From positions 1-52,778 of the IMG/VR virus record IMGVR_UViG_3300021375_001117: a DNA stretch of 52,778 nucleotides; one strand, written 5' to 3'. This document shows positions 1 to 52,778 of this stretch, piece by piece. A program made the translations under genes and the position numbers. The DNA is from a virus. Taxonomy: Duplodnaviria; Caudoviricetes. The notes under the pieces were generated by a model that made no database searches, was not told the origin of the DNA, and saw nothing but the letters and a program-made list of their open reading frames with translations. Every line of letters starts with the position of its first letter. Position 1 is the stretch's first letter.

Positions 1-1981
1 CGCCTGCCGCCCTCTTGCTTGGTGGCATACTGCTAGGAGTTATATATCCTTTGATTGTTTCTTCTTCTATCTCTACCTTAGAACCAGTACCCTTCTCGTA
101 ATCTTTTATCTCTTGTTTCCATTCTTTGTCAGCATTTGGTTGACTAAGTTTTTCATAGTTTTGCAAGTATTCAACACAACTATTTAAAAGTTTTATTACA
201 TCAAAGTAATCTTTTTTACCCACAATACTTTTGGCGGCGTCTATTACTTCGTGATTCACTACTTCTAAGTCTTTTAATTTCTTAGGATCTATTTCCTGTG
301 ACTTACGCAATAGTCTAAATACTGCTTTTACATATTCTTCTTTAAAGGCATCTTCATCGTACCCTGCTTTCATTATTGTAGCATATCTGATTGTTGCCTT
401 AAACACTTTATCAAACATCTCGTTGTAATCACTACCACCGGCAATTCTAAACTCTATCAGGTTGTTACCTGAATCTGTATCACTTTCACCTTTAAAATGT
501 ATTGAATTCATTTTACCACCGTCTATGCCTTTTGATAACATTTTCTCAAAATCTTTAAATGCCTTAGCATCTCCTCTCTTCATTCTCTCAGCATAATTTA
601 ATACACTTTGATATTGGCTTTTTGAGTAACTATTTCTAAGTCTACCAAACTCTGCTAATAAGTATTCATCACCTAACAGCAATGCCATTTTTAATTTGTT
701 TGGTTCTTGTGCCTGATTGTTTTCTGTTTCACCCTGCCAACTCATTGTGATATGCAGTCCTGTTGAACGGTTTGTGCCAAAGTTTTTTGCACTCCAGTCA
801 AATAGACTTTTCATTTCTTTGAGCATTGCTCTGGGACTGTCAAATACAGGTGATATCAATTCTGCACCAGTACCTTCATCTGCGTCAATACTGCTATCGT
901 TTTCAACCGACCAACCTGTAGTAGTATTAGTATCTCCGTAATCTCCTGACTCCGGATAGTCTGGGAATTCACTGTTATCTTTAATCCATACCATTAATTC
1001 ATCTGCAACATCTTCAATAGAGCCGCCGGCACTTCCATATTCATAACCATAATCATCGAGGAAACTGCTCATATAACTGTAGTTGTCATATATCCAATCG
1101 CTCATACTGTGGTCATCTCTTGCGGCATCTCTGGCGTCATCATCGAAGTCGTATTCATCTCTAACTGCACGGTCAAGCCATTCTAAATATTCGTCTTCGT
1201 ATTCTTCTTCTACATATTCTCTAACCCAGTTCATATAGTCCCAACCATCTTCCTCACGGTTTTCGTATTCTTTGGGATCGTTTTCTTCGAATTCTTCTTT
1301 GTATCGTTCTATTGCTTCTGAACTTGGGCCATCGCCACTATCTATAAAGTCGTTTAACCATTCTTCATCTTCTTTGACTTCTTGGACTTTATCACTCACT
1401 AAGTCGTCCAAGTATTCGTCTTGCCCTTTGCTGTACAACCAATCTTCAAAGTCTTCGTATGCTTGGTCTGGTAAATCACCATATTCGTATTCTATATCAT
1501 CTATGGACATTTCTTCTATGTCATTGCCTCCATCAGATACATTAAAGAAAAATGTTTCTGCTTCAAATCCACACTTGACTGGAGCATCTATGGCTTCTTT
1601 GCCTATTTCTTTTCTATTAAAATTAATTTCGAAAAGTTCTGCAGGCTGTTCTTTTAAATGTTTCTTAGCAAGTTTATTTGTGAGTTTTCGATATTTGTTT
1701 TTGATTGATGTTGCTTTTTTAAGTTTATATTCTAATGCTATGTCTTCTACTGTTAAATCCTTTGACTTAACAATTTCCTTTCTTTTGTTCGTGTGTTGTA
1801 CAACAACATCTTTTTCTCCTGCTGTAGAAATTACATCAACTTGGCTACCTTTCTTGTCTATTGCTTTTACAGGTTCTTTTGCATTGTCTAGTGCTTTGCT
1901 AAAGTCAGTAGGCTTATTTGTACCTGATTTTAAATCATTGTATGATGTTCCGTAACCTTCTATAACTTTTTTAAATCTCAT
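1..1981 (-). CDS. Putative amidoligase (COOH-NH2 ligase type 2 / Amidoligase_2-like) with a long Asp/Glu-rich insertion; runs off the left edge (over 660 aa)
   Basis: Missing from the ORF track because there is no stop in the window. Manual translation from ATG 1981 (overlapping the upstream TGA) gives MRFKKVIEG...CGFEAE...WSVENDSSI...GAELISPV...STGLHIT...IEFRIAGG in one frame, the typical amidoligase motif order. Confidence 0.75.
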   Translation of the reverse strand, partial: MRFKKVIEGYGTSYNDLKSGTNKPTDFSKALDNAKEPVKAIDKKGSQVDVISTAGEKDVVVQHTNKRKEIVKSKDLTVEDIALEYKLKKATSIKNKYRKLTNKLAKKHLKEQPAELFEINFNRKEIGKEAIDAPVKCGFEAETFFFNVSDGGNDIEEMSIDDIEYEYGDLPDQAYEDFEDWLYSKGQDEYLDDLVSDKVQEVKEDEEWLNDFIDSGDGPSSEAIERYKEEFEENDPKEYENREEDGWDYMNWVREYVEEEYEDEYLEWLDRAVRDEYDFDDDARDAARDDHSMSDWIYDNYSYMSSFLDDYGYEYGSAGGSIEDVADELMVWIKDNSEFPDYPESGDYGDTNTTTGWSVENDSSIDADEGTGAELISPVFDSPRAMLKEMKSLFDWSAKNFGTNRSTGLHITMSWQGETENNQAQEPNKLKMALLLGDEYLLAEFGRLRNSYSKSQYQSVLNYAERMKRGDAKAFKDFEKMLSKGIDGGKMNSIHFKGESDTDSGNNLIEFRIAGGSDYNEMFDKVFKATIRYATIMKAGYDEDAFKEEYVKAVFRLLRKSQEIDPKKLKDLEVVNHEVIDAAKSIVGKKDYFDVIKLLNSCVEYLQNYEKLSQPNADKEWKQEIKDYEKGTGSKVEIEEETIKGYITPSSMPPSKRAAG

Positions 1982-2256
1982 CGACGTCTAGCCTTATTCA
2001 TACTTTGTACTCTTCTACTTGCTGGATTAATACGTTTTGTTCTTTGTGCCCTTCTCATCATTCTAGGACCCATTCTTCTTCTAGTCTTGTTAAGTGTAAT
2101 TCTTTTTTTGATATCAGGTGGTGCACTACATTGGCTTGCTTTTGATACAAGCCTACCCTTGCGCCTTCCACTAGTGCAACGAACCTTTTTGACAACTGTG
2201 TTTCCTTTCCTTGCCCAAACAATTCTTGCTTCTTTTATTATATCTTCTACTATCAT
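1978..2256 (-). CDS. Small, very basic (Arg/Lys-rich) protein, probable head/core component
   Basis: Likely start is MIVEDIIKEA at 2256 (ATGA overlap with upstream stop). The C-terminal half is Arg-rich. Confidence 0.6.
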   Translation of the reverse strand: MIVEDIIKEARIVWARKGNTVVKKVRCTSGRRKGRLVSKASQCSAPPDIKKRITLNKTRRRMGPRMMRRAQRTKRINPASRRVQSMNKARRR

Positions 2257-2504
2257 ATTCCTCTTGTGAGTAATGCTACTACTATTGCAAGTAAGGTAGT
2301 AAATACTCCTCCCATAATACCTATAAGCCAATTCTCTACTTTATCGAATCGTTGCTTACTTTCTATTTTTAAGGATTTGACGTCTTGTATTAATTGGTCA
2401 ATCCTTAACATATCTGTCAAAATCTGTGTCGTTAACGGATCATTCTTTACTAACTCTGAGGTTACAGTAACTTCGTTATCCGGTTCATTATCTTTTGTTG
2501 ACAT
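2253..2504 (-). CDS. Small coiled-coil protein with a C-terminal transmembrane helix
   Basis: Heptad region followed by hydrophobic WLIGIMGGVFTTLLAIVVALL. Confidence 0.6.
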   Translation of the reverse strand: MSTKDNEPDNEVTVTSELVKNDPLTTQILTDMLRIDQLIQDVKSLKIESKQRFDKVENWLIGIMGGVFTTLLAIVVALLTRGI

Positions 2505-2901
2505 TTTGCACCTTTAAAATTTCTGTGTTTACGCCCTTACCCTGAGTTTTTATAACTCCTCCTGCGAGTACTGTTTTATCAAAAATTTCTGACAGCATCT
2601 CTTCGGAGTATAATCCTGTTAGGTCATACGCAAACTTTAATACCCATCCTGAACACTTAAACTTTTTAGATCCAAAGAAATCTAATTTGTTATCTTTAGC
2701 ATTGATTGGCATTCCTATCATTACAGGTTGCCCTCTTAATCCTAACATCTGTATAATGCTTTCTAAATCTTTTCTAGACTTAGAACGAAAATTCTCAGAT
2801 GGTCTAAGATTAAGTTTTGTATACAATGTAAAGAATTCTAAATTAGTATCTGGGTTTTCCAAATCATAATCAGTTAGTGTTGTATTCAAAACTGTATTCA
2901 T
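2488..2901 (-). CDS. Hypothetical late protein
   Basis: 137-aa ORF directly preceded by GATAAATA-N5-ATG. Confidence 0.65.
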   Translation of the reverse strand: MNTVLNTTLTDYDLENPDTNLEFFTLYTKLNLRPSENFRSKSRKDLESIIQMLGLRGQPVMIGMPINAKDNKLDFFGSKKFKCSGWVLKFAYDLTGLYSEEMLSEIFDKTVLAGGVIKTQGKGVNTEILKVQNVNKR

Positions 2902-2906
2902 AACAG

Positions 2907-2914
2907 TATTTATC
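2907..2914 (-). promoter_or_regulatory. T4-type late promoter (GATAAATA), 5 nt before ATG
   Basis: Minus strand GATAAATA CTGTT ATG; the same motif recurs before many genes in the window. Confidence 0.7.
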
Positions 2915-2938
2915 TATTTGCGTTTCGATGTTGCAGTC

Positions 2939-2964
2939 AAAAGAAAACCGGGACTGGCCCGGTT
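2939..2964 (-). terminator. Rho-independent terminator
   Basis: AACCGGG/CCCGGTT stem followed by a T-rich tract on the minus strand. Confidence 0.75.
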
Positions 2965-2983
2965 CTCTAAATCTATAACTAGA

Positions 2984-3328
2984 TTAAGTTTGTAATACAA
3001 ACCCTGTTTCTGTTACTGCTGATGCCTCACAATTTGCTGTATCGGCTCCGACAGATCCGCCTAAGGCTCTAATATTCGCCTGTAAGTTTGTTGCTGTCCA
3101 GTCGCTGTTTGCTATTGCTACTGAGAAGTTTGAAGCATTTGCGTGATGATTAAATATCACTGCTGTTCCTCTTTGCTCAATAACTTGTCTAACTTCTTCT
3201 AAAGAGTTAGCATTAGCACCGTTATAACCTGCAACTAATGTATCGGCGTTTTCAACTAAAAAGAATGATAAAACACCGTCTAGACTTTGAAAGTCAGTAG
3301 TGCTACCACCTGCTCTTACTTGTGCCAT
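2984..3328 (-). CDS. Small Ala/Gly-rich probable virion protein (paralog-like to 3438-3806)
   Basis: Start MAQVRAGG at 3328 with AGGAG SD; own late promoter (3372-3379) and terminator. Confidence 0.65.
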   Translation of the reverse strand: MAQVRAGGSTTDFQSLDGVLSFFLVENADTLVAGYNGANANSLEEVRQVIEQRGTAVIFNHHANASNFSVAIANSDWTATNLQANIRALGGSVGADTANCEASAVTETGFVLQT

Positions 3329-3388
3329 TTTATTTCTCCTAATCAATGAGCATTCTACTGCTCTATATACTTATTTATCTTTAGTCAT

Positions 3389-3412
3389 AAAAAAAAGGAG
3401 ACCGAAGCCTCC
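3389..3412 (-). terminator. Rho-independent terminator with cUUCGg tetraloop
   Basis: Minus strand GGAGGC-TTCG-GTCTCC-TTTTTTTT. Confidence 0.85.
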
Positions 3413-3437
3413 CTTTAAATTTTATAAAAACTAGTTC

Positions 3438-3806
3438 TTATAGGTCGAAAGCCGCTACTGTTACTGCTGACATTGTGATGCCATCTGTATCAGTAAGTGC
3501 TTGTACAACGTCTTCTAAGTGAGCCGCTAGGGTTTCACTGTTAGATCCGTCATAAGTATCAGTACCGTGTGTACCTTCAAAAAGAACTTTCATTCCTTGT
3601 CCAGTTCCACCTGTATTATCTACCGCGCCTATAGCCACTGGTGTTAGACCTTCATTCATAATTGCTTTAATTATAACGTCAACCCCACCGTCAGCGGCAA
3701 GTTTTGCTGTAGCATCAACACCGAAGTCTAACTGAATACCTGCTAAAGGTAAACCGTTGTAATGACCTGGCTTAACTACACTACCTGTTGCTTTTGATTG
3801 TGCCAT
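3438..3806 (-). CDS. Small Ala/Gly-rich probable virion protein
   Basis: MAQSKATG start, GGAG SD, TATAAATA late promoter at 3837-3844. Confidence 0.65.
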   Translation of the reverse strand: MAQSKATGSVVKPGHYNGLPLAGIQLDFGVDATAKLAADGGVDVIIKAIMNEGLTPVAIGAVDNTGGTGQGMKVLFEGTHGTDTYDGSNSETLAAHLEDVVQALTDTDGITMSAVTVAAFDL

Positions 3807-3881
3807 TTTATTTCTCCAATAAATGTTTGTTACAAGTATTTATACTTTCTAAGGATTTTTTCGGGGGTTATTTGTAAGATT

Positions 3882-4532
3882 TTATCTTTGGTATTGAGGT
3901 CTATTCTTTAACGAGTTTTTGCTATAGTCTTTAATACCTCTAGAAATTGCTCCTACTCCTGGTATCTTTCCTGCATCTCTCATTACTGCATTTGCTAAAT
4001 CTTTACCAGCCGCCGCACCACCGGCAACTGATCCAGTGGACATAGCAGAGCCTATGCCTTGTATTGCTTTACCAGTATCGGTATCTCCTATAACATCGCC
4101 TATTGTTCTATCTCTATAGTAACGTGGATCTCTTAATGTTCTACCATCAGAACCACGCCTAAACCCACCATCAGATGTGTTGCCTTGACCTGTGATGTTT
4201 TGCATTCTTCTATCTGTTTCAGCCTGAGCCTTTTTGGTAATATCTTTAAGGTCTTGTTTTAACTCGCTCCAAGTTGAATCTTGGTTAAGTTGAGTAACAA
4301 TATCTGTTCCTCTCATACTTTTTGTGTCTAAATCAATACCTTTTGATCTTAATATCATACCTGTTCTTTCTTGGGCAAGACCTACCACTGTGGGTTCATC
4401 CGCAGTTGGATCCTGCGTTCTTACTATTTGATATTGTTGAGTAAACAGTCTTTGATATTCAGGGTATTGGTTGAATAACTGAAAAATATCCCTTATTGCT
4501 TCTGCTTCTTTTAAAATCTGCTCTATTAACAT
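3882..4532 (-). CDS. Hypothetical late protein, probable internal head protein
   Basis: N-terminus MLIEQILKEA; GATAAATA-N5-ATG; Gly/Ala-rich C-terminal segment. Confidence 0.6.
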   Translation of the reverse strand: MLIEQILKEAEAIRDIFQLFNQYPEYQRLFTQQYQIVRTQDPTADEPTVVGLAQERTGMILRSKGIDLDTKSMRGTDIVTQLNQDSTWSELKQDLKDITKKAQAETDRRMQNITGQGNTSDGGFRRGSDGRTLRDPRYYRDRTIGDVIGDTDTGKAIQGIGSAMSTGSVAGGAAAGKDLANAVMRDAGKIPGVGAISRGIKDYSKNSLKNRPQYQR

Positions 4533-4544
4533 AACTATATTTAT

Positions 4545-5681
4545 CTATTTTTTATTTCTTCCCAATGCCCAGTATGTACCTATTGCCGCTAAACTACCGG
4601 CAGTTTTAGGTTTAATTCTTCCTTTTGTTACTTTTGGTAGAACTTTTGCCGCGGCATACCCTGCCACACCTGCGGCGGCTAATTTTTTAAACGTGCTTCT
4701 TTTTTCTGGATTAGTAAGTTCTGTTTCATCAGCACCAGGTATAATAAACTTCTTCTGTTTGGCTAAAGTCATTAATGGCGTATATATCTCTCCGCCTAAT
4801 CCTCTTGCTCTAACGGCGTGTAATAATCTAGTTACCGCCAATTGCTTTTGTCTGTATTTTACTTTGTTAAAGTCTTGTACAATTCTGCGTACTGCTTTGT
4901 ATGAACTGTCTACTATCAATTGATTCTCTAATCTCACAAAGTAAGTTCTAGCAAAATCATCTAATCCCATAGCACCTCTAGATAGTTTTCTCATAAAGTC
5001 CATAAACATTCTATCATTAAAAAGTATTCTATCCTTCATATTTGAAGAATCTTTTATAGAGTTTTTTGAATGTTTTAAGGCGTGTACTAGCATATACAAG
5101 TCATTGTTATTACTTCTAGCCTGTCTAAAGTTGTTAAACTTTATAGTGTCTTTGGCATATTGCCTAGCAAAGTTCTTGTACGAATCTGTTTGACTCATCA
5201 TATATAATGTAATTGTGTACAAATAAATCAAGTCTTTAATATCTTTGAAGTCAAAACTTTTGAAGTTCCTTGTACGTCTATACAATCTACTTTCATTTAG
5301 TTCATCTATAAATTTATACTGGTTTGATTCTATAACAGAACTTTGTTGTGCCTGTACAGGAAAATATGCTGGTAAGTGTGTTTTACCCATTTCTCTTGCT
5401 TTTTCTAGCCTGTGATTGCCGTCTATAACACTTCTTTTATTTGGTGCAATCACAATAGGCTCAGATAAATCTGCTTGGTCAATATCATTAGTATCTATAA
5501 TTCTGTTGTAAGGATCTTCGCCACCTAATCCAGACAAAGGATATTCGTTGATTAACTTCCAATTATTATTTCGTATGTCATTAATCATCTCTGGAATGTG
5601 TATTCCATCATCCCAATCGTGAAGTTTATTCATCAATTCAAGCATTTCAGGGCCGGTCATTGTAAGTGGATAACTACTCAT
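4545..5681 (-). CDS. ParB/Srx-like N-terminal domain fused to an uncharacterised helical domain
   Basis: PIVI...VIDGNHRLEKA...LPAY ParB-like motif; GATAAATA-N5-ATG. Confidence 0.6.
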   Translation of the reverse strand: MSSYPLTMTGPEMLELMNKLHDWDDGIHIPEMINDIRNNNWKLINEYPLSGLGGEDPYNRIIDTNDIDQADLSEPIVIAPNKRSVIDGNHRLEKAREMGKTHLPAYFPVQAQQSSVIESNQYKFIDELNESRLYRRTRNFKSFDFKDIKDLIYLYTITLYMMSQTDSYKNFARQYAKDTIKFNNFRQARSNNNDLYMLVHALKHSKNSIKDSSNMKDRILFNDRMFMDFMRKLSRGAMGLDDFARTYFVRLENQLIVDSSYKAVRRIVQDFNKVKYRQKQLAVTRLLHAVRARGLGGEIYTPLMTLAKQKKFIIPGADETELTNPEKRSTFKKLAAAGVAGYAAAKVLPKVTKGRIKPKTAGSLAAIGTYWALGRNKK

Positions 5682-5692
5682 AACAGTATTTA

Positions 5693-6280
5693 TCAGATAT
5701 CAAATTTAATTTCTGGTACTAGTACTGTTTGCTCTGGACGATATGTGTTAAGATCCACATTGAATGCTATGGTTAATCTATCTTTATTAGTCGGTGGTAC
5801 CCAATGCCATAAATCAGATTCAAATAAAACCAAGTCTCCATCTCTAACTGCTGGAGCATACACATTGTTTTGAAATGCCTTGTTTGGTGTAACTGGGTTG
5901 CGTTCTGTTAAAAATACTGTATTGTCTTTGTAGCAGTTCCGTACATATATTATACCTGATAGCCAACTACCTGGATGATTGTGAGGTGTATTAAAACTGC
6001 CGTCATTAAAATCGTTTGACCAAATTGTATTGATACGATATGCTGGCTTTTCCGGTGTATAGAACTCACACACATTGTCTATGTAGGCATATAATTTCTT
6101 TTTAATGTTGTTGGGCCACTTGTTTGGTAAGTCTAAATTTGCTTGTTTACCGTTGTGCAAGGAGACTTTTCTTTCGGTGTTGTCTTGCGATGCCAAAGTT
6201 TCAAAAAAATCTAATTCTTCATTTAAAAATGCAGAATCTTGATGAAAATACCATTTAGGGAATACCGGAGTTGCTTTCAT
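5693..6280 (-). CDS. 2OG-Fe(II) oxygenase superfamily protein
   Basis: NTPHNHPGSWLSGIIYV ... GDLVLFESDLWHWV ... RLTIAFN motifs. Confidence 0.8.
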   Translation of the reverse strand: MKATPVFPKWYFHQDSAFLNEELDFFETLASQDNTERKVSLHNGKQANLDLPNKWPNNIKKKLYAYIDNVCEFYTPEKPAYRINTIWSNDFNDGSFNTPHNHPGSWLSGIIYVRNCYKDNTVFLTERNPVTPNKAFQNNVYAPAVRDGDLVLFESDLWHWVPPTNKDRLTIAFNVDLNTYRPEQTVLVPEIKFDI

Positions 6281-6298
6281 AATGTTATTTAAGTGTAA

Positions 6299-7588
6299 TT
6301 ACTTTTGGAAGTTGAGATTACTGAAGTCTAATCTATCTACCAGTTTGATTGCATTGCCTATTTTATCAACAGCAACAAACCCTTCTTCGCCTACTACTTC
6401 GAAACTGCCGTCTTCTGTTCTAGTAAAAGTATCCATTACTCTTAACCTAGTTAGTTTGTTTCTTAATAGTTCTTTTGCTTTGATAAGTTGTAAGTAAAGT
6501 TGATATGTGGTCATAATATCCTGAATATTATCTCTCAAAAATCTCACGCCTTCGACTTCTTTTTGAATCCATTTTTCTTTTGTAGCAGGATTTGAAACAC
6601 TATCCTCTGCGTCTTTCATTTTCTTTGTAAATCTTTGTACAAAAGTTTTAGCCATTTGTTGCGGATCCTGTGTGAACCCTGTTCCTGCTATAACACCTGC
6701 ATTGATGGCTGACATCATTTCTTGCTTCAATTTAAATCTACTGAATCCACCTTCGGACATTTCTAAGAAGTCAAACACTTTTTTATCTATGCTGTTAAAC
6801 AAGTTTTCTGATTGAGCAATAGTAAGTTCTAAGTCTTTTGATTCTTTTGCCGTTAAGTTTACCATACCACTAACATCTTTTATAGTGGCATCTCTAAACC
6901 ATACATTAGGTGTTTTTGTTAAACTGTCTGCATTAAAACCAAACTTGGCATCCATATCTTCTAATGTAGCACCTTTATATTCTGTGTGAAATACTATGCC
7001 TATTTTTGCACTCAGTATTTCATTTGCTAAATCACTTTGCTTGGGTACAGCATATATCAGTGTGTTTGGTTTAAAAATAATAAAGTCTTCACCTTTGATG
7101 TTTGCTTCTGATATATCTTTGTCAGTAAAAATTAAATCACCTTGTAACACACCTTGTATGTTTAAGTCTTGTAGATGTGTAAAAGCATATCTAAGTTTTT
7201 CTCTTAACCCTTCTTTGCTGATGTTTTCGCCTTTTTGCATTACATCTGCGTGATACTCTTCTATGTCTGATAGACTTTTATTAAGTTTAGGGTTTTTGTT
7301 AAACACACCTTTGGTACCAACAAAGAATTTACCGTCTGCTGGATCCGTGCCTACAAAGACTGCAGGACTACCATCCCATTTGGTTGTGATATTCATTCCT
7401 GATGCGGAACTTCCTTTGAGCATATTGTACAAAGAATTTAGATAGTTGATACTGTCTTTTGCTCCTTGGTATCCTTCTTTGTAAATTAAATCTTCTAAGT
7501 GAGTTAAATGTGTATTCTTGCCTTCTAGTAAAAGATGTTCGAATACAAGTGTTCTAACCACTTTCTTTTTTATTTCTGTGAGTTTCAT
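6299..7588 (-). CDS. ATP-dependent ligase / nucleotidyltransferase-like protein of T4-related phages (DUF6267-like)
   Basis: EGKNTHLTHLED N-terminal motif; KWDG (motif I), QGDL, EEGFV and KLVDR resemble ligase motifs III-V. Confidence 0.6.
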   Translation of the reverse strand: MKLTEIKKKVVRTLVFEHLLLEGKNTHLTHLEDLIYKEGYQGAKDSINYLNSLYNMLKGSSASGMNITTKWDGSPAVFVGTDPADGKFFVGTKGVFNKNPKLNKSLSDIEEYHADVMQKGENISKEGLREKLRYAFTHLQDLNIQGVLQGDLIFTDKDISEANIKGEDFIIFKPNTLIYAVPKQSDLANEILSAKIGIVFHTEYKGATLEDMDAKFGFNADSLTKTPNVWFRDATIKDVSGMVNLTAKESKDLELTIAQSENLFNSIDKKVFDFLEMSEGGFSRFKLKQEMMSAINAGVIAGTGFTQDPQQMAKTFVQRFTKKMKDAEDSVSNPATKEKWIQKEVEGVRFLRDNIQDIMTTYQLYLQLIKAKELLRNKLTRLRVMDTFTRTEDGSFEVVGEEGFVAVDKIGNAIKLVDRLDFSNLNFQK

Positions 7589-9639
7589 TATTTGTCGAAG
7601 TAATCAGATTTTGTAGAACCTGGATCATTTGGTTTTGCTTTACCTTTGCCTATTTTAAGTTGCTTTTTTATTAAATCTGGGACTAGATTTCCTTTATTCT
7701 TCCACAATCTTTTGAGAAGAGTTTGTACATTTTGAGTACCTTTAAATATGTTCTTGTCACCGTGATCTATTATCTTTAACCCATATAGTCTTTCTACTGC
7801 TCTAGCATATAGTAAATCGTTTTGTGAAGGATACCACAATTCGTCTTGTTCGTCTTGCACATACAATACTCCGTCTCGCGATATTACTGCAAAGAATCTT
7901 TTATTTACGGATTTATCACTGTTAGGTTCATTCCCTGGTTCTTTTTCACTTAGTCCTACTTTTCCTGGAGTAGGATAAACTCCTCCATACATATCTTTCC
8001 AAACTTTCTTGGTTTCATCTGTGAATTGGTTCCAATTAATTCCATCACCTTTTGCTACCTTTGAAGGTTCTCCTTTTTCTCCGCTTGAAGGATCTGCTGG
8101 TCTTGGAACAACTTTCCCATCATTTGCAAACTCTGGATTTACAATTTGTACAGTTTTTGGATTTAAATCAGGTAGATCTGGTAAATCTGTTCTAATAACT
8201 TCGACTTCATTAATAACTTCAGTTTGTCTGAATACTTTTCTCAATACACTTTCATTGTAATTTTTTTCTGCTTTTTTTGTTTTAAGTTTTGCTTTAGGTT
8301 TTGCTTTTTTGGGATCTATTTCTTGTTTTCTTAAATCAGATACTTTTCTTCGTTTATTTACCTTCTTTCTAAACTCTGCACTAGCAATTTCTTTTGCTAA
8401 ATCTCTTGCTTTTTTGGGATCTGTAACTTGCAAGAAATCTGGAATGTTATCTTGGGTCTTCATCGGTGTCTCCCACTCAGCAGGTACTACTACTTTTTCG
8501 GGTGGTTCTATTGTTAAAAACATTAAGTCAGGGTCTACGTCTGATGCCTTACTACCAAATTCAGGCATATAAGGTTTATTAGGATAACCTAAACCTGCTA
8601 ATCTTATTTTAATTTGTTTGACCATACTTACCGATGCTGGTATTCTTGGTACATTAATAGTGTCGTTGATATCATCGTTTGGATTATAGTTGGTTAACCA
8701 TTTACTTTCGTCCATAAAACTTGGGTTATCGCTCATCAAAAGTTTGTAATATGGTTTATAAAATTTGTGTAACTTTTTATAATATTCTGTTGTTTTTGAT
8801 TTATAGTCACTGCTCAATCCTGTTAAACCTGGCAAAGTATCTTGTCCGGGTGTTAAGCCTTTTGTAGAAGTGTTTTTTGGTAGTGAGTCTGCACCTGTGA
8901 ATTTAATACCTTCTATATTCTCATCGTCTATAAGTTTTACATCTTTATCTCTAAAAGAGTCTACAAACCCATATACGGTATGTGCTTGGTCATCGAAATA
9001 ATTTTTCAGTATTTGTCTATTCTTTGTTGCTCCAAACTTATCATAGTTTGATTGTAGCATTTTACTAGATACATCTTGCATAGAACCTATGCCGCTGAAT
9101 GAATCAAACTTGCCTGGTGTTTTAAAAAGTATTAGTGTCTTGTCTAAATCTTTAATATCATTAGAATTAAGTTTTCTACTTTTAAATTGTTTGTTCTTTA
9201 ATGCTTGAGGATTATTTGACGTGTTTTTAGTATCTATTTTTTTAGGAGAACCATCAGGGTTATGTGTTCTGCCATATTTGTAATCCCATTCTGCTTGGGT
9301 TAGATAATCTGTAGGTGATTTTGAAAAAGTAACTGGTCTATCGCCAAATTTATCTTTTGCTCGTTTGTTTGCGGCTTTTCTTTCTTGTCCTTCTGGTCCA
9401 AAATATCTAGGATCTGCTTGTGGATCAACTTTTTTAGGATTCTTAGGATCTACTATACCATACTTAATTAATTCTTGTTGAGTCATTGTGGGTTCATTAG
9501 ATTCTGGATGGGGCAAACCCAGTTGCCAATTTGGAAAGTTTTGTACCAATTTAGCAATCGTATCGGATTGCACATCGAAGCCACCAACCTCTGTGAGATT
9601 CTTATCATCTAGAGTTGTTACTAACTCATTTATCTTCAT
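7588..9639 (-). CDS. Large hypothetical protein, probable internal head protein
   Basis: Long ORF; likely start MKINELV at 9639; low-complexity modular sequence; TAATG coupling to the next gene. Confidence 0.6.
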   Translation of the reverse strand: MKINELVTTLDDKNLTEVGGFDVQSDTIAKLVQNFPNWQLGLPHPESNEPTMTQQELIKYGIVDPKNPKKVDPQADPRYFGPEGQERKAANKRAKDKFGDRPVTFSKSPTDYLTQAEWDYKYGRTHNPDGSPKKIDTKNTSNNPQALKNKQFKSRKLNSNDIKDLDKTLILFKTPGKFDSFSGIGSMQDVSSKMLQSNYDKFGATKNRQILKNYFDDQAHTVYGFVDSFRDKDVKLIDDENIEGIKFTGADSLPKNTSTKGLTPGQDTLPGLTGLSSDYKSKTTEYYKKLHKFYKPYYKLLMSDNPSFMDESKWLTNYNPNDDINDTINVPRIPASVSMVKQIKIRLAGLGYPNKPYMPEFGSKASDVDPDLMFLTIEPPEKVVVPAEWETPMKTQDNIPDFLQVTDPKKARDLAKEIASAEFRKKVNKRRKVSDLRKQEIDPKKAKPKAKLKTKKAEKNYNESVLRKVFRQTEVINEVEVIRTDLPDLPDLNPKTVQIVNPEFANDGKVVPRPADPSSGEKGEPSKVAKGDGINWNQFTDETKKVWKDMYGGVYPTPGKVGLSEKEPGNEPNSDKSVNKRFFAVISRDGVLYVQDEQDELWYPSQNDLLYARAVERLYGLKIIDHGDKNIFKGTQNVQTLLKRLWKNKGNLVPDLIKKQLKIGKGKAKPNDPGSTKSDYFDK

Positions 9640-9877
9640 TTTTAGACTCTTTGATTCTTTGGAAACCTCTAGCAAGTTTGATAGGGTTTCTACCTTTTAT
9701 GCTGTTGATTAACCTTCTCTCCAAGTCTAATGCATCTTTTTCGTCAAAGTGTTCGTGTAATTGAGCAATTAAGTTAATTGCACTACTTACAATATGGTCG
9801 CCTCTGTTCTTGAGTACTTGATCCTTGTCTTTTTCTGCTACAATGCTGTTTAATTCTTGAAGTAAAGTTCTTTTCAT
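9626..9877 (-). CDS. Hypothetical late protein
   Basis: 83-aa ORF downstream of GATAAATA at 9898-9905. Confidence 0.6.
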   Translation of the reverse strand: MKRTLLQELNSIVAEKDKDQVLKNRGDHIVSSAINLIAQLHEHFDEKDALDLERRLINSIKGRNPIKLARGFQRIKESKNEDK

Positions 9878-9910
9878 TATTGTTTCCCTAATAGCAATAT
9901 TTATCTTCTT

Positions 9911-11302
9911 TTAACTTTTCTTTTTAAGAAAATCTTTTAGCATTGATCCTTGAGCGATGATATCTCCTGATTCTTCAGTGTGATCCGAACTAATTTCATC
10001 TTTAATACTACTTGAACGTTTTAAAGAGTTAATTAAACTACCTGCAACCATTGTGTCTGTGTCTTCATCGCTTTCATCTAAATCTTCTATTCTCAATGTC
10101 TCTGGAACAAATTTTAAGTCTATCTTTGTTCCTACACCACTACTAGAACGTGTTTTCATAAACTGTAGTTGATATCTACCACGTTCTCTCATAGCATTGC
10201 TTGTAAAAATACCAATTACATTATCTGCTGTTTGTATTTTACTAATACCACCTGCAATATGATGGTGGTCAAATTCTATTTCTTCTACTGCACCTCTGTT
10301 TAACTGCGATGCTGTTACCATTAGCACATTCCATTCAACTGCTAAATTACGCAACTCTTCAGATACATACTTGTCTTTGATAAACAAGTCTCCTGGATTT
10401 ACTCTACTACTAACTGGCATCATTAGATCCAAGTAATCAATAATAACTGCATCCACCTGCACACCGCTTTGAATCTCGTACTCTCTTAAAAATGCTTGTA
10501 TGTCGTTTGCTGTAATACCATTAGTCAACTGCTTAACTCTAAGTTTACCTGCGCCTTTACCTTTTGTTCTAACTTTTAAATCAACATCATCGATGTTTTT
10601 CATAACTTCACTAGTACCATAACCGCTTATCATACTGTCTAATCTCATACTACATAATTGTTCACTTAACTCTAAACTTATGAGTACTGTGTTTAAACCG
10701 CTTTGGCTCCAATTGAGTGCTAAGTTTTGTAAGAATAAACTTTTACCTGCGCCAGAGCCGCCTGCAAAGAATGTGAGTTCGCCTCTATTCAATCCTCCAT
10801 ACAGTTTCCTGTCCATTGCCTGCCAGCCTGTACTAATTGCACCTGCTTGGTTTTTAATCCATTCTAAACGTTCTTTAGGATTGGCATAGTAATCTAACCC
10901 TAAGTCTTTTACTAAACCTATTTGACTTGCTTCTTTAATCTTTGTTTCGACTGTGCCATAGTCTTTGCTTTCTAATAAATCAGTACTGTCAAGTATTGCT
11001 TTTTCCAATGCCTTATGTCTACAGAATGTTTCAAATTCATCCATAAACCATTCCACGTGTCTAGAATTGAAATCTTCAACCTTTTCTAATTTGATGTTTG
11101 CAGATGCTTCTATTTGCTCAATAGTAGGCATACTGTTATATTCTTGAACGTGTTCTTTTATAAATGTAACAGCATTTCTAAATTGCCTATCGAACATATA
11201 AGGCTGTACAATACTGTTTACTCTTGCAATAATATCGTTATCCGATACCATAAAACGTAAAAACAGTTCTTGTGTTTCTTCGTTGTAATTCATATTCTTC
11301 AT
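9911..11302 (-). CDS. Replicative DnaB-like helicase (T4 gp41-like)
   Basis: Walker A GGSGAGKS, SLEL, IIDYLDLM, TASQLNR, KTR motifs. Confidence 0.93.
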   Translation of the reverse strand: MKNMNYNEETQELFLRFMVSDNDIIARVNSIVQPYMFDRQFRNAVTFIKEHVQEYNSMPTIEQIEASANIKLEKVEDFNSRHVEWFMDEFETFCRHKALEKAILDSTDLLESKDYGTVETKIKEASQIGLVKDLGLDYYANPKERLEWIKNQAGAISTGWQAMDRKLYGGLNRGELTFFAGGSGAGKSLFLQNLALNWSQSGLNTVLISLELSEQLCSMRLDSMISGYGTSEVMKNIDDVDLKVRTKGKGAGKLRVKQLTNGITANDIQAFLREYEIQSGVQVDAVIIDYLDLMMPVSSRVNPGDLFIKDKYVSEELRNLAVEWNVLMVTASQLNRGAVEEIEFDHHHIAGGISKIQTADNVIGIFTSNAMRERGRYQLQFMKTRSSSGVGTKIDLKFVPETLRIEDLDESDEDTDTMVAGSLINSLKRSSSIKDEISSDHTEESGDIIAQGSMLKDFLKKKS

Positions 11303-12276
11303 AACATTTTACTCTGTACTTCTATTTTAATTTTATTAGATACACTATGTTTAATTATGCTATCTAATGTCAAAAGTTTGCCATATTTGAGTACGGCATC
11401 GCCAACATCTTTACAATCTTTGTGCCAAGGAGGGAAACTTACTTCCCAACCAACATCTGCAACTGCTCTAATTAATTCTTTACCTGGAGCATCTCTGTCA
11501 GGGCAAAGTATTACTCTTTTCTTTAAAGAGTTTATTTGATTAACTTGTTGTTCGTTTATTGTATTACCCAAACAACTAATACCATTTATAAGCATTGCAT
11601 CAAATACACCTTCCATCAACACAATAGTTTTAGTATCTGTAAATATATGATTATCTAATCCAAACACATAACCAGGCTGACTGTTCATCAAATACTTTGG
11701 CGTTTCTTTGTTAGGCGGATTTATATGTCTAGCAGTATACCCAACTAACTCTTCATTATATACAAAAGGCACAATTACTCTGTTCCTAAACTGTAACTGA
11801 TTGCTGTAGTATAACTTATGCTTGTCTATTTGTCTATTTACTGCATACTCATAAACTGCTGTAGCATCAGGTGGACTTGTTTCATCTAGTTCCATCCAAT
11901 GAGTTGGCATCTCTACCTTCTTAAACTTTTCAAATTTTATTTCAAAACTGTCTTCTATATCGTCAAATACATCTTTGTGTCTCATTAAGTTTAATACAAC
12001 TTCTTTAACAACTTTATCTGTTGTACCTAATTTATTAGATAAGTCTCTAAACTTTTTACCTATTCTTGGAGTTGGTGCCCACCCGGTTGTATATCCACAA
12101 TTAAAACAATTATAACTTATTTTTGCACCACTAGTTATAACACCTGCTCTGCCTCTTGTATCATTACACATAGGACAATCAAACGTATTCCACCCACTAG
12201 GTGTACGTTTAGTTCTAGCCGGCATATAATCTAATACTAGATTGTGTACCGATGTAACTAATTCAGATAATTCCAT
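11299..12276 (-). CDS. DNA primase (T4 gp61-like)
   Basis: CPMC...CFNC zinc finger; TOPRIM EGVFDA, DRDAPG, KDVGD; adjacent to the helicase. Confidence 0.9.
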   Translation of the reverse strand: MELSELVTSVHNLVLDYMPARTKRTPSGWNTFDCPMCNDTRGRAGVITSGAKISYNCFNCGYTTGWAPTPRIGKKFRDLSNKLGTTDKVVKEVVLNLMRHKDVFDDIEDSFEIKFEKFKKVEMPTHWMELDETSPPDATAVYEYAVNRQIDKHKLYYSNQLQFRNRVIVPFVYNEELVGYTARHINPPNKETPKYLMNSQPGYVFGLDNHIFTDTKTIVLMEGVFDAMLINGISCLGNTINEQQVNQINSLKKRVILCPDRDAPGKELIRAVADVGWEVSFPPWHKDCKDVGDAVLKYGKLLTLDSIIKHSVSNKIKIEVQSKML

Positions 12277-12282
12277 ACTGTA

Positions 12283-12311
12283 ATTATACTAGAAGTAAAA
12301 GAAAATGTCAA
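12283..12311 (-). promoter_or_regulatory. Consensus sigma70 early promoter for primase-helicase
   Basis: TTGACA-N17-TATAAT; ATG only 6 nt after the -10 box. Confidence 0.85.
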
Positions 12312-12314
12312 GTA

Positions 12315-13133
12315 CTAGTTTCTAAGTAAAACTTGTTCTACTGTACCTGCGTTGGTGCTGTTTGGACTATATTGGAATCTTATACTATTGAAGTTACCTG
12401 TAAAGTTGTACGGCAAGGGGCCTGTCGCACTCGTAAGAGGTATTCTAAATATTTGTGTACCCAAAGGATCAATACCGAACCACATAGCATCGTCTGAAGA
12501 TGCTACTAAATCATTGTTGCCTTGAACGTATATATTACCTGAGAAGTTAGTGCAATAAACAGCAAGTGTATGTTTTGCACCTCTAAAGTTCTTACGTGAG
12601 TTGCCTTGCAATGCACTACTCTGGAAAATATTTGCAGTATCGCCATCGTTAATATTGCTGACTTGTAACCAAGTATTTGCTGTTTGAGTAGCCGCTGGTA
12701 CTTTTAAAGCATCATCTTTTACGATAACTGTTATACCTAACTTGTTGTTCTTGTCAGCATATATTGGAGTTTTTGAACCGTTAGAGTCAAGTTGGGAAAC
12801 AACCAGTTTATAATTACCAACTGCTAAATCGTTCAAGTCATCTTCTGTTAAGGTTAGTTTTGCACTACCTTTATCTAGTTCTGATGTTAAAAACTTTGTT
12901 AAAACTCTTTCGCTATTTTCAAAACTAATTAACTCAGCCTGAAATTCGCTATTGTTAATATTCTGTAGTTTTCTATCTTTGTTTCTAACATCAAAGAAGT
13001 AATCATTGTCCATTCCTTGATATGCTATAATTTCTGTTCTATTCATAGATGAGTTTTCCAAATAGGAGAAACTATCTCCTATAACTATATTTATCGCAGA
13101 GTTGTTATATTTGTATAAAGTATAATTCGACAT
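12315..13133 (-). CDS. Hypothetical beta-rich protein, probably structural
   Basis: Asn/Ser/Thr-rich; late-promoter-like AATAAATA at 13152-13159 and AGGA SD. Confidence 0.55.
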   Translation of the reverse strand: MSNYTLYKYNNSAINIVIGDSFSYLENSSMNRTEIIAYQGMDNDYFFDVRNKDRKLQNINNSEFQAELISFENSERVLTKFLTSELDKGSAKLTLTEDDLNDLAVGNYKLVVSQLDSNGSKTPIYADKNNKLGITVIVKDDALKVPAATQTANTWLQVSNINDGDTANIFQSSALQGNSRKNFRGAKHTLAVYCTNFSGNIYVQGNNDLVASSDDAMWFGIDPLGTQIFRIPLTSATGPLPYNFTGNFNSIRFQYSPNSTNAGTVEQVLLRN

Positions 13134-13180
13134 ATTCTATTCCTGTACTACTATTTATTTAAAAAGCATAAATAAAAGCA

Positions 13181-13585
13181 ATGCCTGATAGCAAACAAAC
13201 ATTTAATCAAAAAGAGATTGAAGAAAACTACCCTTTCCTTACCTGTATCAATTATGGTGACAATGATTACCTTGGTATAGTTACCAATCGAGATAAAACT
13301 TTTTTAAGTATGTTCGATATGGGTTTGATATCTACTCCTGATAAAACAAAGAAATTTGTAGAACTTGGTGAGAACTGGTGGTGGGAAAGTAATAGACAGA
13401 TACCAATCGATGTATTTTTATTTCAAGAACTTATTCCGTTTAGATATGCTATACGGACTTTTGAAAACAAACACATAGAAGTAAAGTTTGGACCTGTTAC
13501 AGAAATTAATAACTTGGTTAAGAAACGTATAAAAAGGCGTACAATAACTTTAGTAAAAAACGTTCCGTCTAAAGACTCTCAATAA
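13181..13585 (+). CDS. Hypothetical protein (WWWESNR motif)
   Basis: Real-looking ORF with CATAAATA-N6-ATG; converges on the DnaE-like gene. Confidence 0.7.
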   Translation: MPDSKQTFNQKEIEENYPFLTCINYGDNDYLGIVTNRDKTFLSMFDMGLISTPDKTKKFVELGENWWWESNRQIPIDVFLFQELIPFRYAIRTFENKHIEVKFGPVTEINNLVKKRIKRRTITLVKNVPSKDSQ

Positions 13586-14138
13586 TTTTATTCAACTGCA
13601 CCACAATACTTACAGCATAACTTAATGCGTGGCTTCTTTTAAAGAAGTAATCCTCTGTCTTCTCCCATACTTCTTTTTCTATTACTTCCCAAGTATGACC
13701 TACCAAATGTCTCTTACCAGGTCTAATCATTGCAAGTATCATTGCTAATTGCTCTATACTTTCGGGAGGATGTTTCTCTATGATAGCAAAATGATTACTG
13801 ATATGTGCTAATTGTTCAACTATTTCTTTATGCTCAAACAAACTCCAATTAACTTCTGTCTCTAATAATTTATCTAGATGAGTTTCATTCTCAATACCAT
13901 TATATATGCCATTATTGAGCAAATCTATTTTAAAGTAACCTCGTTCTTCTGCTTCATCATAAGGTATGGTTGAAATGTTTTGTATTGGATACTTTGGTAT
14001 GTTTTGTAAATATACACCTGAGTTGTGTTTGGTTAAGTCACCATCTTTTTCCTGACTAGCATTTATGTACCTAGGCAACTTATCCAGCAATAAATCTCTA
14101 TTTGCTAAATCAATATCTACATCAAAATCTAGTTTCAT
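13569..14138 (-). CDS. Minimal DNA polymerase III alpha (DnaE, family C) catalytic core
   Basis: DFDVDID, KHNSGV, GYFKIDLL, IRPG and YFFKRSHALSYA match DnaE motifs PDxDxD, HxxG, KxDxL, RPG and FNKSHxxxY in order. Confidence 0.8.
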   Translation of the reverse strand: MKLDFDVDIDLANRDLLLDKLPRYINASQEKDGDLTKHNSGVYLQNIPKYPIQNISTIPYDEAEERGYFKIDLLNNGIYNGIENETHLDKLLETEVNWSLFEHKEIVEQLAHISNHFAIIEKHPPESIEQLAMILAMIRPGKRHLVGHTWEVIEKEVWEKTEDYFFKRSHALSYAVSIVVQLNKIIESL

Positions 14139-14803
14139 ATATTTGCCTGCTCACTTATCTCTTGTACTGTTTGAACTTCTTCTGGATTCTTTCTAAATAA
14201 GTCTCTCCAAAATACAGGATCTGCTATATCTTTAATCATATCAATTTGTTCTTTATTAAATTTAGTCCAAAGTCCTTGTCCGCTTTCAGTTAAGAACATT
14301 AACCAAGGAGATATTTTTCCTGCTTTGATATGATATACTGCAAGTGGAGTTGTTACCTGTTTGAAGTAATTTTGTAAATCTGTGTTATGCTCTTTGCCCC
14401 ATTCTGTCATTGTGAGTATTGTACGTTCAATTGCCTTAAGAGCAGGTTCTTTTTTAACATATTGATTTAGGTATTTTGTATATGTTGCATCAGATGTCCA
14501 CAGTTTTAATTTTACACTATTCTTTATACAATATTCTGTATACTTCTCAGGATGTAGTAAATCTTCTTTTGCTATTTTTCTACCATACTTAACAAATGAC
14601 ATATAGTATTGGCTGTTTGCAAAATCTTCAAATGTTTTAGTTTTGGTAGCATTAGTGGATATTTCATAAAACATCTGGAATGCTCGAAGTCCTAATCTTA
14701 CGTGACTTAAATCTTTTTCTGCAAACCGTTGTTTTTTAGGACACATATGAACTGCTAGTGTGCGTTCACTAGCGAAAGACTTACTACAAAACTTACACTT
14801 CAT
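14135..14803 (-). CDS. Protein with N-terminal C2H2/C2HC zinc finger, probably replication-associated
   Basis: MKCKFCSKSF...LAVHMC; translationally coupled on both sides. Confidence 0.6.
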   Translation of the reverse strand: MKCKFCSKSFASERTLAVHMCPKKQRFAEKDLSHVRLGLRAFQMFYEISTNATKTKTFEDFANSQYYMSFVKYGRKIAKEDLLHPEKYTEYCIKNSVKLKLWTSDATYTKYLNQYVKKEPALKAIERTILTMTEWGKEHNTDLQNYFKQVTTPLAVYHIKAGKISPWLMFLTESGQGLWTKFNKEQIDMIKDIADPVFWRDLFRKNPEEVQTVQEISEQANI

Positions 14804-15264
14804 TTTAAAATTTCTTTAATATCTTTGTCATCATATCCATAACCAACTAAAAAGTCTTTTATCTCTTCTTTAGTTGATAATCCAATAAACAGTTCTAACT
14901 CATCTGTTTTAGTATTTGGAAATAGTTTTCCAAACTCTTCCATTATTTTATTTTTCTTTCTTTTAGATGTAGGAGCCTTTACATAAGGATGCCACATCTT
15001 TCTACCTGCACCTGCTAGGCATAAACATTTCCAAACTAATTCAGGATGTTTACTTGAACCGGCGGCACTCCAATTATGATTAACACAATCATTTACCATT
15101 GTGAGATAATGAGAATCATAAGGTTGTCCTTGTACAGAAGAAGCATACCTTTGCATCATCCAAAAGTTTATACCTTTCTTTTGGTCATCAGACAATCGAG
15201 TATAGTAATTCATATCTCTTTTATCTAGTGCCAGCATTACATCTGCAATCTTAGGTACTGCCAT
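14800..15264 (-). CDS. Clamp loader small subunit-like protein (T4 gp62-like)
   Basis: Start MAVPK at 15264 with GAGG SD; FWMMQRYAS / HPELVW / WHPYVK pattern and size resemble gp62. Confidence 0.5.
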   Translation of the reverse strand: MAVPKIADVMLALDKRDMNYYTRLSDDQKKGINFWMMQRYASSVQGQPYDSHYLTMVNDCVNHNWSAAGSSKHPELVWKCLCLAGAGRKMWHPYVKAPTSKRKKNKIMEEFGKLFPNTKTDELELFIGLSTKEEIKDFLVGYGYDDKDIKEILK

Positions 15265-15433
15265 TGTTCCTCGTTTGGTCTTTACTTGCATCTAGTTTCT
15301 CAAAAGTTTTATCATACCAAGCATTGCTACAGTATGCATCACAGAATACATTCATTTGATCCGGAGTGTGATACTTAATGTCCATTACATTTAACAGTTT
15401 ATCGCACTCTGCACATTTGAGGAATCTACTCAC
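15251..15433 (-). CDS. Small zinc-binding protein (CxxC...FCxxxC)
   Basis: CAEC ... FCDAYC; overlaps both neighbours. Confidence 0.55.
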   Translation of the reverse strand: MSRFLKCAECDKLLNVMDIKYHTPDQMNVFCDAYCSNAWYDKTFEKLDASKDQTRNNGST

Positions 15434-15962
15434 CTTCGAACTCCGTCAATGTCCTAACATCATATCCTGATTGTTTTATTATAGCACTTCCTCCCAAATT
15501 GGGCAAGTCTATTACTGCTAAAATTAAAATATTCTTTTTAGGTATCTTGAAATTTTCGTGTATTAAATCTGCACAGGTAATTGCTGTACCTCCTGTAGCA
15601 ATTAAATCATCTATAATAATCACATTGCCTTTGATAGGTGATATCTTTTGTATATGTAATTCAGATGTTCCATATTCCAGTTCGTATTCTTTTCTGTATG
15701 TAGGATTAGGTAACTTACCTGGTTTCCTAGCAAGTATGAAAGGAATATTTTTACTTGATGCAATAGTTGAACCAAATATAAATCCTCTGCTTTCAATTCC
15801 TACAATACAGTCAGCAACTGTTAAATTACAAATATCTTCAAACTCTTTATTGACTAAAGTAAATGCTTCAGGTGTTTCCAACAAACTTGTTATATCTCTA
15901 AACTGAACTCCTTCAATAGGAAAGTCTGAGACTGTTCTAATATATTTGTTTAACTTAGTCAT
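15426..15962 (-). CDS. apt: Adenine phosphoribosyltransferase
   Basis: DFP..GVQFRDI, IESRGF, ARKPGKLP, LEYG, IIDDLIATGGT PRPP-binding loop. Confidence 0.95.
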   Translation of the reverse strand: MTKLNKYIRTVSDFPIEGVQFRDITSLLETPEAFTLVNKEFEDICNLTVADCIVGIESRGFIFGSTIASSKNIPFILARKPGKLPNPTYRKEYELEYGTSELHIQKISPIKGNVIIIDDLIATGGTAITCADLIHENFKIPKKNILILAVIDLPNLGGSAIIKQSGYDVRTLTEFEGE

Positions 15963-17052
15963 TAAAGATATCTACTTGTTCCCAAGGCATATCTTCTTTA
16001 CCAAAGTGTCCATAGTTAGTAGTCTTAGTCAAGTCTAATTTAAACAAATCAAATTTTTCAATTATACCTTTTGGTGTTAAATCAATGTTATTCATAAAAT
16101 AATCTGCAAACTCTTTCCTTACTTCACCATCTGCATACACATATATACTAGTTGGTTCTTTTACACCAATAGCATAACTTAATTGTACTGTGGCATTCTT
16201 TGCCTTGCCACTTGCTACAATATTCTTTGCTAAGTAACGTGCCATATAAGCCGCACTTCTGTCTACTTTGGTACAGTCTTTACCACTAAATGCTCCGCCA
16301 CCGTGTGGTGCATAACCACCATAAGTATCTACAATAATTTTTCTGCCTGTTAATCCTGTGTCTCCATCTGGGCCACCAATTACAAATCTGCCTGTTGGAT
16401 TAATTAACCATTCAGTTTTTAATAGGTGTACTTTGTCTTTAACAACGGGCAGTATAATGTCCATTACACGTTCTCTAACGTCTTCTATGCTTACTTCTTC
16501 ACTGTGCTGAGTACTACATACCACCGTCTTAATATCAATTGGTACACCCACGCCGTCGTAGTTAAATGTAACCTGTGCTTTGCTGTCAGGCCCTAACCAA
16601 TCTGCTCCATTGCGTCTAGCATTTTCTAATGCCTTTAGTATTTCGTGACTGTAATAAATTGCACTTGGCATATAGTTGGGTGTCTCATCACAGGCATAAC
16701 CAAACATTAAGCCTTGGTCACCAGCACCGAAGTCGTCGGTACCCAAAGCAATATCAGGCGATTGTCCGTGTAGTTCATTGTAAACAGCCATCTTGGCCCA
16801 ATGAAATCCATCTTGCTCATAGCCAATATCCTTAACAACGTTTCTCACAATATGTTCAATAACATCTTTATCAAACTTATCACTTTTGTATTCACCTGCT
16901 AGTGTGACCATATTTGTAGTAACTAAAGTTTCTACTGCCGCCCTGTGAGTAATCTTACCGTCGATAAGATATGTTGCTACTGCATCTGATATGTGGTCTG
17001 AAATTTTATCAGGGTGTCCACTACTAACACTTTCGCTTGTAAATTCGTACAT
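15955..17052 (-). CDS. metK: S-adenosylmethionine synthetase
   Basis: FTSESV..GHPDK, GAGDQG, GGPDGDTGLTGRKIIVDTYGG, GGGAFSGKD signatures. Confidence 0.97.
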   Translation of the reverse strand: MYEFTSESVSSGHPDKISDHISDAVATYLIDGKITHRAAVETLVTTNMVTLAGEYKSDKFDKDVIEHIVRNVVKDIGYEQDGFHWAKMAVYNELHGQSPDIALGTDDFGAGDQGLMFGYACDETPNYMPSAIYYSHEILKALENARRNGADWLGPDSKAQVTFNYDGVGVPIDIKTVVCSTQHSEEVSIEDVRERVMDIILPVVKDKVHLLKTEWLINPTGRFVIGGPDGDTGLTGRKIIVDTYGGYAPHGGGAFSGKDCTKVDRSAAYMARYLAKNIVASGKAKNATVQLSYAIGVKEPTSIYVYADGEVRKEFADYFMNNIDLTPKGIIEKFDLFKLDLTKTTNYGHFGKEDMPWEQVDIFND

Positions 17053-17351
17053 TATAAATCTCCTTCTTTAACAAAGACTCCGTCAACCATTTTTCCTTTT
17101 CTGTCTTTGATGTCGTTATATGCTTGTTCCAAACAATCTTCGATACTGAGATTGTTTCGTTCAGCAATGTTAATTAATACTACAATCATATCACCTATAT
17201 CATCTGCTACATCATTGCCTTTACAGATATTATCACTAAGTTCGCCCATTTCTTGAATAAGTTTTGCTAGTTGATCCTTATCTGTTGCACCATCGATTAG
17301 GTTCCTGTCGTGATGCCATTGTGTAATTTTGGATATGTATTCTTCTACCAT
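17052..17351 (-). CDS. MazG-like nucleotide pyrophosphohydrolase
   Basis: KLIQEMGEL...DDIGD and IKDRKG motifs. Confidence 0.85.
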   Translation of the reverse strand: MVEEYISKITQWHHDRNLIDGATDKDQLAKLIQEMGELSDNICKGNDVADDIGDMIVVLINIAERNNLSIEDCLEQAYNDIKDRKGKMVDGVFVKEGDL

Positions 17352-18127
17352 TATAGTTTTCCTTCTTCTCTCATTTGTTCACGTATTTTTGTAGCACTGA
17401 TATCGTGTATAGCATCGTCAAAAACTTCTTGCTCAATTTTATATCCAACATCTCTACCATACGTTATGTTTAGGAGGTTAGGTACAACCTCTATTTTTAC
17501 TTTACCAGCAAAGTTACACAAACTCTGTTGTAAGTTTTCTATAACTTCATATGCTGGAAAAGGATTCTTTTCATCTGTTGGCATATCTCTAACCATCAAA
17601 AACACTTGTCCGTGTTTGGCTAATGCTCTATCAAACAATGCTTGATGTCCAGGATGCCAAGGTTGGAATCTGCCAAGCATCTGTGTAGTAGGTGCTTTGT
17701 TATCCCAAATAAATCGTTGTCCAATTTCATAAGCAATTATTTTAGCATCTACATCACCACGTTGTTCGTGTACATTGTAGTCTGTGGCATAAGGTCTTTC
17801 AAACACTTTGTTTGTATCTTCAAACCTACCTTCTTTAATAGTGTCAATAAACACTTCATAATCTGCATCAAACTCTATTCTTGCATTTCTAAAAGGACAT
17901 ACAAAGTCTGCTATTGCTATTTTGCCTTCTGCTTCTGCTTCAGCACATAAGTCTACCATTCTTTGTTTTTGTCTGAATCTACCTTCTTCAGAAAAGTCCC
18001 AGTCGTCTGCTTCTTCTCTAACTTTATCTGCGTTGAACCAAGCAACTTTATCGCCTAAGTATTCAACTAGTCGTTCTGCTAAATATGTTTTACCACTTCC
18101 TGGTAAACCAAATATTAAAACTCTCAT
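17351..18127 (-). CDS. Adenylylsulfate kinase (CysC)-like domain fused to an HxGH nucleotidyltransferase domain
   Basis: GLPGSGKT, NADKVR, DWDFSEEGR, DFVCP; then GRFQPWHPGH ... ISATKIR. Confidence 0.8.
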   Translation of the reverse strand: MRVLIFGLPGSGKTYLAERLVEYLGDKVAWFNADKVREEADDWDFSEEGRFRQKQRMVDLCAEAEAEGKIAIADFVCPFRNARIEFDADYEVFIDTIKEGRFEDTNKVFERPYATDYNVHEQRGDVDAKIIAYEIGQRFIWDNKAPTTQMLGRFQPWHPGHQALFDRALAKHGQVFLMVRDMPTDEKNPFPAYEVIENLQQSLCNFAGKVKIEVVPNLLNITYGRDVGYKIEQEVFDDAIHDISATKIREQMREEGKL

Positions 18128-18150
18128 CTATTCTCCATAAATTAATATTT

Positions 18151-18906
18151 TCACTGGGTAGTTTCTTCTCTCCAATCTTCTATGATGCCATCTTCTTCTA
18201 ACTGTTCAAAAGTTTGAGCATTCACATCGTGCCACTTGTTATTTAAGTAACCTACAGTAGCATAATAACCTTTTCCGGTTGTGTCGTTCCAATCGTATTC
18301 TAATTCAACTTCTTTGCCGTCATACCATACACTTTCTATAAAAGAACCCATATCAGTTTCAACTTGTTGGGTCGCTAACAACCTAGCATCAAAAGGTTCA
18401 TCTAACTCTAATTTAAAATCAAAAAACTGTCCTTTCTCTCCACTATGAAATGCTAACACAGGACTATAGTTTTCAGGATCTTCTACATCGCTGATATCTT
18501 CTGTCATATAACATTCCCTGCTACTGTAACAATAAACATTGTCAAAATCTATTTCTTCTGCATTATCGTAATCTTCTTCGCCATCTTCATTTATAGGATA
18601 AACACTTAGACCTGCATCTGCATAAGGTCCGTTGATGTGTTCTTTATCTTCATAATTAAACCAAGCACCAGGCTCAAACTCATCTGGGTCTTCTGTGGGT
18701 AAAGGCATTGCCTCTGGATCTTCTATCTCTTCAATTGTGCTAGGATCGATATCGTAGTCTGTTAGAAAATCAATTAAGTCTCCATCTCCATCTTCATCCA
18801 CAATAGGTTTCCAATAATCTACAAAGGCTTTGGATACTGTGCCAACAACACACTCTCCGCCATATCTTCCACTTACTAAATGATAATTATATTTTTTATC
18901 TGCCAT
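18151..18906 (-). CDS. Highly acidic hypothetical protein
   Basis: 251-aa Asp/Glu-rich ORF with AGGAG SD. Confidence 0.7.
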   Translation of the reverse strand: MADKKYNYHLVSGRYGGECVVGTVSKAFVDYWKPIVDEDGDGDLIDFLTDYDIDPSTIEEIEDPEAMPLPTEDPDEFEPGAWFNYEDKEHINGPYADAGLSVYPINEDGEEDYDNAEEIDFDNVYCYSSRECYMTEDISDVEDPENYSPVLAFHSGEKGQFFDFKLELDEPFDARLLATQQVETDMGSFIESVWYDGKEVELEYDWNDTTGKGYYATVGYLNNKWHDVNAQTFEQLEEDGIIEDWREETTQ

Positions 18907-18915
18907 TTTATTCTC

Positions 18916-19419
18916 CTAAAATAAATCACTGATGTCTAACACATCATTAATCTTGTTAATATCTTTGCAAAATAATGCACACCTAGGAGTGTTTCCATTC
19001 TCTAGGGGCACCGTAATCATATGTCCGTGTTTTAACTTTGGAAAAAACCATTTTACATCTTGATAAATGTTAACCACGTCCACTTGTTTCACCGTTGGTG
19101 ACTTATTCTCTAAAGGATTAAATACAGGTGTATGAAATCCTCTATTGTTTAAACTTGTTAAAGGTAGCATCTCAATTTCATTATACATATCATCATCGCA
19201 GATTGCTATGCTCCAATCAATTGGCATTTGAACTGTTCTGTCTCCTATTTTTAAAACCATTGCAGGAGAGTAAAAACTTTCTAAAAATATTAGTTGATGA
19301 AAATAGAAGTCCATCCATTCAGGATCTCCTGCGTCCATTATACAATATCTCAAATCCACATCTGAATCTGGCACGTTATCTAAATTATATGTTCTGTTTT
19401 CCACAGTCAATATGTTCAT
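18916..19419 (-). CDS. Hypothetical protein
   Basis: 167-aa ORF coupled (ATGA) to UvsW. Confidence 0.7.
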   Translation of the reverse strand: MNILTVENRTYNLDNVPDSDVDLRYCIMDAGDPEWMDFYFHQLIFLESFYSPAMVLKIGDRTVQMPIDWSIAICDDDMYNEIEMLPLTSLNNRGFHTPVFNPLENKSPTVKQVDVVNIYQDVKWFFPKLKHGHMITVPLENGNTPRCALFCKDINKINDVLDISDLF

Positions 19420-20876
19420 AAGTACTCCACTTTGGTAACTTTGAATGGATAGTTTGCTTCTTTGTAAAACTTTTTACGTTCTGTAAGATGCCTTTTACTA
19501 TATTTCAAAGTACTTGTAATATCAAAAACTTGCAAATAGTCTTTGTCTTGTGCTTTACGAATACCTCTACCGATACTTTGTATAACACGAACAAAACTTT
19601 TGCCAGGTTCTAATAAGATTAAATTAAAAATTCTAGGTATATTAATACCTGTTGATGCAACACCATATGTTGCCACTATCACTTTGTTATCCATTTTGCT
19701 GACTTCTTTGTATTCTGTTTTTCTATCAGCACTTTTCATCTCGCCACTCACAAATACCCAATCAGGATTTTGTTCGATAAGCAGTTGTCCAGTTTTAATC
19801 CTGTCAACTAATATAAGTGTGTTGCCAGAACCAGATAAGTTTCCAACCATATCAGATAAAAAGTTTATCCTCTCCGGAGATGTCACTAACCATTTTAGTT
19901 CTTGTGCATAATTACTAAAGCCTACGTGGGTATCTATTAATTGTAATACACTTATATCCAAGTTAGCAAGTACTCCTTGCTCTTGTAAATCACTAGCACT
20001 GAGTTGATTAATAACACTACCTAATGTGCTAACAACTCCTGCAAATTCATATTCTTCTTTAGGTATAGTTCCTGTTAGTCCCCAACGAATAGGAACATTA
20101 GCAAACACTCCACCTAATAAGTTTCTTAATACATCTGCTTTTGCTTTGTGTACTTCATCGACCATTACACATACGACATCTTTCATAAACTCGTCTACTG
20201 GAATTGGTGCTTCATCATTCTTTGTTTTCTTTTCTAGTATTGCTAAACTTTGCCAAGTACATATAGTGTGAGTCTTGTCATATTCTTTTCTATCGCCATA
20301 TAACACTCCTACATCTAACCCTAAGTTTTTGTAATCTTCTTCTGTTTGTGTTACTAAGTCTTTGTTAGGCACAATAACGATAGTTCTACCATATGCTTCA
20401 CACTTATGACTTAATACTGCCGTTATAAGAGTTTTACCTGCTCCGGTGGCTACTTCTTGTAAGCCTTGCAAATTGTTTAAGAAACAATTTATAATTTCTA
20501 CTTGGTAATCCCTTAAAATAACAGGCAGTCCTTCTGCAGTATGCCCTTTGGGCCAAGCAATATTATCATAGTCTGTATCTACTACAGGTGTAAATTCAAA
20601 TTTGTATGGGTGTCTGTGGTCTTCTACTTCTATATTGTATCCTTCTTTCTCCACAATAGGTAAAAGTTTATCTAGTAAGTTAAGATAACTTCTGCCACCT
20701 ATGTCGCAGAATCTCACACACCCGTCCCATCTTCCTAGTTTATATGCTGGCATATGATAAGCATAAGGTAAGAAAAACTTTAGTGCATCAGAAATCTTTC
20801 GACGTGTATGCACATCAAGGTCAGTGAATCTAACATTGACCTCGTCTTTAATTACTAATTTCGTTGTTCTTGCCAT
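19416..20876 (-). CDS. uvsW: UvsW-like SF2 DNA helicase
   Basis: WDG, LRDYQ, ATGAGKT, DEVH, GLTGT, QSIGRGIR motifs. Confidence 0.9.
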   Translation of the reverse strand: MARTTKLVIKDEVNVRFTDLDVHTRRKISDALKFFLPYAYHMPAYKLGRWDGCVRFCDIGGRSYLNLLDKLLPIVEKEGYNIEVEDHRHPYKFEFTPVVDTDYDNIAWPKGHTAEGLPVILRDYQVEIINCFLNNLQGLQEVATGAGKTLITAVLSHKCEAYGRTIVIVPNKDLVTQTEEDYKNLGLDVGVLYGDRKEYDKTHTICTWQSLAILEKKTKNDEAPIPVDEFMKDVVCVMVDEVHKAKADVLRNLLGGVFANVPIRWGLTGTIPKEEYEFAGVVSTLGSVINQLSASDLQEQGVLANLDISVLQLIDTHVGFSNYAQELKWLVTSPERINFLSDMVGNLSGSGNTLILVDRIKTGQLLIEQNPDWVFVSGEMKSADRKTEYKEVSKMDNKVIVATYGVASTGINIPRIFNLILLEPGKSFVRVIQSIGRGIRKAQDKDYLQVFDITSTLKYSKRHLTERKKFYKEANYPFKVTKVEYL

Positions 20877-20884
20877 TGTATATT

Positions 20885-20913
20885 ATTTTATGCTCGTTTG
20901 TTTTAAATGTCAA
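20885..20913 (-). promoter_or_regulatory. sigma70-type early promoter for uvsW and downstream genes
   Basis: TTGACA-N17-TAAAAT, 8 nt before ATG. Confidence 0.75.
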
Positions 20914-20916
20914 CCT

Positions 20917-20947
20917 AAAAAAGAAAGTACCCCATAGTGGGGTACTT
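20917..20947 (-). terminator. Rho-independent terminator after the ATPase gene
   Basis: Perfect 10-bp stem AAGTACCCCA-CTA-TGGGGTACTT followed by TCTTTTTT. Confidence 0.88.
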
Positions 20948-20950
20948 CCG

Positions 20951-20991
20951 TGGTCCTCTAGGAGGTTCAGTATGCGAGGACCAAACATACT
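20951..20991 (-). promoter_or_regulatory. Candidate 3' UTR H-type pseudoknot containing an anti-Shine-Dalgarno sequence
   Basis: RNA AGUAUG-UU-UGGUCCUC-G-CAUACU-GAACCUCCUA-GAGGACCA: two interleaved perfect stems of 6 and 8 bp. Confidence 0.55.
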
Positions 20992-22021
20992 AAGCCATTC
21001 TCTTCATACAGGTTGTTTCAGCCAATGCCTTCCAACCCTCAGGCTTCATTTTCTTGAGGTCAGCAATCTTGAGTACCATTCTCAAACTAACTTCTCTAAG
21101 TCTTGCACTCTTCTCTACCATAAAGTCTACAACTTCTTGATTACCTTCGCCTTCAAATTTGTATTCATCAAGCATACCATCTCTAACAATTTGTTTGATT
21201 CTTAGGAACTTGTCTGAGACTTTGTTCATTTCCAAATCAATGTAGTGACATCTTGACATAAGTGCTTCTAAGTGATCCTTAATCTTCTTAGAACGAACGT
21301 TTTCAAAATCAACGTTAGTAATAAAGATTGCTGATCCTTCAAAGTCAAACCTATCTGGAATACCTTCCCTTCTCAATGCGTGGGATTCTGACTTCCAACT
21401 TACAGTTCTTTTCTTGCCTGAGTCTAAAACTGCCTTTAACATATTTAGGCAAACTTCATCAAACAATACTGTATCACAGTCATCAAATATAATAACATCT
21501 CCTTTAGCAGAGTTGTTAAACAATGTTTGGTACAAACCAATTGGAGTCATTGAACCTTTACAGAATTCTGTTTTTGGTCCTTTGCCTTTCAGTTTGTTAA
21601 ACATATCGTATTTGTCCATTTCAGTTTCAACACCAAAACTCTTACCAACACCTGGAGGGCCACTTAATATAAGTCCTCTCACAGTACCTTTGATAACTGC
21701 TCTAGTCATCTCAGTTAGTATATCGAATCTTGTTTTGATTCTGTCTAGTGCCTGTTCATCAGTTTCTTGCAGTTCTGCAGGAGTGCTTTTTTGCACTATT
21801 GCCTGTGCTTCAAACTCGTGTTCTGAAACTTTTTCAAAAGACGTAATGTCGTTGACAATAATTCTTGCACTTGGATACTTAGGTCCTAGTACTTTACTAG
21901 CATCAACTGTTAGAAACATTCCTTTCTTTCCAAAAGTAATGTCTTTGATTAATGGGAAAATGGCGTTCTTTATTGTGTTACCACGATATTTGCCAGATTT
22001 AATTTTAACGTAAGTTTGCAT
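20990..22021 (-). CDS. AAA+-type P-loop ATPase
   Basis: GPPGVGKS Walker A, IIFDDCD Walker B, FITN sensor, SR arginine finger; GGAGG SD. Confidence 0.85.
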   Translation of the reverse strand: MQTYVKIKSGKYRGNTIKNAIFPLIKDITFGKKGMFLTVDASKVLGPKYPSARIIVNDITSFEKVSEHEFEAQAIVQKSTPAELQETDEQALDRIKTRFDILTEMTRAVIKGTVRGLILSGPPGVGKSFGVETEMDKYDMFNKLKGKGPKTEFCKGSMTPIGLYQTLFNNSAKGDVIIFDDCDTVLFDEVCLNMLKAVLDSGKKRTVSWKSESHALRREGIPDRFDFEGSAIFITNVDFENVRSKKIKDHLEALMSRCHYIDLEMNKVSDKFLRIKQIVRDGMLDEYKFEGEGNQEVVDFMVEKSARLREVSLRMVLKIADLKKMKPEGWKALAETTCMKRMA

Positions 22022-22061
22022 ATAACCTCCTAAAGTATGTATGTTTTAACTTATATATACT

Positions 22062-22089
22062 ATTATACGCCTATTTAGGCAAAAGTCAA
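22062..22089 (-). promoter_or_regulatory. sigma70-type early promoter of the ATPase gene, with a palindromic spacer
   Basis: TTGACT-N16-TATAAT; the spacer contains GCCTA-AA-TAGGC. Confidence 0.7.
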
Positions 22090-22093
22090 CCGA

Positions 22094-22426
22094 CTATTTA
22101 AAAAAACTTTTAACGTTTATACCAAATAACTTCTTGTAATACTTGGCAATGCGTTCTTTAAATATAGGTTTTCTTTCTGGGTTATACTTCTTCTTGAGGG
22201 AAAGATAGTACTCTTCGCTGGATTCTATGTAAAGTTCTTCATTGGGTTCTAATTCATAACCGTTATATTCGCCACCGTTATCTCCGGAGGTTATTAGATA
22301 TCCTCCGTGTTTGTATGTTATAACCATACAACCATTTTGAGCCAGTAACGAACTTGTACTTTCATACTGTTCTATTTCTGCAAAATCTTTCGCAATACGA
22401 TTAATTTTATCAGTATACTGACTCAT
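22094..22426 (-). CDS. Hypothetical protein
   Basis: 110-aa ORF filling the gap between bL33 and the ATPase promoter. Confidence 0.6.
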   Translation of the reverse strand: MSQYTDKINRIAKDFAEIEQYESTSSLLAQNGCMVITYKHGGYLITSGDNGGEYNGYELEPNEELYIESSEEYYLSLKKKYNPERKPIFKERIAKYYKKLFGINVKSFFK

Positions 22427-22432
22427 TACAGT

Positions 22433-22636
22433 TTATTTTGAATGAGGAGGTAGTTTCGCTTCAACAAACCACTCGTGCTTTCTTTTTGCAGGGTTATACT
22501 TTTTAAGTCGTAACTTTCTGTTTTCTACTGTGAGTGTTCTTGTTTTGACAGCCGTGTAATGATATGTATGGTGATCTCTAGTCTCACCTTCTGGTATCAT
22601 ATAAACTAACGTTCTTCTTTTATCTTTCTTTGCCAT
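22433..22636 (-). CDS. rpmG: Ribosomal protein bL33 (cysteine-free type)
   Basis: MAKK..R, Y.Y...K and KLRLKKYNP..RKH..F.EAK match the L33 pattern; 67 aa, basic. Confidence 0.8.
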   Translation of the reverse strand: MAKKDKRRTLVYMIPEGETRDHHTYHYTAVKTRTLTVENRKLRLKKYNPAKRKHEWFVEAKLPPHSK

Positions 22637-22646
22637 AGTTACTTAT

Positions 22647-24386
22647 TTACCAATTATATTGCAAAGTAATTAATACTTCCCTACCACGGTTATCATACCC
22701 TGGTAGAACCTCTACAACATCGTCTAAAGCATTGTTTACTTTAAATGTTAAGTTGTACTTACCCCAAGTCTTAGATGCACTTAAATCTAATCTATTTAAA
22801 TCTTCTAAGTAATCTTCTCCTTCTGGTATTATGTCATACTGCCCTGGTGCTCTTTCTAAGTTTACTGCATACCTGCCTGCAACTGTAACACCATTGAACA
22901 TTTGCTTGTATGTGATTGCTCCCATATACTTGGGCACTCTAGGTTGCTCTGTATCAGTATATGCTAACATTACACCAAACGGACCATAGTTATTAGCAAA
23001 TCTAAAACCTTGTGTGGAGTATTCTCCGCCATTTTCATACGTGGCATTTGTAAAAATATCTTCTGTTACAGCAGGAGTTACAGTAACTTCTCCTGTGTCA
23101 GGATCTGTTGTGGTTACTTCTGGCGTAACTATTATTGTTGTGGTATAACTTGGTTGGTACTCAATTGTTTCTTCGAAATCATATTTGAATACACTTATTG
23201 CGCCAAACCCAATCTCATACCCTACGCCTTCTTCTGGCATTAAATCTTCATTACCATCAACCCAAGCATCACCAAACCTTTCATACAAGTTTGCTTTTCT
23301 AAAACTGTTTCCAATGTTAAAGAAGAACTCGCCTTTTGATAAACCAAATCTCATTGCATTTTGGTCATCGTTGCCAAATCTCAAACCAAAGTTGTAGTTT
23401 AAGGCGAACGAGGCATTAACATTTAAGTATCCTCCAAAGTTTTCATCTTCGTATTTGTTTTCAGTAGCACCCATAGAGTTTATACTTTCTGTATTGTAAA
23501 TGTTTCTTTCACCATCTACACCAAATGCAACATTTAGTTTATTGGAAAGATCCAAATTATTACCAAATCTCACAAAGTCTCTATAACTTTCATTTGCATA
23601 AGTAGGATCTTCTACTGTAAAATATTCAGCACTGGTATAGTTTCTGCCTACTGTGATATAATCATTTCTAATTGCTACGTTATATCTTTCACCTAATTCT
23701 GTACATTCGTTGCTTTGACCCCAATTGTAATCATAACAGTTATCATAATCATATTCATAATCAACAAATTTAGCAATTACTTCAAAGTCCATTGCATCTA
23801 TAATAATTTTTGCTGACTGTTGTTCATAAGTATCTTCTTCATCATTATCATTTCTTGCACTAGCAATAGTATCTTTGAATGATGCTACTTCTAAATTGTT
23901 TGATGATAGTTTTATAAATTGATTTTCTATTCCACTGTCTACAATATTTCTCATTGTCAATCCTCTAGTGATTGTGTCTTCAATAAGAACTGTTCCAGCC
24001 ATTGCTCCAGAGCCATACATAACTCCGTTAGCACCACTAATAACTTTAATTTTTTCTCCTGATGCAATATCGTGTCCAAAATTATACCAAGAGCCGCCTG
24101 GTTCATTAGCAGGGATACCATTTCTAAATACTGCGGTATGAACTGTTTGAGCACCTCTTTCATTATAAAATGCTGAGCCGCCATACCCTCCAGCATTGTA
24201 TGTGAATGCTGGCAAAATCGCTGTCAATATATTAGTATCAGTAGCAGGGTTTGTTTTAACTGTTCTTTCTTGTTGACCCACTACTACAACTTCTTCAATA
24301 TCTGAAGCGAAAGCGAATGCTACCCATAATGGTAAGGTAACAATAATCGTAAATTTTATTATATGTTTGTGAAAAAAATCTTCCAT
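22647..24386 (-). CDS. TonB-dependent outer-membrane receptor
   Basis: Likely start MEDFF at 24386; signal peptide ending AFA; TonB box IEEVVVVG; plug motif G...MYGSGAMAGTV; C-terminal NALD...GR...LQYNW beta strand. Confidence 0.85.
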   Translation of the reverse strand: MEDFFHKHIIKFTIIVTLPLWVAFAFASDIEEVVVVGQQERTVKTNPATDTNILTAILPAFTYNAGGYGGSAFYNERGAQTVHTAVFRNGIPANEPGGSWYNFGHDIASGEKIKVISGANGVMYGSGAMAGTVLIEDTITRGLTMRNIVDSGIENQFIKLSSNNLEVASFKDTIASARNDNDEEDTYEQQSAKIIIDAMDFEVIAKFVDYEYDYDNCYDYNWGQSNECTELGERYNVAIRNDYITVGRNYTSAEYFTVEDPTYANESYRDFVRFGNNLDLSNKLNVAFGVDGERNIYNTESINSMGATENKYEDENFGGYLNVNASFALNYNFGLRFGNDDQNAMRFGLSKGEFFFNIGNSFRKANLYERFGDAWVDGNEDLMPEEGVGYEIGFGAISVFKYDFEETIEYQPSYTTTIIVTPEVTTTDPDTGEVTVTPAVTEDIFTNATYENGGEYSTQGFRFANNYGPFGVMLAYTDTEQPRVPKYMGAITYKQMFNGVTVAGRYAVNLERAPGQYDIIPEGEDYLEDLNRLDLSASKTWGKYNLTFKVNNALDDVVEVLPGYDNRGREVLITLQYNW

Positions 24387-24387
24387 T

Positions 24388-24819
24388 TTAATTCCTGTTT
24401 TTAATAGATAATATAGTGTTGGATGCTGGTAAAAAGTCTTTAAACAATTTATCAACATTCAACACCCGTTTTTTATTATTGTAAGACATCCATATCCACT
24501 TATCTAATTCATCTGTTGTTGAAAGCACCAAGCAATTTTCTAAGAGTGCTTTGTTAAACAGTTTTTCTAAATATGTATTTGCTACTAACAATAAATTATA
24601 TTCTTTTGCAGAGTTAATAATATCTATTGCGTGGTCTTCGTTATCATACTTAATAATTTTTAAATTCAAATCAATTTGGTCTAGAGTGAAATCTATATCG
24701 TTTGGTAAAATTAAAACGTCCTTGTAATCAACATAGCCTTTTGTTTCTTCAAAAGTTTTTGCTAAATCAATTCCGTATTCGATTGCTTGTTGCAAATCTT
24801 GTACTTCAATATTAACCAA
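24388..24819 (-). CDS. Hypothetical protein
   Basis: 143-aa ORF overlapping the uvsY stop. Confidence 0.6.
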   Translation of the reverse strand: MVNIEVQDLQQAIEYGIDLAKTFEETKGYVDYKDVLILPNDIDFTLDQIDLNLKIIKYDNEDHAIDIINSAKEYNLLLVANTYLEKLFNKALLENCLVLSTTDELDKWIWMSYNNKKRVLNVDKLFKDFLPASNTILSIKNRN

Positions 24820-25273
24820 CTGATATATCTTCCATTCCTGCTGTTCTTAACCTTACAATGTGACCAATTTGCCATTGCTTGGTATCTAAACCTTTCATTA
24901 TGCCTAAGTATTTGTTTCTTAAAAGACTTATTTGGTTTACTAAACTTGTTAGTTGTACCACTTCATCTTCACCGTCAACAAACTTATCTGCATCTCTACT
25001 TGTTAATTGTCTATTATAATTTTCAAGGAACTTTCGGAAGACCTTACTTCTGGTCTTCCTAAGTTCAATGTTAAGGTGTTCGAGAATTGCTTCTATTTCC
25101 TGTAACTGGTTGAATCTGTGTTCAGTAATACCTGGTAGTGCCGCAGATAATCTTTCGACATTACCTTTTACTCCACATTCAAACTTGGCTTCTGCTAGTT
25201 CTTTCTCATAGTAATCAATACAGTTTACTATTTCTGCTAAACTATCATTTACCTTGTTATACCAACCTGCCAT
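24812..25273 (-). CDS. uvsY: UvsY-like recombination mediator
   Basis: Helical 153-aa protein just downstream of uvsX; D..KFVDGEDE and K.LD.K.WQI pattern. Confidence 0.75.
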   Translation of the reverse strand: MAGWYNKVNDSLAEIVNCIDYYEKELAEAKFECGVKGNVERLSAALPGITEHRFNQLQEIEAILEHLNIELRKTRSKVFRKFLENYNRQLTSRDADKFVDGEDEVVQLTSLVNQISLLRNKYLGIMKGLDTKQWQIGHIVRLRTAGMEDISVG

Positions 25274-25276
25274 AGT

Positions 25277-25513
25277 CTAGTCCCATTCCTCGTCTTCTTC
25301 TTCCTCGTCAAGACCTAAGTCCTCACGATATAAAGCCAATGCCTCTTTTAAATGTTTATCACAATCTGTAAACATTTTAATTTCATCTGGATCGAGCATT
25401 CCATTTTCTTCAAATACTCTTACAAGATTTTCAGCGGCTTCGACTTTAAGTTTGGCATCTATGTTTATAGAAACACTATCCCAAACTTCACTCAGTAGTT
25501 GTAGATTGTCCAT
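25277..25513 (-). CDS. Small acidic hypothetical protein
   Basis: 78-aa ORF with an acidic tail between uvsX and uvsY. Confidence 0.65.
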   Translation of the reverse strand: MDNLQLLSEVWDSVSINIDAKLKVEAAENLVRVFEENGMLDPDEIKMFTDCDKHLKEALALYREDLGLDEEEEDEEWD

Positions 25514-26600
25514 CTAAAGTCTCCTCATCAACATCATCAAAGTTATCTTCTAAAGGATGATAATCTCTGTTTGGGTTAGTTCCCCATTCATCCATTACCA
25601 TTTGTAGTTTTTCAGCATCGTTCCATTGCTTTCTAAAATGCTTATGCTCTTCTCCTGTTACTGGACTTACATAAAGCAGTTTATTTCCTACTTTAGTAAA
25701 TATTTCTTTGCTTTCAAAGATATCTACTAGTCCACTAATTGGTTCTAAGCCTGTGTCATATGGTATTTTCAATTGAACTTGTTCAAACGGTTTGCTGTAA
25801 CGAGACTTCATTACTTTGCATTTCGCTCTAATACCTTTAACATCAGTAACTTTGTTGCCGTCTAAATCTTCTTTTAGTTTTAACTTTTGAAGTGCTACAA
25901 CAATGCTACTTGCATATATAAAGCCTTGACCACCTGATATTTTATCATCTGGATCAAACATATCTTGTGATGCATAAGTGTGGTTAGTTGCCACAAGTGC
26001 TATCGGATAAGGTGCTAATTGGTTAACAGTATTTCTAATCAATGCTGTTAGAGCCTTAGGTTTTCTACCTAAGTCGCCTTTTAGGTCACCCTTATCAAAT
26101 TGTGCTACATCAGTAGGTGTTAATAACATACCTAGACTATCTATTACAAATACAAGTTTAGGCATCTCTTCATATTCTAAGTCGCCATAGTTTGATTTGT
26201 AGTCTTTCAAAAAATCACCAAGTGTCTTAGCAACGTCATCAATCATAGACACACTAATTCTTAATAATTTTTCAGGTGATGTATCAACATCTAATGCTTT
26301 TAACCAGTCCTCATCTAGAGCATTCTCGGAATCAAATAAAACTACTTGACACCCCATCTTTTGTGCTTGGTGAACCAAACTTCCGGAGCATAAGAAACTT
26401 TTACCTGAGCCGGACTCTCCAGCAAAAACACTCACCTTACCAAGAGGGATTCCTTTATTGAAATCCCCGCTGATAAGATAATTGAGTGCAAAGTTACCCG
26501 TACTGATCCAATCTTGTGGATCGTGGAATCCAGCACTAATGCCTGATATACTTTTAGTTACACTGGTCCTAAATTTACTTAAATCAAAAGGTTTTTGCAT
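25488..26600 (-). CDS. uvsX: UvsX / RecA-like recombinase
   Basis: ISTG, GESGSGKS, FDSENA, VIDSLG, SGG motifs. Confidence 0.92.
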   Translation of the reverse strand: MQKPFDLSKFRTSVTKSISGISAGFHDPQDWISTGNFALNYLISGDFNKGIPLGKVSVFAGESGSGKSFLCSGSLVHQAQKMGCQVVLFDSENALDEDWLKALDVDTSPEKLLRISVSMIDDVAKTLGDFLKDYKSNYGDLEYEEMPKLVFVIDSLGMLLTPTDVAQFDKGDLKGDLGRKPKALTALIRNTVNQLAPYPIALVATNHTYASQDMFDPDDKISGGQGFIYASSIVVALQKLKLKEDLDGNKVTDVKGIRAKCKVMKSRYSKPFEQVQLKIPYDTGLEPISGLVDIFESKEIFTKVGNKLLYVSPVTGEEHKHFRKQWNDAEKLQMVMDEWGTNPNRDYHPLEDNFDDVDEETLDGQSTTTE

Positions 26601-26612
26601 TGCACAACCTCC

Positions 26613-27647
26613 TTAAGATTCAGTAGAACGGTTTCTAATCATTGCCAAAATATCTTCAGTAGAACTGTTGCCGTTGCTGGCAGAAGCATTTTCCTCTACT
26701 GGAGTACTTGGAGTTGGATTAGATACACTTTGCACTACGGCTTCATTACTAGTTTCAGAGGCTACGGATTCTTCGCTAGTAGATGAACTTGTTGTAGGAG
26801 TTGCTGGTGCAGGTGCTGGAGCCTGTGCAGGTGCTGATGCAGTTTGAACACTAGTTGTATTCAATTGCATTCCTGCTGGCTTGTAAAAACTACCCCATCT
26901 CTCTGGATCGTATAGTTCTCCATTAACACTTGCCTCAAACATTTCCTTGATAACTTGTAGTTCTTGGTCTCCTGGTTGCTTAGGTAAGAACGATTTTAAA
27001 TCGTGTAAACCGTGTGTATCAACAGCAGATAGTTCTTCTTCTGTTAGAGCAGATTCTTTTCTTGCCCATTTAGAAGTACTGTAGTCTGCATATTGACCTT
27101 TGGTTGTTTTTGATAAACGGAAGTCTGTTCCATTTACATAATCTGTTGGAATGTTTTCCATATCTGGATCCATTAGTGCACCTTTGATAATATTAAATAT
27201 CTGTGGTCCAATAATAAATCTTCTAATTGGATTCTCTGGTTTAGTATCTTCTTGTAAAGCATCTTCTTTCACAAATCCTTGAAAGATATAACTTTTCTTT
27301 TTCCAATACTTTCTACCCATATCTTCTAGACTTGGATCTTTGAACCAAGGTCTAACTTCCTGTAGTACTGGACATTGTCCACCATACATTTCTACGCACG
27401 GTACTTGTACGATAACGGGTCTGGAGTCTCCTCCTTTTATACCAGGGAATGGTAATCTAATCATTAACCTTTCTGTCCAGAACAAAATGTTGTCCGGGTC
27501 ATTGTCAGGTAAAAATCTTAGTGTTGTGGACTGACCTTCTGCGATATTCCAGAACGGATATACTGCGTTGTCCATTTGTGAGTTGCTACCGCCTGGTTTT
27601 GATTCCATCGATGCTAACTTTTGTCTTATTTCAGCCAATGTTGCCAT
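26613..27647 (-). CDS. Single-stranded DNA-binding protein (T4 gp32-like)
   Basis: LRFLPD, CPV, YWKK.SY, GTDF, ADYSTS motifs; low-complexity tail. Confidence 0.9.
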   Translation of the reverse strand: MATLAEIRQKLASMESKPGGSNSQMDNAVYPFWNIAEGQSTTLRFLPDNDPDNILFWTERLMIRLPFPGIKGGDSRPVIVQVPCVEMYGGQCPVLQEVRPWFKDPSLEDMGRKYWKKKSYIFQGFVKEDALQEDTKPENPIRRFIIGPQIFNIIKGALMDPDMENIPTDYVNGTDFRLSKTTKGQYADYSTSKWARKESALTEEELSAVDTHGLHDLKSFLPKQPGDQELQVIKEMFEASVNGELYDPERWGSFYKPAGMQLNTTSVQTASAPAQAPAPAPATPTTSSSTSEESVASETSNEAVVQSVSNPTPSTPVEENASASNGNSSTEDILAMIRNRSTES

Positions 27648-27704
27648 AATATTTTTCTCCTATTTTGCCTTGTTTGTATGGAAACTTTCCATACTGTTGC
27701 CTTA

Positions 27705-27733
27705 ATTATATTGCCAAGATAGATAAATGTCAA
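27705..27733 (-). promoter_or_regulatory. Consensus sigma70 promoter for the gp32-uvsX operon
   Basis: TTGACA-N17-TATAAT; an additional TATAAATA late motif lies at 27772-27779. Confidence 0.85.
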
Positions 27734-27774
27734 CCTATTTTTTAAAAAAGTTTTTAATTATCTAACAGTATTAT

Positions 27775-29724
27775 TTATATATCTTTAGTCAAATCTTCTA
27801 TAAAATCGGTAAATTCTTTACTTTCATTTATACTTTCATTTATCTGCGAACCTTGTCCAGACATAATTTTTTTGATTGTGTTTGTTTCAAATTCGCTTAA
27901 AGATACATTATTTTTAATCTTTCTAACACTATTGAGTAGTAAGTATTTTAGACTATCGCCTTGTACCATACTAGTCATTTCAGTTAACCATTCTGTAAGA
28001 TTGGATTCTGGATTAAGTGTTCTAAAGAAACTTTTTGAAATAGCAGTTGTATCTAGTTCTTCATTTACTCTGCTTTCAAAATTTTGTTTTTGTTTATTAA
28101 ATTTATTAAGTGTACCTAATACACTTTCTATTCTAGAGTCAACGAATGTCTCTTTGAAATAATTCATTAGGTCTTCGTTGTCTTCTTCTATGATTTCGTT
28201 TTGTGAAAATACTGCAAGTTCACTTATTGCTCTGGTGTATGTTTTTGCACCTGCTAAAGATTTAAGTATGTCTCTGCTGTTACTTAAATTTTCAACTGCA
28301 AGTTTTACATACTCTTCGTTTTCTTCGTTCATTAAGTTTTTGCTCTTTACAGCATTTAAAAATTGTCTTACTGTGGATAGGTTGCCAGTCATTTCTACAA
28401 TTTGCTCGCCTATTGTGTCGTGGACTTCTCCGCCATTACTCATATGACGTGCCATTGCTCTAGCACCTATCATTGAATTTACTGGAAACTTAAATCTTTC
28501 TCCAGCACGTTCTATAAAAATCTTGCTGATGTTTCTGCTTCTAGATCCTTTGACGTCTTCGTCTACTTCTTTCTTGTGTCTCACGACAATTTTAACGTCT
28601 TGGTCTAATGGTTGGTAACTTGTTTTTCTTGAACCTGATAATTTGCCAAAGCCTTCTTCAACTCTTCTTTTTTTATTTTTTTCTGGCTTATCGTGCTTGT
28701 CTATTCTTTTGGTATCGAATGTATCTTCAATTCTGCCTTCGTCTTTCTTCTTTTTGTCTTTGACTGCTTTTTTCATTGGCTCTTCTTTGTCGCCATCGCC
28801 GTCTAAATCTAGAAAGTCGGGTTTGGAGCCTTCATCAACTGAAGAAATACACTTTGCCATTTCTTTGCACTTGCTACAACGACCTACATTATCCTCAATT
28901 TCGCCTTCGATAGGAGCATCACAGCAATTACTGACTTTACTTTTCCCTTCGCTAACAGCATCTTCTAAGCCAGACAGACTTATTACGTCTTTAACTTTTT
29001 GTTGATGGTCAATCATTGTTTGGACATCTTCATCTGAAATTTCGCCTTCTGAAGGATATCTCCAATCATCATTGACATAGTGTCCGGAATCTTCAACTGA
29101 TGTGCCTAAATCTTCCATTGCAACACCGGCATCGGTTTGTGGTTCATCGCCCATACCCATCTGATATAGAGTATTAAAGATGCTTGACATTGCATCTTCT
29201 ATTAATTCTTTGCTCATAGAAGCAAGTGGTAATTTAACAAATTCCATAGCCAAATCGTTTTCGTATTCGTAGTCATCTTGAGGACCGTCTGGATCGATAA
29301 ACGGTTCATTACTTGTATGGTGATGACCATCTGGATTCTTTTCTTCGTCTGTTTTTACTTCTAGTCCTGCTAGTTTTCTTAATTCGTTTATTCCTTCCAT
29401 TGTTTCTCTCTTAATTTGATAGGCTTGATCCTTTGGTGTAATGTTTTTATTAAATATTTTGTACTCGAACTTCATAAGTGAATCACCTGCTAGTTCTTTA
29501 ATTCTTTTTCTGATAGGCTCCATTTCTTCTACTGTGTGGGCACTACCTCTAGCAAGTTTTATAATATTGTCTTCTGGTTCGATTGATATCATTATGTTAG
29601 GACTTTCACTGTAAAATCTAGTACTCTCTTCTGCATCAGTACTAATTTTGCCTTCTTCGTTAAACATCTTAATACGAAATCCTAATCCGTTTAAAATATC
29701 AAATATATCATTTCCTACTTTCAT
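27775..29724 (-). CDS. Large modular late protein, probable head/scaffold component
   Basis: GATAAATA-N5-ATG; contains LRKLAGL, a CC...CxxC module and a DLDGDGD motif; next to terminase. Confidence 0.6.
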   Translation of the reverse strand: MKVGNDIFDILNGLGFRIKMFNEEGKISTDAEESTRFYSESPNIMISIEPEDNIIKLARGSAHTVEEMEPIRKRIKELAGDSLMKFEYKIFNKNITPKDQAYQIKRETMEGINELRKLAGLEVKTDEEKNPDGHHHTSNEPFIDPDGPQDDYEYENDLAMEFVKLPLASMSKELIEDAMSSIFNTLYQMGMGDEPQTDAGVAMEDLGTSVEDSGHYVNDDWRYPSEGEISDEDVQTMIDHQQKVKDVISLSGLEDAVSEGKSKVSNCCDAPIEGEIEDNVGRCSKCKEMAKCISSVDEGSKPDFLDLDGDGDKEEPMKKAVKDKKKKDEGRIEDTFDTKRIDKHDKPEKNKKRRVEEGFGKLSGSRKTSYQPLDQDVKIVVRHKKEVDEDVKGSRSRNISKIFIERAGERFKFPVNSMIGARAMARHMSNGGEVHDTIGEQIVEMTGNLSTVRQFLNAVKSKNLMNEENEEYVKLAVENLSNSRDILKSLAGAKTYTRAISELAVFSQNEIIEEDNEDLMNYFKETFVDSRIESVLGTLNKFNKQKQNFESRVNEELDTTAISKSFFRTLNPESNLTEWLTEMTSMVQGDSLKYLLLNSVRKIKNNVSLSEFETNTIKKIMSGQGSQINESINESKEFTDFIEDLTKDI

Positions 29725-29736
29725 ATAACTATTTAT

Positions 29737-31317
29737 CTAAAGCATTAAGATTGGAAGTGCTTCATCACCGCCTTCATCGTCGTCGTAATCGCCTAAACTC
29801 AATGTTACTGAGTCATATACACCTTCATCAAATGTAGCAACGTACTTGATTAGCCTAGCATTTATTATCATACTCATAACTAAATCGTCTGTTTCACCTG
29901 GTTTAGCACTAAAACTATTACCTCTACTAACAAAAGTTTTAAGTTCTCTAACTAAGTTTTTACTTTTAATTTTTAATTTACTGCTTTCAATCCAACGTTT
30001 TACTTCTAAGCAAGTTTCGACTTTGTTTCTATTTGTGGTATGGAATCCTTTTCTAGACTTTCTAGGTCCTGGTGCTCGTTTGGGTTCACTACAAAACATA
30101 CCTGGAAACTTTTCTTCGCCTGTTTCTCTAATAACAACTAGAGCGGCTTCACCTATAGCATTATTTTCTACTGTCCAATAAATCTCATCACACCCAGTAT
30201 CTCTTATTTCTGTGAGTATTTGTCTCATAGTTTTCATCTGTTGTTCTATTGGTGCTTTGTTGTTTTGCCATTCTGCAACTTGTTCCATACTGGGCAATTC
30301 AAAAACTGTGATTGCGGCAAAGTCTCCTCCTGTTCCTGTACTTGGATCTAATGCTATACAATAAATGCTGTCTTTGTTAGGCTTCTTGTACCACCTTACT
30401 TGTCCCATACGTTCTATAGGATCTATGCCTTTCATATCTATAAGTATTAAACTGTCTATTAGTGTTTCATCATATATAATAAATTCGCATTCGTGTTCAC
30501 GTCTAAAACGTTCTTCACCTATTCTACCACGTTCTTCTGTTGCCCATTCCTCGTTCCTGTCTGGATGCTCTTTCCAATGAACTTTGAATGCCTTAAACCC
30601 ATTGGTTCCTAATTCTTGTTCATCGCCTTTATGGTCTAATGTGTTACAAGCCTGACTCCAAATATTAGCAAATGTATCGTCATCGCTGTTTGGTGTGCTA
30701 GTAATAATACATTTACCACCTGTTGCTAGTGTGGGTGATAGTGAAGTCCAAAACTCCTTGGCTATTCTAGACGGCACAAATGCAAACTCGTCTAAATATA
30801 TTAATGAAAGCGACATACCTCTACCAGTATTTTCTGTAGTAGTTGTAGCAACAATTCTACTACCATTATCAAATTGTACACTACCTTTATTGTATTCTAC
30901 AACACCTGCTCTAATATGATTTGGAACTCCTTCATACGCATATCGTACTCTAGTCATAATCTCACTGGACCCTGTATGTTTATGTGCCGCAATTAATATT
31001 GTGCTGTCAGGCACAAACATCGCATACCAAAGCAAGTATCCTGCCGCACAGGTTGTTTTACCAGTTTGTCTAGGTAACATATTGATACTGAATCTGTATT
31101 GATGATAATTATCAACTAGAAAATTTTGAAACTTGAAAGGTTCAAATGCCATCTCTCCTTTTGTAGGATGCTGTATTTTCATAAAATTCTGCATAAAGTA
31201 TATAGGTCCTGTCTTTGGATCTAAACATAATGTCAGTTCTTCCATCTCCTCAGGAGTATACGGAGTCTTACTGTATGGCTTCTTTATTAGTTCTGTATTT
31301 GCTGTTCCTTTAGGCAT
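29737..31317 (-). CDS. Terminase large subunit (T4 gp17-like)
   Basis: PRQTGKT, YLDEFAF, ITSTPN, ALDPSTG, DDLVM motifs. Confidence 0.95.
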   Translation of the reverse strand: MPKGTANTELIKKPYSKTPYTPEEMEELTLCLDPKTGPIYFMQNFMKIQHPTKGEMAFEPFKFQNFLVDNYHQYRFSINMLPRQTGKTTCAAGYLLWYAMFVPDSTILIAAHKHTGSSEIMTRVRYAYEGVPNHIRAGVVEYNKGSVQFDNGSRIVATTTTENTGRGMSLSLIYLDEFAFVPSRIAKEFWTSLSPTLATGGKCIITSTPNSDDDTFANIWSQACNTLDHKGDEQELGTNGFKAFKVHWKEHPDRNEEWATEERGRIGEERFRREHECEFIIYDETLIDSLILIDMKGIDPIERMGQVRWYKKPNKDSIYCIALDPSTGTGGDFAAITVFELPSMEQVAEWQNNKAPIEQQMKTMRQILTEIRDTGCDEIYWTVENNAIGEAALVVIRETGEEKFPGMFCSEPKRAPGPRKSRKGFHTTNRNKVETCLEVKRWIESSKLKIKSKNLVRELKTFVSRGNSFSAKPGETDDLVMSMIINARLIKYVATFDEGVYDSVTLSLGDYDDDEGGDEALPILML

Positions 31318-31325
31318 AATAGTAT

Positions 31326-32093
31326 TTACCGTATTTTGCTGTTAAAATCATTAACTATGTGTTTAATTATTTTATGATTTACAGTAGGCCCTTGATGTGT
31401 TGTGTCTCTCGCTCTATTTTTTCTGTCCCAAAAGTATTTCTCGCCTACGATGTCTATAAGAAAAGGAATTTTTAGATGTGTAGCAACAAGTTCATCAACT
31501 GAATAATGTAACACAGGACAATCGAAATAAGAATCAATTAATTGCTTACACCAATTTGTATAAAAATGTGATGTAGCATAATCTTGTGACAGTTGCTCGA
31601 ATAATATTCTCTCATCATCTACTGACCATTTACCTATATTTCTTTGTGTGTCGTCATCTTTGAACAATGTAAAACGTGTAGGATATGTCATACAGTTTAT
31701 TACTGCTTTGGGTTTTATACCCTTTGAGTGTAGTATCTCACAATTTTTTACAGTGAACCAATTACTCACAGCAGGCATTCCTAAATTTATACTGGGTATG
31801 CCTGTTTGGGCAGTAAACATAGATGTCATAGTGTCACTATCGTCAACTCCTACTCCATAGACCCAACTGCAACCAAAAAACAAAACACTATTTTTCCAAT
31901 CACAATCTTCGAACTCTTTTGCTCTATAGCCTTGACTATTCAAAGTATAAGAGACTTTTTTGCCTAACCATTCCCAATTAGGGACTGCCTTATTTTTAAA
32001 CAGATAATTTTCCGTATTGTCATTACTGTCAAACGGAAACACACCTGGGTATTGGTTATGACTCGTGGATTTGCATAAAGCAGGGAATAACAT
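31326..32093 (-). CDS. SGNH/GDSL-like protein
   Basis: LNSQGYR, FFGCSWVYG, NLG, D..HQGP motifs. Confidence 0.55.
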   Translation of the reverse strand: MLFPALCKSTSHNQYPGVFPFDSNDNTENYLFKNKAVPNWEWLGKKVSYTLNSQGYRAKEFEDCDWKNSVLFFGCSWVYGVGVDDSDTMTSMFTAQTGIPSINLGMPAVSNWFTVKNCEILHSKGIKPKAVINCMTYPTRFTLFKDDDTQRNIGKWSVDDERILFEQLSQDYATSHFYTNWCKQLIDSYFDCPVLHYSVDELVATHLKIPFLIDIVGEKYFWDRKNRARDTTHQGPTVNHKIIKHIVNDFNSKIR

Positions 32094-32102
32094 AAATGTT
32101 AT

Positions 32103-33326
32103 TTATTGGCTTTTGTAACTGTCTCTTAAATAATTGAGTAGTGCTTTTTTATTAGTACCATAAGGATCAAAAGGTTTTTCTCCTTGCTCTGGTTGAGTAA
32201 CTGTTATTGCAACAGGCTCTGCCATTACTTCGCCGTCTGGTCCGTTATCTACTTCTCCATCTGAATGTGGAGACATTTCTTTTGGTAGGTCGTGTCCAAT
32301 TAATGCAAGTAAACGTTTCATTTCTTCCATAGAATCTGCACTTGCTTCTATGCTAACTGACCCTGTGTCTGAGGATTTTTCTTTTCTGAAGTGAACACTT
32401 TCCTTGTCACCTTCTGATGCATCACAGCAGGCTTCTTCTAAACCTGCTAATTTTTTTAAGTTGTTTATTTCTTCATTCATATCTATACTCTCATTTTGAT
32501 TATCGAAAAGTGGCAAACTTTCAATTGAATTATATTTCTTTAGTTTAGGATCATTTTCCTTTATAAAATCTTCTACTCTTTGCAACATCTGTTTTGTGTG
32601 TGCAAATCCTCTGTTATAAAGAAAGTTCACAATAAATCTTTCGTCATCTGTTATTTTATACTCTGCTGGTATGCCTCCGAAAGTGTTATCATTCAATAAA
32701 TTTTTAGCATTATCTTTAATCTTTGCCCAAAACTTTTCTTGTTTGTCTTGTTGCATAACTGAGTTAAATTCATCTGTAAAATGTTCCCAGACTCTTTGTA
32801 ATTGCATTTCATCTGTGATTGGTTCAAGACTAGGAACTCCGTAACCGCCTGACATACGTTGTTCTTCTTCTCTTGCTTTATTAGTATCTACTACAAATCT
32901 TAAAAAATTATCTGCAACTGGCATAGTTGAAAGATATTGGAAGTCTGGAATAGGTGCTTCTGTGAGTTCGTTACTTTCCATAGGAACATCTATGTCTGCT
33001 TCAGCAAACATTTCGTCTGCATCTTCTTGTGCTTGTTCTAATGCTTCTTCGTGTTCGGCACCGCCTGGTTTGATTTGTTCGTTTGCAAACTCATCATCTA
33101 TTTTTGCTAGACTATTTTCACTGCCTAGTTCATCAAAGTGTGCTTCTAAACTGTCTGGGATAACTTTTAAACCGTAAAAGCCGCCTAATCCACCAGCATC
33201 AATGTCGCCGTCTGATCCTACAACTTCTGCTGTATAACTTATTTCTCCGTCCACGGTGTTACCGTCATCGCCAGTAAACATATATTCTACAATGCCTTTA
33301 TACTCTTCACCTGGCATTGGATTCAT
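32103..33326 (-). CDS. Acidic hypothetical protein, probable head component
   Basis: 407 aa, Glu/Asp-rich, LKKLAGLEE motif. Confidence 0.6.
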   Translation of the reverse strand: MNPMPGEEYKGIVEYMFTGDDGNTVDGEISYTAEVVGSDGDIDAGGLGGFYGLKVIPDSLEAHFDELGSENSLAKIDDEFANEQIKPGGAEHEEALEQAQEDADEMFAEADIDVPMESNELTEAPIPDFQYLSTMPVADNFLRFVVDTNKAREEEQRMSGGYGVPSLEPITDEMQLQRVWEHFTDEFNSVMQQDKQEKFWAKIKDNAKNLLNDNTFGGIPAEYKITDDERFIVNFLYNRGFAHTKQMLQRVEDFIKENDPKLKKYNSIESLPLFDNQNESIDMNEEINNLKKLAGLEEACCDASEGDKESVHFRKEKSSDTGSVSIEASADSMEEMKRLLALIGHDLPKEMSPHSDGEVDNGPDGEVMAEPVAITVTQPEQGEKPFDPYGTNKKALLNYLRDSYKSQ

Positions 33327-33327
33327 T

Positions 33328-34065
33328 TTACTTTATTCCTGATAACTTTTGAAGTATTAGATTAAAATCTTCTATACTTTCTGCTTTAACTTGTACAGGT
33401 GCTGATACCTGCTTATCCTCAGAGTCTTTTTTAGATTTAATTTTTAATTGTTTCTCTGCTTGTCTTTTTTCTGTTTCTTTCTCTTTATCTTTTTTAGCAT
33501 CTTTTTTGGCTTCTGATTCTGCTCTTGCGGCAGATATAGCCTGGTTTACTACTTCTGCTGGAGATTGTCCAGTATCTTTAGCAGTATTCCACATAATTTT
33601 TGCTTTACCTTGGAAACTATTTCTAATTTCTGGTGTAATACCTCTTGCGTCTGCTGTTCTTAGAGCGTCATTAATAGCAAGGTTAAGTGAAGCAGATGTA
33701 TGTTTAGTTTCTTTTTCTTCGATAGGCTCTTCGTTGTTCTCTGCACTATTCATCATTTGATCCTTGTGCATTTGTTGGTCTTGTCGTTGAAGTCTCATAA
33801 CATCGCCCATTCCGCCTTCTATATATCTCAGCAATAAACTCAAAGGCTCTTTTAATGCACCTGATAAGTTTGATGGGATGGCTTTTCCTGCCATTGCGTG
33901 TTCTATTCCTCTTTTAGCATACATTGTTTTCTGAGCATCGTCGCCCATTAACTTTCTCAATGCCGCTAATTGTCCACCGCTTAGTTCTGGAATATCTGAG
34001 GTTGTAGTAGTACTATCTACTGTTGGCTCTTCAGTTATTGATTTGTCAAATTCGTCTATCCTCAT
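33328..34065 (-). CDS. Hypothetical protein, probable head component
   Basis: MRIDEF..SITEE N-terminus; C-terminal LQKLSGIK. Confidence 0.6.
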   Translation of the reverse strand: MRIDEFDKSITEEPTVDSTTTTSDIPELSGGQLAALRKLMGDDAQKTMYAKRGIEHAMAGKAIPSNLSGALKEPLSLLLRYIEGGMGDVMRLQRQDQQMHKDQMMNSAENNEEPIEEKETKHTSASLNLAINDALRTADARGITPEIRNSFQGKAKIMWNTAKDTGQSPAEVVNQAISAARAESEAKKDAKKDKEKETEKRQAEKQLKIKSKKDSEDKQVSAPVQVKAESIEDFNLILQKLSGIK

Positions 34066-34793
34066 TTTGTTAATCCTTGATTTATCTCAACATACTTAGG
34101 CTCTGGACCATAGTTGTGTTGACGTTGCAGAATATCCATAAGTGGTTTTAAGTTATCACCCATAAGTTCATCCTTAGTAGGATATGAACTGTAATACTCT
34201 GATCCTCTGCTGTCTTTTAATGCTTGGATCTTTTTCATCATTTCTTGATTTAATTCAATACCATATAAACTTAGGTCATCAACTAATATTTGATTAATCT
34301 TTTCATACCCTAAACTTTCGCCTTTTGCTTTGGCATCAGCATTTTCTAATTCGTAATGTGATTGTTCCTCTTTGTTTAACTCTGCATCTTCTTCGCTAAC
34401 AGTTCTTCCTTCATCGTTTTCCATTCTGTCTGCTTCTACTTCGTCAACATTTGTTCGAGGACTATCAACTTGTTGTACTATGATTTGCTCTGGGTTTATA
34501 CCAAAGTCTAATGCTAATAGTACTTCTAATAATCTTTCATTGATTGGGTATTTTAGTACAACATCTGTACTGCATACTTCTACAGGACCATCTAAAGGTC
34601 TGTTTTTAAAATCAATTGGGTTCTTTTGTATTGGAGTTCTCTTCCAATCTGATGCACTTTCAAATTGATATTTTGCTAGACTTCTTTCTAACAAGTTCAT
34701 ATCATCTGCTGTACACTCCATTGCAAACTTGATTCTGTATGCAATAGTCTTACTAAAACTTTCGCTTAGTATTTGTTTAAAATTTCTAGTCAT
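34062..34793 (-). CDS. Hypothetical late protein
   Basis: MTRNFKQILSES N-terminus; GATAAATA at 34815-34822 and GGAG SD. Confidence 0.65.
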   Translation of the reverse strand: MTRNFKQILSESFSKTIAYRIKFAMECTADDMNLLERSLAKYQFESASDWKRTPIQKNPIDFKNRPLDGPVEVCSTDVVLKYPINERLLEVLLALDFGINPEQIIVQQVDSPRTNVDEVEADRMENDEGRTVSEEDAELNKEEQSHYELENADAKAKGESLGYEKINQILVDDLSLYGIELNQEMMKKIQALKDSRGSEYYSSYPTKDELMGDNLKPLMDILQRQHNYGPEPKYVEINQGLTK

Positions 34794-34813
34794 ATCTAAA
34801 ACTCCGTATAAAC

Positions 34814-35296
34814 TTATTTATCATCTTTGTTGATAAATTTGAGTAAGTCGTTCCTATTAAAAATCTGTTGATTTGGGTTATTTGCTTGGTCTGGATCCAA
34901 GTCTTGGTCAAGTTTTTGTCTTTTAAGTTGTAAGTCTACCATTTTTAATTTCTTATCTATCTTGGTACTTTTGCTGTCTAATGCTACTTTTAGCATATTT
35001 GCGGCGTTATCAAATATTCTTCCTGCGTGTACATCCTGTACATTCATACCTAATCGCATAAGTTCTTCATAACTTTCCAGAGCCTTACTAGCAATATCAT
35101 CTAACTCTACATCTGCATTTGTAAGTCCTTTGACTTGTGGTAATGCTTCGTTAATACGGTCTGCTATGTCTAAAGCATCGTCTACTTCTTGTTTAGTCGC
35201 AGGAAGTTCAACAACTTCTTGTTCAACAACTTCTGCTTTTTCTGTTACCTCTTCTATAGGAGGTAAATTAAATTCTTCTTCTAATCTTTTTGTCAT
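34814..35296 (-). CDS. Probable terminase small subunit (T4 gp16-like)
   Basis: Size, central helical hairpin, C-terminal NRNDLLK motif and position near gp4 and gp17. Confidence 0.5.
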   Translation of the reverse strand: MTKRLEEEFNLPPIEEVTEKAEVVEQEVVELPATKQEVDDALDIADRINEALPQVKGLTNADVELDDIASKALESYEELMRLGMNVQDVHAGRIFDNAANMLKVALDSKSTKIDKKLKMVDLQLKRQKLDQDLDPDQANNPNQQIFNRNDLLKFINKDDK

Positions 35297-35739
35297 TTTC
35301 TTTTTCTTTTACCTGCGTTAGCAAACATATGACTTTCATTTAACACTCTAAAGTGTATGCCTTTACGTTTACACCACTCGTGAGCGGCTTTCCATTTTGC
35401 GGCATTTAAAACAACACTTGCCTTTTGAGATTGACTTCTTGCACTCTCCATTGTTGTTTGGGCACCTGGTTTAATTTCTATAACCTCAATCTTGGTACTA
35501 CCTTTCTTGTCTTTGTATTTAATCGAAAAGTCTGGAACATACACCGTAAACTTGCCCGTCATTGGATTTTGATATGGTATTTTTAAGTTCTCACTTGCCC
35601 ATTCGAGTACATAAGGATGGTCATCGCACATACGCATAAAGGCTAATTCCCAACTACTTCTGTAATAAGGATTCTTTTTGCCTACAAATTTTTGTGGATT
35701 TTTAGGAGTGTAAACACCTTGTGCAAATTTATTTGCCAT
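35293..35739 (-). CDS. Head completion nuclease (T4 gp4-like, TnsA fold)
   Basis: YRSSWE, WASE, YVPDF, EIKP, N.AKW.AA motifs. Confidence 0.9.
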   Translation of the reverse strand: MANKFAQGVYTPKNPQKFVGKKNPYYRSSWELAFMRMCDDHPYVLEWASENLKIPYQNPMTGKFTVYVPDFSIKYKDKKGSTKIEVIEIKPGAQTTMESARSQSQKASVVLNAAKWKAAHEWCKRKGIHFRVLNESHMFANAGKRKRK

Positions 35740-35742
35740 AAG

Positions 35743-36159
35743 TTACCCCTTAATTAATTTAGACACTTCAGTTGGTGTTATTGTACTCTCTACTATTTGA
35801 ACGTTTTTATCTCTTTTGGCGTTGATAATCTCTTTGCCTAATTCTGTAAGTACTATGGCATTGTTTACAATGTTATAAGTGTCTGTGAGTTGTTTTTTAT
35901 TTTCCAGAGTACCTTCTTTTAATGTTTCTACAGTTGCTCTTGCTGTTTTTTCAGAGTAACCATTTGTAACAAATGCATCAATAGTTTGATTCATTTGATT
36001 TATATTGGGAATAGGTTCGTTAAAAAAGTTTTCGTCTAATAAGTCTTTACTGGTTTTTTGTACCTGTAATTTCTCACCTGTAATACTTACTTGCTTGTAA
36101 TGGTGATTCTTTTTAATTATTTTGCTGTCTACACCAAAGTTATTAAATATTTCTGACAT
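35743..36159 (-). CDS. Hypothetical protein
   Basis: 138-aa ORF within the tail/head operon. Confidence 0.6.
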   Translation of the reverse strand: MSEIFNNFGVDSKIIKKNHHYKQVSITGEKLQVQKTSKDLLDENFFNEPIPNINQMNQTIDAFVTNGYSEKTARATVETLKEGTLENKKQLTDTYNIVNNAIVLTELGKEIINAKRDKNVQIVESTITPTEVSKLIKG

Positions 36160-36161
36160 AG

Positions 36162-37340
36162 TTACCCACCAAACAGTTTATCATTAATTTTATTATTTAC
36201 TTTAGCAGTTGTTTCTGCAAATTCACTTTCCAGTCTATCATTGGCTATTTGCCCTGCACTAAGTATTGCCGCACCTATTGTGGAGTCGTATAGTCTTTCA
36301 AAGAAACTTCTGCCTTCAAAATCTCCTGGCTCGACACTTGTTACATCTGGATTAACAAGTCCTTTGTTGGGTTGTAACTGTTGAGATGTTCTAGAAGCAC
36401 TTGCGACTTTCTTTTGTGATTCATTATTAAGGCCTTTAATTGCACCTGCTCCTGGTGTGTTATCATTACTACCAAAAAGAATACCTTTGATAAAATCATT
36501 TATTCCATTAGTAACACCATCTATAAAATCTTCTACTAATCCTCCTATGCCTCCTTCTAAGCCTCCTACTTGTCTAAAAAGTAAGTTGCCAACTGGATCG
36601 AATATAGGAGCAAAACGTTCTTTTTCAAAATCGTCCATCTGAACTTCAAACTCTGGACTTATTAGAACTTTTTCAAAACTAAAATCTAGTTGTAGTTCTT
36701 GTAATTCACTGCTTGAATAATCATTAGCACTTTGAGTAAAACTGTTAAGTGTAGGGTTTATAAAATGTGTTACTGATACTTTACCACCTGAGTATTTGTA
36801 AAAGTCTATCCTGTCTATAAGATACTTGTCTCTGTGTATATCTAAACCTGCTGAGCCTGGATTCCATAATCCATTATTACTGGCGTTTTGGTCAGCCATA
36901 GGTAATGTTGTATCCAAGTCTTGTTTGAATCCGTTTAGTTCGTCTGAGTATCCTCTTCCATCCATATAATGATAATTGTGATATATAGATAAAAATCTCA
37001 TCCAATTGTCGTGAATATCATCGTGAACCGTTAATGCCAAGTTACCATACTCCAACCCTGTCTGAGAGATACGTTTTCTGTTGTATTGATTTAGTACTTG
37101 GTTTCTATATGTGATTTGCGGAAACTGAAAAGTTTTAATTAAGTTGCTTAACTTAAAATGTTCGCTAATATCTAAATTTAAAATACCATAGTTAGGTATC
37201 ACATTGACGAAGTATGCGAAACTTTGTCTGGGAGGTGTTCCGCCACCGTTTCTAAAATGTGTGCCTAATTGGGTTTGTGCGTGACGGGGGCCTGCTAAAT
37301 AGGCCCCTGTGCTTACATTGTGCCTAGACCTGAACTCCAT
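36162..37340 (-). CDS. Tail-tube-like baseplate/tube initiator protein (gp48/gp54-like)
   Basis: Tube-fold pattern (NQYNRK, HDD, NDYSSSE...F.FE) paralleling the adjacent tube gene. Confidence 0.6.
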   Translation of the reverse strand: MEFRSRHNVSTGAYLAGPRHAQTQLGTHFRNGGGTPPRQSFAYFVNVIPNYGILNLDISEHFKLSNLIKTFQFPQITYRNQVLNQYNRKRISQTGLEYGNLALTVHDDIHDNWMRFLSIYHNYHYMDGRGYSDELNGFKQDLDTTLPMADQNASNNGLWNPGSAGLDIHRDKYLIDRIDFYKYSGGKVSVTHFINPTLNSFTQSANDYSSSELQELQLDFSFEKVLISPEFEVQMDDFEKERFAPIFDPVGNLLFRQVGGLEGGIGGLVEDFIDGVTNGINDFIKGILFGSNDNTPGAGAIKGLNNESQKKVASASRTSQQLQPNKGLVNPDVTSVEPGDFEGRSFFERLYDSTIGAAILSAGQIANDRLESEFAETTAKVNNKINDKLFGG

Positions 37341-37361
37341 TAAGTTGCTCTTGGTCTAAAA

Positions 37362-37982
37362 TTAAACGCCTGTACCAGGTGTAGTTGGTAAAGGTGCCGC
37401 TATTGGGAATGGATCTCCTGCTTGTACTTTTCCGCCTAATGTATTAGGCCCTGCAACGTGAACAGCATTATCGTATCTGATTTGCATATCAACTGTGACT
37501 GGCTCACTTGTTGAGTAGTCGTGTTCGCTGTAGTTAGTATTAATTAGGAAACAACCTTCTAGTTCCCATTGCTCAGTTGCTTCTGCGTTAGAGCCATCTA
37601 ATACCTGAATTAACATATCAAATTTATAGTCTGATCCTGATATTGCTGATGTTTGTTCAAAGTGGTTTAACTGTCTTTGGACTTGCTGTCCAACTAAAGC
37701 GGAAACTTGGTTAGTAATATCATCCCTTATAATGAGTGATACTGGTTCCCAAGTATGCTTACCTTGAACGTATGCTCTAGAGTTATAACTGTCAATGGTT
37801 ACTTCTTCATAGCCTAATGTAGGTCTTGTTACACTAACAACATTACTTGTTAGTTCGTCAGATCTACCACCGGCTCCAAAACCTGTCATTATGACTCTAA
37901 ATCTATAACGTAATTTTGGTTGGAGGATTCCCAGACGATTACCATCAATTGGTACACCGAATTTATCCTTTGTTACTGCCAT
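37362..37982 (-). CDS. Tail tube protein (gp19-like)
   Basis: YRFRV, GKHTWE, RDD, WELEGCF, IRYDNA motifs; directly after the sheath gene. Confidence 0.88.
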   Translation of the reverse strand: MAVTKDKFGVPIDGNRLGILQPKLRYRFRVIMTGFGAGGRSDELTSNVVSVTRPTLGYEEVTIDSYNSRAYVQGKHTWEPVSLIIRDDITNQVSALVGQQVQRQLNHFEQTSAISGSDYKFDMLIQVLDGSNAEATEQWELEGCFLINTNYSEHDYSTSEPVTVDMQIRYDNAVHVAGPNTLGGKVQAGDPFPIAAPLPTTPGTGV

Positions 37983-38046
37983 TTCTTTTTCTCCTAGGAA
38001 GAACTTAAATGTTCTTATATATGCAATTATTTATCTTATTTCACTC

Positions 38047-38078
38047 AAAAAAAAGCGGCACCTATTAAGTACCGCTTT
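38047..38078 (-). terminator. Rho-independent terminator after the sheath gene
   Basis: GCGGTAC-N7-GTGCCGC followed by T8. Confidence 0.8.
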
Positions 38079-38109
38079 AATTGTTACTCCTACTGTAACT
38101 TTTTAAGTC

Positions 38110-40944
38110 TTAACTACCTGTTTGACCTAATGTACTTTGAATTCTTATCGGAACATATATAAACTCAACTGCTTTAGTTGGTTGTATTGCAACGTCTAAG
38201 TATAACTCATTTCTATTAATTCTTGCAGTAGTGTTGTTTGTTTCATCACAAACTGTAATAAAGTCAAACACACCTCTTAGGCTTACAAGTTCTGACAATA
38301 ATTGGTCAGCAACTCGTTTTACGCCTTGTCTAGTAATAGAATCATTTGGTTCGAACAAGAATGGTTTTACACCGATATCTAATTGATATCTGACATAGTT
38401 AATCAATCTTGCTACGTTAATTCTATCTAAAGCACTAGAATTTGGATTTAATGTTTTCTGTCCAAATACTGCTAGACCTTGTCCAGGGAAGTTTCCAATT
38501 GGGTTAATTTTGTTTGCGTAAAGAGTATCTCTTTGACCTTCACTTAAATTAACTACTTGGAATTCACTAGTTGCTTCGTTCACATAACCAACTGAAGTAG
38601 CATTTTGTACTAAACCTCTGTTGAATCCTGCTGGAGCAAACCACTGATATGCTACCTGGTCATTGTATGCTAAAGTTCTTAAAGCAATGTGACTTGCTGG
38701 AACTACAACATTTGTACCGTCTAGGTTAGTTGTTAAACCGTGTGGGTAATGAACTGCCGCATAGGCTGAACTTGAAACAAGTCCTTCTTTACCGTTCTCA
38801 CCTGCTTTATTGGCATTGGTTGCCCAATTTTGTAGACTTAATGAACTACTGTCTAAAGTGAATGGAGCATCTGCTAAGATAAATCCAACTTCTTTTTTAT
38901 CAGTATTTAATGTAATCATTTCATCTAATAAGCCTGGGAAGCCTGGAGCAGAAATAACATTAAAGAAGTTAGTCTCACTTCTAATGTCTTGGTCGCCAGA
39001 AAGTTCTGCCGCCATTTTTGTTTCTACTACACGTCTAACTGCATCATTTCCACTATACATACTTCCGTCTGCTTTGTTTCCACTTGCTGTTACCCAAACA
39101 TTACCAATGTTTGTATCTACTGGAGTATAGTTAATTTTATACTCTTTAACATTTTTACCACTATATCTAGTGTTCCAAGCCAATATACCAACTGCTTTAG
39201 TACTTGCCAATGTTGCGTCTGCATCTAAACTACTTGTTGGTGTTTGCCTAAAGTCTTTAAATATAATACCATCGCCTGTTACTTGGTCTGTGTTATCAAC
39301 TTTAACCCACGCACTTGTACTAGCATTCCACTTGTAAATTGCTGGTTGGTCAACTGCGTCTGAATCAACCCAAAGGTCACCATTTACCAAACTGCTTACG
39401 CCGTCTGCTTTCTTGGTAGGCTCTGTTGCTGTTACGTTTACGTCATAGTCTGTACTATATGAAGTCCATCCTACACTAGGCTTGTTGTATAAAATATCAA
39501 CATTAGCACTAGTATCATACCATAGTTTACCATCTGTTAATGATCCAGTTGGGGCACTTGCACCTGCACTATAAGTTAATGTAGTGTCACTTGCTGGATT
39601 TTTCCAGTTACTGTAAATGCCTGCTGTGATGTTTATATTAGTTGGGCCAAATCCGCCAACATTACCTGCTCTAACTCTGATATCTCTACCTGTTGAACTA
39701 GTTAAAGTAATTTTACCACCAACATTTGAAGCAACAATACTACTTGATGCTGTGCTAAATGCTGAGTTGAAGTCTTGAATCATATCATCGACACTTGCGT
39801 TTCCGTCTGCGTCGCTGTCTGTTCTAAACTGAACGTTGATGTTACTGCTTGATGTTTGACTGTCATTTACGATAATACTTACTGTAGCACCTGTATGACT
39901 TGCTAAACTTATTGCTGTATCTGTTAAGGCACTTGAACTTTGTACAATTAAAGTACTAGAACCATTATGTCTTAAAATTTCTAATTCTCCTGCTAATACA
40001 GGATCATCGTCACCGTCTTGATTTCTATTTGCAATAAATGTACCTGCTGTAACATTATTACCATTTGTTGTGTAATAGTTATGCGTACTGCTCCATACTG
40101 CTGGATTTACTAAACTAAAAGCACCTGTTGATGAATTGTAAACTTTAACGGCAATGTTTGAACCGTTGTTTAATACATCGTGCTGGAATAATAAATCGCC
40201 ATTTGCTAAAGCACCACCACTGTTCTGTGTGGTTGGTAATGAAGCAAAACTTGCCATTTGGAAGTCCTTGCTAACAACATCTTTGAAACTTGTTTCATTT
40301 GTTGTTATTTGATACCAAGTATCTGAATACTTGTAATAAAACTTAATCAACGTACTAGCCGCACCTGTGCTTGTCATTGTGACAACTGCTATAGAGCCAT
40401 TCTGTAATACAGAAGCCTTTGGTGCGCCACTACCTGCGATTTGGTCTGTTGTAAGTACTGTGTAACTTGCAACGTCCCATTTACCTGTAGTGCTGTTATA
40501 TTGTTTAAGTCCAAATTTTGAATTTGGTGTGTCGAGCCATATAGCACCATTAACTGGTGATACTGTTGGGGCATTAACAGAACCTGCTAAGTCTCCTAAG
40601 TCTATATCTGCTCTTAGTACATAGGCTCTGCTAGAGATACCTAAAAAACTGTGAGCGGCTAATAAGCCGTACTCATTAATTGCTGATCCGTGTAATTGTG
40701 AACCACCTGATGAATAAAAAAGAGGATCTCCATAACTCTGAAGTAACTCTCTTTGACTTGTAATCAGTTTTAATTTACCTGCCTCAGCGGCTGTAGTAAA
40801 AGAAGCAGTTCCACTGCCATCTGGATTACTTTTGTCTTGTTTTGTTGCTATAATTAGCAACGGCACCGTACCTTGTGAGGCCGGCGTGTAAAACGATTCA
40901 TCTGTAGTGGTTATACTAACACCGGGGGATGTCAATGTAGCCAT
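38110..40944 (-). CDS. Contractile tail sheath protein (gp18-like)
   Basis: SPGV N-terminus, WFAPAGFNRG, RDTLY..INPI, GQKTL, LDRINVARL, FEPND motifs. Confidence 0.95.
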   Translation of the reverse strand: MATLTSPGVSITTTDESFYTPASQGTVPLLIIATKQDKSNPDGSGTASFTTAAEAGKLKLITSQRELLQSYGDPLFYSSGGSQLHGSAINEYGLLAAHSFLGISSRAYVLRADIDLGDLAGSVNAPTVSPVNGAIWLDTPNSKFGLKQYNSTTGKWDVASYTVLTTDQIAGSGAPKASVLQNGSIAVVTMTSTGAASTLIKFYYKYSDTWYQITTNETSFKDVVSKDFQMASFASLPTTQNSGGALANGDLLFQHDVLNNGSNIAVKVYNSSTGAFSLVNPAVWSSTHNYYTTNGNNVTAGTFIANRNQDGDDDPVLAGELEILRHNGSSTLIVQSSSALTDTAISLASHTGATVSIIVNDSQTSSSNINVQFRTDSDADGNASVDDMIQDFNSAFSTASSSIVASNVGGKITLTSSTGRDIRVRAGNVGGFGPTNINITAGIYSNWKNPASDTTLTYSAGASAPTGSLTDGKLWYDTSANVDILYNKPSVGWTSYSTDYDVNVTATEPTKKADGVSSLVNGDLWVDSDAVDQPAIYKWNASTSAWVKVDNTDQVTGDGIIFKDFRQTPTSSLDADATLASTKAVGILAWNTRYSGKNVKEYKINYTPVDTNIGNVWVTASGNKADGSMYSGNDAVRRVVETKMAAELSGDQDIRSETNFFNVISAPGFPGLLDEMITLNTDKKEVGFILADAPFTLDSSSLSLQNWATNANKAGENGKEGLVSSSAYAAVHYPHGLTTNLDGTNVVVPASHIALRTLAYNDQVAYQWFAPAGFNRGLVQNATSVGYVNEATSEFQVVNLSEGQRDTLYANKINPIGNFPGQGLAVFGQKTLNPNSSALDRINVARLINYVRYQLDIGVKPFLFEPNDSITRQGVKRVADQLLSELVSLRGVFDFITVCDETNNTTARINRNELYLDVAIQPTKAVEFIYVPIRIQSTLGQTGS

Positions 40945-41066
40945 AATTTTTCTCCTAAAAAAAACATTTATAATGTTAGTAGTATTTACCTAAATTCGTT
41001 GTTTTAGTGCGGTATTAGAATGTAGCAGAACTGCTAATTTTTAAAAATAATGATAAATAATCGATT

Positions 41067-41750
41067 TTAGACTAAATCGAACTTTTGATGTGTTTTTTCG
41101 TCTTTTGCAACGTAATTTGTATTTATTTTGAGTACTTCTGTATCCAGTTCTTCTAAGGTGCCATTGTTATTAATAACGTCATCAAATTCATAACCTACCC
41201 AATCCCATTCGCTTGAATGAACGTGTTTGTAATTGGTATTCATTATGTGTAATGACTTAGGATCTCCGGTATTTGCCTTAACGGCAAAATCGTACCATTC
41301 TGGAATGTTTCCTCTTATAACGTGATATACTTTGCCACCTAGTTTTTTAATAAAGTCTAACTCGTTCACAAATCTACAATCGCTTATAATTACACACCTG
41401 TGGTTTTTGTGTTGTTGAAGTATCCTATATTCTAAACTGGACAACCATATATCTTTATTAAAATGGTCTCTTAATACATCTGTCCCAATAAGTTGTAATG
41501 CTAATCTAGGCGTAAATCCTTTTATACCTAACTTGCCACTCCAATATAAATCTACAGTTTCTCTGAATTCTCTGCTTTTCTGAGTTTGACCTTCTAGTAA
41601 TTCTCTATCCCAACCAAATATACTTGCACATACACTTTTTAGTGGGCCTGCAAAACTTTCTTGAACACAACCGGATTCGACCAATTTAGTGGCTACTGAG
41701 TCTTTGCCCGAGCCTATAAATCCTACTAAACCGATTATTCTATTTGACAT
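41067..41750 (-). CDS. Deoxynucleoside monophosphate kinase (T4 gp1-like)
   Basis: GFIGSGKD, FAGPLK, TPRLALQLIGTD, SDCRF.NE, HSSE motifs. Confidence 0.9.
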   Translation of the reverse strand: MSNRIIGLVGFIGSGKDSVATKLVESGCVQESFAGPLKSVCASIFGWDRELLEGQTQKSREFRETVDLYWSGKLGIKGFTPRLALQLIGTDVLRDHFNKDIWLSSLEYRILQQHKNHRCVIISDCRFVNELDFIKKLGGKVYHVIRGNIPEWYDFAVKANTGDPKSLHIMNTNYKHVHSSEWDWVGYEFDDVINNNGTLEELDTEVLKINTNYVAKDEKTHQKFDLV

Positions 41751-42502
41751 TATCCGATTACAAAGCCTAAATGTTTATTTCCTTCTTCCATATTGTTTAT
41801 AGCCGCCAATAATCTTTCTTTGTCAGCCATTGATTCCTGTTTTAATGCATCACCGTTAAGTGTAACTGCTCCGCCTGGACCAGGTAAACCTCCTGGGAAT
41901 TTACTTCTTGCTTCGCCTAACATCATTTTACATTCTGCTAAGGCCCAATCTGCAATCCAAGGTTTCGCATAATTGTCGTTAAGCAATATTTCTTCAGGTA
42001 CATAATTATATACTCCAACGGAAATATCTTCTTCGTGTTTTATGGCTCTTAGTATTTTTAAAACTTTGGTATTTGGATTAAACGTAAAATCGTACTCACT
42101 ACCAAATATTCTTCCTAATGTTTCTTTATACTGAGCAAATGCATCAAAAACTGCTAATCCACCAATCTGTCCTGCTTGAACCATATACATATTATGGAAA
42201 GCAACATCAAACGGATCAAAGTTAGTACCACCTGTTGATGTGGAACTTACTCCTCTTCTATAAACTTTTCTAACATTTAGAACTTCTGCAGGCAAACTGT
42301 ATTCTTGAACGTCTACTAGAGTAGATAAAAATACATAACTTTCTTCACTTGCAACGTCACTACGAGACCGTAACACATCAATTGCTTTGGATATAGCAAG
42401 ATTGTAGTGTTCTGGATCTAATTCCACATCAACCATACCGTCGCCTAAACGAAGTTTGATTTCTGTGATTAATTTATTTTTGTTGGTCTCGGATGAACTC
42501 AT
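41750..42502 (-). CDS. Neck protein (T4 gp13-like)
   Basis: LRLG...VDVELD, SKF..LPG.GG..TLNG motifs; GATAAATA-N5-ATG. Confidence 0.85.
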   Translation of the reverse strand: MSSSETNKNKLITEIKLRLGDGMVDVELDPEHYNLAISKAIDVLRSRSDVASEESYVFLSTLVDVQEYSLPAEVLNVRKVYRRGVSSTSTGGTNFDPFDVAFHNMYMVQAGQIGGLAVFDAFAQYKETLGRIFGSEYDFTFNPNTKVLKILRAIKHEEDISVGVYNYVPEEILLNDNYAKPWIADWALAECKMMLGEARSKFPGGLPGPGGAVTLNGDALKQESMADKERLLAAINNMEEGNKHLGFVIG

Positions 42503-42514
42503 ACAAGTATTTAT

Positions 42515-43678
42515 CTAAAACGTGGTTAGTAAAATAGTATGTTCATTTATTCTACCATTCATTTTAGTACCAGTAGTAGTTAGTGATTCAAACTCTTTAG
42601 CAAATTTTGTTTTTGCTGAGCCTGTCCAGTTCTTTATTTGCTCTGCTGGCTTACGCAATGTTTTTTGCTCACTAGAGTCAGGGCAAAAGTCTAGTATTGT
42701 TGTACCTTTAACCATTAAACCTGCATCAGGTCTGTTCAGTGCTTTGGGGTCTTTGCTTGTTGCGTGGTAGACTCCTACCTTTCTGTTCTTTGTGTTGTAC
42801 ACCCATAATTCATTGCAATTAACGATGTCTGTGGGCGAGATAGACGCCAATCCTAACTCACTAAAGGCTTCCATATACTTTAACTTTTTAATAATAGAGT
42901 CTTTACTTCTTGCTCTAGGCTTTCTTGCTTTACGAGTTGACTTTGCTTGATTGATAACTGTGTCACAAGCAGTTTCAATCTTTTCAAAAAATGCTAGGTA
43001 ATCTTTTCTCATTTTAACAGTCATAAAATTGTAGCCTTCTTTAATATCTTCATCTTGCCACTCTACAACTTCTACTGCTTCTGCTTTAGCATACTCATAT
43101 GATTCTACAATCAATTTGGCGTGATTAGCCTTAACGGCAGGTTGATACGATTGCATCATCTTGTATGGATCGAAGTCTTTAACAGTTTTATTGCCTGATA
43201 TAAATTCATCTAGATATGCTTCAAAGTCTCCCAGCAAGTCTGTAATTTGTTCTTGCATTCTTTCTTTGATTGTTACAATTTTTGTTTTTTGTTTTTCTTG
43301 TTTTTCTTTCTTTTCTAAAATTGCTGTCTTGCCTCTTGTAATCCATTCTAATTTGCGTTTTTCCAAATGTTTTTTGAAGCCTTCACTTAGATAGCCTAGT
43401 TTGGTTTCTATAAAGAATGAGTTGCCAGTGGCAGAAAATGCCCAGTCTGGATTTGCTAGGATAAGTTTAATTTCTTCTTTATCCCACCCTGATTTGTTTT
43501 TAATCCAATTCCTTGCCGCGGAAACTGTTTGCTTACTTTTAATCTCTGTGCGGACAAAGTACTCACATTCTTTGAATGCTTTTTCTCTATCGTTCTCATC
43601 TGTTAAAAGTTTTAGAGTTTTCCACTCTGGTTCTTTGGTAATAAAAACTGAACGTGTTTTAATTTTTCTTCTTGGCAT
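42515..43678 (-). CDS. Hypothetical early protein
   Basis: 387 aa with LWVYNTK.RK, KGTT and KTLRKP...NGRIN motifs; under a sigma70 promoter. Confidence 0.7.
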   Translation of the reverse strand: MPRRKIKTRSVFITKEPEWKTLKLLTDENDREKAFKECEYFVRTEIKSKQTVSAARNWIKNKSGWDKEEIKLILANPDWAFSATGNSFFIETKLGYLSEGFKKHLEKRKLEWITRGKTAILEKKEKQEKQKTKIVTIKERMQEQITDLLGDFEAYLDEFISGNKTVKDFDPYKMMQSYQPAVKANHAKLIVESYEYAKAEAVEVVEWQDEDIKEGYNFMTVKMRKDYLAFFEKIETACDTVINQAKSTRKARKPRARSKDSIIKKLKYMEAFSELGLASISPTDIVNCNELWVYNTKNRKVGVYHATSKDPKALNRPDAGLMVKGTTILDFCPDSSEQKTLRKPAEQIKNWTGSAKTKFAKEFESLTTTGTKMNGRINEHTILLTTF

Positions 43679-43916
43679 CTACTATTTTTATCTCTACTAG
43701 TTCATTTTTAACTATAAACTGGATCCAATCGGGCCAATTTTTAAATCCTAGTATATGTTTAGGATTTTTAAATGCTTTCTTTTCAGCATAGAATTCGCTT
43801 ATCTCAACTATGCCTTCCGCTTTGCCCAAGGTACGTCCGTGTTCGTAGCCTTTGTTATAACAGTATGTTGAATAAAGTGCACCTATTATTGTGAATGCAA
43901 GTATCGTCATTTCCAT
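43659..43916 (-). CDS. Small protein with an N-terminal transmembrane segment
   Basis: Hydrophobic N-terminus, AGGAG SD. Confidence 0.6.
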   Translation of the reverse strand: MEMTILAFTIIGALYSTYCYNKGYEHGRTLGKAEGIVEISEFYAEKKAFKNPKHILGFKNWPDWIQFIVKNELVEIKIVDAKKKN

Positions 43917-43937
43917 AAATGTTCTCCTGTTATGGTT

Positions 43938-43966
43938 ATTATATATGCCTTTGGGTACAAAGTCAA
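43938..43966 (-). promoter_or_regulatory. sigma70-type early promoter
   Basis: TTGACT-N17-TATAAT. Confidence 0.8.
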
Positions 43967-43987
43967 CACAAAATAGAATCGCAGAAC

Positions 43988-43995
43988 GATAAATA
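43988..43995 (+). promoter_or_regulatory. Late promoter GATAAATA, 5 nt before the gp14 ATG
   Basis: GATAAATA GTGTT ATG. Confidence 0.7.
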
Positions 43996-44000
43996 GTGTT

Positions 44001-45077
44001 ATGCCTAAAATAAGTTTATGGAATCCGGAAAAAACAAACGACTACTATTTTACAAGTAGGATAGTTGGCGAGCATCTGTTCTCAGGTGGCACAGGAATAT
44101 TTGTTCACAAGTATTTAGGTGTTGCTGAAGATGTATCAGACGGAAATGACTATACTCAAAAAAGTCCTTTAAACTATTACGACAGTGATGGTAATAAAAG
44201 AACTGGAGAGTCTGTAATACAAGATTTATTATTTTTAGAAAACAGAGATAGAATTTACAGTCAAGACGTATATGAACTTAGAGGAGCCTACGATATAGGC
44301 GATAACGACTTCGATATGACACAATTTGGATTATTTTTATCCAATGATACTATATTCATAAATTTACATATTGAAAGTATGGTAGATGCTTTGGGCAGAA
44401 AGTTAATGGCAGGTGATGTAATTGAGTTACCTCATCTGAGAGATGATTTATTATTGGACGACAGAGAAGAAGCAATTAATAGATTTTATGTTGTTCAAGA
44501 TGGTAGTAGACCATCTTCAGGATTTGATCCAAGATGGTGGCCTCACTTATGGAGAATTAAGTGTGGACCAATTACAGATTCACAAGAATACAGAGATATT
44601 ATTGGGACTGGAGAAGAAATTGGTGACCTTAGAGATGCTATTAGTACATACCAAGATGAGATTGATATTTCAGATGCTATTGTACAACAAGCAGAAAATG
44701 ATGTACCATACGACGAATCATATCAAGCAGGAGTACACCTTTATGTTAATGAAGAATTACCCAACAAGCCTATTATAGGAACTGTTGAAGGTGCTCCTAA
44801 TGGTGTAGCATTAGTAGGCAGTGGAACAAGTTTCCCTGTTTCGTCAAATGATAACGACTACTTCCTAAGAACAGACTTTACACCAAACAGATTATTTAAG
44901 AAGTCTGGTACTAGATGGGTTAAAGTACAAGATGATACTAAACAAAGTTGGAACAATGCTAACAGAATTTTAAGTTCATTTATTAATAACAGTAATAAAA
45001 CTACACAATCAGATGGTAGTACAATAGATGAAATGCAATTTGTCAGTAAAGTTGTAAAACCTAAAACGGATAATTAA
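44001..45077 (+). CDS. Neck protein (T4 gp14-like)
   Basis: QFGL...GDVIELPH pattern; upstream of gp15. Confidence 0.7.
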   Translation: MPKISLWNPEKTNDYYFTSRIVGEHLFSGGTGIFVHKYLGVAEDVSDGNDYTQKSPLNYYDSDGNKRTGESVIQDLLFLENRDRIYSQDVYELRGAYDIGDNDFDMTQFGLFLSNDTIFINLHIESMVDALGRKLMAGDVIELPHLRDDLLLDDREEAINRFYVVQDGSRPSSGFDPRWWPHLWRIKCGPITDSQEYRDIIGTGEEIGDLRDAISTYQDEIDISDAIVQQAENDVPYDESYQAGVHLYVNEELPNKPIIGTVEGAPNGVALVGSGTSFPVSSNDNDYFLRTDFTPNRLFKKSGTRWVKVQDDTKQSWNNANRILSSFINNSNKTTQSDGSTIDEMQFVSKVVKPKTDN

Positions 45078-45079
45078 AA

Positions 45080-45385
45080 ATGAAAATATATGAAGTAGCA
45101 GATAGAGTAGAGCAATTAGAAGATAAACTATATGATATGAAGTCGGCTAAAAGTAATGCTAGAAATATTACTAAAAAAATAAAGTACAGCAATGTTTATA
45201 GTGAAATAGTTGCGGAGTTAGGAACACTAGCAGAAGATAATGGTTTAGAATTAGACGAATATCAAATTCGACAAGTTTATCAAGCACAAAACCATTTAGA
45301 GTCTGAAATATATCAATTGGAAGAAATATTCGATGACGCAATTAGAGAACTTAGAAATAAAATAGATGACGCGGAAGAAGAATGA
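45080..45385 (+). CDS. Small acidic coiled-coil protein
   Basis: MKIYEV start; heptad pattern. Confidence 0.6.
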   Translation: MKIYEVADRVEQLEDKLYDMKSAKSNARNITKKIKYSNVYSEIVAELGTLAEDNGLELDEYQIRQVYQAQNHLESEIYQLEEIFDDAIRELRNKIDDAEEE

Positions 45386-46740
45386 AATATTGGTATGACG
45401 AACAGTTAAGAAGGTACATACTTCAGTTTGTGAGAATATTTGCAAACTTCAAAGTTAAAGAAGGCGGTAAAGGTACACAGAAACCTTACTACAATCAAGT
45501 GCCCGTTAGATATGCTGATATGAGCAGAATGGTTGCACATATACTTAGACAAAACTCTGAGAATATGATTAATAGCACACCGTTTATTGCTTGTTCTATT
45601 CAACAGTTAGCAATAGCAAGAGATAGAACACACGAGCCAAACTTTGTTGATAAAAAACAAATTACTGAAAGAAAATACGATAAAGAAACAAACAGTTACA
45701 GCACGTTGCCTGGCAACCAATATACTATAGAAAGATATATGCCAGTGCCGTATAATTTAACAATGCAGGTCGATATATGGACTCCTAACACTGATACTAA
45801 GATGCAGTTGTTAGAACAGATACTTGTATTGTTTAATCCAACAATTCAAATTCAAGCAAATACAAATCCGTTAGACTGGACTAACATTGTTGAAGTTGAA
45901 CTTATAGATTTACAGTGGACCAGTAGAACACAGCCTGTTGGAGTAGATGAGCAGATTGATATTGCATCTCTAACATTTACTTTACCTATTTGGTTAAATC
46001 CACCAGCAAAAGTTAAAAAACAAGAAATAGTAGAACAAATAGTTGCTGATATAAAACTTGTAGATAACTTGCAAGAGTTAGGATATGATGATGAAATATA
46101 TGATTTCTTTGGCGATTTAGAAAATGCCGCCAGTGTTATTGTAACTCCAGGCAATTATAGAATTGGGGTGTCAGGAACAGAAGTACAATTACTTTCACAA
46201 GACAGTTTATCAATTAAAAAGTGGAATGAAGATTTAATAGATGCGTATGGAAAACTTAGAGATGGCGTTAGTATTTTAAAACTAAGACAATCAAATGACC
46301 ACGAAGACCATACACAAGACATAATAGGAACTGTTTCAACACATTCATCAGATGCAGATAAACTTACATTTACAATAGACAGCGATACATTACCAGCAAC
46401 AACACTCGGTGACATAGCAAAAATTATCGACCCACAAGTAAACTATCCAGGAGACGGTACACTTGCTCCTGTGTTTGACGGGCAACGATATCTTATTACT
46501 GAAGAAATATCAGCATCAGGATATCCCGATTGGGGTATAGATGCACAAGAAAATGATATAATTCAATACAGTCAATCATCATCTAAATGGACAGTTGTTT
46601 TCGATGCTAGTTCATATTCAGGTACGGTACCTGTTACAAAGAACTTAAATACTAACAAACGTTATAAATTTGTGAGTAATCAATGGATATCCGTTTACGA
46701 AGGAGAGTACAACCCAGGGTTTTGGAAACTGGTGCTTTAG
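45382..46740 (+). CDS. Tail terminator / sheath stabiliser (T4 gp15-like) with C-terminal extension
   Basis: Y.YDEQ.R.Y..QF...F, VPVRY, MPVPYNL, QLLEQILVLFNP motifs. Confidence 0.85.
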   Translation: MKYWYDEQLRRYILQFVRIFANFKVKEGGKGTQKPYYNQVPVRYADMSRMVAHILRQNSENMINSTPFIACSIQQLAIARDRTHEPNFVDKKQITERKYDKETNSYSTLPGNQYTIERYMPVPYNLTMQVDIWTPNTDTKMQLLEQILVLFNPTIQIQANTNPLDWTNIVEVELIDLQWTSRTQPVGVDEQIDIASLTFTLPIWLNPPAKVKKQEIVEQIVADIKLVDNLQELGYDDEIYDFFGDLENAASVIVTPGNYRIGVSGTEVQLLSQDSLSIKKWNEDLIDAYGKLRDGVSILKLRQSNDHEDHTQDIIGTVSTHSSDADKLTFTIDSDTLPATTLGDIAKIIDPQVNYPGDGTLAPVFDGQRYLITEEISASGYPDWGIDAQENDIIQYSQSSSKWTVVFDASSYSGTVPVTKNLNTNKRYKFVSNQWISVYEGEYNPGFWKLVL

Positions 46741-47162
46741 TAAAAATAGGCGCAGGAGCAGTTTTCATTTCAAAAAGCACAGGGCGATGTCTCTTACAAT
46801 TAAGAAATAATAGTAATAAAAGAAACAATAACACTTGGGGTCTGTGGGGTGGAATGGTTGACGAAAATGAAACACCGTTGGAATGCCTGCACAGAGAACT
46901 TACAGAAGAAATAGCAGAATACCCAGGCATACTAAAATTAAATCCTATAGATGTTTTCAGAAGCAAAGATAAAAAATTTATATATTACAGTTTTGCGTGT
47001 ATAGTGGAAGACGAATTTATACCTACCCTCAATGAAGAAAGTGCAGGATACTGCTGGGTAGACATTGGCAAGTGGCCCAAACCACTTCATTCAGAAGTTA
47101 AAAAAACCTTAGACAAAAGTGGAACAGAAAAACTTAGACTTATTTTGGAGTTAAATGGATAA
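46683..47162 (+). CDS. Nudix hydrolase (true start uncertain, probably near 46722)
   Basis: Nudix box GGMVDENETPLECLHRELTEE. Confidence 0.88.
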   Translation: MDIRLRRRVQPRVLETGALVKIGAGAVFISKSTGRCLLQLRNNSNKRNNNTWGLWGGMVDENETPLECLHRELTEEIAEYPGILKLNPIDVFRSKDKKFIYYSFACIVEDEFIPTLNEESAGYCWVDIGKWPKPLHSEVKKTLDKSGTEKLRLILELNG

Positions 47163-47958
47163 CAACGATAAAATAATTTTAGTTAGTTTACAAAGATCCG
47201 GAAGTACAAAGTTATCTGTAATCTTAAATCATACACTTATGACCAAGTATCCATTTTACTTTAACAATTCTTTTTTAAAACCTTTTTATGGAGGTGCTGA
47301 CAAGTACGGTAAATTTGAATTGCCTACTCTTATAAAAGTTCAAAAAGGATTAGAATGGTTACATCCACAGAAAATGACTAGTAGATTTACATACACTATA
47401 AAAGGAGATTTAGTTGACGTTAGGTATGGAGATGAAACCAATTCTGGATTGGCTGAATTACCTACAAGATGCGAGTTTTTAAAGTATTTTGCGATAAATA
47501 ATATGCACCAACATTACAAACATATAGTGTCAGGATTTCAAGATAGAGAGACATTATCACAATTTAAACAGCAAGGCTATAGATTAATTGGTACATACAG
47601 ACAAAATAAATGGCATCAATTTTTAAGTTATAACATAGCAAAACACTCAAGATTTATATATTACAAAAACGAAACGTTACAAGAAGTACAGAAACAAATA
47701 AGGCTCACAGAAGACGACATAGTGTACTTTAAGGAACATTTAGATAAGTACGATAGTATTAAGGATATACTAGATGAAGAAATTACTTATGAAGAGATTA
47801 CAACCGACATCGACAAGGTGTCCCACACACTAAACACAGACTTAATCGAGGACGATGATTTTATTGCAAGTCAAAAAATCAATTCCGTTTCTAGAAGTAA
47901 TTTGTTTGCAAACATAGATGAAGCAAAGGAGTTATTCGATTGGCAGGTAAAATATTAG
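47155..47958 (+). CDS. Sulfotransferase-like protein (Stf0 type)
   Basis: PAPS-binding loop QRSGST, R.N...Q.LS motif, ITYEE. Confidence 0.6.
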   Translation: MDNNDKIILVSLQRSGSTKLSVILNHTLMTKYPFYFNNSFLKPFYGGADKYGKFELPTLIKVQKGLEWLHPQKMTSRFTYTIKGDLVDVRYGDETNSGLAELPTRCEFLKYFAINNMHQHYKHIVSGFQDRETLSQFKQQGYRLIGTYRQNKWHQFLSYNIAKHSRFIYYKNETLQEVQKQIRLTEDDIVYFKEHLDKYDSIKDILDEEITYEEITTDIDKVSHTLNTDLIEDDDFIASQKINSVSRSNLFANIDEAKELFDWQVKY

Positions 47959-48566
47959 ACTTTAAACTGATTAGGTTTAAAGAAAGTTTAGAAAAGTTTA
48001 ACAAAACAAATGTTATACCAGACGAATATCTCACGGGTATTTTAAATATAGAAAACTTAAAGGAACATTATTATTCAGACTTGTCAGACGGTTATAAAAA
48101 AATATTTGCTAACTTACAGAGAAAACTTACAGGTAAATTAAGAAAAGATAAACATAATTTGCACGAAACATTCTCTGAAGAGTATGCTACTTTGATGCAA
48201 AATTTAAGAACTAAAAAAGACATATTTGTATTTCCTTCTCTTATGAAAAAATATAGAAAGGATATTAATCCAGCAAGAGCATTGTACTTTGAAATATCAA
48301 ATCTAATGTTACATTTTAATAGTGACGATGAAAGACATATTTGGTTACTAGGATTGTTTAAAGAAAATACTTGGAGACAAGAACTTATTCACAGTTGCTT
48401 ATTAGATGTACAAAACATAGACAGTTTAATATCTAAATATTTCCATCATATGAAAAAAGAAGGTAATGTAAGCCTAGAAATGTTACACATTATAGAAATA
48501 CGAAAAGACTTAAAAACTTATGTTGGCGTGTTCGATGACTTCTCACACTTTGATTACGGCGACTAA
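47940..48566 (+). CDS. Hypothetical protein
   Basis: 208-aa helical ORF ending at the convergent cyclase stop. Confidence 0.65.
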   Translation: MAGKILDFKLIRFKESLEKFNKTNVIPDEYLTGILNIENLKEHYYSDLSDGYKKIFANLQRKLTGKLRKDKHNLHETFSEEYATLMQNLRTKKDIFVFPSLMKKYRKDINPARALYFEISNLMLHFNSDDERHIWLLGLFKENTWRQELIHSCLLDVQNIDSLISKYFHHMKKEGNVSLEMLHIIEIRKDLKTYVGVFDDFSHFDYGD

Positions 48567-50471
48567 TTACTTGTAAAGTTTACGTTGTTCGCCATCGAAT
48601 AACGGTGTATACATTCTAACAGGAATTTCTTTACCTTTTACTTTAATTTCACCTAAATTACCAAATGCTATATCAGGGCATTGCATATAAGTAAACTCAG
48701 AAACAATAATTGGAACATCTTCTGCTCTAGTTTGTGCTTCTAATCTAGCACCTAAGTTTACAGCATCGCCAACAACACTATAATCCATTCTTGCTTCACT
48801 GCCCATATTACCTACAATACAAGGACCTGTGTTTACACCTGTGCCAAATTTTACTCTAGGTAAGCCACGTTCTTCCATTTCTTTTTCTAATTCGTCACCT
48901 AATAGTTCGATTTCCATTGCTGTTTTAACTGCCAACTCGGCGTGATTATCACAAGGTATTGGAGCATTCCAGAATGCCATAATACAGTCTCCCATATACT
49001 TGTCTATTGTTCCGCCGTTAGCAAGTACAATTTTTGTCATCTTATCTAAGAATTCATTTATAAGTTCTACTAATCCTTCTGGATCATCTTCCTTCATATA
49101 TTTTTCTGATATAGGAGTAAAGCCAACTATGTCAGCAAACATAAAACTCATCTCTTTTCTATCACCGCCTAGTGTCATTAAACTAGGATCTTTTACAATC
49201 ATATCTACATACTCTGGAGATATATAGTTTCCGAATTGTCCTTTAATTTGTTGTCGTAATTTAAACTGTTCATAGAAATTATTAAATGCTGATTGTGTAA
49301 ATACCAAAAATGAACTTAGTACTGGAAATGTTGCGTCAAGTAACACCAAACTGCTGGTGTACCTATACACACTAAAGTATGCTATAGCACCCATTATAAT
49401 TAAAGATATAGGAGCACTTGCCCATATAGGTGCTCTTTTAACTACGAGTGTGATTAACAGCATACTCATTAAAGCAACTAAGACTTCATATAACGCACTC
49501 AAATCGCTTCTTTGTATATTTGATCCATCAATAAAATTCTGTAGCATAGCGGCTTGTATGTGCTGTGGATAGAGGTTGCCTCTTGGAGTAGGTACAGGGT
49601 TAGCAATACCTTCTGCTGTAACACCTACTATAACAAACTTACCTGCTAAATCTGGTATACTTTCTGCACCCTCATATTCTATTTCTGTAAATTGGTTGTT
49701 GAATCTTATATATGCTGTGCCGTCTGGTTGTGTTATAATTGGTTGGTAGCCTTTAACTGTAATTTCTTGTACGCCTATTTCATTTGTTTTGACTATATAA
49801 CTTTTGTTACCTGTTTTAACTCTCAACATTTCTACAGCAAAAGAGGGATAAATTTTCTCACCCACAGTAATTGCTAATGGGTATGTTCTTGTTTGATTAT
49901 CTGGTTGTGGTGCAGAAGCATTTACTCCTTTACCGTTACTTGCTGATTCTAATGTATCAACATTAGTAACCAAGTTTGGCCACTTTAACAAATAATCTTT
50001 TGCTGGAACTGGCCCTATTGTGCCTGTGCCTATATGAGGTCCAGATGACTTTACGCCTTTTACACTTGGTGTTTGGCTTAGTACATTGTAGTTTACAGGA
50101 TTACGTCTAGCACCTGGAACGTTCATTACGTTCTGTTTCATCATACCTGAAAAACTTTCATCGCCTTGAAATCTATCTGCTTCTGGAAACATAATAGTCC
50201 AGCCTAATACACCACCATTTTTCATAGCAACGTCTACTACCAATTGAGCATAGTATTGTCTTGGGAAAGGGTACTGTCCGTATTTTGCTAAACTTTTTTC
50301 GCCAATGTTTATTAATACAACATCATTGCTTTGTACTAATTCATCTAATTGTTGATAACTGTCAAAAACTTGACCACGTAAACTTTGTAATGCTGTGGGA
50401 TCTATTATTCTTAAACCAAGCAATAATAAAATTGATACTGCAACTGCATACCCACTATATAACCATTTCAT
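48567..50471 (-). CDS. Membrane-bound class III adenylate cyclase with a CHASE2 sensor domain
   Basis: Start MKWLY at 50471; N-terminal TM, CHASE2 (GQYPFPR), three TMs, then FADIVGFT, DKYMGD, DYSVVGDAVNLGARLE, KGK; Lys/Asp specificity residues indicate ATP. Confidence 0.9.
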   Translation of the reverse strand: MKWLYSGYAVAVSILLLLGLRIIDPTALQSLRGQVFDSYQQLDELVQSNDVVLINIGEKSLAKYGQYPFPRQYYAQLVVDVAMKNGGVLGWTIMFPEADRFQGDESFSGMMKQNVMNVPGARRNPVNYNVLSQTPSVKGVKSSGPHIGTGTIGPVPAKDYLLKWPNLVTNVDTLESASNGKGVNASAPQPDNQTRTYPLAITVGEKIYPSFAVEMLRVKTGNKSYIVKTNEIGVQEITVKGYQPIITQPDGTAYIRFNNQFTEIEYEGAESIPDLAGKFVIVGVTAEGIANPVPTPRGNLYPQHIQAAMLQNFIDGSNIQRSDLSALYEVLVALMSMLLITLVVKRAPIWASAPISLIIMGAIAYFSVYRYTSSLVLLDATFPVLSSFLVFTQSAFNNFYEQFKLRQQIKGQFGNYISPEYVDMIVKDPSLMTLGGDRKEMSFMFADIVGFTPISEKYMKEDDPEGLVELINEFLDKMTKIVLANGGTIDKYMGDCIMAFWNAPIPCDNHAELAVKTAMEIELLGDELEKEMEERGLPRVKFGTGVNTGPCIVGNMGSEARMDYSVVGDAVNLGARLEAQTRAEDVPIIVSEFTYMQCPDIAFGNLGEIKVKGKEIPVRMYTPLFDGEQRKLYK

Positions 50472-50487
50472 ATTAATATTTATTGAC

Positions 50488-51204
50488 TTACCCTGCAAAT
50501 GCACGTTCTAACATAAAGTCTCCATTCTCACCTGTATTGCCTTCTTGCCAATCTAACTCTGAAAAATATTCTCTACATTCTTTGTTCATTTCAGGAGAAC
50601 CACACGCCATTACTACATCTAAATCTTTTCTAAATGTTCTTTCTAATGTAGGTTCAATGTAATCCCAAAATCTTCCTGGTCTGTCAAAATCTTCTCTGGT
50701 TACAGTTGAAATATATCTAAACTTAAACATATTTTGTAGTATTGCTAATCTCGAATTGTATGCCAATTCGTTTTTGGTTCTCACAGTATGAAACAAGTAA
50801 ACATTTTTAAATTTATTATAAGTTTCTATATCATTAACAATACTCATAAAAGGTGCAAGTCCTGTGCCTGTGCTGAGCATAATTAAGTTAGGCTTTGCGT
50901 GTACATAATCAATACATAAACTGCCTGTTGTTTTAGGATTTACTATTACTTCGTCTCCAACTTTTAAATGCTGTAAGCGACTTGTAAGAGGTCCGTCGGG
51001 TACCTTTATGCTTAAGAACTCTAAGTAATCTTCATAATTTGTACTTACTATGCTGTATGCTCTAAGTATAGGTCGAGGCTCAACATCTAATCCAATCATA
51101 GCAAATTCGCCATTTTTAAATCTAAATGTGTTGCTTCTTGTTGTTTTAAAACTGAATAGCCTATCCGAATAGTGGGTTACTTCAATAACTATTTCTTTAT
51201 TCAT
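50488..51204 (-). CDS. fpr: Ferredoxin-NADP+ reductase
   Basis: RAYSIVS, GPLTSRL, STGTGLAPF, TVTRE, CGSPEM motifs. Confidence 0.9.
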   Translation of the reverse strand: MNKEIVIEVTHYSDRLFSFKTTRSNTFRFKNGEFAMIGLDVEPRPILRAYSIVSTNYEDYLEFLSIKVPDGPLTSRLQHLKVGDEVIVNPKTTGSLCIDYVHAKPNLIMLSTGTGLAPFMSIVNDIETYNKFKNVYLFHTVRTKNELAYNSRLAILQNMFKFRYISTVTREDFDRPGRFWDYIEPTLERTFRKDLDVVMACGSPEMNKECREYFSELDWQEGNTGENGDFMLERAFAG

Positions 51205-51222
51205 AATGCTATTTAATTTGTT

Positions 51223-52626
51223 TTAATGTAAGATTGCTGAAAAGCCTGGCAAATTATTTCCTGCCATATGACTTGGTGCGTGATATTGAAATTCATAATC
51301 TAAACTTGAAAAAGGTTTTCTACTTACAATAATCTTTCCGTCTGGTGTAATATCTATTTTTGCTAACTCGGCTCTAGCATTTTGTAAGATATTTTTAATC
51401 ATATTATTGTATTTGTCTTTCTTGTCTATTGTTTTTGCATCTGCTAAAAATCCTGTTCCTAATATATAGGTCATAATGTTTGCACCTGCTGTGCCTTTAC
51501 TGGCGTCCCAACTAGGCTTTCCTGCTTGTTTGGCTTTGGGTTTTATTTCTGTAAGTCCCATATAAAATTTGTGGTCTGCTGGCATTCCTCGAGGTTTGTA
51601 GTTTTCTGCTTGGTCATCATTACCTGACATACTTATAGGGTATACTGCTTTTAAAAAGTCGCCATAATCATTAAACGTTTCGGAATACTCTATTAAATCT
51701 TGAAAGGTAAATGAATCTTTGCCTATTACTAACGACATTGATTTGTGTTCAGGCGTGTCTGCTTGTTCACTACCTGCAATAATTTTATCAACATTTTTTC
51801 CTTCTGTGTCAACAAATGCTCTAAAAAACTTATGTACTCTTTCGTCGTCGGCATCCATTTCAATAGTGCCGGCTTCTGCTTCATCTCTAAACTTATCCAT
51901 ATATTCTTTAATTGCTTTAAAACTTGTACCACTACCACTAGCACTTTTAACACTCACAGGCATACCTGCAATAATTACATCTGCTAACATTTCATTACCT
52001 GGAGGGAAGTCTATACTTTCTGAGTCTTGTGCTAACATTAAGGGAGTAAGTATCTCTCCAAAATCAACACCTGTTTGCCTAACGTCATTGGGATCAATTA
52101 ATTGCATAACACCTTCATCAACTTCTGTTTGTTCCTCTAATGCGACTTCTACTAGTTGTAACAAGAATTCTAGTAATGCCTCATCTTGAATTAATGTTGG
52201 AAGATTTGTTTTTAAATAATTACCTAACTCTTTTTTGTTTAAACTTTTGCCTGCTAGTCCTAAGTTTTTTGGTGTAAGTGATTTTATACCAACTTTAGAA
52301 TTTTGCCTAAGAGCAACAAGTCCAATAAGTTCTTGTCCTGCTAAATCTAAATCTTCAAAATCAACAGGGAAAGTAATTTTAAAAGATTGAGAATACATAC
52401 CACTCAATGCTGGTGCATCATCAAAATTTATACCAATGCCTTGTTCAGTAAACAACCTAACAATCTCTTCTGCATTGTTGTTGATTCTGATGTGTCTTAT
52501 TTTACTAACTCTTGCAACTGACGGTGCTCTTGCTTCTAACCCTAATTTAACAAAAAAAGCCTGTGCTTTATTATAGACTTTAGTCTCAGGTGTTGCCGCT
52601 TCTTGTACTAGTTCATCAAATTGCAT
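51223..52626 (-). CDS. Late protein with a possible PD-(D/E)XK nuclease-like domain, probable internal head protein
   Basis: MQFDELVQEA N-terminus; DFGE...FPPGNEMLAD...VSVK pattern; GATAAATA-N5-ATG. Confidence 0.5.
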   Translation of the reverse strand: MQFDELVQEAATPETKVYNKAQAFFVKLGLEARAPSVARVSKIRHIRINNNAEEIVRLFTEQGIGINFDDAPALSGMYSQSFKITFPVDFEDLDLAGQELIGLVALRQNSKVGIKSLTPKNLGLAGKSLNKKELGNYLKTNLPTLIQDEALLEFLLQLVEVALEEQTEVDEGVMQLIDPNDVRQTGVDFGEILTPLMLAQDSESIDFPPGNEMLADVIIAGMPVSVKSASGSGTSFKAIKEYMDKFRDEAEAGTIEMDADDERVHKFFRAFVDTEGKNVDKIIAGSEQADTPEHKSMSLVIGKDSFTFQDLIEYSETFNDYGDFLKAVYPISMSGNDDQAENYKPRGMPADHKFYMGLTEIKPKAKQAGKPSWDASKGTAGANIMTYILGTGFLADAKTIDKKDKYNNMIKNILQNARAELAKIDITPDGKIIVSRKPFSSLDYEFQYHAPSHMAGNNLPGFSAILH

Positions 52627-52634
52627 AACTGTAT

Positions 52635-52778
52635 TTATCGTTTATTACAAGTGTCTTTGGCTTGATTAAGTAACCTAAAGTTATTTGCAACTACTATAGA
52701 ATATAACATATTAGTATCGTTTAGTTCCTCTGGTGACACAGTTTTATAATAATCGTTATACAATAAGCCAGGCAGAAG
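52635..52778 (-). CDS. C-terminal fragment of a hypothetical protein entering from the right edge
   Basis: Open frame LLPGLLYND...CNKR-stop (TAA at 52635-52637). Confidence 0.5.
   Translation of the reverse strand, partial: LLPGLLYNDYYKTVSPEELNDTNMLYSIVVANNFRLLNQAKDTCNKR

Follow-up and report, generated by a model that had tools for sequence, protein, structure and literature searches.

Does a phage mRNA carry, at its 3' end, an antisense copy of its own ribosome-binding site, and do the two ends of the message pair with each other? This question is raised by an ATPase gene in the window, a 52,778-nt stretch of DNA from a member of Caudoviricetes (IMG/VR record IMGVR_UViG_3300021375_001117). 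The original prediction, made from the letters alone, placed an anti-Shine-Dalgarno (anti-SD) segment past the stop codon of this gene and ahead of its terminator, within a pseudoknot, and proposed a switch with a range of roughly 1 kb. Here, we describe the transcription unit, the pairing of its two UTRs, and the fate of this pairing in related loci.

The ATPase transcription unit

All letters and coordinates given in the prediction for the ATPase unit, which lies on the minus strand, were correct when the whole unit was re-checked (Table 1). The unit had been described as self-contained, with its own promoter, gene, and terminator, and this description holds; a T run follows the terminator stem. 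The promoter of the next gene (20913-20885) lies just past the terminator. We infer that transcription starts at about 22054. Metatranscriptome contigs from two studies stop at 22052 and 22043, near this position, and hint only weakly at a start there. Fourteen metatranscriptome runs contain at least half of the words sampled from the stretch, and in one run contigs cover the inside of the ATPase unit only; contigs cannot show transcript ends, and a lack of cover is no evidence either way. Megablast gave no match of the ATPase unit to GenBank phages, and no tRNAs were found in the window.

The encoded protein matches the phrog_1250 profile over its full length (residues 4-340, E = 1.6e-83). 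Other domain matches are confined to weak AAA/Lon/DnaI P-loop hits, and beyond these neither a solved relative nor a curated family was found. The nrdC.10 proteins of RB69 and Acj9 are homologues with about 33-34% identity.

Table 1. Features of the ATPase unit in the window, listed from the 5' to the 3' end of the transcript
Feature	Coordinates	Strand	Remark
Promoter, sigma-70-type TTGACT-16-TATAAT	22062..22089	-	11/12 consensus positions matched
5' UTR ACAUACU, complementary to stop-codon AGUAUGU (20991-20985)	22034..22040	-	same letters as S1 3' arm
5' arm of long-range helix, CUUUAGGAGGUU, contains Shine-Dalgarno AGGAGG	22024..22035	-	12-bp partner of anti-SD
UAUGC over AUG start codon	22018..22022	-	pairs with GCAUA 20975-20971, 5 bp
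Coding sequence, 343-aa P-loop ATPase, NrdC.10 family of T4-like phages (phrog_1250)	20990..22021	-	profile match
S1 5' arm AGUAUG	20986..20991	-	overlaps AG of UAG stop codon
S2 5' arm UGGUCCUC	20976..20983	-	8-bp hairpin, MFE and centroid of isolated 3' UTR
G + S1 3' arm CAUACU (20974-20969)	20969..20975	-	GCAUA alternatively pairs with start-codon region
Anti-SD arm AACCUCCUAGAG, in S2 loop (pseudoknot loop 3)	20956..20967	-	overlaps first 3 nt of S2 3' arm
S2 3' arm GAGGACCA	20951..20958	-	hairpin fold of 3' UTR
Intrinsic terminator	20917..20949	-	12-pair stem 20949-20923, 3-nt loop, then U tract

Predicted pairing between the two ends of the message

The central pairing, predicted as 12 bp with one G-U, is borne out by letters, coordinates, and duplex energy. 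The segment AACCUCCUAGAG (20967-20956) pairs with CUUUAGGAGGUU (22035-22024) through 12 bp, one of which is a U.G pair. The whole long-range duplex consists of these 12 bp, an internal loop, and a further 5 bp, with an energy of -24.8 kcal/mol (RNAduplex). The two other complementarities that had been noticed, GCAUA with UAUGC and ACAUACU with AGUAUGU, are also found where they were placed.

The complementarity of the two UTR arms in the window is far above chance. None of 111 other 70-nt segments on the sense strand of the locus pairs as well by energy (z = -5.2), and a contiguous helix equal to the 12-bp one occurs in 0 of 96 windows. The window has 64 ORFs that begin with ATG and encode 80 aa or more; among these, the ATPase gene was the sole outlier when scored for UTR pairing, with a score of 28 (next best, 19; mean 13.9, sd 2.9). 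Among the sense-strand CCTCC motifs examined (11 in one count), only the anti-SD copy is both noncoding and matched to the start region of its own gene. The 12-bp end-to-end helix is present in the MFE and the centroid structures of the full-length 1139-nt RNA. The isolated 3' UTR folds as the S2 hairpin plus the terminator (z = -4.9; 0 of 200 shuffles were as good).

Conservation and covariation in related loci

A total of 240 related loci were collected (241 with the locus of the window itself), and a recognisable ORF is present in 239. Eight loci were left out for cut UTRs, leaving 231 usable loci with 128 unique UTR pairs. In all 128, the best contiguous helix between the SD window or start codon and the 3' UTR measures 6-14 bp. 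There are 32 distinct helices, most of them of 7-9 bp. Whether homologous loci keep the anti-SD had been named as a check on the prediction; a 3' UTR arm complementary to the SD region or start codon is kept in 128/128 UTR pairs, and the arms change together across clades. The arms are clade-specific and yet complementary, as in UAGGAGGUU/AACCUCCUA, GUGGGAG/CUCCCAC, GUGAGGU/ACCUCAC, and GGGGAUGAC/GUCAUCCCC. Among 8276 non-cognate windows, just 261 score as high as the observed helix. Relative to the stop codon, the long-range helix lies at positions 0-3 in clade G and at +4 to +7 in most of clade B. A stop-adjacent arm of the ACAUACU/AGUAUGU type was counted in 3 of the 4 A-clade UTR pairs.

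Covariation was seen in several comparisons. Cognate TIR (initiation region)/3' UTR combinations have a mean score of 22.8, against 15.8 (sd 3.3) with partners taken from another supertype, and only 10 of the 5040 permutations of the 7 supertypes reach the observed sum. In an anchored alignment of the arms, covariation is 0.322 against 0.187 +/- 0.022 for shuffled alignments, none of 500 being as high, and double changes occur in five columns (GC27/AU7, AU28/GC7, GC27/UA5, GC33/AU2, and UA20/AU5). In the B/H clade, CTCCCA(C) is the sole invariant block among 31 3' ends, whose mean column identity is 46%. The register and length of the helix vary by clade around a fixed 3' core, as in AAAGGGGA/UCCCCUUU, GGGGAUGAC/GUCAUCCCC, and GAUGACU/AGUCAUC. 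Since the pairing is kept in all examined relatives despite clade-specific arms, it is the pairing, not the sequence, that selection preserves. The covariation of the arms across clades thus supports the main proposal of the original prediction, a functional antisense copy of the ribosome-binding site in the 3' UTR of the same message that pairs end to end over about 1 kb.

Energy-based measures are less marked in the relatives, with a median z-score of -1.9 and the top rank in only 16 of 56 loci. In full-length MFE folds, at least 6 TIR nt are paired with the 3' UTR in 33/56 loci, some of them not at the anti-SD, and in 19/56 the TIR is without any 3' UTR pairing; MFE folds of 1.1-kb RNAs are unreliable. 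The F1 subclade has only 7 bp, over the start codon, and 15-20 null windows of the locus score as high or higher. In a few UTR pairs (L053, L081, L203, L209, L169, and the L036 type), the top-scoring helix uses the terminator or another segment, with the canonical anti-SD also present. L169, whose gene is mosaic, has a 5' UTR of A type but a 3' UTR of C type, and only the GGAGG/CCUCC core of the helix remains. In a genome-wide scan of a 340-kb relative (G001), the ATPase helix measures 7 bp and ranks 52nd of 449 ORFs, so that it is no outlier.

The same scan noted a candidate of like design at G001 57461-58216, with the arms UUUGGAGGA/UCCUCCAAG. Among cultured distant homologues, RB69, Acj9, D533, and PC-Liy1 (4 of the 5 checked) have no such pairing. 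PA5oct-like Pseudomonas phages have a 12-bp candidate helix, in 11 records that are near-identical in protein identity.

Local structures that present the SD and the anti-SD

In most clades, the SD is shown in the 6-nt loop of a covarying 5' hairpin. Covariation of this hairpin is 0.668 against 0.223 in shuffled alignments (0 of 500 as high), and U.G closes it in 28 of 45 sequences, consistent with sense-strand RNA. Depending on the clade, the anti-SD is either an unstructured segment beside the stop codon or is displayed in a loop, that of a hairpin or pseudoknot which itself covaries. In the 3' hairpin, 5 of 10 pairs show compensatory changes, with the loop CCUCCCAC invariant. The SD loop and the displayed anti-SD have the geometry of a kissing interaction.

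The 3' UTR in the window can be drawn as a pseudoknot in H-type order with stems of 6 bp (S1) and 8 bp (S2) and loops of 2, 1, and 10 nt (L1 = UU, L2 = G, L3 = GAACCUCCUA), which we take to be sterically sufficient. It is a possible fold, of which a nested-fold program cannot show S1. The H-type topology that had been proposed covaries in the sister E/F clade, whereas in the window's own clade L168 is the sole variant. The E/F pseudoknot has the order S1-5', S2-5', S1-3', anti-SD loop, S2-3'. Its 14 pairs are 99.3% paired with 3 compensatory changes, a result reached by 0 of 500 shuffles, and one S1 pair is G.U in 20 of 30 sequences. In L168, the terminal S1 pair is lost and the long-range helix is lengthened to 13 bp; of the start-codon segment, only UAUG/CAUA is left. 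The C-type clade has a separate upstream hairpin in place of S1. Competition between the long-range pairing and S1, which was also part of the prediction, recurs in some relatives, where the helix extends into the S1 3' arm and reaches up to 14 bp. The Rfam search that had been suggested returned no family match for the window region (best, sbrA with 16.6 bits against the 45 needed, E = 6) and only tRNAs for 8 related loci.

Proposed mechanism

In the explanation that we consider probable, an uncultured marine jumbo phage makes the ATPase message as an early, monocistronic transcript, and an anti-TIR in the 3' UTR of this message would pair with the initiation region of the same RNA, about 1 kb toward the 5' end, limiting translation. 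The anti-TIR is the complement of the SD and, in some clades, of the start codon. After the 3' UTR has been transcribed, the pairing would compete with the 30S subunit for the SD. By analogy with icaR and with synthetic downstream anti-SD sequences, for which experiments have demonstrated such effects, this competition would lower or limit translation and possibly promote decay. In the window, S1 of the local pseudoknot would hide part of the anti-TIR, and a terminating ribosome would melt S1 because this stem overlaps the stop codon. The pseudoknot and the end-to-end helix would therefore be alternative states of a switch.

A more speculative extension, which is conceivable though doubtful, is a termination-coupled gate on a closed-loop mRNA, at which ribosomes unzip the masking helix or the pseudoknot guard upon reaching the stop codon. 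Each terminating ribosome would have to do so, because the helix abuts or includes the stop codon. If so, the 3' end would keep count of finished rounds of translation and signal this to the start site held next to it. Such a gate could sustain initiation, or stop translation once a set amount of protein has been made. Jumbo phages would then have evolved a prokaryotic equivalent of eukaryotic 5'-3' mRNA communication.

Alternative explanations

The same pairing could serve mainly in the stability or storage of the mRNA rather than limit translation directly. With its ends closed, the message might be protected against 3' exonucleases and against RNases that depend on the 5' end. The helix might also generate a site for RNase III, or hold the mRNA in a masked form until 3' processing activates it, as in hok. 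The geometry would be identical, and the 12 + 5 bp duplex in the window is long enough to matter. The icaR pairing is described as an RNase III substrate (PMC3868564), and the 5'/3'-UTR interaction of B. subtilis hbs as controlling RNase action (PMC5737220). However, the 5' arm is the SD or the start codon in 128/128 UTR pairs and never the extreme 5' end; therefore, initiation is necessarily occluded once the helix forms. Moreover, most helices have 7-9 bp, which is short for RNase III. On balance, we regard a main role in stability as unlikely. The helix might also shield GGAG from a T4-type RegB; a search for RegB (PF10715) in G001 and the second genome G002 gave no match, but the control search also matched nothing. 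An action mainly in trans, in which a stable 3'-UTR fragment or another copy of the mRNA pairs with the start region of the ATPase or of other genes, is less probable still. Small RNAs derived from 3' ends typically have a loop right before a strong terminator; the anti-SD lies in such a place, and cis and trans pairing look alike in sequence data. Nevertheless, the complementarity is not confined to the generic SD but takes in flanks specific to the gene, with helices of up to 14 bp, and each arm, the 5' arm included, is unique on the sense strand of the 4-7 kb examined in 49 of 56 loci. An arm begins no more than 12 nt from the stop codon in 82 of the 128 UTR pairs, which points to a role tied to the translation of the same molecule.

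Two further explanations dispense with RNA pairing between the ends. The arms may act as DNA, either as recombination sites that flank the gene or as an inverted pair of sites bound by a protein that co-evolves with them. Perfect inverted repeats are strand-symmetric, operator pairs that co-evolve would likewise seem to covary, and interruptions of the long-range helix give the sense strand no preference (G.U 5 vs A.C 5; 1 vs 1 in an earlier, smaller count). This idea is very improbable in view of the position of one arm, which is always at the SD or start codon, and of the confinement of both arms to one promoter-to-terminator unit. The shifts in register and length around the fixed 3' core fit base pairing, not a fixed protein site, and the arms lie in loops of local structures with sense-strand G.U pairs and compensatory changes. 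Coincidence or a by-product is scarcely credible. As a by-product, the 3' arm would be a Rho-loading site, or would mirror the ribosome-binding site of a plus-strand ORF that runs antisense to the ATPase gene (77 codons, ATG at 20972). The plus strand does read as a perfect ribosome-binding site and ATG, and the 77-codon frame is open in L168 too; the RNA past the stop codon is C-rich and G-poor, and in this it resembles rut sites. However, the complement follows the SD of each clade, which neither an antisense ORF nor a Rho site explains, and an intrinsic terminator follows directly. The antisense ORF from 20972 was rejected: compared by eye, the window and L168 versions of its protein disagree at about one position in four, against 94% identity for the ATPase. 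Opposite-strand ATGs were not seen, again by eye, in the other clades inspected.

Comparison with known systems

In hok, the 3' end of the mRNA folds back on the 5' region and keeps translation inert, and alternative local structures make up the switch. The fold-back element fbi has an upstream activator element as its partner instead of the SD; 3' processing activates the mRNA, and an antisense RNA controls it. The product is a small toxin with an overlapping leader ORF. In the ATPase message, too, a 3'-terminal element of the full-length mRNA pairs with the 5' region, where its partner is the SD itself. Unlike hok, the unit encodes a protein of 343 aa, without a small toxin, a leader ORF, or a Sok-like antisense RNA, and plus-strand promoter-like sites are at chance level only. 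The hok analogy drawn in the original prediction thus applies to the mode of action, 3'-to-5' fold-back, and does not extend to membership, given the lack of a small toxin and a Sok-like antisense RNA.

Two phage systems share single traits. In the 'Min Jou' interaction of MS2, pairing with a distant segment shuts the start region, which becomes accessible when ribosomes pass through that segment. The MS2 partner lies inside the upstream coding region of an RNA genome, whereas here it lies in the 3' UTR of a DNA-phage mRNA. The sib element of lambda is located 3' of int and controls this upstream gene through RNase III and decay, not through SD pairing. The ATPase 3' element would likewise act on an upstream gene, but through pairing with the SD.

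The icaR mRNA of S. aureus carries an anti-SD, UCCCCUG, in its 3' UTR that pairs with the SD of the same mRNA, blocks the initiation complex, and is an RNase III substrate, as reported in PMC3868564. As in icaR, the anti-SD of the ATPase unit follows the stop codon and precedes the terminator of its own unit, and its complementarity to the gene's SD region is beyond chance. The 3' UTR of icaR is reportedly about 390 nt long, whereas those described here are about 40-100 nt. Furthermore, icaR is a bacterial regulator, and the present case is a phage gene family. In this family, covariation of the arms spans many lineages, the SD is in the loop of a covarying hairpin, and the anti-SD is found either beside the stop codon or within the loop of a hairpin or pseudoknot.

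A 2025 preprint by Gill et al. (PMC12697547) deals with synthetic and natural long-range anti-SD effects in B. subtilis. There, pyrimidine-rich segments that resemble an anti-SD and lie hundreds of nt downstream of the RBS pair with it, which inhibits initiation and promotes decay; the preprint also describes such segments as depleted from genes and generally selected against. In contrast, the anti-SD of the ATPase family is positively conserved in the 3' UTR, with specific flanks and dedicated presenting structures. The hbs mRNA of B. subtilis resembles the ATPase mRNA in that its two UTRs base-pair; this pairing reportedly couples mRNA stability to translation via RNase access, and the part of PMC5737220 drawn on here does not describe it as an anti-SD mask. 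By analogy, the end-to-end UTR pairing of the ATPase message would work like that of icaR or hok, in a new architecture and host.

Significance

Few long-range self-interactions of bacterial mRNAs have been documented; three reports are cited in PMC12697547, and the icaR pairing is termed a 'singular example' in PMC3868564. A narrow search of the open-access literature found no prior report of a phage 3' UTR anti-SD with long-range pairing, which is not proof of absence. Within one gene family of uncultured marine jumbo phages, dozens of variants occur naturally in which changes in the SD are matched by changes in its 3' UTR complement, and covarying structures present the SD as well as the anti-SD. 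Earlier cases came without such variants. Prokaryotic 5'-3' mRNA communication, its relation to termination, and the retention of an otherwise counter-selected anti-SD thereby become testable. The element is also a compact natural part, made of a 5' hairpin and a 3' tag of about 10-40 nt, and the arm pairs of the different clades are orthogonal sets for expression tuning. For the phages themselves, the pairing would flag the NrdC.10 ATPase as a gene whose dosage they may control tightly.

Transcription unit and pairing elements

The original prediction described an ATPase mRNA with a 3' pseudoknot (stems S1 and S2) and an antisense copy of its own Shine-Dalgarno (SD) region, the anti-SD. All of its elements lie on the minus strand where it had placed them.

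Features of the ATPase unit in the window
Feature	Coordinates	Strand	Description
Sigma-70-type promoter	22089-22062	minus	TTGACT-16-TATAAT, 11/12 consensus positions
5' UTR of ATPase unit		minus	~33 nt, between promoter and ORF
5' arm of long-range helix	22035-22024	minus	CUUUAGGAGGUU
ATPase ORF	22021-20990	minus	343 aa
Structured spacer		minus	40 nt, between ATPase ORF and terminator
S1	20991-20986 with 20974-20969	minus	AGUAUG with CAUACU
S2	20983-20976 with 20958-20951	minus	UGGUCCUC with GAGGACCA
Anti-SD	20967-20956	minus	AACCUCCUAGAG
Second long-range segment			GCAUA with UAUGC, over start codon
Third pairing			ACAUACU with AGUAUGU at stop codon
Intrinsic terminator	20949-20923	minus	12-pair stem and U tract
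Promoter of next gene	20913-20885		

SD/anti-SD complementarity in the window is well beyond chance. The long-range duplex has 12 bp plus 5 bp (RNAduplex, -24.8 kcal/mol). In the locus, no other 70-nt sense window reaches its pairing energy (0 of 111, z = -5.2), and none of 96 windows equals its contiguous helix. Among 64 ORFs of the window, the ATPase gene reaches 28 and the runner-up 19 (mean 13.9, sd 2.9). Of the sense-strand CCTCC motifs examined, the anti-SD is the only one that is noncoding and fits its own gene's start region. In the fold of the whole 1139-nt mRNA, the 12-bp end-to-end helix is present in both the MFE and the centroid structure. The 3' UTR folded in isolation forms S2 and the terminator (z = -4.9), and the 5' UTR of the window has no convincing hairpin (-1.6 kcal/mol).

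Two other sites in the window are related to these arms. AACCUCCUAA (17470-17479, minus), a coding site inside ORF 17351-18127, is complementary to the ATPase SD region UUAGGAGGUU at all 10 positions and lies about 4.5 kb downstream of it on the same strand. With an estimated 0.05 such matches expected in the window, it is probably a chance match and less probably a trans target. The plus-strand mirror of the anti-SD reads as a perfect ribosome-binding site (RBS), AGGAGG-N6-ATG, before a 77-codon ORF (20972-21205) antisense to the ATPase 3' end. This frame is also open in L168, a relative whose ATPase is 94% identical; by eye, the product differs at about one quarter of positions. No counterpart of the antisense RBS and ORF was seen by eye in the other clades inspected.

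Gene product and phage

The ATPase protein matches phrog_1250 (E = 1.6e-83), and no functional clue was found in it beyond the P-loop. Its homologues include the nrdC.10 genes of T4-like phages (RB69 and Acj9 at 33-34% identity), and its closest cultured relatives are in PA5oct-like Pseudomonas jumbo phages (40.8% identity). The IMG/VR record of the window is estimated to be 13% complete. Since the related record G001, with 339,794 bases, is estimated to be 91% complete, these phages are jumbo phages. In a 603-aa protein (22647-24458, minus), residues 67-156 match the Plug domain of TonB-dependent receptors (PF07715, E = 1.1e-9), which is unusual for a phage gene. The window has no tRNA genes; a contig from a related phage has four (L006:881-2285), upstream of its ATPase unit.

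Expression

At least half of the sampled words of the stretch are found in 14 metatranscriptome runs, and 20 rows from 13 studies hold some part of it. In one run, perfect contigs span 20942-21978 only, within 20300-22618. Contigs of two other studies stop at 22052 and 22043, close to where transcription is predicted to begin, and a fourth run gives complete cover by an L168-like strain. Since contigs do not fix transcript ends and RNA libraries can include DNA, these data are no more than a weak sign that transcription of the unit follows the prediction. Across clades, 39 of 86 unique upstream segments carry the motif WAGTTWAW (e.g. UAAGUUAAA) close to the predicted start of transcription, at -33 to -24 from the ATG in the 5' UTRs of relatives and at ~22046-22053 in the window.

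Conservation and covariation of the long-range helix

ATPase loci were collected as the best 80 of 224 relatives on viral contigs, the best 80 of 223 on viral contigs with a distant query, and the best 80 of 324 on metagenome contigs. With the window's own locus these make 241 loci, 239 of them with a recognisable ORF. Eight were left out because a contig end cuts a UTR, leaving 231 loci and 128 unique UTR pairs, in which positions -24 to +6 were compared with the first 80 nt past the stop.

The anti-SD is retained in these homologues. The best contiguous helix lies over the SD window or the start codon in all 128 pairs, with 32 distinct helices of 6 bp (1 pair), 7 (25), 8 (25), 9 (44), 10 (7), 11 (7), 12 (9), 13 (6), and 14 bp (4). 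Among 8276 other windows in the loci of the first 56 unique pairs, only 261 reach the observed score, and both arms are single-copy on the sense strand in 49 of the 56 loci. In 31 3' ends of clades B and H (mean column identity 46%), CTCCCA is the sole invariant UTR block, and the following C is kept at 90%.

The arms vary by clade on the protein tree, while complementarity is retained.

Arms of the long-range helix by ATPase clade
Clade	5' arm	3' arm	Remark
A (window, L168)	CUUUAGGAGGUU(A)	(U)AACCUCCUAGAG	
G	(A)GUGAGGU(GCUA)	(UAGU)ACCUCAC(U)	72-75% identity; stop codon often included
B	(CU)GUGGGAG(G)	(C or U)CUCCCAC(AG)	
B, one subclade	AUGUUGUGGGAGA	UCUCCCACAGCGU	13 bp
H (L209)	UUGGGAGG	UCUCCCAA	G-C to U-A relative to B
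E	GGGGAUGAC(UAAUA)	(UGUUA)GUCAUCCCC	up to 14 bp
F2	AAAGGGGA	UCCCCUUU	
F1	GAUGACU	AGUCAUC	over start codon

Cognate pairs have a mean score of 22.8, against 15.8 (sd 3.3) for start regions with the 3' UTR of another supertype; 122 of 798 non-cognate cells are at or above the cognate score. When supertypes were permuted among seven representatives, the observed sum was reached in 10 of 5040 cases. In an anchored comparison of 35 distinct arm pairs, in which five core columns are paired by construction, covariation is 0.322 versus 0.187 +/- 0.022 with shuffled partners (0/500 as high), and five columns have double changes. Within one unit, the translation-initiation region is complementary to the 3' UTR, and this complementarity is conserved and covaries.

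Several results speak against the pairing or restrict it. Energy z-scores are negative in 56/56 loci with a median of only -1.9, and rank top in 16. Of 56 full-length MFE folds, only 33 have 6 or more start-region nucleotides paired to the 3' UTR, and 19 have none. The F1 helix has just 7 bp and is matched by 15-20 other windows of its loci. In L053, L081, L203, L209, L169, and the L036 type, the top-scoring helix uses another segment, with the canonical anti-SD also there. Several B-clade loci (L062, L036) have two anti-SD copies. Wobble counts by strand in the long-range helix are 5 versus 5 and favour neither strand. The metagenome contig L169 has a 5' UTR of A type and a 3' UTR of C type, and its arms are mismatched. 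Its gene is also a mosaic, the first half ~99% like A-clade L168 and the last third 87-93% like C-type L240; the contig stems either from natural recombination or from chimeric assembly.

Nothing was found in four of five cultured distant homologues. PA5oct-like phages have a 12-bp candidate helix, reached by 2 of 93 null windows. This closest cultured homologue is represented by Pseudomonas phage vB_Pa-PAC2 (L083, PP408249.1 234037-235191) and 10 near-identical records, and its helix pairs the SD region (-12) with the 3' UTR (+21) as GGAGUAGCAUUU/GGAUGCUACUUU. Judged from sequence, it is a possible laboratory system for the SD/anti-SD design. In G001, the ATPase helix has 7 bp and ranks 52nd of 449 ORFs. 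In another G001 gene (57461-58216, minus), SD and anti-SD are perfectly complementary over 9 bp (UUUGGAGGA/UCCUCCAAG, -13/+16), and the design may extend beyond the ATPase gene.

Local structures presenting the SD and anti-SD

Both partners lie exposed in local structures that covary. Clades B, G, and H have a 5' hairpin whose 6-nt loop (GUGGGA or GUGAGG) carries the SD. Among 76 unique 5' segments, 58 have the SD arm in such a loop, including 48 of 49 in these clades. Across 45 distinct sequences, 77% of stem cells are paired versus 52% when shuffled, both sides change in 80 cells versus 37, and covariation is 0.668 versus 0.223 (slid partners at most 0.187); the closing pair is U.G in 28.

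The anti-SD takes three forms. One is unstructured and adjoins the stop codon: of 128 pairs, 82 have an arm that begins no more than 12 nt from the stop (B 49/63, G 28/28). The ribosome footprint reaches roughly 12-15 nt past the A site. Another is a hairpin loop, in a C-type subclade with compensatory changes in 5 of 10 pairs and an invariant loop, CCUCCCAC. The last is the third loop of an H-type pseudoknot in the E/F clade, whose 14 pairs are 99.3% paired over 30 sequences, with double changes in 3 pairs and one S1 pair G.U in 20 sequences; none of 500 shuffles is as good, and pairing in slid controls is 25-49%. Just upstream of the anti-SD hairpin, C-type and E/F 3' UTRs (e.g. L021:4073-4122, L054:4030-4097) have a conserved pyrimidine run, GUUCCC(CC), which may be another copy of the anti-SD or a pseudoknot loop that forms a triplex.

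The pseudoknot proposed for the window is a possible fold there, with the topology of the covarying E/F pseudoknot in unrelated letters. L168, the sole variant relative of the window (94% identity), loses the terminal S1 pair and lengthens the long-range helix to 13 bp. Competition between the two structures, also part of the original prediction, is indirectly supported by the window, L141, and the L111 group, where the long-range helix enters the S1 3' arm and the pseudoknot and end-to-end helix are therefore mutually exclusive.

Comparison with known systems and proposed mechanism

The ATPase element would work in a mode like those of icaR and hok fold-back inhibition. It is outside the hok family because it has no small toxin, leader ORF, or antisense RNA. 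The Rfam search proposed for the element was run and matched no family, and a narrow literature search found no earlier description of it. Unlike icaR, it belongs to a phage gene family, has a short UTR, presents the SD in a hairpin loop, has an anti-SD that adjoins the stop codon or sits in a hairpin or pseudoknot loop, and shows extensive natural covariation.

The pairing would compete with the 30S subunit for the SD, and translation would be lowered or limited, possibly with decay. icaR is a precedent for SD pairing that limits translation (PMC3868564), and downstream anti-SD-like sequences, otherwise depleted, pair with the RBS in vivo (PMC12697547). Because the 3' UTR is transcribed last, the anatomy suggests that nascent mRNA would be open and completed mRNA able to close. 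Terminating ribosomes would have to unwind the arm or S1 wherever either abuts the stop codon. The element concerns those who study RNA regulation as well as phage biologists.
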